Origin: Eledone cirrhosa
Lineage: Eukaryota
Direction: 5' to 3'
Assembly: GCA_964016885.1 (NCBI GenBank)
Contig: OZ024742.1
Span: 88,598,001-88,662,000, forward strand
Length of the DNA stretch: 64,000 nucleotides
Below are positions 1 through 64,000 of this stretch, one piece after another; position 1 is the stretch's first letter, and each line of letters begins with the position of its first letter. The position numbers were made by a program, and so were the translations under genes. Under the pieces are notes generated by a model. That model was given only the letters and a program-made list of their open reading frames with translations, was not told the origin of the DNA and ran no database searches.

Positions 1-1269
1 GATTTTAGACATGCTGTGTTTTCTCTGTTGAACTTTAAATGATTTTTCACTATACCTCTAATTTTTGCTGAGAAATGTCGGTCCAAGTCCTTACCCTATT
101 AACTTTTATATTTCAGTAAATAGTTTTCCGACTGCTGGGAATTGAAAAATTTACATTTCTACGCTCTCAGATCTTGAAAATATAATTTTGGAATTATAGA
201 TCGTTGTCTGTATATTTCTAATCTATTAGCTTCTCTTCAGCTGCCACTTGTCAGTATTTATATTATGTTTCAGATAATTTGTCATTTATTCGAAATTATG
301 GCTTCTGAAACAGCTTCAATTTTATACATAATGATAGTGTTTACATATCCGATATTTCTTTATAAGCTATTGATCTTGATTTCAACAGGTCAGTCTATAA
401 TGTAATGTTAGATTTTGTCTACTTATGCCAATTCCTTCCATATATTTATGCATATATCCTATATTCAGTGTTTAGTAAACCATCATTATATGTTGAAAGT
501 TCGTACCTTTCACTACTCTCATCATCATATTTGCAATTCTCTGACTATCTGAAAAGTTCATCTCTTCTCTCATTGATTCATTCTTCCTGTCTTGCTTGCT
601 TTCTTAGCGGCTAAAATGCTATTTGGTTTATTCTCTCAAATATATACACGCATATACATGCATACATAGGCATACATACACGCACGTAGACGCATATATA
701 TATATACACACACACATGTTTCTCCCTGGTACAATCGGGGGTAACGACAGTAAGTAAGGTTCTTAATACATAGCAGAGTATACATATTTAATATAGAAAT
801 GATTTCTACAGGACGAGAACTGTTTCATTCGGGAGAAATCATCAGGAAGACGATGTCCGAGTAATATGGAGGTATTCATACATCTTCTGGTGGTAGGAGA
901 GGGTGGGGCTAGGGATGGGTCGAGGTCATTGATTGATGGATTTAAAAGAAGGGGAATTCTTTAAAAACTATATTTAGAGAAACAAAGGCAGACAAAAATT
1001 CAAGATAAGTACATATAGAAAAACTGAGAGGCACACCTAATTTTTAATGTTCATTTATTCCAAACAAACAATGGCTATTCATTGGAGACGTCTGCAAAAA
1101 TTGGCTGGTGCCTACAATCACACACACACACACCCTCACAGCCACACACAAACACACACCTGTATATAAATGTATATATATATATGTGTGTGTGTATATA
1201 TATATATATGCACACATACACATACATACACACATAACCACATATCAATATATATATATATACATATAA

Positions 1270-1312
<43 letters not shown>

Positions 1313-1344
1313 CATATATATACGTATATATATATAATATTAAA

Positions 1345-1640
1345 GATATTATTTATAGTTATGTATATACTATACTTTAAACAAATATAAACAGGGAAGG
1401 TCAGTAATTTATTACCACCTTATTACCAGTAAGAGAAATAGCTCAATGTAAGAACATCAGTTTTACAGAGCAGTAATATAGATATATTATATGTCGCATC
1501 CATTCTACTCTGTAAACATGAAACTGTTGTCGAAAACATCAATATATATGTACCTGTATGATTCTTCATTTGAATAGGAGGTTAATTATTTGTACAAACA
1601 TTGATAATGCTCCGAGGACACCAAGCTTATGTTTGGAAGA
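1345..1640. repeat. Dispersed repeat, copy 1 (copy 2 at ~51430-52005 has an extra ~290 bp internal segment)
   Basis: Both loci share ATTACCACCTTATTACCAGTAAGA, CATCCATTC(T/C)ACTCTGTAAA..GAAACTGTTG and GTTTGGAAGAA. Confidence 0.7.
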
Positions 1641-2443
1641 AACAATTGTCAGCGATTAAATGTTTTTCACATAACTTTGATACTTGTGTAATCTCTCTCT
1701 ATATATATATGTGTGTGGGGGGGGGTAGTATGGTTGCTAGGATGCGTACATAGGTGGTATGCCCGTTGAGCATTCTATGCTCCTTCGGAGCAGAGTATGA
1801 TAATGTGGAAAATGAAGAATCAGTGATGCATAGGAACACAATTATTTATACACATTACAATTGTTTCTCGTGCAAACAGCCCGAGGTGCGGTCTGTTTGT
1901 GGATCGAACCTGACTCTGGATTCGCAAGTTCCTCAGATACGTCTAGTGATTTCGAAGCAAATTCTCGTTTTGCTGGACTCCGACCCTTCGAATTGTTATC
2001 AATTGCCATCATCCTGTTTGCGCGCAACTTAGATTGGTTGATAGTTCGTGACGTCATCATAGTGCTTGACCATTGAAATATGCCCAGTGGCCATATCCAT
2101 TCAGGCGTGAGGTATCACTCACCCCAATACCGTCGCCAAAATTACTACTGTGTGTAGGAGAGTTTTTATGAATTCTCATGCCAATCCCTTGTTTGCCAGC
2201 CTCCCCATACACATACACCCCCATGCACATGTGCTCAAACCTATATATATAGGTATTCCGAGCCATTAATGATACACTTATCTGTGTGGACCTACACACA
2301 CACACACACACACACGCACAAACATACAGCTTGCGTGTTTGCGTTCACACATTTACAAACATATATATTCACCTCTCATATATAGGTACATTCATACCCA
2401 GACACATGTCCACACGTACAAACAAGGGACCCATTCATACAGT

Positions 2444-2494
<51 letters not shown>

Positions 2495-2575
2495 CACGAT
2501 AAATTACCGGAGCCATAGACTATCGCTATTCCCTGTCAATAATGTGCTCAAAGGAAAGGGAATCCTGAGCTCTTT

Positions 2576-2918
2576 AAAATACAATATGTTGAAAAGGTAA
2601 CACACCAGAGAGAGATATAGTGCGCCATCAATAAAACAGAGAAAAACCACCAGTGTATGGAATCTATAACATATGAAAGGCAGGGTAGACACACAGTAAT
2701 AAAACATATATTTTAAAATGTATATATGCACTCTATAAGAGATCTATTTGGATTTATACGTATGCGTATATACATTTTAATTTATATTTTTAATTATTGT
2801 GTGTCAACCCTACCTTTCATAGGTTATAGATTCCATACACTGGTAGATTTTCCCTGTTTTATTGATGGCGGACTATATCTCTCTATGGTGTGTTACCTTT
2901 TCGACATATTGTATTTTA
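2576..2918. repeat. Fold-back inverted repeat, ~155 bp arms
   Basis: AAAATACAATATGTTGAAAAGGTAACACACCA (~2577) is the near reverse complement of TGGTGTGTTACCTTTTCGACATATTGTATTTT (~2886-2917); complementarity continues inward. Confidence 0.8.
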
Positions 2919-2937
2919 TATATATATATATATATAA

Positions 2938-3070
2938 GGAAGGAGTTGTGGTAAGGAAACAAATGGACCATAACGCACCAGAGTACTCAATACTTAGGTT
3001 AGTATAGTGGGTAATAGGAAAATGTATGACCCCGACGGTAGAGCTCAAGCCGTTTCGACGGCTATTCCTG
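2938..3070. repeat. Short dispersed repeat family (other copies ~15095-15190, ~23786-23945, ~33885-33945), next to (TA)n
   Basis: Shared GTGGTAAGGAA..GGACCATAACGCACCA.AGTACTCAATACTTAGG..AGTGGGTAATAGGA..GACCCCGACG and GCCGTTTCGACGGC blocks (not all blocks in every copy). Confidence 0.75.
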
Positions 3071-4029
3071 GATTGATTAAGCATAAATTGCACAAAACTT
3101 TCCTGTATTACAGCCTCACATTATACCCGAACGGATAGTACGAACTATACGCGGATTGATGTGGTAGCTAAGTTCATGTTATGTTTATACCATTACTTAT
3201 TTGTATAGGTAAGTATATATTACCTGTATGTTTTGTGAAGGTACGTATACTTTCTCGTACGTATATTTGCTTGTATGTGTTATGCCGTATATATTATATA
3301 TACTGGTACATGTGCATTTGGTTATGTGTATACGTGAGGTTTGCGTCTGTGTGAGTATGCGGGTTCGTACGTATGTAGAGTGTGTGTATATGTGTACTTT
3401 GTGTTTTGGTTGACGTAGTCTGCGAACATATGTGTATTTACATGTAGGTATGTGTGTATATTTATTTACGTTTATTTAATTATACACACACACACATATA
3501 TATATTTTTTATATATATTTTTAAGTATATTTGGTATATACGTTCGTATGTGAGGCGGTACAGGCGTTTCGTGGGTTATGTATGTGCGTGCGTGTTTTTT
3601 GTGTACGGGCTTGTATTTGCATTCCCATGGCGAGTGTTTTCGCGTATGCTTGTGTATGTACGTATATGGATGCGTGTATGTATATATTTAGTTTCAATTA
3701 CCTCTGTATTTTATTTACCTTATTCTTAACTCTGAAGCCGAGGATCATTCGGTTTCCTAAATAGAATTTTAGTGTAATACTTCAGTTATACCATTTACCT
3801 TGTTTTATCTGTGCGTGTAATTGTTCTCACCGGTCGACATAATGACGTATTTTCTTCGTTTTTTCCATTCATTGCCAGAGAACGTCTCCATGAAACATTT
3901 AATAGAATATTAGTCTACGACTTCATTTATACCATACATGTGGTTTTGTCTTTGCGTGTAATTGTTTCTCACCGCTCCAAATAATGACGTATTCTCCTCG
4001 TTTTTTTTTCGTTCTTTGCCAGAGAACGT

Positions 4030-4280
4030 TTCCACGAACCAAAGTATCGTCTTCCTTTCTTCCTTCGGTTGCAACGTTTTTTTAGATATTTACTTCTGCA
4101 TTCACAGATTGACTTTTTTAGTTTCAGAAGTTTCCGTTAAGAATGAAAGCAGCGATTCTTTGCTTAAACTTTAATATGTTATATTAATAAATAATTGCTC
4201 TACGGTTCTTATATATTTGATATATATTTATCCTTATCGAGCCCTCTTTCGATTTTAGTCTTCAAATTTATTATTATTAC
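4030..4280. repeat. Dispersed repeat (similar copy ~25745-25900; fragments ~52020-52090 and ~56620-56655)
   Basis: Shared GATATTTACTTCT..TTCACA..TTAGTTTCAGAAG..GTTAAG..TGAAAGCAGCGATTCTTTGCTTAAACTTTAAT. Confidence 0.7.
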
Positions 4281-4372
<92 letters not shown>

Positions 4373-4445
4373 TATATACATATATATATATATACATATA
4401 TATATACATATATATATACATATATATATATACATATCTATATAC

Positions 4446-4526
<81 letters not shown>

Positions 4527-4591
4527 CATATATATATATATACATATATATATATACATATATATACATATATATATACATATATATATAC

Positions 4592-4642
<51 letters not shown>
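4281..4642. repeat. (TA)n microsatellite with TACA interruptions
   Basis: Directly visible. Confidence 0.95.
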
Positions 4643-4644
<2 letters not shown>

Positions 4645-5339
4645 AATGTATACATACACATATATGTACATAAGCAAGTATGTGTGTGTTTATGTATGTA
4701 AGTATGTATGTATGTATGTATATATATATGTATGTCAGGTCACCAGTTGGTGCTTCTGGTAACATGTATCCCAATACAACCTGTCCCATGGTCGGGTCGT
4801 TGGCGACTAAACTGGCAACCCCACCAAGGTCTGTTGGTGAGGAGGGTGACTTTGGACATCCTGCAGGACTAAAAACAAAACCTGTCAAAGGGGAAAGGAG
4901 CTCTTAAGAGTCAATGGCCATCCAAAATCACTGGGAGAGATGACCCCTTCGCCTTTGTCAAGGCAGAATTCTAGGAGAAGAAAAACTCTGATATAAACCC
5001 TGCAACCCTGATGCTATCCAATGATGTTGACTTGTTCTTCTTTTTGGTAAATATCATCTTGGTTAAGAGAGTGGGACTGGCTTTGTGCAGTGCCTTTGCT
5101 CACTATAAAAGCTTCACAGCACAGGCATTGCTTTATATCTGGAGATCTCTCTGCACTCGTCGTCATATGGTATAATGGGCCCAGCACTATGTGTCAATAA
5201 TTGTCACAAGTGTAGTGTTTGTACCAGAGTTTTCAAGTCGCTGGCTGGACTAAAAAGTCACACTCATTCAGCGCATCGGTAGGGGTTCTCCTACATGGAT
5301 ATAAAGTAGTGGCCGTACTCGAAAACGAGTTGGCAGCCA

Positions 5340-5403
<64 letters not shown>

Positions 5404-6243
5404 ACCGTCTCGTGAAGAAGCAACAGGGAAAACAACCCGCTAGATATATAACCACATGTGTATTATTGTGTGCTGTCTACCGAAATCCTCTGATTGCATC
5501 AACTTTCCAATTGTAAAGGAAGTTGCAGATGCCATATAAATATGTATGACAACATTTAAATCATAAATATACGAAAGATAAATAACAATGTACATAAAAA
5601 ATAATTAAATGAAAATAAAAATTAAATGTATATTAAATAAAGCCAGAAATACATAAAAGATACATCAAATCCGGAAAGAGTGCTAATGATACTAGTGAGG
5701 TGAACATGGAAATAGCATATAAAAAGGATGAAAAAGAAAGCGATATAAGTGAGATATACAAATTACAACACAGATTATATTATATACTATACAGGATGTG
5801 GGATAGAGTTTACAGAGAGATTTTGAAATGTTAAAAGCCAATCAACCAACGGCAGCATCAAAGTTGAACAGGTTGACAAGCAATCCCAAGATTCTTTACT
5901 CAATCAAGGGTACGCTTTTCTCCATGAAGATTTTAAAGGGAGTGGATTGGAAATTTTTATTTTTAATAACAAGTACAATCACTGCTCATACACATCACAT
6001 AAGTACAAAAACTGTCCTGAAAAAATGACATTACTAAAGCAAAGTGCCACAGGTCCAATGGTGTTCACCTCTATAACAAACCCTATTTAACTGTGCAGCA
6101 ATTCAGCAAGAACGACAACACCAGAGAATCAAAGTCTGAGCAGTAATGTACCTATTGATAACCAAAAAAGCTCAAAACAAAGGGATTTCAAAATTGGCTC
6201 AAGAACAAGCACTGGAAAAATTATAATAATGATGGCTTCTGAT

Positions 6244-6450
6244 TTAGGCACAAGGCCAGCAATGTTGGGAAAGGAGAAAGTCGATTAAATGACCCCATTG
6301 CGTGATTGGTACTTTATTTTATCGACCCTGTAAGGATGAAAGTCAAAGTTAACCTCGGCCGGACTTGAATTCAGATCATAAATGGCCGTAACCCTATGCT
6401 GCAAAGCATGGCGTCCGACCCTCTACCGATACTGATGCAACATCAGCCTA
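6244..6450 (-). mobile_element. tRNA-derived SINE (octopod-type family)
   Basis: Reverse complement of the consensus seen at 56725-56935 (B-box-like GTTCAAATCC, GAGGTTAACTTTG.CTTTCATCCTTAC.GGGTCGATAAAATAAAGTACCA, CTGGCCTTGTGCC). Confidence 0.8.
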
Positions 6451-8035
6451 AACAAAGTGTGAACTAACAGGATTGTTTTTTAACCTTTCCAGCTCAACAT
6501 TTGACATATTCCTCTTTCAAGGACCCCTACTACATGACTTGAACAAGAGGGAATTCACAGAATTTATCAGAAATAATCTTTAAATTAGACATAATTTATA
6601 GATAGTGTAACTCCATAGATAATGTTTATGTACATCGGGAAGGTAGACATTTACGTAATAAATGGTTATAACCCCACATAATTTAACAAAGGACTTTATA
6701 AATACATCTAATCCTCAAAACCAAAAGCCAATTTCTGGGGCCTTCAATGTACACCATCGATTCTGGAATACTAACATCAGTAAAAACAGTATAAATGAAG
6801 CATAATATCTCTTAGTTGTTATGAATAAACAATACTTATTCCCCACAAGTACCAGACTTCCCTATCTACAGAGATTTTAACAACGGAACCTCACAAAGAG
6901 ATCGTTTGTGGTCTTCTCTCCCAGCCGCTCATGTTTATGTAAAACTAGAAATCAAGCCACAATATGGATCTAAGATCGGATCATGACAATAACACTTTAA
7001 ATATTGCAATTCTTATAACCAACTAAAATCTGGGCTATTGTCAAACATTATCAAATAAAGCCTAAAGTAAGAAAATATCAATTTCATATAAGTGAGTGCA
7101 TTACGTTTACTAATAACTTAGAAGAAGAACAATCATCCCACAACGGATTGTACAATGTCCAATCAGCTGAATAGCTAAAACAAGTCTACAAATATTTATC
7201 GACAAAATACAGTGTATAATCAATGAGAAAGTACATTTTATGTATTTCGATCCAAATAAAAATAACAGTAACAGTAATATGGATACCAACTACAATAAGG
7301 CACGGTGGAGTGAAGATCTAACACATCTAAGAAGTGAAATTACCTGATCATTACACTTATGGAAATACCATTCAACACATTCCAATTATGAAACTTATAA
7401 AGTACTATGAAAAAGTTTAAAAGGCAAATAAAACAATCCAAAAATGATTTCTAGTCTAGCAAAGCTAATCTGGAGCCAATGGGCGATATATGGAGCATAT
7501 ACAACTCGATGATCAACTCAAAATCCCTAAAAACCAAATCAAGAGCTATTGATTACAGATCAGAATCATTTGTTGGCAAAGTATCATTTACACAATCTAT
7601 TATCCATTACAAAACTTCTGATCTTCTCACTCGAAACGTAGAGTTCCCTCCTATTATTGAATAGCAGTTAAGGATGAGTTGAAAATACGTCTCCAATGGT
7701 ATACAGAATTTAGTCATCAATGAAAGATGGAGTGTAATACATGAACTAGTGCTAAATATATGTAATGGTATAACTGAATTACAACACCATCCAGATATAT
7801 GGGAATTTACTCAATCGTTAGTAATACCATCACCAAATAACGATTTGATCCCTCTAAATAACAACTAGTTCATTTCCATAATCCTGAACTCATCAATTAT
7901 AAATGGGTTGAAATATACTCGATGAACGAGCTACGGATACCACAAAAATCCATCAAGATACAAGGTATTTGGTTATAATCGGATTTGAAATGGAAACCAC
8001 ATCTCAAACACACACTGAAATAATTGTTTCTACTT

Positions 8036-8210
8036 TTGGCACAAGGCCAATAATTAGCCCATTGCATTACTGATGCTTTATTTTATCGACCCAGTAAGGA
8101 GGGAAGTCAAAGTTAACCTCGGCAGGATTTCAACTCAGAACGTAGTGGGCCATAAGTCTATGCTGCAAAGCATGATGCCTGACGTTCTACCGATGGCGCC
8201 AATTCACCAC
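8036..8210 (-). mobile_element. tRNA-derived SINE, same family
   Basis: GGCACAAGGCC..TTTTATCGACCC..AAAGTTAACCTCGGCAGGATTTCAACTCAGA. Confidence 0.8.
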
Positions 8211-9648
8211 CATGAAAATAATGACTTCAAAATGACATGCAATTAAGGTAATTTCAAAGAAATTCCACCTGGTACTGTGTAAGGGATTAATCAACGGTCA
8301 ACTGTTTTATGACAGCTTGTTTTGGGTACACACAAGTACTAACTATCTTGAAGCTATTGATAGATTCCGTACCCAAATTGGCAAAACTATTTTGGGATAT
8401 CTACTCCCAAGATAGCGATTTTCATGAAACAAGGTTAACTCACTTGTTGATAGAAGAGTTCAGGAAACGCAAATTGCTAACTGCTCAGTTTAGATGATAC
8501 GTGGACTCCACCATGGGTAGAACGATTAAAATCGTTTAAGATAATGATTAAAATCACAAAAGAAGAAGCAGACGAATTCCATAACACTATCACACAGTCA
8601 TTCTCTTTTAACAGCTGGGTCTGCTACATTGACAAGAAACATTCAGACAAGGGAGTGGGTAGTGGGGCTACTTGTTCTTTCAAAAATAAGTATAGACACA
8701 TGCCCTGCTAAAATTGTTTTCTATTTACTGATAGTCTGTCGAACCTAGAATTAGTTCAGTCAAGAAAAAGGGATTGGGTTAGAGATATTGAAAATGTTCT
8801 GCTAAAAGTAGTTACCTACATCTCAGAAAATAAAGAAATAACGGTGGTTTGGATAACGGGTCCTAGAGATATTCAAGGAATTATGAAAGAATAGTAATTA
8901 GGAAAAGAGGGAGTAATTAGGAAAAGTAAGTAATAGATATAGAAAACATCCCAACCATTTCGCAGGTAAAATCATTTAGCAAACATACAATTAGTCAAAT
9001 GTAGAAAACATTTTGGGAAGAATCCAGAGATGAGCTCATAAATTTCAGTTCTCCACTTTCTCAACCAGATTTGTCAACATTCAAAACCTATCCGGCATTG
9101 AAAAATGAAAATAAAAGAAAGACCCATGCTGGCTTTGAACTGGACATATACTTTTGAACTGCAATCTATCAAGAACAGATCGTAGAGATTCATCTCTACC
9201 TTCCTGTGGTGATTTTCCAGAAACGCTTTGGGACTATTTATTTCGATCTAGAAATTATCAGTATCAGAGAGAGGTAATATTGAAACCCATCCTTAAAGAA
9301 ATACCAAGATTGGACGGTCAACATATGTTTAATGGTCAACAAAATCTAAAAAAAATCTTTGAGTTCATGGAAGCTACGAAAAGTCTAGCTGTTTCACAGC
9401 ATCTCTTTTTCCCTATTTTCCTTTTCTTTATCGTTTCTTATTCATAATCCCCCTTCCCGCCCCGTTGGCCTTCAATATGTGACATTTGTATTTTTTCTAT
9501 TTTTTTCCCTTTTTATTTCTTTTAATTACGTCACACTAGCTTTTTTGATTACCAACTATAAGGAGTACTAGATACTTCCCGTAGTCTGTCATAACGTACT
9601 AGCTCTCTGCGGACTCTTCATTTGATTAAATAAATAATTGTATCTAAT

Positions 9649-9750
9649 TTTGGCACAATGCCAGCAATTACCCAATGCATTACTGGTACTTTTTTCTATC
9701 GACCCCGGAAGGATGAAAGGCAAAGTTAACCTCGCCGGGATTTGAACTCA
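9649..9750 (-). mobile_element. tRNA-derived SINE, same family, truncated
   Basis: TGGCACAATGCCAGCAATTACCCA..ATCGACCCCGGAAGGATGAAAGGCAAAGTTAACCTCGCCGGGATTTGAACTCA. Confidence 0.8.
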
Positions 9751-11499
9751 TAAATAATGTTTCTTTATTTAATGCCAGGTTAGCCGATATATTGTAGATG
9801 CAGGAACAAATGGATTATAACCTTGACTACGTGACCGTCCTTAAAACAATATGAAAATATATATTTCGTTCAGTATATATTTGGTTTAAAAGAGAACAAG
9901 AGATGTTTTAATGAATATTTTGCTACTCTTTCTACGTGATCGAGTACTCACGTAGAGGTTCCTACGCTGGGTGATTTTATTGCACTATATATTGTTGTTA
10001 CAGTTTTGATTAGACCCCAGTCAGTCATTGTATTCCAGAGCTATTATAAAAATGAATCCAGGCACATTGTGTTTCCAAACCCATATCATCCAACTTTCTG
10101 TTTTAAGGCATTAATGTGTAGTTTGAGAGATAATTAATTGGTTGCTCTTTCAAGTAGGTTGTGTGATGTCATAAATACGCGCACAAAGCCGCATTATAAT
10201 CAACGTATTTGTAACATGACAAATACTTATCCCCAGAGTAGACATTACACTTTAGAGTGTTTGTCACAAGTTAAACCTATAGGCTCCACACTAAATAAAC
10301 AATAATAAATTATGTACAAATTACACCCGGTCCATATTGAAAATGGTGACGGGGACTCATTGAAAAGGGTATTTCTAGATACACCTAGCCAGAGTTGGGC
10401 ATTTTTGTTAATAACTAAAAATTGATTCATGACAATGGAAAATAACAAAACAAAACATGACAAGGAAAATAACAAAACAAAAACTCCTTTCATTCAATGT
10501 ATTGACACTACCTCGAAAGCATTACACAGGTTTTAAAGGTTATACTCTGAAACTATACGATATTCTGTTATATATCTCGAACATTTGATAGTGGTAGCAG
10601 GCATAAAAGGACTGAAGACCTAACTCTGCCATCTTTAAAACCAGAGAAATAATTCCTATTGATGCGGCAAGTCAAATATTAACATAACTTCCAAAGTGAG
10701 AATATTTTATAAGATATAAGCTAGTTAGAAATATTGACCTCGGTACAACATGAACCATGACCATGCAAAGAACTGCTGCATTAAACTATTGATCACAGTG
10801 CTCTAACTTTCTCATCTATCAACAGCCAGCCATAAAGTTAGAGATATGAAAGGAGAGACTGAAGAAGTAGATTATTCTCTTCCACCTACTCGAACGTAAA
10901 GTCAGCGAATGGCACAAACGAAGAAATCCAATAATATATGAAGTAGATCATAACAATATATGTACAATGTTGTTCAGGTTGTTATGGTGATAACTTACAA
11001 TAAAAATTGCTTTATTGCTGTTCTCTTGAGGACTAAGATGCAGCTAAATAGACACGTCGTTACTACATATAGGCTTTTATTCGTATACTCACATATGCAT
11101 ACATATGTGTGATGATGAATTTGAAATATTGTAGTCATAATTGTATATATTAGTGTTTTGATAATATATAAACGTTTTATGACATTTATAAATCATAAAA
11201 ACATGAGTGGTGGGGTTTTAGATACAGATTGAAGGATTCATATGAATAATGCATTTTCACCCAGTGCGGCAGCGGATACCCGTAAATCATGAGTTACCCA
11301 TTCATAAGTTTTAGTTTAAGTAATGCCATCATTTTCTATCCCATAAAATCCGCAAATAATCACCAGTAGTATATAGTACATCACATATAATCACGAAATA
11401 CAATTCATTTTAAAGAATATCAGGCCGTAGTATTATGAAAATGTATGTTAATTGGCAATGTCACTGTTTATGCTATGTTACTGGAAAGCTAGCTAAGGA

Positions 11500-12400
11500 A
11501 TGTTGCATGAACGCCACCAACCATGGGCATGGTTGCATTGTTGGATTTGATGAAGCTTCGGCAGTTGATACTGCTGTAATTGTTGCTGATGCTGTTGTTG
11601 ATGTTGCTGCTGCAACCGGTGTTGGTGCCATTGCTTTTGGAGGCCGCTGCTGGTCCTGTTGTTGATATTACTGAGACCGTTGTGACTTATGCACAGACGC
11701 TGTTTTTGTAGAGGGTGATTTCCGCAAATAGATGGAACGAACACACACCCACCCCAGTCGGAAGGAGAATTAAACAAGAGATTTTGCCGCAAATCTCTGT
11801 ATTACTTTGTAGAAATATTTATAGACTGATCCCATACCAGTTCTCCATCCGGATCCACTTTACTTCCTAAAGGTTTTTACTACGCTCAAGGACGATTGAT
11901 ACTAGTATCCAGTGGCTTCTTCTTGTGGGATGCCAGCAATAACTGCCTTCACTGTCTTTCATCCCATATAAGAGGGGTCCATTTTACTGTGTTTCGCTTT
12001 TGAAGAGCACTGAGTTTCTGACAAACCACTTAGCCCTTGCTACGTTGTTGTTTGTCTGGTAACCATCCCTATAAACCTTCCTTCACGTGTCACAGGCTCT
12101 GGCTATTTTTATATTGATGCCGATGCACCTGTTGTTTAGAGTATTTTTTCCTTCGGTTTCATCTCAGTTATCACGCATTTGGCTACCTGAGGCAGACATT
12201 GCTTTTGTGGTTGTCGCCACTGTTGTAGTCATTGCGGGTGTAGTAGCTTTTATAGTTGCCATTGTTGTTGCTTGTGTCGTGGTTGTTATTTTTCTTGTTT
12301 TCGTTGATGTTGTTGGAACTACTGTTGTTGTCGTTACTGTTGGTGATGGGGTAATCTTTGGTGAAAATGAAGCAGTAATTCTAGACGTGCATGCAGGTGT
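11500..12400 (-). pseudogene. Coding-like Thr/Ala/Gln-rich remnant, possibly a decayed LINE ORF1
   Basis: Codon-like low-complexity stretches flank a stop-interrupted segment (KTVKAVIAGIPQEE); no recognisable domain. Confidence 0.25.
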
Positions 12401-12849
12401 AAGGCATACAATTATTAACGATAAAGAAGCACATCAAACATTCCCATATAAAAACCATAATAAATAAATTAATAAACAAATAAAGAGTGATAACAATGCC
12501 ACAAATGAAATCATACAAGAATTAGAACAATATTTTACTGAATTAAATGAAATTATTTACATACGTGATAGTTTAATTGACACAAAAGATATACCACCGA
12601 AATATAACAAAGAAAGGCTAACTTGAAAATAAGATCGAATTAATGAGAGTTAAAACATCGATTCGATACTAAATAAACTAATCTCTATAAAAATGTAAGA
12701 TACATAGAAAGAATATGGTAGAAGAAAAAATATGGATCTTCATCAAGAGAAGAGCTGATATCAACAACGAAAGTTTCGAAACAAAACGTCCTAGTGAAAC
12801 TCAAGGAATATACAAGTTTAAGAATATAAACGGTTGGTGCTAGCGAAAT

Positions 12850-15060
12850 ATATTCTTCACATCCAATGTATGTCAATTCATTTTAGAAAGAAATAGGGAA
12901 GGATAATATGCCCATTGATGATTCCCTTCTACGGCTGTAATTGAACACGTTTGCAGAAAGATTTGTAGTGATGAGAAGACATACAATGAACATGTAGATT
13001 GGACTAGATGCACAGAAGAATCTTACAAAAGTGTGCAAGAAGAGACAATAGCAGACTTAAGGATTCTACTCACAAAGGTTCATAAAAGGAAATCATCTGT
13101 TAAATATAGGCTGTCAAATGTCTGGTTTTCATCTCTCTCTTGCGTACATAAAAGTGTGTCCAGTTGTTCAATGTAACTATGCAAAATATTGAAAAAGTAA
13201 AACATCTGCCTGGATGTCAAGCGGTATTATATATTTACTCTCAACAAATAAGGAAACAAAAAGGCAAAACCAAATTATCGACGAATAATCTGTTTATCCA
13301 CCACATATAGACTTTTAACATGTATCCTCATGGAGAAAAATATGTACTTATTGAAGAAAATAATATTTCCCCATTGAACAAAAAGCGTTCTTATGGAAGT
13401 AAAGGACAACTGTTAATTAATCGTATAATCCTTAAGATATGTCATAAAAAAGTACAGAAATCCCAGTTCCGTATGGAAAGAATACAAACATTTGACAGCA
13501 TACTTCATTTATTCTGAAATGACTGCGCATCTTAAAATTCCATCCTGTAATTTCAATGTTTCTGGAACATAATGTGTAATTGTCGAGCACACATTTCCAA
13601 TTATATCATCCCAATGGAGTACTAAGTTCAAACAATATTAGCATCAACTGTGGCACTTTCAAAGGTGATTCACTTCCGCCTCTATTTCCTTTCCACAGAT
13701 CTAATACCAATTACAATTGAATTTATTAGAAGTTATGGTTATGAAACTGACAACTGAAATTCAGTCGAATTTGATTTGAACCGTTATATAAGCTTGAACA
13801 GGAAAAACTATAAATACCTAGGTACAGGGTAAAGAATGTTATGGGCGAGTACGAGCAGTTCTGAATTCTGAGTTAATGCACATGCGATGTCATAGTGATA
13901 CATTTATTAACAGTTTCAGTTGCTAGTTAAAGCTTCAATATGTTGAATCTGGATATCAATATCAATGAAATAAAGAGAATTGATACAAAACTGCGTAAGT
14001 TGCTGATTTGTTATATGATACACAACCCCAAGATATGTATCATGTCTACCTTCCCAGAACTCAAAATGGTTACAGCGTGTCCAAGTTAAAACATTACAAT
14101 TCGATGGCCAAATACCACGAAGCAACAAACGGTCGGATGCTGAAACTTGTTGAAAGCCTTAAGAGGAGTAAGAAGTATAATTCTAACTTTAGATAAAGCA
14201 AAATGATTTATACTGCTTTAAATACTAATATCCACCCTAGAGAGATTGGGGGACTTGCTACAAAAAAAGTAAAGTTAATGTCAAAGAAAAAAGGGCATTG
14301 ACATTTAGCATTGGGTTGGAGACAGAAACACCTGCATGGCGAATATGTGGCCCTTAGCAAACAAGCTGATGTTGACCAGCAACAAAGCTCTCATTGTCTA
14401 CGTAGCTCAGTGATAAAGGCAGAGAGTGACGGTTTCATATCAGCTGATCACCATCAAAGCTTATTTACACGGAATTATCAAACCAATGTGATTAGAAATG
14501 TTGTAGATACAAAGTGCTAATTATGCAATAACGGGATTGAAACAGTAGACAGCATAATTCCAATATATAAGGTTTATGCAAGAGTAGAGTATGAATAAAG
14601 GCATGAGAGATTAGGCTTATATCTACACTGATTAATGTGTTAGCATTATATAATGAAAACTGCTGACAGGTGGTATAAGCATCACCCATGGCTGTAACTG
14701 TGGAAGAAAATATATTGATCATTTGGGAACTTCTTGTACATAAAGCTAATAAATCAGATATTATTGTAAAGACTAAAGTAATAGTTTTTATATACCTGGG
14801 CATCCCATGTTATCACAATATTGTGGAAAAAGAATTTGACAAGCTCAGAAAATATAACGGTTTTCTCAAAGAAATCGAAATGTGTGAGATTTCAAGAGTG
14901 TTACCAAGGCAATGAATGTCAAAGCGCAGACATGATCAAAGAAAGGAACAGGAAATGATTGGGGAATGATCCCTGCCTTACCATCTCGGCAGGAAATGCA
15001 AAACTGTTTTTTCAACTGGTGCAGCACACTTATTGAGATGAGAATATGCACGCTCAATAC
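12850..15060 (+). mobile_element. Decayed RLE-type (R4/Dong-like) non-LTR retrotransposon, RT C-terminus to restriction-like endonuclease
   Basis: YKYLG (~13809), LHGEY..VDQQQS..KAESDGFI..QSLFTRNYQ..KC*LC..ETVD (14330-14550, CCHC-like region), ILIIWE..ANKSDIIV..IP..NIVEKEFDKLRKY (14710-14860, PD..D endonuclease). Confidence 0.75.
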
Positions 15061-17010
15061 TTGTGCTGCACCAGTTGAAAAACTGTCAGGCTATTACCCA
15101 CAAGAGTACTCAATACTTGGCGTAATAGAGTGGGTAATATAAAAGAATCAGGACCCCGACGGCTGAACTCCAGACGTAGGGCTCCTGACCTTTTCATTTA
15201 TATATTTATATATATATATATGAAAATAATCAAGCACTCTTATAGGCTTGTTTATCAAACTGATGTAGATATGATTTTAAACAGATACTGTGCATATGCA
15301 TAATGCATCTGGTATTCTTGCATCTGTGTAATGTGTATGACCTGAACTATCTGGTGTGATTACATTTGAAATTTATCAAATAATGCAGTCAATTTCCCTG
15401 CCTTAGGTGCTGGAAAGACAATCGGCAAAGAAAATCAATCAATAAATAAATAAAAAATAGAAAATAATTAAAATTGAAGGAAAGAATGAAACACATATTA
15501 ATGATATTTTTTATGTTTTATATGAATAAAATATATATTAGGTTCTTCTAATTTTGCAACATAGGAGTTTGGGATTTGAAGTCCTTTGCTTTTTCCTCCT
15601 TGACGGCTGAGCACATATAGTATCCCTTAATAATTTCCGTGACATATCATATCATGCGTTCATAATCCCCGATTCTGTCGTGGGTGTAGGTTAATGATAT
15701 AAGTCTATGGAATGTTTTATTTGGCGGCGCCCATGTCACTCCAGGCCCTAATCAGGACGACTATCTCCAAAGAATAAGACGTGGAGTGGAATATTGATGT
15801 GATATACAGATGAGGAATCGATCAGAATTTAAAACTGATAATTTATTTATGGAGATCAAATGGATGAGCGCTAAATTTGATCTGAGCAAGATTTGAACAC
15901 ATAAGCTAGAAAGTGAAAACGAGGAGAATGAATCATTCTATCTGACGACGTTGGAACATATCTTCCAATTTTACATCTTATAATTCATATAATCTGCCCT
16001 ACGATAACTACTCATATGGAGACAGTTATAATTAAGATTCTCCAAAACAGTAGTCCGATGCACAAAATCCCTTGCATTATTTGGTAAAGTACCTTCACCT
16101 TATGAGATAAAATTCCGCAGAAAGTGTGTTTGGCTCATTTCTCACCCGAGTTTATAAAAGATCGACACGTCAAGGAACGACTTGGATTTGAACGACAGAA
16201 GCATCCCACAAAAATTATTGTCTTTATTTTTGACAATGCTAGAAGTAATTATTTACAAGTAGTTCGTAAACAAATCTGTTTGTCATTCACTCACCAGCTC
16301 ATTGTATATAGTTATCTATATTATCATTCAGTCTCTTTCAGAGGAATCTTTTAATAATTTCGTGATTTGGAATTGTTCAAATTTGAATGTAATCTACAGA
16401 TGTCATGCAGCGCACTAAATTCTATTTTAGTTTATCTGTCATGGAGAAATCATAACAAAATGTTGCATCAGCTGGAAGTAAATAACGGAAGGCTTATGAA
16501 ATATTAATATTACTGTTATTCATTCACATATATTTGCTATAAATGAAATAATAGTAGTCTTGTCAACAATATCGACATGTCGGTTCCGCAACATATTTCA
16601 GCACGTCACCCATTTCGAACAATTAGGATCAGTCAAGCTAGTGTATTGTGGACGTATTGTTTCATTCAATCATCAAATACTATCTGATCGTTCGTGTGTG
16701 GACTTTGTGAGTTAAACACGGAATAGCAATGGTGTTAATCATCAAATGATTCACAATGAATGAAGTAATATAAATAGTCTGGTTGTATTTCCGAAACAGC
16801 ATATTAAATTTACTCCAACATTTAGATGTGCCGAATTAATAGATATTCATGTGATTTGTCACAAGGGTAATTATATTTATTGAAAAGGAAAATGGTGCAT
16901 TCTGAAAAAAAAACACCAGTACAACACTGGTACGTCAGATAATCAGCTCTATTCAATCACTAAATACATGAAAATGTATATTCATATAACACAGACACGC
17001 ATACGTTTCT

Positions 17011-17072
<62 letters not shown>

Positions 17073-17073
17073 C

Positions 17074-17121
<48 letters not shown>

Positions 17122-17336
17122 TTCGTTTCTGAATTTGTTTAGCAAGATTCTTTATCTGAAATCGTGTGTTGAAACCGATATTGTTATACTTTGGGAGGGT
17201 CATGTTGCCAATAAGAAACACACGCACCAGTTGCTTTCACTTCAATTTAATTTATTATATATTTATAAATTTACAAATTTATAAATTTCTGGTTGGTTGG
17301 TTGGTTCGACAACCAGATATTTGTTTATATATATAT

Positions 17337-17381
17337 AGTCATAGTTCTTTCGTCACACACTCTGTGACCTCTTCAGTGACT
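17337..17381 (-). ncRNA. Minimal type I hammerhead ribozyme in the PLE 3' UTR
   Basis: Reverse complement reads AGTCA-CTGAAGA-G-GTCACA..TGTGAC-GAAA-GAACTA-TGACT: stem I AGTCA/TGACT, stem II GTCACA/TGTGAC, CUA cleavage triplet. Confidence 0.7.
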
Positions 17382-17672
17382 GGGGATTTCTTTCTTCGTT
17401 TCTGTGCCTTTCCTTTCTTCTATCCTACGCCATTTTGTTTGTGTGTGTGTTGCGTGCTCAGTTTGCGCATGCGCCACATCCGGGTGTCTGTGTGTGTTTG
17501 TGTTCATTTTTCTATTTTTCTATTTATATTTTTATATTTGTTTGTTTATTTATTTATTTATTTATTTATTGTTGGTTGGTTGTTTGTTCTATGTGTGTGT
17601 GTGTTTTCATTTTGTGTGTGTTTTCAATTGTAAGTTGTTTGTTCTATGTGTGTGTGTGTTTTCATTTTGTCC

Positions 17673-20615
17673 TTAATTGTAAGTTGTGATGTTGCTGTTC
17701 CACTCATATTTTCTATTTAATTTTGGTTTTAATTCTTTTATGCTTACTGCCTCTGTAATTTGCCTAAACATTGCGTCTTTCTTGTGTGTGGATTCTATTT
17801 TTATTTCTATGCTCTCTAATTTACCCCTGTGTTCTATCTTAGCATGTTGGTAGAGCACAGATGATTCTTTATTATATTGGAGGTCTCGCCAGTGTTCATT
17901 TATTCGTTCCCCTATACTACGAGCTGTCTCACCTATGTACACTATATTTTTGTTTCTACATTGTCCTTCAGTACATCTTATGCTATATACTACATTTCTA
18001 GTTTTACAGTTAATATGGGGACTTATTTTACAGGTTATACATTTCTTATCTATACATGAGGGTCTTTGGAACGGGTATGTCTAGCTAATAAGTGTTTTTA
18101 CGGAGGTACCAGGTCTTTCTACTATCTTAATATTGAGATTATGTTTCTTTAGGGCCCTTCTAAATTTGTAGGCTAGTTCGCCTCTAGGGGTTGTATTGAT
18201 GAACATTACACTCTGGTATTTATTGCTATCATACCATGAGTTTATTCTATTGGCCTTGTTCTTAGTTCTTTCTATTCTATTCCAAAATGTGCTCCTATAC
18301 AAGGGGCAGGTCCCATTTATGTCATTATTTACCATTTTTTCCCATTTGGTTCTGGCTCCTTTATACACTCTGATTCTATCTCTCTGATTGTAGCCAGAGA
18401 ACTGCATACGGTGGATGAAGTGTTGTATGTGTCTCTCTAGTTCTTCGGGGTTGCACATGCGGGACACATTTCTCATCACCCGTACCAAATCCGCAATCAG
18501 TATGTTGATTTTGGTATGGTCCGAAATGGCCGAGTTTCGGTGGATCAGATGTTTGGAAGTCATGGGTTTGGCATAATGGGAATGGAGGATTTGTTTTTGG
18601 TTGTTAATTGTATCTAACCAGAGCTCTGTGTCTAGTACAGGTAATCGATGGTTGGGGTGTCTACTTGGGTAGTCTATAGTAACTCTAATGCTCTGGTGGA
18701 TGGAGTTTGCTATTTGCTGGATGCTTTCCATTGTGTTTTTCTCTAGTTCCTGACTGTTCTTTAGTGGGGGTGTCTTAACTACGATGTTTATATCATCTAC
18801 GTAGCGGGAGTACATTATCAGGGTTAAGCTGTCTTCTAATTGTTCATTAAGTTTTTGTTTAAGTCTACTGTCCCACCATACCATGAATAAGTTAGCTATG
18901 TCGCCTGCAATGCTAACACCAATGGCTGCTCCTTCCTCTTGGGCATATGTTTTACCATTAAATTTGAACATATGTTCCTTAAGGGTTAATTTTATGCTGG
19001 CCCCTACCGCATGTGCAATCATTTTATTCAGTTCATCGTGGTTTTCGGGTGTCCGTATGGCTCTGGTCCACCCGTTCCATCTATCTGTGTGGGTTTTCTT
19101 GGCCATTGAGGTAATGGTAGGTGGTCTGCCTCTTGCTGGTCTTGTAGGGCACAGGTTGCTAAGGTCATAAGTGTCTAGGTAACTATTACTATGGGCAAGC
19201 TTAAGTAGAAGTCCCAGCTCACTGGTATCAATCCCACGGAACTCAACCTTGCTCTCGCTGATAATTTTGACGCATTTCTCCACAGCAAAATCCACGTCAA
19301 TAGATGGATACAGGGACACAACATCCGTACTGCCTATTATGCAGTTTGTTAGGTCCCCAGATCGGTTACCCGCGCCGATTCTGCTGAGGAGGTCCTCCGT
19401 GCTGTCACACACATCTGGGGACATCTCAATGATGGGGCGTATGATCAGGGAGAGGAAGTAGGACAGTCTGTAGTTACTAGCAATGTTAGCCCCACAGACT
19501 GGCCGTGTTGGTGGTCCCGCGACAGGGTCCCAGCCCGTTTTATGGTCTTTTCGAAGCCCATACAACGCCGGCACGTCATTGTTCCAGGCCTGGAAGTTGT
19601 TGGCAGTCCTTTTGTTGGGCTGCATTATATTTGTCCACATTACCATATGGGCATTGAGGGTTTTTTCTCTATCCTCATGCTCCTGTGCTGTTACCTCTCT
19701 TGTGTTAGTGATGTGGGGTTGCATTGCCTGGATGTAGTTTGGCTGTCAACCGACATTCTGCCAGACTTGTCTGTTGGAAAGCATGCTATCTCTCCATTAC
19801 GCGAGCGCTGCATGAGCTTACGCAAGCCATTTGCAGATTCTTCTCCCAGTTGCTGGGCCTCTATTCTATTATGCTTCTTGCTATACTGTTCTATAATATT
19901 TCTAAGTTCGGATTTAGCTATACTAAATTGTGCTTCTGTTTGTTCATCGACCTGCGACGGCAACTGCGTGCGTTTGTTAAATGGCAAAGTCGTGGCGTGG
20001 ACTCGTCGTAGGTCGAATGATTTATAGGAGGGGTTATAAAACGGAGAGTTCCAGGCTGCTGCTTTATGTGTACTAGTGCTATTGTTATTGTTATTGTTAG
20101 TTGTGTTGTTTCTATTTCCACCAACAGCAGCAGCCACAGCTTCATGGTTGTTTCTATGTCTCTCATAATTACTCCTGTCTCTTTCCACTGGCTCAATGTT
20201 GTTATCTACCCTATTTTGTGTGTCTGTGTGTTCGTCTTGGTTATTCTCTTTGTCCTTAGTCTCCCATCTCCTTTTCCTTTTAATCCTATTACTTTCTCTT
20301 ATTTCTCTGATTTCTGTGCTACTGTCATTACTTGTTTTCTGTGTCTGTGTGTTTGTTAAGATTGTGGTGGTGGTGAGAGGCATTGAATGCGTGTGTGTTG
20401 TTGTTGTTGTTGATGTGTGTTGTTGTTGATGTGTGTTGTTGTTGTCTCCGTGTGTGTGTGTGTGTTATCGTTGTTGTGTGTGTTGTTATTGTTGTTTGTG
20501 TTTGCGTGTCTGTTGTTGTTGTATCTGGGTATGTTGCTATTGTTGTTGTTGTTGATGTGTGTGTTGTTGTTATTGTTGTCTCCGTGTGTGTTGTTATTGT
20601 TGTTTGTGTCTGCAT
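17673..20615 (-). pseudogene. PLE RT-GIY-YIG ORF, minus arm; 4-bp deletion at ~19740 and AAG>TAG stop at 18081-18083
   Basis: ORFs 19691-20383, 18081-19724 and 17673-17942 join up; motifs TDKSG, LYGLRKDHK, TRPV, DVVSLYPSI, GAAIG, YSRYVDD, SGY, PLYR, YIGETARS..ER..EH, RQITEAV, LNRKYEWN. Confidence 0.9.
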
Positions 20616-23265
20616 GTAATGACAGTAGCACAGAAATCAGAGAAATAAGAGAAAGTAATAGGATTAAAAGGAAAAGGAGATGGGAGACTAAGGACAAAGA
20701 TAATAACCAAGACGAACACACAGACACACAAAATAGGGTAGATAACAACATTGAGCCAGTGGAAAGAGACAGGAGTAATTATGAGAGACATAGAAACAAC
20801 CATGAAGCTGTGGCTGCTGCTGTTGTTGGAAATAGAAACAACACAACTAACAATAACAATAACAATAGCACTAGTACACATAAAGCAGCAGCCTGGAACT
20901 CTCCGTTTTATAACCCCTCCGATAAATCATTCGACCTACGACGAGTCCACGCCACGACTTTGCCATTTAACAAACGCACGCAGTTGCCGTCGCAGGTCGA
21001 TGAACAAACAGAAGCACAATTTAGTATAGCTAAATCCGAACTTAGAAATATTATAGAACAGTATAGCAAGAAGCATAATAGAATAGAGGCCCAGCAACTG
21101 GGAGAAGAATCTGCAAATGGCTTGCGTAAGCTCATGCAGCGCTCGCGTAATGGAGAGATAGCATGCTTTCCAACAGACAAGTCTGGCAGAATGTCGGTTG
21201 ACAGCCTGCCAAACTACATCCAGGCAATGCAACCCCACATCACTAACACAAGAGAGGTAACACCACAGGAGCATGAGGATAGAGAAAAAACCCTCAATGC
21301 CCATATGGTAATGTGGACAAATATAATGCAGCCCAACAAAAGGACTGCCAACAACTTCCAGGCCTGGAACAATGACGTGCCGGCGTTGTATGGGCTTCGA
21401 AAAGACCATAAAACGGGCTGGGACCCTGTCGCGGGACCACCAACACGGCCAGTCTGTGGGGCTAACATTGCTAGTAACTACAGACTGTCCTACTTCCTCT
21501 CCCTGATCATACGCCCCATCATTGAGATGTCCCCAGATGTGTGTGACAGCACGGAGGACCTCCTCAGCAGAATCGGCGCGGGTAACCGATCTGGGGACCT
21601 AACAAACTGCATAATAGGCAGTATGGATGTTGTGTCCCTGTATCCATCTATTGACGTGGATTTTGCTGTGGAGAAATGCGTCGAAATTATCAGCGAGAGC
21701 AAGGTTGAGTTCCGTGGGATTGATACCAGTGAGCTGGGACTTCTACTTAAGCTTGCCCATAGTAATAGTTACCTAGACACTTATGACCTTAGCAACCTGT
21801 ACCCTACAAGACCAGCAAGAGGCAGACCACCTACCATTACCTCAATGGCCAAGAAAACCCACACAGATAAATGGAACGGGTGGACCAGAGCCATACGGAC
21901 ACCCGAAAACCACGATGAACTGAAGAAAATGATTGCACATGCGGTACGGGCCAGCATAAAATTAACCCTTAAGGAACATATGTTCAAATTTAATGGTAAA
22001 ACATATGCCCAAGAGGAAGGAGCAGCCATTGGTGTTAGCATTGCAGGCGACATAGCTAACTTATTCATGGTATGGTGGGACAGTAGACTTAAACAAAAAC
22101 TTAATGAACAATTAGAAGACAGCTTAACCCTGATAATGTACTCCCGCTACGTAGATGATATAAACATCGTAGTTAAGACACCCCCACTAAAGAACAGTCA
22201 GGAACTAGGGAAAAACACAATGGAAAGCATCCAGCAAATAGCAAACTCCATCCACCAGAGCATTAGAGTTACTATAGACTACCCAACCATCGATTACCTG
22301 TACTAGACACAGAGCTCTGGTTAGATACAATTAACAACCAAAAACAAATCCTCCATTCCCATTATGCCAAACCCATGACTTCCAAACATCTGATCCACCG
22401 AAACTCGGCCATTTCGGACCATACCAAAATCAACATACTGATTGCGGATTTGGTACGGGTGATGAGAAATGTGTCCCGCATGTGCAACCCCGAAGAACTA
22501 GAGAGACACATACAACACTTCATCCACCGTATGCAGTTCTCTGGCTACAATCAGAGAGATAGAATCAGAGTGTATAAAGGAGCCAGAACCAAATGGGAAA
22601 AAATGGTAAATAATGACATAAATGGGACCTGCCCCTTGTATAGGAGCACATTTTGGAATAGAATAGAAAGAACTAAGAACAAGGCCAATAGAATAAACTC
22701 ATGGTATGATAGCAATAAATACCAGAGTGTAATGTTCATCAATACAACCCCTAGAGGCGAACTAGCCTACAAATTTAGAAGGGCCCTAAAGAAACATAAT
22801 CTCAATATTAAGATCGTAGAAAGACCTGGTACCTCCGTAAAAACACTTATTAGCAAGACATACCCGTTCCAAAGACCCTCATGTATAGATAAGAAATGTA
22901 TAACCTGTAAAATAAGCCCCCATATTAACTGTAAAACTAGAAATGTAGTATATAGCATAAGATGTACTGAAGGACAATGTAGAAACAAAAATATAGTGTA
23001 CATAGGTGAGACAGCTCGTAGTATAGGGGAACGAATAAATGAACACTGGCGAGACCTCCAAGATAATAAAGAATCATCTGTGCTCTACCAACATGCTAAG
23101 ATAGAACACAGGGGTAAATTAGAGAGCATAGAAATAAAAATAGAATCCACACACAAGAAAGACGCAATGTTTAGGCAAATTACAGAGACAGTAAGCATAA
23201 AAGAATTAAAACCAAAATTAAATAGAAAATATGAGTGGAACAGCAACATCACAACTTACAATTAA
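20616..23265 (+). pseudogene. PLE RT-GIY-YIG ORF, plus arm; 5'-truncated, 13-bp deletion frameshift at ~22286
   Basis: ORFs 20417-22306 and 22375-23265; same motifs plus linker CIDKKCITC..C..NVVYSIRC..C..YIGET. Confidence 0.9.
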
Positions 23266-23530
23266 GGACAAAATGAAAACACACACACACATAGAACAAA
23301 CAACTTACAATTGAAAACACACACAAAATGAAAACACACACACACATAGAACAAACAACCAACCAACAATAAATAAATAAATAAATAAATAAACAAACAA
23401 ATATAAAAATATAAATAGAAAAATAGAAAAATGAACACAAACACACACAGACACCCGGATGTGGCGCATGCGCAAACTGAGCACGCAACACACACACAAA
23501 CAAAATGGAGAAACGAAGAAAGAAATCCCC

Positions 23531-23575
23531 AGTCACTGAAGAGGTCACATAGTGTGTGACGAAAGAACTATGACT
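23531..23575 (+). ncRNA. Minimal type I hammerhead ribozyme in the PLE 3' UTR
   Basis: AGTCA CTGAAGA G GTCACA TAGTG TGTGAC GAAA GAACTA TGACT. Confidence 0.7.
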
Positions 23576-23726
23576 ATATATATATAAACAAATATCTGGT
23601 TGTCGAACCAACCAACCAACCAGAAATTTATAAATCTGTAAATTTATAAATATATAATAAATTAAATTGAAGTGAAAGCAACTGGTGCGTGTGTTTCTTA
23701 TTGGCAACATGACCCTCCCAAAGTAT

Positions 23727-23786
<60 letters not shown>

Positions 23787-23862
23787 CGAGGGAAAAGTGG
23801 TAAGGAACCAGGTGGACCATAACGCACCAAAGTACTCAATACTTAGGGTAGTAGAGTGGGTA

Positions 23863-23942
23863 ATAGGAGTAAGTAAGACCCCGACGTACAGAATTAGCCG
23901 TCGAAACGGCTTGACCTCAGCCGTCGGGGTCTTACTTACTCC

Positions 23943-23945
<3 letters not shown>
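23863..23945. repeat. 24-bp perfect inverted repeat inside a copy of the 2938-type repeat
   Basis: ATAGGAGTAAGTAAGACCCCGACG (23863-23886) / CGTCGGGGTCTTACTTACTCCTAT (23922-23945). Confidence 0.9.
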
Positions 23946-24007
<62 letters not shown>

Positions 24008-24063
24008 ATCTATCTATCTCTCTCTATCTCTCTCTCACTCTCTCGCTCTTTCTCTCTTTCCTC

Positions 24064-24135
<72 letters not shown>

Positions 24136-24176
24136 TATATATAGATATATAGATATATATATATATATATATACAC

Positions 24177-24207
<31 letters not shown>

Positions 24208-25425
24208 CAAGTATAACGTATTAGGCACGATGAAGTCCATGAATGAAAGCACTCAATACATTTATGGACTGTCAGATAAAAAAATTCAATTTGGGAATTG
24301 GTATTTCTTATATTCGTGATATAATAATTAAATATCCATATATATACGTTTAGAGACCGGAGTGTCTTGCTCATATATACCAATCAATAATGACTACTAC
24401 GTGATAGAGACAAGGGATAAGAATGCAAAAATGTTCACAATAACAAGATAGACAGAAAAATAGGAGACAACAAAAAAAAAAGTAACATTTATGAAAAGTT
24501 CAACATAGTAGACCTTGAAGTAAAACAAGCCATCATTGAACACCAACAAACAGATAAACATGTATTGCTACATTTAGATAATCGACGCAGCCTGGTTCTA
24601 GAGACAAACACATGCAATGCTGGGAGATCATTATAGAAGGAAACAGCAAGATGATGAACTGAATAGAGGCCATTGTGAACTGCTTAGAAAGGAAATTACC
24701 ACTCCCGGTAGTGAAGAAGATATGTTCTATATTCAACCAATGTTATTATGATCTCAAAAGATTTCGCAATAGATAAGTCTCATGTAGTCAAGTAAGTATT
24801 AATGTGAGCGAAGTCTCATATCCTGGTGGTTTAGCACCATGCGTGGTGAAGTCTTGTAGTGGTGACGATATTAGATTTCCATCTTGTACAAAATCTTTGA
24901 TAGAAACAGTCAAACAATAAATTATATAATATGTAATGTTTACTTCTCTAAACGGGGCTTATTAAATGGTGTACGGAGGAATAAATCTAATATCAACTGT
25001 CTAAAACATGATAAACAATGTGGATATAAACAGAATAATCCGCCACATCTTGACATTTTTTAGACCAATTTTAAATGGCGTCAACTACATCTTACATATT
25101 TGCTCTTGCGTGTATTCCCACAAGAATGAAAGTCTAAAGGAAATGTTACACGTTGTGGATTTCTAGAAATTATTCAACACGTAGTATGAGGAATAATATT
25201 TGTGCTTATTCAATGATAGAGCAAATGCTGAAGGCAATCACGCTTCTCTAAAAAGAAATATTGAATTGAGACCAATTATACTAACAGACATTCTCAATAA
25301 TTCTGGGGGCATAACACACTGTTTTACGTTAGCCTATTAGATTTGGATAATTTTAATTGACTATAAAAACATTGATGATGTATTTTGACTTCCAAAATGC
25401 CTATGATTCCTTGTATGTATATAAG

Positions 25426-25498
<73 letters not shown>

Positions 25499-25893
25499 AC
25501 ATACATATATATATCTATATATATACTATAAAGCTGACAGCCGTATGTAAGTAACAAACTTTCCGCCAAGCGGCTGGACCAAACTGCACCAAATTTGAAC
25601 CATAGATGTAACTTTTCCAAGTAAGAAAGTAAGGGTAATTTTGCTACAGAATTTTGTTAAAAGATTAAAACATTATTTAAATATTCACTTCTTTAACATT
25701 TCCAAATGTTAACACTTCCGGTTATACTACATTCCTAACGTCTTCACGAACCGAAGTATCATCTTCCTGTTTTATTTCGGTTACTAGGTGTTTCGAAATA
25801 TTTACTTCTACGTTCACATATTGATGTCTTTAGTTTCAGAAGATCCCGTTAAGGGTGAAAGCAGCGATTCTTTGCTTAAACTTTAATCTGTTA

Positions 25894-25998
<105 letters not shown>

Positions 25999-26009
25999 AT
26001 ATATATATA

Positions 26010-26717
26010 TTGAGCAGCCATATTGCGAACTGCGCAGGAATGACACTACCCAACTTTAAAATCTTCCCCTTCTACAAGTGCTCAGATTCGTTCACACAAC
26101 AACAAAGAATAAACAAAGAAAATCTATTCCTTAACAAATTTAAACCAAAACTAAACGGGTTATCACCCCAATAGAATTGTCATAAAATATAAACACACAT
26201 ACGCACGGAATCACTACTATTAAAGACCAGAGACCAATTCTGTAGAATCAGGTTTATTCATTGACAGACCATGCCTTTGTGTGACCAACACATCCATGTT
26301 AAGCCCTGCACGTGCACACACGTATGTCTATATATATATGCGCACACAGAATTATTTTAATTTCACTGCCCCAACTTCTTATATTATGGAAAAAATATAT
26401 GTGTCTGTATGTATATATATATATTTGAAGGCCATTTCTCTGTGTGTGGGTGTATGTATGTTTGTGTGTGTGTGTGTGAGTATGTGTGTGCATGTGGATG
26501 TATGTATTGTGTGTGCGTGTGTGTGTGTGTGTGTGTATGTACGTGGGTATCTGGATGTATGCGTATGTGTATATATATATATATATGCATGTGTGTGTGT
26601 GTGTGTGTGTATATATATGTGTGTGTATGTGTGTGTATATATATGTGTGTGTGTGTGTGTGTATGTTTGTATGTGTGTATGTATATATATATATGTGTGT
26701 GTGTATGTATGTGTGGG

Positions 26718-26762
<45 letters not shown>

Positions 26763-26767
26763 GTGTG

Positions 26768-26800
<33 letters not shown>

Positions 26801-26839
26801 ATGTATGTGTGTATCTGGATGTATGTGTATGTATATATA

Positions 26840-26894
<55 letters not shown>

Positions 26895-26963
26895 ATGTGT
26901 ATATATATGTGTGTGTGTGTGTATGTGTGTATGTATATGTATGTGTGTGTGTATGTATGTGTG

Positions 26964-27004
<41 letters not shown>

Positions 27005-27432
27005 GTATGTGTATGTATGTGTGGATGAAGGTATGTGTGTGTATATTGCTTCCACCCCCTCACTGACCAGCAGCTGGCTATTGCTAAATCTGACCTTTAT
27101 AAAATAACCCACACCCCAAATAACTTCTCATTCACTACCAGAAAGGGACACAGCAGTCAACCTGTTGTTGCTACCTAGATGAAAACTGCTATGAAATCCC
27201 ACAATGAATTTTATACTTGAATTTTCAAGTCTCAAATTTTAACTCTTCGTATTATTAATTTTTCTTAATATTAATCAACATTTGAAAAGATGGCTTTTGC
27301 AGACCCATCGAAACCGGTCATTTTTTATACCCTTTATTATTTCCTTACCTTATAAAATTATGTTTTTTCACAAAAAAGTATTCTGTCTCTTATATATTCC
27401 ATGTGCCATTACCAACCTCAATTTTCTCTATA
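26010..27432 (+). repeat. 5' pseudo-LTR (3' end of the endonuclease coding sequence plus 3' UTR with a GT/AT microsatellite mosaic)
   Basis: Matches 30841-32269; starts TTGAGCAGCCATATTGCG within the GIY-YIG coding end. Confidence 0.93.
27277..27324 (+). ncRNA. Variant hammerhead ribozyme (U3-A8 core) in the 5' pseudo-LTR
   Basis: TTGAAAA-GATGG..CCATC-GAAA-CCG-GTC: stem II GATGG/CCATC, palindromic stem III ACCGGT, GUC triplet; stem I (AACAT/ATTTT) is weak. Confidence 0.55.
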
Positions 27433-27493
27433 ACCTTCGTTTTGTGTAGAAAATTACACTTTTCATATATACTAACCTACGCAAATCCGGAAA

Positions 27494-28759
27494 ATGGCAC
27501 TGGAACAAGACAACACCACTTCAAACTCCAATATCAATGAGGAAATCCTGAAAATCCTAAAAGAGATAAATGGAAAACTCACCATTCTGACAAAAAAACA
27601 GGATATACCCCAAACCACCACACCGACTGACAACCAAATTTATTTAAACGTTCAAAACGTATGCAACTCCATCGAAAAACTTATGAATACCAACACAGAA
27701 CAAACGACATTGCTCCATATCAAAAACCAAATGGGACACCTCTGGAAAAAACATCTAAAAACCAGAAAATTCACTTTCTGGAATATGATAAAAAACCTCA
27801 ACAAAGCTGGAATTTACCAAAAATGGATTAACTCAACACCGATAGTTTTACCACGTAAATTCCAAATAAAGCATATTACAAACGAACCTGAACCAGAAAG
27901 AAAACTCCGTGAACAAATGTCACTCAACAGGATAAACATGGAAATAGAACTCCTAAAATTAAGGGCCACCTCAAACGAGCAAGAGTATAAGGATACTGAT
28001 AAAAATATGGAGGAAGAATGCACTAAAAAGGCCGAGGGAACAACCCTACAAAATTTAATCAAATCGTGGAAACAGGACTGCGAGAATGCAGAAACTATTT
28101 CCCTTAAACGGTGGGAAAAATCCGAAAACTGGTTCCTCAAATATGAAGAAGACTTTAAAAGGACGCACCAAACAGGTAACCCCTTTATAAAGCATTTGAA
28201 CATAACAAGAACTACAACAGACACATTTACACCACCAAACCCAACACACACTAACCACAGGCACATCCCCCACCAACACAAACCAAATACGGCCAACTAC
28301 ACCAAAAGAAACACACCCAACCACCACAACACAGGTTTCCGTAGAAATGCCCCCTACATAAACCAACGACGAAATAACATAGATCCAACTCACAACACAC
28401 ACACCACATTCCTCAGAAGAAATCCACCCAGGCCACTTGAAATCACAACAGAACTTACCCACAACCACACCAGACATCACCCTCAATCCAACAAAAGACA
28501 ACCCCCCAGCCTCAACACTCTGTACCACAGAAATAACGCACCCAGACCACATGAACCAACAACAGAACCCTTGCTCATCAACAACCACAACACATACCAC
28601 CCCCACCATCACATTCACCCTCATGAAACAACAAGCTACAGACCCACACGCAACAGACCAACAAAATATAATCACACACAAAACTACATTCCTTTTTTAG
28701 GGAAAAGCCTGAAATACCAGGATACTCGATGGCCCCCCCTCAGGAGAAACCAAAAATAA
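27494..28759 (+). CDS. PLE ORF1, 421 aa: helical/coiled-coil-like N-terminal half and His/Thr/Asn/Pro/Arg-rich low-complexity C-terminal half
   Basis: Long open frame starting 61 nt after the pseudo-LTR; heptad-like segments EEILKILKEINGKLTIL and LREQMSLNRINMEIELLKLR; overlaps ORF2. Confidence 0.8.
   Translation: MALEQDNTTSNSNINEEILKILKEINGKLTILTKKQDIPQTTTPTDNQIYLNVQNVCNSIEKLMNTNTEQTTLLHIKNQMGHLWKKHLKTRKFTFWNMIKNLNKAGIYQKWINSTPIVLPRKFQIKHITNEPEPERKLREQMSLNRINMEIELLKLRATSNEQEYKDTDKNMEEECTKKAEGTTLQNLIKSWKQDCENAETISLKRWEKSENWFLKYEEDFKRTHQTGNPFIKHLNITRTTTDTFTPPNPTHTNHRHIPHQHKPNTANYTKRNTPNHHNTGFRRNAPYINQRRNNIDPTHNTHTTFLRRNPPRPLEITTELTHNHTRHHPQSNKRQPPSLNTLYHRNNAPRPHEPTTEPLLINNHNTYHPHHHIHPHETTSYRPTRNRPTKYNHTQNYIPFLGKSLKYQDTRWPPLRRNQK
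28693..28744 (+). promoter_or_regulatory. Candidate -1 programmed ribosomal frameshift signal (U UUU UUA plus a downstream stem)
   Basis: CCT TTT TTA GGG in the ORF1 frame; the -1 frame is open from 28672 into ORF2; CCTG-AAATAC-CAGG begins 8 nt downstream. Confidence 0.6.
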
Positions 28760-31005
28760 TCAACCTCTCAAAGACACCTCTAACCAACACACAAATCAAC
28801 ATTTTAAGTAAGGGCCTGAAATTTACACCTACACCACGTAAACCAAACTTCCCCGAAATGAAGGATGACATCATGGAATACTGCCGAAAGCTGCGACTAA
28901 CGGAATTCTTCCACAACGACACCAACACTGAAGACGAATCACTGGTTAGAAATAAAAGCAATTTCTGCCCACAAAAGGGAAGAAATAAAGCACTGGACAC
29001 GTACTGCGAACACATCACCAACTTTCCCTATGAAACAATTACAAATAAACACACGAAATCAAACCTATCTACACACGAATGGGAAGAATTATTCACACTT
29101 AGAAACAACCCTGAGATAACTATCAAAGAAGCCGATAAAGGCAGTACTGTTGTGATTATGAATACGGACTACTATAGGACCCTCGCACTTAACATTTTAG
29201 AAAACAACACATACTATGAAAAAACAGAAAACTACAAACACACCAAAACAATGGGGAACCTTTTGACCTTACTGAATAAATACCGCAACAGCTTAACCAC
29301 AAAAGAGTTTAACTATATAAGCCACTTCAAATGCAATACAAGCTCTTTTTACGGCTTACCGAAACTTCACAAATGTAAACCCATAAACGATGCATGTGAC
29401 ACCTCAACCAACAATTACATTGAACTAACACCACCAGAAGACCTAAAACTCAGGCCAATTATAGCAGGCCCTACATGTGAAACCCACAGACTTAGCAACT
29501 TTCTGGACATCCTACTGAAACCCTTTCTACAACATATACAGAGCTACATACGAGATGACCTTGACATGCTGAAACACCTCCCTAAAACAGTAAGTGCAAA
29601 TACAATTCTTGTCTCCTTTGACGTAATAAACCTCTACACAAACATACCTCACAACTATGGAATAACAGCAGTCCAATACTGGCTTAACACACACCCATCA
29701 GAAATACCGACACGCATCAACACAGATTTTATCACTGACGGACTCCGCTTTATCCTACAAAATAACTACTTCACATTCAATGGTTCAACATACAGACAAG
29801 TATCAGGTACGGCAATGGGCACGAAAGTAGCACCCACATATGCCAACCTAGTCATGGGATTCCATGAACAACAAATATACAGTCAGTCCCTTCTCTTATT
29901 TGGAGACTCTTTCCACACACACCTCAAAGCCAATTGGAAAAGATATCTAGACGACTGCTTTATCCTATGGCAAGAAGACATGAACTCACTTACTACGTTT
30001 AAAAACATGATAAACAACATAGATAATAACATACAATTCACAATGGAATCCAATCCTAAGGAATTAGCCTTCTTGGATATTCTCATCTCTGTAATAGACG
30101 GGAAATTAGATACAGATATATTCTATAAACCCACAGATTCCAAGCAATACCTCTTTTTCACATCAAGTCACCCAAAACATACAAAACTTAACATTCCTTA
30201 CAATTTGGCCAAACGTATATGTACCATAGTATCAGATCCACCTAAACGGGAGCAAAGACTAAAGGAACTAAAAGACACCCTTATCTTAAGAGCCTTTCCA
30301 CTTGAAATAATCAACAATGGAATAGACAGGGCAAAACACCTAAATCCCCATCAACTTAACAATCCAAAACAGAAAACCACACTCAACACCCTGCCATATG
30401 TATCCACTTTCAACCCCAGAAATACCGAAATGTTTGATCACCTACACAAAAACCTCCCCATCCTACTTAAAGATGTAAAAATGAAGTCTATTCTTGAAAC
30501 ACACAAGATCCTTAAAAGTAAAAGACAACCCAAATCACTTAAACGCATTCTCACTGGACCAAATATACCCAAACCAATCCTCAACCCTACAGTTACCAAA
30601 TGTGGTAGAACAAACTGTGGAACGTGCCTCTACCTCACTGAAGGACAAACATTTACATTCAAAGATGGCCAAACATTTACAGTAAAAAACAATTTCACCT
30701 GCAACTCGGAGAACTTGATTTACGCAATAACTTGCGGTGGGTGCAAACACAACTACATAGGACAGACGGGCACCTCATTACGCAAAAGAATGACCATCCA
30801 CCGCCAACAAATCCGGGACGCTAACACAAGAAAAATCCCCTTGAGCAGCCATATTGCGAACTGCGCAGGAATGACACTACCCAACTTTAAAATCTTCCCC
30901 TTCTACAAGTGCTCAGATTCGTTCACACAACAACAAAGAATAAACAAAGAAAATCTATTCCTTAACAAATTTAAACCAAAACTAAACGGGTTATCACCCC
31001 AATAG
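28729..31005 (+). CDS. PLE ORF2, 758 aa: reverse transcriptase, Cys-rich linker and GIY-YIG endonuclease
   Basis: IINLS..LSKGLKFTPTP, KEADKGSTVV, FYGLPKLHK, LRPII, SFDVINLYTNI, GTAMGT, WKRYLDD, FLD, YKPTD, CGRTNCGTC, NLIYAITCGGCKHNYIGQT..LRKRMTIH, KPKLN. Confidence 0.95.
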   Translation: MAPPQEKPKIINLSKTPLTNTQINILSKGLKFTPTPRKPNFPEMKDDIMEYCRKLRLTEFFHNDTNTEDESLVRNKSNFCPQKGRNKALDTYCEHITNFPYETITNKHTKSNLSTHEWEELFTLRNNPEITIKEADKGSTVVIMNTDYYRTLALNILENNTYYEKTENYKHTKTMGNLLTLLNKYRNSLTTKEFNYISHFKCNTSSFYGLPKLHKCKPINDACDTSTNNYIELTPPEDLKLRPIIAGPTCETHRLSNFLDILLKPFLQHIQSYIRDDLDMLKHLPKTVSANTILVSFDVINLYTNIPHNYGITAVQYWLNTHPSEIPTRINTDFITDGLRFILQNNYFTFNGSTYRQVSGTAMGTKVAPTYANLVMGFHEQQIYSQSLLLFGDSFHTHLKANWKRYLDDCFILWQEDMNSLTTFKNMINNIDNNIQFTMESNPKELAFLDILISVIDGKLDTDIFYKPTDSKQYLFFTSSHPKHTKLNIPYNLAKRICTIVSDPPKREQRLKELKDTLILRAFPLEIINNGIDRAKHLNPHQLNNPKQKTTLNTLPYVSTFNPRNTEMFDHLHKNLPILLKDVKMKSILETHKILKSKRQPKSLKRILTGPNIPKPILNPTVTKCGRTNCGTCLYLTEGQTFTFKDGQTFTVKNNFTCNSENLIYAITCGGCKHNYIGQTGTSLRKRMTIHRQQIRDANTRKIPLSSHIANCAGMTLPNFKIFPFYKCSDSFTQQQRINKENLFLNKFKPKLNGLSPQ

Positions 31006-31549
31006 AATTGTCATAAAATATAAACACACATACGCACGGAATCACTACTATTAAAGACCAGAGACCAATTCTGTAGAATCAGGTTTATTCATTGACAGAC
31101 CATGCCTTTGTGTGACCAACACATCCATGTTAAGCCCTGCACGTGCACACACGTATGTCTATATATATATGCGCACACAGAATTATTTTAATTTCACTGC
31201 CCCAACTTCTTATATTATGGAAAAAATATATGTGTCTGTATGTATATATATATATTTGAAGGCCATTTCTCTGTGTGTGGGTGTATGTATGTTTGTGTGT
31301 GTGTGTGTGAGTATGTGTGTGCATGTGGATGTATGTATTGTGTGTGCGTGTGTGTGTGTGTGTGTGTATGTACGTGGGTATCTGGATGTATGCGTATGTG
31401 TATATATATATATATATGCATGTGTGTGTGTGTGTGTGTGTATATATATGTGTGTGTATGTGTGTGTATATATATGTGTGTGTGTGTGTGTGTATGTTTG
31501 TATGTGTGTATGTATATATATATATGTGTGTGTGTATGTATGTGTGGGG

Positions 31550-31645
<96 letters not shown>

Positions 31646-31676
31646 GTGTATCTGGATGTATGTGTATGTATATATA

Positions 31677-31731
<55 letters not shown>

Positions 31732-31800
31732 ATGTGTATATATATGTGTGTGTGTGTGTATGTGTGTATGTATATGTATGTGTGTGTGTATGTATGTGTG

Positions 31801-31841
<41 letters not shown>

Positions 31842-32269
31842 GTATGTGTATGTATGTGTGGATGAAGGTATGTGTGTGTATATTGCTTCCACCCCCTCAC
31901 TGACCAGCAGCTGGCTATTGCTAAATCTGACCTTTATAAAATAACCCACACCCCAAATAACTTCTCATTCACTACCAGAAAGGGACACAGCAGTCAACCT
32001 GTTGTTGCTACCTAGATGAAAACTGCTATGAAATCCCACAATGAATTTTATACTTGAATTTTCAAGTCTCAAATTTTAACTCTTCGTATTATTAATTTTT
32101 CTTAATATTAATCAACATTTGAAAAGATGGCTTTTGCAGACCCATCGAAACCGGTCATTTTTTATACCCTTTATTATTTCCTTACCTTATAAAATTATGT
32201 TTTTTCACAAAAAAGTATTCTGTCTCTTATATATTCCATGTGCCATTACCAACCTCAATTTTCTCTATA
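30841..32269 (+). repeat. 3' pseudo-LTR
   Basis: Direct repeat of 26010-27432; net 6 bp longer, in the microsatellite part. Confidence 0.93.
32114..32161 (+). ncRNA. Variant hammerhead ribozyme (U3-A8 core) in the 3' pseudo-LTR
   Basis: Identical to 27277-27324. Confidence 0.55.
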
Positions 32270-33949
32270 TTTATATATATATATATAATTTTATATTCGT
32301 GTACAGATATTTGTGCATACACAAAAACAAAATATAAACAAACGTATTTATTTCACGAAAGCACAGACGGCTCATCATCATTGTTACTACCGATATGCCA
32401 CCCAAAAATTCCTAGCCTGGCCGCAAGATCAGATTTTCCAGAAGAAAAAATGTTACTAGAGCAACAGAGAGACAAAGCTTCGCGATTACCATCAACAAAG
32501 CTCAGTGTCAAACCCTAAGAGGGTCTGGCCTTGATCAGGGACAAACATAGTCAATTGTATGTAGGATGCTCTAGAGTGAGCTCGCCAAACAATCACTTCA
32601 TCCTTGCTCCCGAGGGCTGAACAAATATATATTGTACACTCTGTCTGAGGCTCTAACAATGTAATTTATGTATTTGCTGTTACTTGGAATTTCCATTATG
32701 GTTGTAAAAATCATTGTAAAGTTTGTTAACATATGTGTTCTCGGTTCAACCTTTATTGTTGTAACTATCAATTTTCTATAACGTACTGGCTGAGAAAGGA
32801 ATCCTACAATGAGATATCATCTTAAAGTTTACCCAAGCCAAATGTTGTATTTATTAACATTTCTATCTGTAGGCTTTTAACAAGCTTACCTGCGCTTTAG
32901 TATGGTATTCAATTCTCACATCGTTTTTGATTGATATGGTGCATATATCGCAGCTATTCATATGTTTTAAACATTAGATAACGATTGCTGAAGTATATTG
33001 TATGACGGAATTAGCTGAAAATATTTTGAATGAACAACTAAAAGAGATATAAAAGAGAGATGTTTGTTGGTTGGTTCCTTCGCGTATCACACGAAAAAAC
33101 AAAAAGGGATAATCGGAAAGTATGTACAGGATTGGGATAAGAGTATATCCAGGAAAGTTTATTGATACTAATGTTATAACACCAAAGAAGAAGAAAGACA
33201 TACCACGTATGCTAACCAACCAGACTGCTATTTCTAGCAGGTTGGGAATCAACCATGATGGATTCTCTCTGAGGGCTCGTTGTCAGTGATGATCGTGTTT
33301 TGCGGCCTATGTCTCCGATTCCAACGGTGATTTACACTCACGCACGCACACACACCCACCCCCACACACAATACACACGCATTTCTCGATTAGATCTTTA
33401 TAGTCTGGTTGCTCTGATATTTTTTTTGTTTATTTCAATTTTAGTTGGTTCGCCTTTAAGTTGAGATCCTTTTTCTTTTAATGAATGGATATATAATGAA
33501 CTGAAACACATTTGTCACTAATAATTTGTTTTAAATTTGATATATAGACAAAGAAAACACACACATATAGAATGTTAGCCAGAGACTTTTAGACACCAAC
33601 ACAAACAATGTGAAGATCATTCCACTAATATGATGATACATGAAAATATTAAAACAACATACACATATGTATGTCACACTTTTTCTATTCGTTTTTTTTT
33701 CCAATCTCTGTACTATTTTACTCTCCTGATGAAAGAATAAGGTCCGATACGTCGAACATTTTTCTCTCTTTCATCTAAAGCGTGAACCTAATAACTCTTA
33801 TTAAATGTGTAGCTCTGTGTTTGTCATTGTTTTAAATTACACACACAAACACACACACACATACACACACACACATATATATATAGGAAAAAGTATGACC
33901 CCGACGGCAGAGCTCAAGCCGTTTCGACGGCTATTTCTGGACTAAATTA

Positions 33950-36070
33950 GAATGTTTAGCCTGGTGAATAAATAGCCGAAATTTTCAAGGGGGTACTTCC
34001 TTATATGGGAAGATTGTAGTTGTCAAGAGGATTGGTTAACATTTGTTGTAAACACAAATAAGTCTATTATGGCATTTGGTGGGAGGTACGAGTGGCTGAA
34101 CTTACGTGTAGAACAATAGGGGAGTGAGTGGAGCGGTCAAGCGTTGAAAGTGATATGTATACAGCATAATCTAAGGATAGTGTATGAAGTGGAAGAGGGA
34201 GGTTATAGAATAGGTAAATCGAATGAGAGTAGGAGACAATAAAAGATAATAGAAACAAATAAAAAAAATATATAAAATTAGATAGTGAGAAATAAATTTA
34301 AAAATCACAATGTTATCTTACAATTACAGGTTAATAAGTTGAGAATAGAAAAACTTGTAGAAAAAACTTGTAGAACCAGAACTGATACAGGATTAAAGGG
34401 GTTTAACACGTCTGCTATAAGTAGTTAGTAAAAGGTATTAGGCAAATTCTATCTTAAAATTACAGGGGTGGCGGAACTGATGCTACATAGGCTCGATAAG
34501 CTGGATCGGGGTAGGTGAAGGGGGAAAAGCAGACGAGGAAAAAATAGGGGGTGGAAGGAAGTGATGGGATGAGACAGAGGGAAGAAGAAGACAAAGAGGA
34601 AAAGGAAAGTAAAGAGATACATCTACCTAAGTAAGCAGGGGTTTTCCCTAACTTATTCGGCAAGTGTTAGCCCTTGTCTACCAACCCTTAACCTCGAAAA
34701 TGATCTATACTCCCCATACCGGAAACCAAACGAGATTCTGCACTACATCCAACGCCGCTCTAACCATCCTAGAAACATCACCAATAACCTGGTTAAAAAC
34801 ATCTCTCTCCGCATATCTCGTTTGTCCGTTAATGAGCAGATATTCGACGAACACGCGCCTCATTACAACCAGGCCCTCAAGCGGGTGGCTTCCGGGAGGA
34901 TATATCCTAACTTCCCTTAGCGGATCTAGCAGGCGACACTGCCGCTCACGCAACGTAACGTGGTTCAATCCTCCCCATAACACCTTCTTTAGACTCCTCG
35001 AAAAGCACTTCCCACTACAACACCGCTACCACAACATAATCAACAAAAACACCATCAAACTCTCCTACAGCACCACACATAACTTCGCTCAAAACATCGT
35101 CTCCTCAAACAACAAAACATCAACCCTTATGGAAGAAATAACCTAGACATCAGTGGAGAGCCAACCAGGTGTAACTGCCCTGATAGATCTATGCTCCCCC
35201 TTAACAACAAATGCCGAGAACGTAACGTGATCTACCAGTGCAACGTGAGGATGGACACCTCCAACAAAGCTTATATAGGATTAAGCGCGTGAGTCTTCAA
35301 GACCCGGCTCTACCAACACCGAGATACTTTCTGAAGGCTGGTCCAGCGACATGCCACTACACTTTTGGGCCACATCTGGGACCTCCAAGATAATAATATA
35401 TACTACAATATCACTTGGAGCTTACTGTCCAAAGCTAACTCTTTCACGGGAGGACGCCATTCGTGTAACTTATGCTCGGAGGAAACATTACAAATGCTGT
35501 GTTCGAAGGACCAACTCCTAAACAAGAAAGAGGATCTGGTAACCGCATGCAAATACAGATTGCGTAGGACTTACCTCGCCCTCAAACCCCATAACGATTG
35601 GGTGGGTAGACAAGGGCTGATACACCCACTTGCCGAATAAGTTAGAGGAAACCCTAGCTCACTTAGGTAGAGGTATCTCTTTTCTTTTCCTCTTTGTCTT
35701 CTTCTTCCCCCTGCCTTATCCTATCATTTCCTTCCACCACCTATTTTCTTCCTCGTCTGCTTTTCCCCCTTCGCCTACCCCGATGCAGCCCATTGGGTCT
35801 CTGTAGCATCAGTTCCCCCACCCCTGTAAGTTTAAGATAGAATTGGCCTAATACGTTTTACCCAACTACTTATAGCAGACGTGTTAAACCCCTTTAATTC
35901 TGTATCAGTTCTGGTACTACAAGTTTTTTCTACAAGTTTTTTTTCTATTCTCAACTTACTAACCTGCAATTGTAAGATAGCATTGTGATTTTTTTTATTC
36001 ATTTCTCACTATCTAATTTTATATATTATTTTATTTCTTTCTATTATCTTTTATTGTCTCCTACATTCAT
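33950..36070 (+). mobile_element. Decayed, 5'-truncated Nematis-like PLE with inverted pseudo-LTR (34222-34666 vs 35627-36070)
   Basis: RNVTWFNPP, HFP..HRYH..INKNTIKLSYS, CNC..PL..C..VIYQC..YIG..FKTRLYQH, CNLCSEE..LNKKE..C; ~440 bp inverted repeat visible. Confidence 0.85.
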
Positions 36071-36547
36071 TTGCTATAGCAAACACAAACACTACAGGGA
36101 GCCTCACCCCAGAAAGAATTTCTATAGACTTCTGACTGAGGAATGCTCTCAAAACTGACCAATGGGAAGTTTGACATTGTTTTGTTATTTTGTTCCTTTA
36201 CCACCTTGTTCCTTCTACCACTTTATCAATGTGTTAAGCTAACTCCAACAATAACAACACTACCAACACAAGAAATGAGGTCAGATGTACCTAACAATAA
36301 CAAGAACAACAACTACAGATTGGCTTGCCTCAGAACGAACTTCTACAGACTTTTGAATGAGGAATGTTCTAACAACTGACCAATGAGAGAGAAGAGGCCC
36401 TTTAACACTGAAATTCGTTTGTTTGAATTCATATGATTCCAGTTCCTCAGTGAAGTAACAACCCAACCAGGAACTGGGCATATCAGAGTATTGACAAAAT
36501 GATACACGTCAACAACATATGTACTTGTCTCTACCACACTAACTCGG

Positions 36548-36602
36548 ACTGCCTGAAGAGGTCACAGCCAAAGATGGCTGTCACCGAAATATATATAGCA
36601 GT
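36548..36602 (+). ncRNA. Type I hammerhead ribozyme in a non-coding segment (~36075-36650)
   Basis: ACTGC CTGAAGA GGTCACAGCC AAAGAT GGCTGTCACC GAAA TATATATA GCAGT: stem I ACTGC/GCAGT, 10-position stem II with one mismatch, palindromic stem III, AUA triplet. Confidence 0.8.
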
Positions 36603-36647
36603 AATAAACGAAGCTAAATTTTAAACATTTGACTTTTTATTTTACTT

Positions 36648-36681
<34 letters not shown>

Positions 36682-36683
<2 letters not shown>

Positions 36684-36874
36684 TCACTGTTTGGTTGGTT
36701 TTCGCTTCTCGCTGTCTTTTATATCTGCGATCTAACTTAATCGGTCCTCATTGAGGACCGATTAAGTTAGATCGCAGATATAAAAGACAGCTAGAAGCGA
36801 AAACCAACCAAACAGTGAGTGTGTTCTGTTATTAATTCTGGCAATATTACACAAATATGACCCTCCCCACGTAT

Positions 36875-36882
<8 letters not shown>
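36682..36882. mobile_element. Miniature fold-back remnant of the Naiad-like pseudo-LTR terminus (69-bp palindromic arms, 36682-36820)
   Basis: Centre CCTCA-T-TGAGG; sequence matches 48860-49000; ends GACCCTCCCCACGTATAACAAT then (AT)n. Confidence 0.85.
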
Positions 36883-36931
<49 letters not shown>

Positions 36932-36947
36932 CATGTATATATATATT

Positions 36948-37054
<107 letters not shown>

Positions 37055-37628
37055 ATTACCATATATACCTCACACATGCAAATATCTCCAACTGGTTCAT
37101 TGCGGTGATTGTCAGTGGCAACGTAGTTGTTGATGAAACCTTTGATTCTATAATTGATAGAAGCATTGCAGGTTATATAGACGTTTTCTTTCCACCAATT
37201 TTATACCACAAGTTTTAAATTTGTGTATATAATCATTTTTCATTTAGATTCTCCAGACGCATACGAATATTCAAATTCCAATTAACAAAATAGTGCTTAA
37301 TTCCGTGGAGATAAATATAAGAATACTAGGTTTTAAACAGTTTCGAGAATTTCTATAGTTACCTATAAGCATACAATATTGATAATGATGAATTTTGTAT
37401 ATTTTCCAACTGACTTAACCAGGTCATTTGAGAGTTAAGTGGTTGGAGTATCCCAAAAGATATCTTCATAAACGAAGTCAAGTTTAAAATAAAGTCTAAA
37501 CGGCTTTGTTTGAGTTATTGTCTAACCACACATCAACCCTGATCGATCGCATCTATGACAAAATGTGTCTCAGGCTTGATTATTCAAGCACAAACACTGA
37601 CATGCTTACACACAGGCGCACACGCACA

Positions 37629-37664
<36 letters not shown>

Positions 37665-38343
37665 CGCGCGTGTGTGCGTGTGTGTGTGTCTGTGCCTGTG
37701 TGTGTGTGTGCGTGTGTGTTTGTGTGTGTACCAATATCTGTAGATGTGAAAACGATAAAGGAAAACAGTGTTTAATCGGGAAGAGAGCAGAAATATATTA
37801 TTTATTTGTGTTAATACATTCAACAAAAGCACTACTCTAGGTTCCAAGGCCCAAATTTGACCATAATCCTAGAAAATAAGAGGTATCAAAATAGTGACCT
37901 TCAGGAACTAATACGAGTTTATAAGATACCGTTAAAAGTAAATTTGGCTAAGTTTATGAAAGATAAGGTCACAAATCAAAGAGAAATAATTCCAAGATGT
38001 AGATATGAATAATAATATCGACCACGTGTTTGTCTTCATATACTATAGTAGAAGGATTGTATTTCGTATGGAATGTAATATCTAGATGGTAATATTTATT
38101 AATGTATCAGGTAAAGTAATATAATAATAATCTAATATATGTATTGTATTATGTATGTCTCGAAATAGAAAGAGAAAGAAAGGTTATAACGGTAGTGTAT
38201 GAATCAAATTAAGGTGGGTGAAATTAAGTCGAATTTGTTGAAGCAGTTGGGTTTTGAGATGGCGCCATCTCCTAAACAATCTTATTTTCAATAAAATATC
38301 ACACGTTTATTAGTTGATTTTAGTATAATAATGTTTTTTTATA

Positions 38344-38546
38344 TAGGCACAAGGCCAGCAATTTGTAGGTAGGGGAAGTCTATTAAATCGACACCAGGCC
38401 TGACTGGTAGTTTATTTTAATGACACGCCATGGATGAAAGGCAAAGTTAACCTCGGAGGGATTTGAAGTAAAGTCATAATGGGCCGTAATTCTATGCTGC
38501 AAAGCATGGCGTCCGACCCTCTACCGGTACTACCAACCCACCGCCC
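38344..38546 (-). mobile_element. tRNA-derived SINE, same family as 56725-56935
   Basis: GGCACAAGGCCAGCAATTTG..GGATGAAAGGCAAAGTTAACCTCGG..GCATGGCGTCCGACCCTCTACCG..CCACCGCCC. Confidence 0.8.
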
Positions 38547-41500
38547 TTAATGTGTCTGTTATAATAAAACGTGCAGATTACAGATTGAAGCAATAATTTG
38601 TAACTACATAATTCAAATTATTTTATTAAAAAAGGTATTAGAACTCATTATTTGTGTATCTGGTTATAATTCCCCTTATCTCTGATGAGTTTTATTAGCT
38701 TGTCTCCGTTAAAATGTTTAAACAAAACGAGGAATGATTACATTCATACTCTCACATTATTTTATATTTACATGAGATCTATGACCTGAAGTATGTTATA
38801 TAATTGCATTTAAGCAGACATTTCATAGATCGCGTTCACCTCCAGTGTTTATGTAAAAGATAAGGAAAATCAGTCTCTTATGATGAAGGATTGTTATAAA
38901 TGTGTTGCATGCTGTGATTACCCGTTAGAACCCAGAATCTAATCCTTAGAGAAAACAAAATGTATGCCAACTTATCAAGATTATAATTTAATTCATCGTT
39001 TATAACAGCCGAAGGCAGTTAGCCAGACATTCTTTCTTTAAATATGTTTCGTTAAACAATGTCTTCTTGCAAATGTCTGGTTTTCTTATTATTTCATTCA
39101 GGATTAGAATTGCATTCAAATTGTGCATGCTTTAATCTCAACAACAGAAAACATGTGCTTAATTATCTCTAAAATATATATTATAAGTTGCTTTCCCGCC
39201 TCATGTGGTCTATGGGTAATATAACACTTAAATCCCAACGTGGATTTTCTGAAATTGCATTACATTTAAAAAGGAAAATATGAAATGGAGGGAGTAAAAG
39301 TCTGCATTTCAAATGTGAACAAATAGAACAGAGGATGAGCATATATATAGGTAACGAAAACCTGATTTTAGTAGTGATAAAATGTTTTAAAGTCAATCAA
39401 AATCAAAAAGTGGTATCTTTCATAATATTTGTTGAACGCAAATATATAATAAACGGAGGAGTTTTTCAGAACATTGACTGCTGATTTCAAATGTATAGAA
39501 GCATATCTAATTGAAATGAAAGATAAATTGTCATTAATTCTAAAGAAACATAATATCAATGACTTAAAACAAAATAAATTTATATTTTTGGACACCAGTT
39601 TTCATAGCCTTAGTGAATGGCAATTTAATGTGAAGTAATATGCAATATGATCAGATTTGTTATATAATCAGGCAATTCAAAGTTATGGATTGATAGATTT
39701 CAAATAAATCAAGACGTCTCTCACATCGTTAGTTTTCTATCTCGGTATTTTACAATCTGATACCAATGCCTACAATGTGCCTGTGCCCAAGAGAAATTAG
39801 TCGTAGCATTTATTTCAGGGCTTGCGAAGAAGAAAGTTAATCGTACATCTCAGCTGGTGGTTGTACATAAATAACCTCTTGCCTATTCTGCTAGTAATTG
39901 TGTTTACATGGAAAACTATTCGACTCATGAAAGTACTTATGTGAGACCCTACATTATAGAAAAACGTCAACAGTTTGTTATTAAACGATGGCGAGAGATC
40001 GATGAATTTCATTTTACTGGGCCAGAGATAATTATAACCAAACACTTAGCTGAATCGACCTGGAAAATGTATGAGCAAACAGCTCAGTTTCTACAAACAG
40101 CAACAAATTCACATTACGAAGAGAAATACTACCTAGTGTATACCACCACTCAAAACGATTATAACTAGCGCGGGAAAAGGTTCCTAAAACGTACACAATG
40201 ACAGTACGTTTCATGAATTACTGAAAGTAAGAAATATAAAAGTAATTCCTGTTACATTCACCTCTATGAGAAAATATCTTTGTTTCGTTTCATATATCTA
40301 CTACTAAAACTCTATGATGTTGTGCTTGTCTATTATTTAATATAGCCAAAACGGTGCATAGTGTGAACATACATTGAAAGGAAGTTACCCCTGACATGGG
40401 AAAACAAATGGAATAAAACAACTTTCGCGTAAATCGGAGCACGATAGCCCGAGAAACGGGTTTTTTCCGGGTACCTTCATAAATAGAGAGACAGTTAGAA
40501 AGATAGAGAGAAAGATATAGTGCTTGTGAGGGGTAGATTGACAGGAGAAAACTAAGTAAAATTCTTAAAATACTGAAGGGTGTAATTTAAATGAAGATTG
40601 TATGAGGAATCACATCGTGTGGCAGGATAGAACATCTGAATGCAATAGTAACTTATCGGCGATTTCAAACACCAGGACAAATAAAGAAAAGACACTGCTT
40701 CTGAATCCATCAAGAAAAATAATCTTATGAGTAAATATGGTGACTTCAACTGATCGTCCTGTATCAGCAATGTAATAGTTCCAAATAGAGCAACTTATGT
40801 TTGATGGTAAAATTTCATATTAGAAACGCCAGCACGAAAGTAATAAACAGAACGATAGAAATGATATCGACTTGCAGATCAATTCTCATGGATAAGAATA
40901 TTTATGATGACGACATTCAACTTGTCATTCGCTTCAGCAATTTCCTATACTGAGAATGGTTAGACGGATACTAGCATAAACATATCGTAATATTGAGTAA
41001 TAAATATATGTATCGACGCTCTTCTAAAACCTTGAATATATGTTCATGTTTCTCAGAAAAGTAACCAAAGATAAATTACGTAAGGGATATATGAATTATC
41101 CATGTGTATTTATAAATGCACAACACACACAACCATACCCATGCATGTGCATACGCACACACACGTACACATTCACACATGCGTGATTGGCCTTCATAAA
41201 GAACAGATTAATCTCTTCTGTGGTATCCAGTATTCATTTGGGTTGGTTTAAAAAGCGGATATATCCATGCATACACGCGTAGATACATATACATTCAAAC
41301 ACATATGCATACATTACTTGCATATTCGTGTTAATAACCAAAGTTTTGAGTTCGTATGAATTGAACGATACAAATCTGAGAGAGATATCTTGTAAATACA
41401 TATGGTGTCTCTGTTTAAATCAGATATGGCTGGCAGGTAAAACCACCTTTGGTATATTTCTCACATCAACTGTTTAATCACTAAATTGATAAGAAAATGT

Positions 41501-42067
41501 ATTTCTAAGATGTATTGCGAATCTAATACCACCAGCAGTCACACACAAACACATACACAAACTCACAACGTTATATTGTGGTATATATATATATATATAT
41601 ATATATGAATACACATACAAGTAAATATATATACATGGGTTCCTATATATAGGTATATGTACACTTCTCTATGCATGTATATGTGCTAGCATGTATATGT
41701 GGCCAAATAATTACCGAATAACTAAGGATTTTACTTCATAGTAAGAGGCCTACTCTCATATCAGTGTATGGTATATGTGTCAAATGTCATTTAAGAGAGT
41801 CTCAGCCAACTGAATCCTTGTGAAGTAAATGCAGCGTAGGGAAAGTGGGTAGTAACACGTATATGGACTCTACCAAGGAATTCATGTGATTAATTGTATT
41901 ATGACTGAAACATCCTAAAATACTTGCTACTAATTTCATGAGCAAAATGTTCTAGTTATCAAAGCAGAGACAGAGTAATCATAACATTTAAATTTAAATA
42001 TGTATAAACACACACATGTGTGTGTGTGTGTATGTGTGTGTGTATTTAAACATGTGTTTGCTTATGC

Positions 42068-42127
<60 letters not shown>

Positions 42128-42754
42128 CTCTACATGCTCACACAATGACTTTCACACTTTCAAAGCAATATCCGTCCACCGAACACGTATCAAACAGACT
42201 TGGATAGAATAAGTGTAGATTCACATTGAATCAACAACGTACATGTACGTATTTCTATTTTGACATATACACGAAACGAATTCTTTCCAGATATATCGAA
42301 CATATCTCCATTGATGCATGAGAGTGAAAAGCAACTGGCAGTTTCAAGTGCCAAATTTTTAAACTTGAGGGACATCAGTTAGTGAAGCGTTCGACTGGAA
42401 TTTCTCTGGGTATCTGAAGTTTACAAGCATGAATATATGTGACATCTGATTGTACGGAAAGGGGATTATTTAACAATGGTTCTTATCATAAAAACGATCT
42501 TTATTTGCATTGATCGAAGTTTGCAATATATACATGGATGAATATATTAAATAAATACACACACACAAACAGACAAATATATATATATCCAAATGCATAC
42601 ATACGTAGGTGGTTTCGTATGTATGATACACACGAATTTGTGGACGTCTTTGTGCGTAGCGCATATATATATACATATATGTGTGTGTGTCTGTGCGCAA
42701 GTGTATGTGCACGTGTGTCTATATATGTATGTTTGTATGAAGGTGCGTGTCTGT

Positions 42755-42965
42755 GTAGTTGAGCTCACAATCGTAAGGTCGTGGGTTCGAATCTCGGACA
42801 GGTTGGTGCGTTGTGTTCTATAACAAAACACTGTACTTTGCAATGTTACATTTTACTCAGCTGTAGAAATGAGCTGCGATGTCATTGGTACAAAGCTGTA
42901 TCGGCTAGCGGCCATTGCCTCTCTCTTGGCCAACATTAGTCGGTGGCGTGCAGAGGGGGAGACTG
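42755..42965 (+). mobile_element. Second tRNA-derived SINE family
   Basis: tRNA-like head CTCACAATCGTAAGGTCGTGGGTTCGAATCTC (B box) followed by a non-tRNA body. Confidence 0.55.
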
Positions 42966-43768
42966 ACATTGCATATATGTATATATATATATATGCTGAT
43001 GTATATATATATTTATATATATATAAATGGAAAAAATGAAATTTCCTTTCTCACTCTTAGCACGTCTGATACTTAGATATAAGTATATATACGTACATAC
43101 ATATATGTATACAGACATACAGTAGTATGTATATACATACTTACATGCACACATATATATATGTACGTATGGGTTTACCGAACATTTATTATAATGCTCG
43201 GTTTGTTTGTAAACAAACAGCCCGAATTATATAAGTATCAGCCGTACTAAGATTGAGAAATGAAATTTCATTTTTTCCATTTATCGTTTTCGGTACGCCC
43301 GGCCGACTAACTCACTCGATATGCAAATTAGGCTGCTCAGCCGTTAATATGCATAAGGAAAGTATATACTTTCAAACGTTCAATCAACTGACAGTAAGGT
43401 ATACGGTGTTGATGACAGCTAATAAGCTAAAAACTAGTTCATCGTTCCTTTGTGAGTGTTGAACATAAAGATGGGTGCCGAACACTGTACGCCTAATAAT
43501 TCGGGCTGTTTGTTTATATATATGTTGGTGCATGTATGTATATACATACTACTGTACGGCTGTATACATATATGTATGTACGTATACTTACTTATATTTA
43601 TATATATATATATATATAATTTGTATTCCAATGTTACTAAGTAGTTGCATTGGATGGAGTCAACTGACGTCAGAGATTGCTCAACGTATAATAAAGTGTG
43701 TTTTAAAATCCGGAGAAAATATGGAGAAAAAATTTACGAAATGGAAATGCGGGTATATAGAATTTATT

Positions 43769-43885
43769 AGGTAACAATTGTTTCTATAGTGTATGAGTTA
43801 CCTATACCTCGCTATTTGAATAATACACAAATATTATCAAAAACCGAAAGTACACTGTAAGCCAACACACCATGTCATCAGACCT
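43769..43885 (-). ncRNA. Hammerhead-like motif with a ~90-nt stem II (inverted pseudo-LTR copy)
   Basis: Reverse complement reads AGGT CTGATGA ..90 nt.. GAAACAATTGTT ACCT, with a palindromic stem III. Confidence 0.5.
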
Positions 43886-45955
43886 TTGTATTAGAATGAT
43901 ATGAAAATATTTTGTACACTAGATAAAAGATAAAGAAGGAGGTAGGAAGAGAAGGGGATATTAAATTATGGGGTAATACTCATCAGACAATAAGGTGGTT
44001 CAATAACATTAGGGACAAAAACAAATCTTCTTTTATTCAATTCGATATAGATGAATACTATTCCTCTATTTCACCTGAAACCCTGCATAAGGCCCTCTCT
44101 TTCGCTAAGACTAACTCGGACCTCACAAACGAGGAAATTAATATTATACTTGAAGCTAGACGCACAGTAGTGCACTTTGAAAATAGTTATTGGGTCCGCA
44201 GGGATAGACCCTCGGAATTCGACATTACGATGGGTTCTAACGATTCGGCGGAGGTCACGGATTTGGTTGGGATCTATATAGCCCATAGACTCCAGAGCGA
44301 ATTTACGGACCTCCACGGCGGAATATACCGCGACGATACACTTCTATTAGTCAAGAATATGAACAAACAAAACCTAGAAAGGCGACGTAAACACATTAGG
44401 AAACTTTTCTTAGAACTAGGGCTTAATATTACCTTTGAACACAATATTAAGGTGGTCAACTTCTTGGATGTCACCTTCAACATTAATAACGGTAATATAG
44501 AGCCATTTCACAAACTTAATGAAAATCTTAAGTACGTTAATGTAAAATCGAACCATCCTCATTCCATTATTAAATCTATCCCTAAAAATATATCCATAAG
44601 GATCTCCCGACTGTCGTCTAATTTGCAGACCTTCAACGAGCATGCTGAATATTATAATGACGCACTTAGAAAAGCTGGTTACTGCGAGAAAATTGAATAT
44701 CTAGACCATAACCACATAAGTACTATGAATAAAACACATCTAAGTCGAACTAGTATTGCACCACACACACACATCAATAGGCATACTAACAGGTGCAAAC
44801 CAGAAATAGAGTCAGACGTAGAGAGTACATATGGTATAACCCCGTGTACAATTCTTCAATTAGCACTAAGATTATCTCACAATTCTATACACTAATCAAT
44901 AAACACTTTACAACTTCACATAAATACTATAAAATCTTTAACTCTCATACTCCACTGCACCCAACATAGAACAACTAATTAGAAAACTCAACTCAGCAAT
45001 ACTGAATAAGTACATCCCTAATGACTCAGCGCACCAACATAGCAACATGCAACGCACTAACACGCAACTACAACTCCACCAAACTATCCAGGATTCTACT
45101 GCAAAACATAAAAAATAGTTGTAACTGCACCATACCAGGTACGTGCCCACTGAATAACCAGTGCCTAGCACGCAATATTGTCTACCGGTGTACAATAAAT
45201 TCCGGGACCAACAAATGGTATTACGTCGGATGTACCGCAACTTCTTTCAAGGCTCGCCTATACCAACATCGATCTTCGATCAGGCACGAGAAAATGCGCT
45301 CCGTAACAACCCTCGCCGATAAAGCCTGGCAGCTTCGGAGGAACAATCAAGCGTTCTCCCTTGATTGGCAAATTATTGCAGCTGCGCCTGCATATCAGTA
45401 AAATCATCGATTCTGCAAGTTATGCAATTTAGAGATATACTGCATTTTAAAGTCGGTAAACAAACTTTTGAACAGCAAAATTGAACGTTCTCTATACTGT
45501 AACCATCGTTTGAAAACGACTTTTTCTTTTTTTAAATGCATATAATGTTACCTTTTTACACCAACGTTTGCAAATTTCTGTCTTATATGTTTATACACTA
45601 GATATGGCTTTCTATAATAATAGTACTAAACACTGTTTTTCTGGACCCCTTTAGAAATAACCTGCTACTATAATAGCCCTAATAACTTGTCTGTGACATT
45701 GTACCACTTTGACCCCTCTAACTAAATTTTGTCCGAACAACACCACTAGAAGAATCTACTTCCCAGCCAACCTTAGCACGCCTCATTAAGCTAACTGCTG
45801 CCAAAACATTCTCTCTTCACAATCTCTACTAGTCTGACAGTCTTAAACCCTAAGACTCCCTCCACCTTACTCACTTCCCTCTACCCCTTCTCTTCCTACC
45901 TCTTTCTTTATATTTTATCTAGTGTACAAAATATTTTCATATCATTCTAATACAA

Positions 45956-46072
45956 AGGTCTGATGACATGGTGTGTTGGCTTACAGTGTACCTTCGGTTT
46001 TTGATAATATTTGTGTATTATTCAAATAGCGAGGTATAGGTAACTCATACACTATAGAAACAACTGTTACCT
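45956..46072 (+). ncRNA. Hammerhead-like motif with a ~90-nt stem II (3' pseudo-LTR)
   Basis: AGGT CTGATGA (45960) ... GAAAC AACT GTT ACCT (46057-46072); the intervening sequence is self-complementary. Confidence 0.5.
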
Positions 46073-46112
46073 AATAAATTCTATATACCCGCATTTCCAT
46101 TTCGTAAATTTT

Positions 46113-46155
<43 letters not shown>

Positions 46156-46156
<1 letters not shown>

Positions 46157-48992
46157 CGGCGATGAATTAGTTTTGCGAGGTTTTTTATATGAAATCGTGT
46201 GTCGAAACAAATATTGTTATACTTGGTGAGGGTCATATTTGTGTAATATTGCCAGAATTAATAACAGAACACACTCACTGTTTGGTTGGTTTTCGCTTCT
46301 CGCTTCTGTGTCTTTTATATCGGTAATCTAACTTACTCGGTCCTCAATGTTGCCATTGACTGACCGACGGTCAAAAATAATACAGATGCAATATAGACAC
46401 AAACACATATATATAGTTGATCATAAATATTTCGTTGCACTTCTGCAACATCGTCAGTGGTGCTATCTTTTCCTCCTATTGTATTGTATGTCTACGCCAT
46501 TTCTATTCAGTCTGTCTATATATTTATTTATTTATTTGCTTGTTTGTTTATTTTATTTTGTCTTCTTTGCGCATGCGTTTGCGTGTGTGTATAGTGTTTT
46601 GTTTGCTGTGTGATGGGTGACTAGTGTGTGTTTATGTGTTTGTTATTATTGTGCTTGTGTATGTATTTATTTATTTATTTATTTATTAATTTTTATTTTA
46701 TTGACTTATTTATACTTCTCTTAGGTCAGTGTTGTTTGTTTGGCTGTTGGTGTTATTCCATTCATTCTTTCTGTTTAGTCTTGGTCTTCAAATTTCTATT
46801 TCACTGGCCTCTCTTATTTGCCTATCTGCTGGGTCATTTCTATGTTTAGATATTATTCTATGTTACCGTCATGTTGTTGTCTAGCATGTTCGTATAGTAC
46901 TGACCCGTTTTTTCGTCCTTTTAATTCCCCCCAGTGTTGGTCTATCCTTTCACCTATGCTACGAGCTGTCTCACCTATGTATGTTGTTGTCATGTTTCTG
47001 CAAGTACGTTCTGTACATCTTATACTATAGAGTACGTTTGTAGTTTTACAGTTTATCCGGGGGTTTACCTTACATATGATACATTTCCTATTGGTACAGT
47101 GGGTTTTCTTAAAAGGGTAGGTTTTGCTGATCAGGGATTTTATGGTGGTTCCTGGTTTTTCTACCACCTTCATTTTTAAGTGGGTCTTTCTCAGGGCCTT
47201 TCTACACTGGTTAGCTAATTTCCCTCCAGGGCTAGCGTCCACAAACATGACACTCTGGTATCTCTGGTTGTCGTACCATGAGGTGGCTTTCCCTATCTTA
47301 TGTCTAGCCCTATCTAAGATTTTCCATGATTTGCTCCTGTATAATGGGCAAATTCCTTTCATGTCCAGTTCTATAAGGGTCTTATACTTTTCCATGGCTC
47401 CTTCGTATACTCTGACTCTGTCTCTTTGGTTGTAGCCAGAGAACTGCATGCGGTTGATGAAGTGTTGGATGTGTATTTACATTTCTGTTGGGTCGCACAT
47501 GCGGGACACATTTTTCATCACTCGTACCAAATCTGCGATCAGAATATTTAACTTAGCACTACTGGACATTGCTGAGTTTTTGAGTATCAGGTATTTGGAG
47601 GCCATGGGTTTAGCATAGTGTGAGTGGAGAATTTGGGCTCTCTCGTCTATAGTGTTAATCCAGAGTTCTGTGTCTAATACAGGTAGTCTATTGTTAGGGT
47701 GTTTGGAAGGGAAGTCGATAGTTACAGTTATACTCTGGTGTATGGAATTAGCTATCTGCTGGATGCTTTCCATCGCGCTACGTTCTAAATCAAACTTGTT
47801 AGTGCTCTCTAGTGGGGGTGTTCTTATAACTATATTGATATCGTCTACATAACGAGAGTACATGATGAGGTCTATGGAGCTCTCATTAAGGAGATCTTTA
47901 AGTCTCCTTTCCCACTATACCATGAAAAGTTTGGCAACATCACCAGCTATTCTGACGCCGATTGCTGCTCCTTCATTTTGGGTGTAGATCTTCTCGTTAA
48001 ACTTAAATATGTGGCCCTTTAGGGTATTTTGATACTAGCCCCTATTGCATGTGGGACCATTTTTCTTACCTGATCATTGTTTTGGGGTGTCCGTATAGCT
48101 TTGGTCCACCCAATCCACCTTCCCATGGGAGTCTTTTTAGCCATTGAGGATATGGTGGGGGGGTCTACCTCTTATAGGTCTACTATGGCAGAAACGTCTA
48201 AGGTCATGGCTGTCTAGGTAGTCAGTGTCGTAGGTAAGTCTAAGTAGGAGGCCCAGTTCGTTTGTGTCGACGTCGCAGAACTCCACCTCACTCTCAATGA
48301 TCATCTCCACACATCTTTTCACAGCAAAATCAATGTTAATGGATGGGTACGGTGACACCACATCCATGCTGCCTATTATGCAGTTGGATAGGTTCCTGTT
48401 TTTGTTGCAACTCACTGATTCTGCTGAGGAGGTCCTCTGTACTGTCACATAATTCTGGGGACATCTTGATTATGGGGCGTATAACCATTGAGAGGAAGAA
48501 GGAGATCCTGTAGTTACTAGCTATATTAGCTCCGTATACGGGTATTGTTGGTGGTCCTGTTGTCGGGTCGTCGACTGTCTTGTGGTTTTTGCGGAGCCCA
48601 TACAAGGGTGGTATGCCATGGTTAGACGCCTGGAAGTTGTTGGCAGTGCGTCTGCTTGGCTGTAGGATGTCAGTCCACATCATCATGTGAGCGTTGAGGA
48701 TTTTCTCTCTCCCATCGTGTGTTTGTTGTGCAATTTCACTCGTGTTGGTGATGTGGGGTTGCATAGCCTTGATGTAGTTCGGCATGTTATCTATTGACAT
48801 CCTACCAGACTTATCCGTATTGTATCTGTATTATTTTTGATCGTCGGTCAGTCAATGTCAACATTGAGGACCGAGTAAGTTAGATTACCGATATAAAAGA
48901 CACAGAAGCGAGAAGCGAAAACCAACCAAACAGTGAGTGTGTTCTGTTATTAATTCTGGCAATATTACACAAATATGACCCTCCCCAAGTAT

Positions 48993-49000
<8 letters not shown>
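46156..49000 (-). mobile_element. Decayed Naiad-like PLE related to 17121-23735, with inverted pseudo-LTR (46211-46393 vs 48818-49000)
   Basis: ORF fragments 48336-48800, 48137-48448, 47477-47863 and 46853-47449 align to the Naiad-like protein (LYGLRKNHK, YSRYVDD, PLYR, YIGETARS); 5'-truncated at TDKSG; (TA)n on both sides. Confidence 0.9.
46421..46460 (-). ncRNA. Minimal hammerhead ribozyme in the PLE 3' UTR
   Basis: Reverse complement reads CCA CTGACGA T GTTGCA GAAG TGCAAC GAAA TATTTA TGA; stem I degraded. Confidence 0.55.
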
Positions 49001-49032
<32 letters not shown>

Positions 49033-49035
<3 letters not shown>

Positions 49036-49610
49036 TTCAAAAGTGAATGACATTAATATAATAACATATCAAGCATTAAAACAGGAGATAATTTGCAAAG
49101 AATGTATGAACATATTACAAATGAGCAGTATATTGATATTGACATTTAACAAAAAATATTAAACGGAAATACCTGACATTAAATAACTATTTTTACTCTC
49201 TCGTACATTATTCCCTTAGGACTTCATAAATACCTTTCACCTTTTAATAGTGAAGTTCAATAGTCACTTAGAATCATCGGCGAGAGAAAATCTAGTTATC
49301 TACGTCATATCAATCCTTAGATTTGCTTTAGAGGTGTAAGTTCATTTAGTTCTATTTTCTCTCACCGATTATCCTAATTAACTATTGAACTTCGCCATTT
49401 CAAATATGAAACATATTTCTTTAGTCATAAGGAAATTATGTACGAAAGAGTAAGAATAGATATTTAATGTCACGTATTTCTGTTTAATATTTTTGTTAAA
49501 TTTCAATATACTGCTCATTTAAAATTATATGTTCTTACATTATTTGCAAATTATCTCCTGTTTCAATGTTTGATATGTTTTTTTATATATACGTCATTCG
49601 TTTTTGAATT
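49033..49610. repeat. Fold-back inverted repeat, ~270 bp diverged arms
   Basis: AAACAGGAGATAATTTGCAAA / TTTGCAAATTATCTCCTGTTT; GAAGTTCAATAGT / ACTATTGAACTTC. Confidence 0.8.
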
Positions 49611-50634
49611 TAAAATAAGAGTTCGAAATTATTTCTTTGAATTTTCTTTGAGCTTCCTTTGCAGGCGATATGACGTGTGTCTGTAATTTTCTCAGACACG
49701 ACATCTTTATTTATTTTTCATTTTAATAATATATATATATATCGTAATATAATAGCCAATGTGTATTTGTCCGTCACGCTAGGTGAGGATTCTCCTCTAT
49801 GTGATATGTATGAATATATATTGAAGGGAAACGTCGTTTAGTGGGAGAAAGACAGAACCTTTGTAACTAGTTGATACTACAATTAACCGTCATTTTTTAC
49901 GGCACGGGTCCAGTAAGTATATATATATATATACATATAGAAATTACAAGATAAACAATATGAATACAGCAAGAAAATCATAGAGTCTTATTGGATTCGC
50001 GCTTGTTGTGAAAGAAATATTAATAATTCAATATTTCGGATGTTAGACAAGCACCAGAAAAGAGGAATGATTGGAGAAGCAGGATGATGGAAGGCTGGGA
50101 ATATAGTGAGAGTAATATACTGTTTCGATTAAGTAAAATGCAAGGAGATACGAGAGAGGAAGGGATGGGAATAAAAGAAAAAGGGGTGGATGTTCGCTGA
50201 AGATTAGTGCAGTTCCAGAATTGTATGTAGTACTAAGAAATGTTTACTCGGGTTTTCGTGTTAATGGTGTAATTCTGATCAGTTAAGCAATTGATTATAT
50301 ACGCAACTCCCGGGGAGGGAGAGGTAGATATGAGTAATCTATGACAGATATCTCTATTTATATTCAATTTATACATAATAAATAATTTCTTCGGGTATAT
50401 ATAGGCAATCCTACAAACACATTCGCTGTCCAGACACAGACCCGTGCATAAATATATATATACATATATATTTACACATATGCATATATATATATATATA
50501 TATATATTAGAAAGTGAGGTTTTCTTTACAAAATGAAAAATAACAGAGGTGTCCTACACAAGTGAAAGTATAAAGAAAAAAAGATGAAATCGAAAATGCA
50601 ACGGGGTCTTATTTTTACAAAAATATGTATATAT

Positions 50635-50675
50635 TTATTACCGGTTTCGCAGTGCTTCTGCTTTTCAAAAGTAGA
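50635..50675 (-). ncRNA. Orphan U3-A8 variant hammerhead motif (probable pseudo-LTR remnant)
   Basis: Reverse complement reads TTGAAAA GCAG AAGCA CTGC GAAA CCG GTA; same core and ACCGGT stem III as 27277-27324; stem I not evident. Confidence 0.45.
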
Positions 50676-50717
50676 GTTGAGATGGAGGGTCTGTGGTTTT
50701 TCTCACATATATATATA

Positions 50718-51015
50718 TTAAAACAATGAAATAAAGAAATCAAGTCATTAGAGATATACTTCTCTGCTTTGCGATCGTTTCTAGATGGTGATAATACATT
50801 GTATCTATACTCAATTATTCATCTATGTAAGTTTACAAACTATCAGATAGAGAGAATATTTACATACATGCATATCACCAGCTCTATCTGATAGTTTGTA
50901 AACTTACATAGATCAATAACTGATTATAGATACAATGTATTATCACCATCTAGAAACGATCGCAAAGCAGTGAAGTATGTCTCTAATGACTTGATTTTTT
51001 TATTTCATTGTTTTA
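50718..51015. repeat. Fold-back inverted repeat, ~135 bp arms
   Basis: CTGCTTTGCGATCGTTTCTAGATGGTGATAATACATTGTATCTATA / TATAGATACAATGTATTATCACCATCTAGAAACGATCGCAAAGCAG. Confidence 0.88.
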
Positions 51016-51158
51016 ACTTATATCATGACTCTGTTTTTCTTTTAATGTTTTATTATTTTCTGAGATTTATCTTAACCTACAACATTTTCAACATATGGAT
51101 TACATCGATTTCTTCATGCAGAATAGACCCCACAACTTACAGTGGATACCTCTGTATG

Positions 51159-51223
<65 letters not shown>

Positions 51224-52089
51224 ATTAGTGCGGTAGTGGATCGACCGCAACCCACGCTGGTTTCCGCTACAACCACTGCCTGAGTTGGTGGTCGATCCAT
51301 TATCGCAATAATAAACACGTTCTTCGCCATAACATATATCGAGTACTACACTGCTTTGTGGTCATCCCTGTTTCCGTACCTCAGACAATCAATCAATCAA
51401 TCAATATATATATATATTTATAATAATAATAATACTATTTATAGTTATATATACAATGTATACAACTATAAACAGGAAAGTTCAGTAACTCATTACCACC
51501 TTATTACCAGTAAGAAAAATCGCTCAATGTAAATACATCAGATGCTTCAGAGAGCAGGAATGTAAATACAGAAACAATTATCACACTACATCCACCATAA
51601 ACTCATAATTTTAATACACAAACATCTTTCCCTGCTTGGTATGCTTGTAAACCTATGTTATTTTATGTGATACCTTTGTCATACAGTAATTATATATGCC
51701 TACTAACGTTGCTTGTTTCCTAACTAGCTGTCCTGTATATGCCTAACGCATTTGCACTCTCTATACGCATGCATATGTACTGCTAGTGTCCTCGTTTTTC
51801 GAGTAACTTTCTGCCTTAATGCCTCTTTAATTATTATACTATTCCCTAGTAATCTATGTCACATCCATTCCACTCTGTAAATACGAAACTGTTGATGACA
51901 ACATTAATATCCGTGTGCCTATATGATTGTTTAGTTGAATAGGAAGTTAATTATATGTCCAAACTGTGATATTGCTCCGTTGAGCTCAAACGAACGTTTG
52001 GAAGAATATATATATATTAAAATACAAGATTAAAGTTTAAGAAAGAATCTCTGCTTTCACCCTTAATTAGTCTTCAAATTTATTATTAT

Positions 52090-52137
<48 letters not shown>

Positions 52138-52203
52138 GTGTGTGTGTGTATGTAAAAGGTAAACATAATCTGTACAGTATATGGAAGGGATTATATATGT
52201 ATA

Positions 52204-52235
<32 letters not shown>

Positions 52236-54229
52236 TGTGTATGTGTGTGTGTGCATGTGTGTGTGCGGGGGGTGGGGGCTTGTGTGTATGGGAGTCAAAT
52301 ACATTTGTTATACGGAGTAACTAAGCAATTTTTTGTAAAATTGTTTACAATGTTTCATGATGTTAGAATAGATATCTGGTTGCGATTCGTGTCATACATA
52401 TCTTTGCTTTCCAAAGAAAAAATGTAACCATACAGAAACATGGTTTATATTCTGATTAAACAAAACGTTTTCTATCTAACATTCAAATAATTTGTTTTTT
52501 CGTTTTATTCATATTTATGTAAATTGTATTTTCTGAATTCAGAATAGTCAAAAGAATATTTGCTGAGATATCTTACACGGATCGGTAGCGATATTCGATA
52601 GAAAATTTTATCTTAAACGAGTATAGTTAAAACTATCCTCATTCTATATCCATTTTATCAACGCATCGCTTTTTTCTCCCCCTCTCTAATTCAACCTCTC
52701 ATTTATACATCACTGCTCAAACACTCAATTTTCCTATTCATTCTGTTATTTCCTCATTTTCTTTGAGAATTGTCTGCTAGGGACTTATTCCTTTTCTGAA
52801 GTGAAGGTCTCATTGAGTGCACTCTCATGTCTATTCTCATTGAGCTCAAACATGATTCTAAGAGTAAAGGGATGTGGGTGAGATTACAGTGCGTGTTTCA
52901 ACGGTAGAATGTTGAAGGACACTACTGACTTTTTTCGAAATTCCAAGACAGTGCGTAGAGTGCTAGAAAAATATAGGTATCCGTTTTGTCCGATGCTCTA
53001 ACGATTCTGCCTATTCAGTAATTTTCTTTGAATTAATTATTTTACTTACACCTCGCATTTCCTTTAGCCGTGATCGTCAGTATTTCAAGTACATTTATAT
53101 TATATTGTATTTTAGTTTAGTTTTACATTCAGGTGAGATGTATTTTTATGTTATGTCCAAAATACCATTTCAATTTAATATATTAAAATCGTTCTTGTTG
53201 TTTTATCTGCCAATTCCTTGCTATTCTGTTTGAGGACGTTAGCATCTTTTGTTTCAAGATAGTCAGCTTCATATTAATGTTTCAGCTTTTCACACAAAAT
53301 ATAAAGTAATAATATATGCAACTGAATACAAAGTAGTTTCCAAGAACTAGCATAGATTCACCCATTGATTTCTATTTTTAATGATTCGTTTTTATAGAAC
53401 TATTTTTTTATTATTTTAAATTGTTTTTGATATTCTATTTTATTTCAATTTACTTTTACTTACTTGCGTTTCTAGCCCTTTCCATTTTTTCTTTTGATTT
53501 CAGCATTGATAATGTGATCAGGTGTGAAAATCCCGAAATAATGTTTAAAATCTGCGTTTGAATTTATAATTATGAAGATGCTATTTTCCTTTTATTCATC
53601 AATAGATAACAACCAAATATTACATGAGTAAAGTTCACATTGTGGAGTGTCTTCTTATGTTGGCATTCATGTTCTCTTTGTTGTTATTTGCCCATTTCAT
53701 ACATCAATAAAATAACCATCATATTCAAATAGAAAAATATGCGTGTGAGTGAGCATACCATCATGTCTGTAAATATATATTTATGTGTCTGTAGGTTATT
53801 TTTGGTCTCTGTGTGTGCGTGTGTGTCTGTGGCCGATGAAACTCTTTCGTTCATACTACCATATCACAACACGGACAACACTTATCACTGTTACCAACAA
53901 CAACATCATAGGCAATAAGTCAAGCTATTCAAAAGGAGACTGTACGTACTGTTTTGACGTGATGGAAAGAGCAGTCTAGTCTCCTTAAAATGTAATGTAA
54001 GCCAGGTCCTACTATATCAAGTAGTCCTAAATGGCACTATATGTGACAAGATAGTCACAACCAAAATTACCATTGAAGAGTTAAATCAACAAAATTATCT
54101 TTACATCTAATAAATGTCGCCAGTAATTTTTCAATAAACGAAACAGACGATCGTTAAAATAGTTTAAGGGCATGTTTCAACACCTCCTATTATTCACGTA
54201 TACCACTTTATAAAAACACTTGTGTCTCC

Positions 54230-54320
54230 CTTCTTCTTCTTCTTCTTCTTCTTCTTCTTCTTCTTCTTCTTCTTCTTCTTCTTCTTCTTCTTCTTCTTCT
54301 TCTTCTTCTTCTTCTTCTTC
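54230..54320. repeat. (TTC)n microsatellite
   Basis: Directly visible. Confidence 0.95.
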
Positions 54321-56724
54321 ACCTTCCCTTATAATCGTTTTCGTTTACTTATTTAATTCTATTTCTCACATGTTCTTCTATTTCTATATTAAGATCACAA
54401 CAAACACTGACACAACCGAAACAATACAAACAAAACCATAACCACCATAGACACGCAACAAATAAAACCGCAACAACAAAATATACAAAACTTCGTGCTT
54501 GTCAAAAGGGCCAAGAAGGCCCTCGTAGCACGAAGTAAAGAAATCCAAACAGAAGGGAGGTTTTTTTGTGACTCAAAACGAGTCGTTAAAGGTAAAATGT
54601 CGCGTTTTTATTTCGGCGATGAAACAAGCCAGCTGAAGCCGGAGAACCACATAGCCCTTTTTTCCAGCACCAAGGCACCGAAAGCCACAACACTGATAGC
54701 GAATAGCAATAATAACAGCATCAAGCTGGGTAGCAGCATTAACATCAACAACAAAACCAACAATTGCAGCAGCACTAGCAACACCACCAGCAACAGCAAC
54801 ATCGAAATCACCACAAACAACAGCAACAGCAGCTCAGCTCAAACACAACCACCAACAGCAGGAAGGAAAACAACAATACTGACAGCGTGAAAAACATCCA
54901 GTGGGATTCCTAACGAAGTTTACACTCTTCATTTTTGTCTCCGTCTCCTCTAAACCCAAAGACACAGCACAATCACAAACACTATTCCACCCTTAAATGA
55001 GATATATTCTAAAAACACCCGTACCTGCCAATCTCGAAGATTAATTGAGAGAAAAAACCCGAAACCGAAGAAACGAAAATACGCAAAAACGCCATATTGC
55101 TTCTGACCAACACACTCAAACTAAAGTAGAGAAGACACACCCAAAACAAATACATCCACAACAAAGCCAACCAAAGCTGGTAAAACAAAACCAACGCTTC
55201 CACCACCAACATTGACGCCACCATAAATACCCAACATCAGAAAACACACAAAACAAAAGTAATCAAACAGGCAGACAGCAAACTTCATGCAAGTGAGGAG
55301 GGCCACATATGAAATGATGGCCTTCAAGAAAAACTAATGAGATATGCTGCGGCTCTAGCCCATTTATTGTCCCACAAACTTTAATGACGATATGCATGTC
55401 TCTTGAGACACGGGTACCCCTAGTGTATAAGCAACAGTGTTTCCCAAAGTCTGGGTTGTGTGGCGCAAACATTCGGTATCTGTTACTTCTTCATAGGCTG
55501 GATAGCATCGGACCGATTGTCAGAGCAGTTGGCCACCTATCAAAATCGCTTCAATTCACGTGCTCAGTCTGTCACCGATGTAATTTCTCCCCCTTCGGTA
55601 TGTGCTGCACGGTGGATAGAAAGGCGAACGATGTAACAAGTTAAGTGGTCATTCTTACCCAGAAATGGATCGCGGGTTCGATAGGAAGCTGTCCCACGCG
55701 TACATCAACTCTGTCATCTATACCACCTGGCGATCGTGCATTGATCCTGTTCGCACCTCACAAGTGTTCAGCGCCTGATCTTTCACTTCTGGAAGAGACA
55801 GCTTCCACAGATCAGACGGATATCTACTGCCATCGGCCTCTTCGTTGAGGGCTGTGTATGCCATGGCTAATTAAGCATGAATATGTGAATTAGCCAGCCT
55901 CTTCCGGAAGATTTCTGTCCGGGACCAATGGATATTTTCCAGAAATCATTGGTTTGGAATTGAATTGTGGAGGTTTATCAGACAACTATTGTCACGTATA
56001 GGACGAATCAGATTCTGGACCGAATCCATCCAGAAGATCACTAGATCATCTTCTTTCGTAGGAGAGAAGTAGCTTTTCTCTGCGAGATTATTCTGGCGAA
56101 AGAAGTTGTGTAGTGAATGTGACTGAAAATATAGACACTTTCCTCTTCGACCAACCTTCTTTAACTTTTCTCAAGTTCCCCTTGGAATGGAAGCTGAGAG
56201 TGGAGAGGGAAGAGCTGGCCCACTCAGTACATTTTTTAAAATATGGCTGAATGCAGGGAGGATGGCCTGATTGAATATGTCTACACTAAGGCTGCGCCTG
56301 TAGTCTGGAGTGTTCAGAAGGCAGAAGGGGACTTTCCACGTGTGCTTTTGGTAATCATGGTGGTTTCGGATCTGTGGGGTTCCTACACCATACCTTGGTG
56401 GTACTACCCCTTATTGGGGATTGCCTTGTTTGTATTTTATTGTTAATTGTTGCTTCTTTTATGTTTACCAGTTTTTTTATTAATAGTTGTAAACCCCTAC
56501 TAGCTCTGTTGTTTTAATTGTCCTCTGTATTTCGTCCAGAGTAGCCAATGAAGAAATAATAGTTATTATTATCAGCATGCCCCGTCGTTGCTCGGATTTG
56601 CTCTTATATATTGTTCTTATATATTGTATATATATTTATCCTTATCTAGCCTCGTGAAAAATATACCTTTGTTTATATTTTGTTATTGTGTAAGCAAAAA
56701 TAGTTATTATTATTAGTTATGTTA

Positions 56725-57275
56725 GCAGGGTGGTGGATTGGTAGTATCGGTAGAGAGTCGAACACAATGTTTTGCAGCATAGAGTTACAGCCCTTTAGGG
56801 TCTGAGTTCAAATCCCGCTGAGGTTAACTTTGCCTTTCATCCTTACGGGTTCGATAAAATAAAGTACCAGTAACGTACTGGGGTCGATTTAATCGACCTT
56901 CTCCTACCCCCAAATTACTGGCCTTGTGCCTATACTAGAAATCATTATTAGTTATATTGGTTTGACGTATAGAGTTACGGCCCTTGCCATTCTGAGTTCA
57001 AATCCCGCCGAGGTTAACTTTGCCTTTCATCCTTACGGGGTCGATAAAATAAAGTACCAGTAATGTACTGGGTAATTGCTGGCCTTGTGCCTAAAGTAGA
57101 GACAATTATTAGTTATGTTAGTATGGGAGATTGACAGATTGAATTCGGGTCCGGACCTTCTGATATCAAATTCGCCTTTCATACACCGGACGTAATATAA
57201 AGTTACACTCTAGTACTGGAGTAGATTTCTTTGACATTCCCACCACCTGGAAATTGCTGGTCTTGAGCCAAAATT
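56725..57275 (+). mobile_element. Three tandem copies of the tRNA-derived SINE (56725-56935, 56968-57097, diverged 57120-57275)
   Basis: Repeated CTGAGTTCAAATCCCGC.GAGGTTAACTTTGCCTTTCATCCTTACGGG.TCGATAAAATAAAGTACCAGTAA..TGGCCTTGTGCC. Confidence 0.85.
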
Positions 57276-57837
57276 AACAACAGTGTTATTATTTCATTTC
57301 CTCTTTTCGTTTTCTATCCTATTCTTTCCGCTTTTTTCATTTAATTCATTTTGTCTTGTTTATTGTTCCTTATTGTTCTTCCGTTTCTAGCGCTGTATTG
57401 TCTCTTTTTACGTAACTTTCTCTACAATTCCCTTTGTTTATTCGTATCATTATTCTGAATTTTCTACTTCTCTCCACATCTTTTAACTCTCCTCTTTACT
57501 TTTTTTCTGTTCATGTCTAATTCTTTTATTAGTATTAGTACTTCTATCATTTACTGTCTCGATGGAATTATTGTGTTTGTCTGTTTCACTCTTATCTTCA
57601 GGCACAGTTCAACAAACATTTCTCTTCACAGTTTTTAATTAAATTTCCTCGTTTGTGTCAGATTTTCGTCTTCGATTTTGTTTTCCTTCATTCTTTCCCT
57701 TCATATTTTTTTTTCTAAATTTCGTTATCGCTTCCAATGTCATCACCTAATTATGTCCCTCCTATCTTCGTGTATATCTATATATCAAACATGATATATT
57801 TAGATAGATTTATCCTACTTTATGGAACATTTTATAG

Positions 57838-57887
<50 letters not shown>

Positions 57888-59399
57888 GCTTATAATTCCC
57901 CTCACTGTCTCTATAGGATAATTCTTTGCTATTTCTAAGGCAGTATTTTCTCTTCCCCTCCCCCTCCATATGCATCTCCCCTTCACTGTTCCTCTCTCGC
58001 GCTCATGCTTGTTTATTTGTTTTGCTCTTCCTAACATTTATCAGCTCACACAGTATTTTCAAACATTTCATCCAGTTCTCCTTTTATATTTTCGATATTT
58101 ACTCTCGTTTTCCTCACAAATCAATTTCTCGCTTCATCTCTATCTTCCTCCCTCACACACCCTCGATGAATTAACTCTTTCTCATCCTTTTGGGTTTCTT
58201 CTAAGAGAAGTATGTGTGAATTCCAATGTCATTTTACCCTCAATGTGTTATATTTTCAAACGATACATTTTGTTCACTATATATATATGCTTATATTTAT
58301 ATATATATGCTTATTTTTTCTGTGTCTATACATTCCTGCTTTACATAAAGAAAAGCACACATATCCAAATACTATTTCTTAAGTTGGACGCGTATGTTTT
58401 ATTTTCCTCATTGGCTCGTCTATGATCTATCTCACAATTTCTTATCTTAATTGACACGTCAATGTGTTTGCGAATTAATACTGTCTTCTAAATAAATCAT
58501 TAAAACATCAATACAACTAAGATACTATGTACCAGTGAACCTCCTAACAAATTAATTAAATTTAATTATGTTAAATATAAAGACATCAACAGTGTCATGA
58601 TTAGGAAAATGATTTCGTTTCAAGGAGGACTTTTTACTATCGGTACAAAATAAAATCGAAAAACCAAAATCCAATCAATCTATTGAAATGACGCACTAAT
58701 AGAGTCTACAAATATATTTACCTACTCAAGATATTTGGAAATAGCAGATGATTTCCTTAAGACAAAATGGCAGCAACTTTGGATGTAAGTGAATTATTTT
58801 AAATTGTGAAGAAATAATAACGTGTGCACACAACAAATCACACATAGAAACTTACACACGCTTGAAAACGCACACACTATCGACAAAAATTAATATCTAA
58901 CAATTAGCTTTCTTTTATTTTGTTTTATTGTAATAGGATTTTTGCCTGATAAATGATTGAGTTAAATGTTTTATGATTATACAATCTTCCTTGATTTTCA
59001 TATTACATAATATATTCCGAAATAAATGTAAAATGATATTTCAAATCTAACGTAGAGACTCTTCAGTAAATATGATTATGTTGTATTATAAGATACAATA
59101 TAAATTTGTTTTGATTGAACTGACACTTCATGACAAGCATTCCCGTTATGACCAGCAGATGTAATTGCATACGCTGAAAAATTTAACAAGTGATTTAAAA
59201 ACGAAATTATTAAGGTATTGGAAGATATGTACTACATACTAGAGCTGTTGCTCTTCTTTAACGTTAAATCGACCGTGAAATTAGCAGCGCTTGAGACTGT
59301 TGTGGTGCTGCAATGTACCTTATTTGTCTTTGATTTCTAGCAGTTCGAGAGAGCGTTCAAACACTGTTATCTGCCTCTGCCAGTATCAGTATTTTTACG

Positions 59400-61300
59400 T
59401 GTAACTTGGTCTGATCCACCGGTTGTAACAGTGCATGCGCTTAAGAATATGTGTTTATATGTCAAATGTGGGTCGGGGGTTGTATGTCTGTGAGAGTGGT
59501 GTGCATAATATGTATGTGAAAATTAAACAATGTATGTGTTTTGGCCTTTATATTAAGCGTATTGTATATAATTTGAGTTGTTTCCTATTTCTATCAGACA
59601 AACCTACAAAATAACGTGTCCCCTTAGATCTGAAGCACCATGACCTACTGGCTGGAAATATGGTTACAACGTGGGGTATTCCTTATTGATCGTAGGTGGT
59701 GCAACGTAAACTTTATATGTCAGTGAAAGTGTATATCCCTTAGTGAAATACAGAAAGAGGAATAGCATTTCTTCACGATAGACTTCGCATGTTCTTGACA
59801 GTGTTATGTAACATTGCTTCTACAGTAATTTGGTAAACTTTCAGAAAGAGACCGCAACATATTGTATGCAGTAATCAATCACCCACGCTGGCTGTTTTCA
59901 TCAGGTACCCTAGTGTTTAAATGATACACTTCTTCCTCACATCCAGAGGCTGATTCGCGATCTGGATTATCAAGAATTTATTTTCTGGCGGAGAGGCCGA
60001 TAGCTGTAGACACATTTGAAAGTACCTGTAATTTCCTGTATATATCTCCGGTATATATCTCATAGATGAGTCTCTAGAGCTTAACTATCAGCGAATGGTA
60101 ACTGACAGATACACATATCAAGGGATTTTCTTGAGTGCCGTAGCCAAATTATGAGCGAATACACAATATTTCTTCACCTAATGGGCCACAGACAGAAAGG
60201 TTACGTTATTGCTCTCATGTGTCCCTATAGTATACATTAAATCGTGGCATTTTGTAGCTATATTCAAATGTTTGTCCGGGCAATCTTTCTTCTCATAATG
60301 TCAAATGACTGTAAATCCTTGAATACGACAAAACGCGAGACTCATGGTTAAATAGCCTTTTCCTGCATCTATCATAAGGTAACAAGTATATCATGGATAT
60401 TTTTAGAGGCATGTGCTCCGCGTTAGCTGTCAAGAAGGATTCGCTCGGATATTTTTGATAGTTACATAATCAATATATTGTCTATAATATTCCCCGTGAT
60501 TGTCATAAGGGAAACCTCGCTAAATTGCACAATCCTGTTGCTCAGACTTCCGTTTGTATTTAGTAATTAGGTCAACATCTTTGAACAGTTGCATGAAGTT
60601 ACCGCTTTCCAAACCTTTTGTACATAATTAAAGGAGAGTACGGCGCTATTCCATCCCATCGTACTTATTTGGCTCTATAGGAATGTTATCAACGCCAGCA
60701 GCGTTCTTCGTTTAATCGTGTGGATGGATTTTAAAATCTCCTCCATACATGGTGTTAGATCTAAAGTGACATCTTCTGGAAATTGTTAGATACATTTCAA
60801 AGCTTCTCGAAAAGTTGTAGAGGATCCATTTAACAGCTCACTAAAATGTTCCTGACAGCGTTTCATGAGCTGATACTGCGCTTTGTAGAAGTGCGAAGCA
60901 ACCTCTCCTATTATTAATGTGTTACTAACTTTCTGGCGTATGTATGTCCCACCATCTATCTTTCAATAGAAGCGGTTCTTATTGTAGCAAGGTATATTTG
61001 AATTGCTTGTTTAACATGTCATATAACTAGATCCTTATTTACGTATCATAGATATCAAGTGTTATATATGACACTATTCAGCACGCTTGCGTTTATGGAA
61101 TCCGATTGAAGCAGCAGCCGGTTTATAGATTGAATCTAAGACGCCGCTATTAATGAGTGCTTTATTTTAGTATTGGGTAGGTCTATCAAATATCCTTTTA
61201 AAGGAATATATGGTGGGTGGACACCATACAGCTAATATTGGTGAATAGATATTTAAAGATCACTGAAAGGTAGCAGGATCCTATTTTACTTTATCTTAAC
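59400..61300 (-). mobile_element. Heavily decayed RTE-like LINE, RT region
   Basis: Reverse-complement translation LMKRCQEHFSELLN (~60830-60870) and DNIPIE (~60680), plus degenerate downstream RT blocks. Confidence 0.5.
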
Positions 61301-61639
61301 GCTTCGTTAGGCTTATGATAATGTTTATTAGTACCTGTAGCTAATTTAAAGTTTACATCAAGACGTTGACATTGGTTAGATTAGTATCTACAGTTATTTT
61401 AAATCTTTAGTTCGTAAACCTGATTAATGGTTATTTCCGTCATCACTATAGAGACCGGTGGTAGGTTTAAGGAATTTTCCTTTGATTGTAAGAAGAGCAA
61501 AACGTCCAAATATATCGCGCACAGATGAATTAACATAGGATTTCATAGATATATCAAATGGATCCGCTATATTTGGATTTTTCACTCTTATAATTTCCTT
61601 AATAAATAGGAGGCTCTTTGTACAGTACGTAATGGCTCC

Positions 61640-61830
61640 TATCTCTTGGCCATTGAGGTAGATTTTATAAATAAAATTAAATATATAGCTAATACATATA
61701 AAAATAGGAAAGTAAATGTGATTTGGTTTACCACCCCCTACTCCATTGCAGTGATGAGGGAGATACGTAAAAAATTCTTAGAAGATATGTATAGGAACAT
61801 TTTCCTCAAGCAGTTGGAGAAGTTCAGCTA
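61640..61830 (+). mobile_element. Small Nematis-like PLE fragment
   Basis: RKVNVIWFTTPYSIAVMREIRKKFL resembles the RNVTWFNPP block at ~34950. Confidence 0.45.
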
Positions 61831-62211
61831 ATCCTGTGATACCTCCATGAAGATAAAACATAGAAATATAAATGACCTTCATATAAACCAGGCATGTTAA
61901 TGCAAGATAAAAGAAGAACGCCCTCTGCAATAAATATGTAACACCAAGTAGGTCTTAGGCATATATACGTACATATCAGATTACATCTAAACACAGTTAA
62001 ACGAAATAAGCTATACATATAAATTTCACATAAATAATGCATAAACGTTAACAATTACTATTATGAAATAACTGTACTATTTTCTGCTTTCTGTTACCAA
62101 TAATTATTGATTCACTAATTGATAGAATAGTGTCGGATTCACGATAGCAGGATTCAAATTTAAAACTTGCTATCGTGAACTTGCTATAACATTGTTAAAT
62201 CAGATACATTA

Positions 62212-62385
62212 TGGTTTGGCAGTATCGGTAGAGGGTCGGACGCCATGCTTTTCAGCATAGTTACCTCCCTTTACGGTCTGAGTTCAAATCCCGCCGAGGT
62301 TAACTTTGCATTTCATCCTTACGGGATCGATAAAATAAAGTACCAGTAATGTACTGGGTAATTTGATGGATCTGTGCCAAAAGTG
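62212..62385 (+). mobile_element. tRNA-derived SINE, same family as 56725-56935
   Basis: TGGCAGTATCGGTAGAGGGTCGGACGCCATGC..CTGAGTTCAAATCCCGCCGAGGTTAACTTTG..GATAAAATAAAGTACCAG. Confidence 0.85.
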
Positions 62386-63489
62386 GAACCAATTATGGTT
62401 TTAAGAGAATGATCATGTATTTAATTCCATGTTAGTCTGGAACGAACCCATCCCTGATTAAAAGCATTCAAGATCTAACTATCCATGCTAATAATTTGCG
62501 TCATGTGATATTATTCCACGTATCACTCTTTTAAAAGCACTGAGTTCTATTTTTGTCATATTAAGCACACTTGTAGCCATTCTTTCAATGATTAACTTTC
62601 CACCAACATATACATGCCAGCTGATCGTAACGTGATATTGTAGCATATTTCGGGATAACGGTTAACATTTTACATATTTGTTTTGAGGAATACAGAGAAA
62701 CAATTAAGTATTAACTCAAATTATATTCCGGAGTCATGTCAGATATTGTTTTGAAGATAATTGGTGGGTTTATTTAAATTAACTATCTTCATGTGAAAGC
62801 TTAAGAGAGCAACATATGTTTTTCTATACAAACACTTACATTAACGTAACAATTTCATCATAAAAATAGAGTTAATTTACGCACCATGTCAAGATAGATG
62901 ATTTTTATTGAAGAAAGGCTGTGTGCATCAAATGAAAAATGCGAATTATAAAAGGCTAACGCTTCCAGAAAAGCATATAATTTTTTATTATGTAGAATAT
63001 ACGTTTGTTTTGTAGACCTTCATGAACCATATGATTCCGTATCAGGGGATCGTGTGTGGAATCTTTTGGGGCAGTTTCCTGATGTCATATATCTATACGC
63101 ATGCCCTAGTATTTGTGTTAAAATGAATAATGTTAATTCAAAATCCATCAATGGGGGTATCGGACGCCACCACGCGTGCATACTGTACCTCAACATTTCA
63201 TAATTGTCCTGACAAGGACTGACAAGTGCAGCAAATGACATAGCATGTGTTGGATCTGCCGGCTGGCATTTTCAGACGTTAGGGTAATGCTTAACTCGTC
63301 GGAGGATCCCGGATATGCAATGCATAGTTTTGCTACCGAATGTTGCACGACAGGAACAGAAATGAGTGCTGAGAAGACTGAAACAATAACACTCTAAAGG
63401 AGATGGAAGGCAGGAGTCTGAACTATGCTTAGGAATTGCATGATCTGTTGCCGTAATGCGCCAACTCCAGCATTCTGTAATCAGAAGAA

Positions 63490-64000
63490 ATGAGGTGTGT
63501 GTAAAATCCAAACTCACTATCTTCAATTGGTTATTCGTACCAACCATTACCTATGGTCGTGAATCCTGGGCATTACGGAAAGACTACCAACCTGAATACA
63601 AGCAGCGCAATGGGATTCCCCCGAACTGGCTTTAGAGCAACCTTACTCGATAGAGTGCGTAGCTCGAAGATCAGAGTATCATTCCAGGTAAATGCAACCC
63701 CTCCCCACACCACCACCCCGAATTGAGAGATCACACCCACGATGCTAAGAATATTTGGTCACAATGTATCAAGAATGAACCACGGGAAACGCCAACTGGT
63801 AGGACTACATTTGTGTTTCCCGAGAAAAAAGGCTGAACAACATCCTAGAGCTCGGCTGCTCCCGTTTCAAATTGTTGCTTCTGTCAAGTCCAGTTGGAAA
63901 GCCTTCTTGGGGATTATGCCAACCGCATGTCACTCACAGGAATATATAGAAGAAGAAGAAGAAGAAGAAGAAGAAGAAGAAGAAGAAGAAGAAGAAGAAG
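63490..64000 (+). mobile_element. 3' end of a decayed RTE-clade LINE with a (GAA)n tail
   Basis: FVPTITYGRESWAL..IQAA..TLLDRVRSSKIR resembles the RTE C-terminus; (GAA)n from ~63949 to the window end. Confidence 0.65.

Follow-up and report, generated by a model that had tools for sequence, protein, structure and literature searches.

In a 64,000-nucleotide stretch of the Eledone cirrhosa genome (the window), two overlapping open reading frames of a Penelope-like retrotransposon (PLE) are very probably joined by programmed −1 ribosomal frameshifting at the slippery heptamer U_UUU_UUA. Most ribosomes would read ORF1 through to its stop, yielding a 421-aa helical protein, while the minority that slipped back by one base at the Phe-Leu codons would give an ORF1-RT-endonuclease fusion of about 1170 aa, with a gag/pol-like ratio of products as the result; both the slippage itself and this ratio are what we infer from sequence comparison. 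The junction geometry is plain (Table 1). Re-derived coordinates place ORF2 in the −1 frame relative to ORF1 and overlapping it, as a preliminary description of this DNA had it, and its reading of CCT TTT TTA GGG in ORF1, which sets the heptamer in the X XXY YYZ phase, and its fusion length (402 + 768 = 1170 aa) follow from the sequence and from the coordinates. As in canonical −1 signals, a conserved in-phase X XXY YYZ heptamer lies within the overlap. By chance, in-phase TTTTTTA is rare, being found at 2 of 14,284 downstream ORF2 codon positions in 32 junction loci.

Table 1. Features of the element, in window coordinates.
Feature	Position	Strand	Remarks
5′ pseudo-LTR	26010..27432	+	direct repeat of 30841-32269; 100% identical over first 300 nt
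Putative minimal hammerhead-ribozyme-like motif, U3-A8 core variant	27282..27320	+	by eye; no hammerhead match in Rfam
ORF1, 421 aa	27494..28759	+	ATG 27494 to TAA 28757-28759
Conserved ORF1 domain	27620..28200	+	four long helices predicted; AlphaFold2 mean pLDDT 96.9
TAA bounding the −1 (ORF2) frame	28669..28671	+	7 codons above heptamer
ORF2 frame	28672..31005	+	777 codons, ends TAG 31003-31005; PLE N-terminal domain, RT, linker, EN
Slippery heptamer U_UUU_UUA, ORF1 Phe-Leu	28693..28699	+	predicted −1 frameshift site
CCTG/CAGG weak 4-bp stem	28708..28721	+	proposed in preliminary description; not conserved
ORF2 ATG, family-specific	28729..28732	+	overlaps ORF1 TGG codon
ORF1 stop	28757..28759	+	19 codons after heptamer; built from Ile-Ile codons of ORF2 KIIN motif
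3′ pseudo-LTR	30841..32269	+	direct-repeat partner of 26010-27432; followed by (TA)n tract

By its motifs, the element is classed as a young, multicopy, intact copy of a Neptune-type PLE, and the earlier view of it as intact agrees with our reading of the sequence. The RT matches Pfam RVT_1 at about 29446-30012 (E 4.6e-7), and in alignment it carries the PLE-type GxKF and DKG motifs as LSKGLKF and EADKG. In the linker, a C-X4-C-X2-C zinc finger at 30601-30627 fits the CX2-5CxxC pattern, which is common to Nematis too, and at the C-terminus a GIY-YIG endonuclease (EN) with CxxC starts at about 30716 and shows CCHH by eye. Hydra-type CxCX5C and DKT are absent from the window element. The 5′ pseudo-LTR is a partial tandem made up of the 3′ end of the EN domain, a microsatellite-rich 3′ UTR and the hammerhead-like motif, and its start adjoins a (TA)n tract. 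ORF2 motif patterns were compared by eye with the text and the Fig. S2 rows of Craig et al. 2021 (PMC8557442), where Neptune is alike in the GxKF/DKG RT, the CX2-5CxxC finger and the C-terminal GIY-YIG with CCHH, and further in the pseudo-LTR partial tandem and (TA)n insertion, and possibly in a hammerhead-like motif. A second putative hammerhead-like copy lies at about 32119-32157; the U3-A8 core variant has been described (PMC4209133), and the Rfam matches that do occur in the element are microsatellite artefacts. Athena/Coprina elements have no endonuclease and attach to telomeres, whereas here GIY-YIG is intact and copies are dispersed in (TA)n.

ORF1 consists of a conserved helical domain followed by a low-complexity tail rich in N, H, T, R and P. 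It matched no Pfam family and nothing in the Atlas, and comparison of its structure with the PDB gave generic helical matches only, none distinctive (best Z 9.1, rmsd 6.3). No homology was detected to the N-terminal extension that single-ORF relatives carry in frame (hhalign probability below 1%, with a shallow 7-row profile). A structural or RNA-binding role is likely.

Copies in the same genome are uniform at the junction. By exact-pattern counts the T run is T6 in 181 copies, T5 in one and T7 in none, and the heptamer is crossed without a gap by short-read contigs (depth 843 and 985) from two runs of a single sample, which may have been the source of the assembly, in agreement with the homopolymer length. 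With T6 in 181 copies and T7 in none, the offset is no assembly error. Among 112 own-genome loci, 74 carry ORF1 and the RT start; T6A is found in 69 of these 74, in phase with the RT in 58. The in-phase heptamer, at 20-32 codons from the RT, is retained in five families with good sampling, whose ORF1s are as little as 28% identical. T6A and the −1 offset are conserved across copies and related families, a check that the preliminary description had called for, and the contrary outcome that it had envisaged, most copies having both ORFs in one frame, was not seen. Only a few copies are fused, such as two isolated ones (L061 and L099) whose open frames run to 1096 and 1289 aa.

The heptamer is also conserved, or replaced by another, across the clade. 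ORF1 homologues form 501 clusters (50% identity) at E ≤ 1e-3, the top 150 of which were used, 100 of them long-tailed. Phe-Leu occurs within the last 45 aa in 75 of these 100 and is missing there in 25; the preceding 45 aa contain it in 5 of 100, and shuffles gave a mean of 8.9 (maximum 20). None of the 75 has K, E, Q, M or W before Phe-Leu (background 21%), which fits a slippery site because the codons of these residues cannot end in U. No RT fusion was present among the top 150 homologues (57-609 aa), and none came up, in a weak test, when longer RT proteins with a fusion were sought. In metagenome DNA, 70 of 81 loci were examined and 18 had an ORF1 match. In-phase X XXY YYZ heptamers were found at 17 of these 18 ORF1-RT junctions (UUUUUUA in 11, UUUUUUG in 3, and UUUAAAC, CCCUUUU and AAAUUUA in 1 each), the lone non-canonical junction (L191) reading UUUUCGA. 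As the homologues are related, these counts are not independent. No relative was found in viral contigs, and a loose pattern search did no better than chance (84 matches, with 119 in the control). Conservation or replacement of the in-phase heptamer across families, proteins and metagenomes gives the −1 frameshift reading strong comparative support. The GGG following the heptamer, to which attention had been drawn earlier, is present here but is not kept in relatives, where AC, UA and UG are also found.

Among other explanations, an improbable one is that T6AG serves as a 3′ splice acceptor, an intron dropping the ORF1 tail so that ORF2 is joined to the helical domain or to a 5′ exon. The sequence TTCCTTTTTTAG/G fits the acceptor consensus excellently, and introns are known from PLEs (noted in the text of PMC8557442). 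The base after the heptamer is G in 4 of 5 own-genome families, and in 49 of 75 homologues the codon after Leu begins with G, so that T6AG often resembles an acceptor; in family 5, a CAG in matching phase stands 7 nt further along. However, no AG stands at the site in junctions with UUUUUUG, UUUAAAC or CCCUUUU, or with T6A followed by U or A, and 21 of 75 proteins cannot encode a phase-matched YAG within 10 codons. A pyrimidine tract, moreover, needs no Phe-Leu in ORF1 phase, and the only strong ORF1 donor (28176, by simple pattern) has phase 1, from which ORF2 would not be reached. The swap for other heptamer classes fits slippage, not splicing. The upstream Ts are missing in one genomic copy only, by point change, which is weak evidence against splicing because PLEs retain introns; a GT-AG joint at the site was absent from four contig runs of unrecorded type, which speaks for neither side.

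Marginally less probable again is that ORF2 is translated on its own, either starting at a non-AUG codon or using ATG 28729 through leaky initiation, internal initiation or reinitiation, the heptamer then being a relic or coding for a protein motif. The ATG pointed out previously does lie in the ORF2 frame; in the window family it comes 12 codons after the heptamer and precedes the conserved KIINLS start, and a D-x-x-W motif in the ORF1 tails of some subfamilies points to protein-level constraint near the site. But this ATG is family-specific: in 4 of 5 own-genome families the conserved RT N-terminus is not preceded by a Met, the first one lying 42-165 codons inside ORF2, and Met precedes the RT start in 3 of 19 metagenomic T6A junctions, the other 16 having no such ATG. 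The codons themselves are fixed (U-ending, UUU, UUA) and not synonymous, and the other heptamers alter the amino acids. Heptamer replacements and missing ATGs therefore disfavor both the splice acceptor and the ATG. We regard as very improbable the insertion of an extra U into the run by RNA polymerase, which would fuse the frames in some transcripts; a U6 run is a possible site of transcriptional slippage, but six bases are short, a long run is absent from the UUUAAAC, CCCUUUU and AAAUUUA variants, retrotransposition would pass on an added base whereas T7 occurs in 0 of 182 copies, and the fixed codon phase is left unexplained. That one long ORF was misassembled or has decayed, as the few fused copies might suggest, is scarcely credible, being refuted by T6 in 181 of 182 copies, by the agreeing short-read contigs and by a clade-wide, cross-family offset.

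Against the frameshift reading stand the missing conserved 3′ stimulator in local scans and the inefficient slippage of a bare heptamer. The preliminary description had proposed the CCTG/CAGG stem; it correctly placed this stem, TCAGG (28740-28744) and the ATG, but the stem is not conserved and does not exceed shuffles in strength (z −0.2 and +0.9), and so is unlikely to be the stimulator. A local pairing scan found no stimulatory stem-loop or pseudoknot 5-9 nt downstream of the heptamer (window z −0.2). There is no conserved local hairpin downstream (median MFE −5.4 kcal/mol, z ≤ −2 at just 3 of 32 junctions), and no excess of H-type pseudoknots at the 32 junctions in a simple scan with 12 shuffles each.

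What is new here is a heptamer-to-stop distance fixed at 10 codons in many relatives: among the proteins, 27 of 75 have the ORF1 stop exactly there, as do 10 of 32 DNA junctions. Since 10 codons are about one ribosome length, queue-stimulated slippage is suggested. Our preferred candidate, put forward tentatively, is ribosome pausing at the ORF1 stop: the terminating ribosome would park the following one on the slippery codons, making RT output dependent on ribosome load. The window copy differs, its stop being at 19 codons (two ribosome lengths) and UGG, the 11th codon after the heptamer, standing at the usual stop position; families with such a moved stop may rely on slow decoding of a codon, on a queue of greater length or on a hairpin gained later. 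An artefact of contig ends was ruled out by real stops in the 10 DNA junctions and by a chromosome-scale Pinctada imbricata protein with an identical end. A by-product of KIIN was ruled out by a heptamer-to-KIIN distance of 19-30 codons in those 10 loci; the stop may still result incidentally from an aliphatic residue that ORF2 has at the same position. No clear 10/20/30-codon periodicity of the spacing emerged on an informal look.

Canonical EN+ PLEs are described as single-ORF in the relevant passages of PMC8557442 and PMC6431247, whereas the window element has a conserved helical ORF1 upstream in another frame and an RT gene mostly without a start codon, with two ORFs in the 181 copies and across the clade. 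The novelty earlier claimed for such a layout holds insofar as single-ORF is the usual description, but a PLE frameshift and Neptune-like ORF1s are already in print. The Fig. 1 legend of Craig et al. 2021 (PMC8557442) mentions a PLE ORF1 separable by a frameshift with pseudoknot, and names no clade there. The element described here is alike in having ORF1 upstream of RT and a predicted frameshift junction, and differs in its endonuclease, in having no conserved pseudoknot and in the fixed stop distance of its relatives. That legend reportedly refers to Athena/Terminon elements, which are EN-less (Arkhipova et al. 2017), though the clade meant may be Neptune. Neptune-like PLEs with esterase ORF1s have been published (PMC5408684, PMC3905857), with a similar two-part EN+ layout; the window ORF1 has no esterase, and the main text of both papers leaves a PLE frameshift unmentioned. 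Three loci (L203, L205 and L207) resemble the esterase-ORF1 type by eye, and there too ORF1 ends at an in-phase heptamer.

U_UUU_UUA is also the HIV-1 gag-pol −1 frameshift site. Both systems share this heptamer and a predicted structural-protein-to-enzyme fusion, but the window element has no stable 3′ stem-loop, LTR, or gag or env homology, nor is its GGG conserved. The reporter work in Smith et al. 2019 (PMC6815119) describes collision-stimulated −1 frameshifting in engineered E. coli constructs, with the heptamer about one ribosome length before the stop, no RNA stimulator and an optimum of 9 codons (8-10). In contrast to these bacterial and artificial reporters, the PLE arrangement is natural, eukaryotic and conserved at 10 codons, with a possible effect on slippage. 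Our literature search found collision-programmed frameshifting at a stop in engineered bacterial reporters only. That a widespread two-ORF Neptune clade uses a natural ribosome-queue frameshift in place of an RNA pseudoknot is a somewhat doubtful proposal, though one that the spacing permits. If true, it would be the first conserved eukaryotic collision-programmed −1 frameshifting in the literature searched; an earlier report of a Neptune frameshift is possible.

EN+ PLEs are described as single-gene elements, yet a large clade (501 ORF1 clusters) appears to have a retrovirus-like two-product layout. Because their RT genes mostly have no start codon, annotation pipelines would call active elements broken, and would also truncate the enzyme used in biochemistry. 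The conserved 10-codon spacing, found with no conserved RNA structure, offers a simple, natural test case for whether stop-codon collisions can program frameshifts in eukaryotes.

Comparative analysis indicates that two-ORF Neptune-type Penelope-like elements (PLEs) very probably use a conserved, programmed –1 frameshift. On re-reading of the window, the layout of the preliminary description (ORF1, a –1 RT–endonuclease frame and an in-phase T TTT TTA) was borne out in all its coordinates. Diagnostic features, set against those described in the accessible text of Craig et al. 2021 (PMC8557442), would class the element as Neptune-type. Endonuclease-bearing PLEs are described as single-ORF in the available portions of the literature (PMC8557442; PMC6431247), whereas this element has two ORFs. 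The pseudo-LTR region with the hammerhead-ribozyme-like motif at 27000-27480 has a contig depth ~100x that across the ORFs, which suggests that the element end has relatives in a very large family of non-autonomous repeats bearing the ribozyme.

Features of the two-ORF element and its surroundings in the window
Feature	Position	Strand	Remark
ORF1	27494-28759	+	421 aa
RT-endonuclease frame (ORF2)	28672-31005	+	at -1 relative to ORF1
Slippery heptamer T TTT TTA	28693-28699	+	X XXY YYZ phase of ORF1
Direct pseudo-LTRs	26010-27432 and 30841-32269	+	flank element, within (TA)n tracts
Inverted PLE pair	17673-20464 and 20414-23265	- and +	head-to-head; family other than the two-ORF element; RT with DKS motif and insertion; C-terminal GIY-YIG; one frameshift breaks each copy, at differing places
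Hammerhead core	near 23530-23565		canonical-looking, by eye; by inverted PLE pair
Inverted repeat	23862-23945		perfect, ~24 bp, 35-nt spacer, flanked by (TA)n tracts; MITE-like or hairpin
Open frame	43927-44895		322 codons; Pfam search gave no convincing family

A DNA search of the own genome (3.0 Gb) returned 773 candidates; the 40 that were scored are all full-length and near-identical. The junction was retained in 30/30 fetched copies, a sample of best matches. Exact-pattern counts, which are less biased than that sample, gave 181 copies with T6, none with T7 and one with T5, and short-read contigs spanning the site show no gap at the heptamer. Assembly error, for which a check of homopolymer length had been advised, is ruled out as the source of the offset by these counts and contigs.

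The heptamer and the –1 offset are also kept across families, as the preliminary description had proposed to check. Searches with two distant ORF1 homologues, together with fetched stretches, gave 112 own-genome loci; 74 of these have both ORF1 and the RT start and comprise five well-sampled families and one damaged singleton, with ORF1 identity as low as 28%. T6A is present in 69/74 and in phase with the RT in 58/74, the departures from in-phase T6A being copies with indels or substitutions. The –1 frame opens merely 5-20 codons upstream of the heptamer, and 20-32 codons separate the heptamer from KIIN, the conserved start motif of the RT N-terminus. Two single copies, G000:C1:83813002 (L137) and G000:C3:109896424, carry 1096- and 1289-aa open frames spanning ORF1 and are apparent in-frame ORF1–RT fusions.

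At the protein level, an ORF1 domain search returned 501 clusters at 50% identity, and RT fusions number zero among the best 150 (57-609 aa). In the 100 of those 150 whose tail past the ORF1 domain is 80 aa or longer, Phe-Leu lies within the last 45 residues in 75, compared with 5 for the preceding 45 and a shuffled mean of 8.9, and the residue ahead of it never has codons unable to end in U (0/75 versus a 21% background), which is what U_UUU_UUA requires; both statistics are inflated by kinship among homologues. The first four codons past the heptamer favour Gly-(Gln/Arg)-Gly-Arg, a purine-rich GGN CAR GGN context that might serve for spacing or binding. In the ORF1-only tail past the slip site, a D-x-x-W motif is kept in two subfamilies (window 28721-28732; P0001, P0003, P0009, P0010, L145, L148-L150), hinting that the unshifted ORF1 product may have its own C-terminal function.

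Scanning metagenomes with the RT N-terminus as query found 80 loci and one MAG contig, with sufficient upstream sequence at 70/81. ORF1 matches were present at 18 of the 70, and 17 of the 18 have an in-phase heptamer (UUUUUUA 11, UUUUUUG 3, UUUAAAC 1, CCCUUUU 1, AAAUUUA 1), the sole exception being UUUUCGA. Eight further loci without an ORF1 match carry in-phase T6A, most of these loci being truncated or having a different, esterase-like ORF1. Among the other loci, many are relatives that have a single ORF and an in-frame extension starting with Met, in which no homology to ORF1 was detected. A coral-type single-ORF PLE within a bacterial MAG (L222, CBDDTI010000339.1) is likely animal contamination. 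Three Neptune-like elements (L203:569-2257, L207:819-2471, L205:2-1249) have a different ORF1 with a terminal SGNH-esterase-like domain, called by eye with a non-significant Pfam match; it also ends at an in-phase heptamer, UUUUUUA or, in L205, AAAAAAC, with the stop 0-2 codons on. Esterase ORF1s of Neptune-like PLEs have been published (PMC5408684, PMC3905857, in the text available). In a Neptune element reported from fish, a short ORF1 is left unexplained, frameshifting being unmentioned in the accessible portion (PMC12602865). Craig et al. 2021 (PMC8557442), in the accessible legend to Fig. 1, have ORF1 separated via a frameshift with a pseudoknot, the clade unnamed. Literature searches, covering most matches at listing level and few subscription papers, turned up neither an account of a slippery site in Neptune nor a natural case of –1 frameshifting by ribosomes queued at a stop. 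That legend reportedly refers to Athena.

Splicing is the serious alternative to frameshifting, since introns occur in PLEs and T6AG makes a good 3′ acceptor; G also commonly follows the site (49/75 proteins). However, splicing would fail where another heptamer stands in or the next base is not G, a phase-matched YAG cannot fit within 10 codons in 21/75 proteins, and the single strong ORF1 donor matched by a simple pattern sits in the wrong phase. Transcriptional slippage, producing the offset at the RNA level, expects inherited T7 copies, and the exact-pattern counts of the own genome hold none. Separate ORF2 initiation fails for lack of ATGs: the ORF2 start noted earlier, ATG 28729, does exist in the window family, but it is a peculiarity of that family, because in four of five own-genome families the first Met comes only after 42-165 codons of the conserved N-terminal domain.

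As for what might stimulate a frameshift, the stem first proposed (CCTG/CAGG, 28708-28721) is not conserved and has a z of –0.2 against shuffles in the window. Across 32 junctions, downstream structure is generally no stronger than in shuffles (median MFE –5.4; z≤–2 in 3/32) and pseudoknots past the heptamer are not in excess; genuine hairpins occur at the L206 and L207 junctions. Stop distance, rather than downstream structure, is what is conserved. The ORF1 stop lies exactly 10 codons past the heptamer Leu in 27/75 proteins, with none shorter, and in 10/32 DNA junctions, where the per-codon background is 8%; these ten include two pairs that resemble close relatives, as well as L148, whose count starts at a degenerate site. 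The intervening ten residues vary freely, the distance to KIIN is 19-30 codons, and the +10 stop is also found alongside U_UUA_AAC and U_UUU_UUG heptamers. It appears to be old or recurrent, and often lost, because a quick ORF1 tree requires 9 changes of the label, with at least 4 forced by well-supported branches. Stops at 0-4 codons in 7/32 junctions and at least 15 in 9/32 count against its generality. Among these longer distances are 19 codons in the window copy and 20, 23 and 31 in three other own-genome families; UGG stands at the codon where relatives stop in the window copy, family A and L160.

One tentative and rather doubtful mechanism is that a ribosome paused at the ORF1 stop ~10 codons on would make the trailing ribosome slip –1 at the heptamer. 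In E. coli reporters, according to the accessible text of Smith et al. 2019 (PMC6815119), a stop-paused ribosome boosts –1 frameshifting of the trailing ribosome with a best spacer of 9 codons, a spacing that 10 codons would fit for 80S ribosomes. Bhatt et al. 2021 (PMC8168617, in the portion available) give a 0-frame stop close by an alternative role, in which it lets a pseudoknot refold; that role needs an RNA structure, and no such structure was found at these junctions. Alternatively, an aliphatic ORF2 residue under constraint may underlie the +10 stop, and long-range RNA pairing or a trans-acting protein may act as stimulator. What is most novel in the finding is the stop-distance signal.
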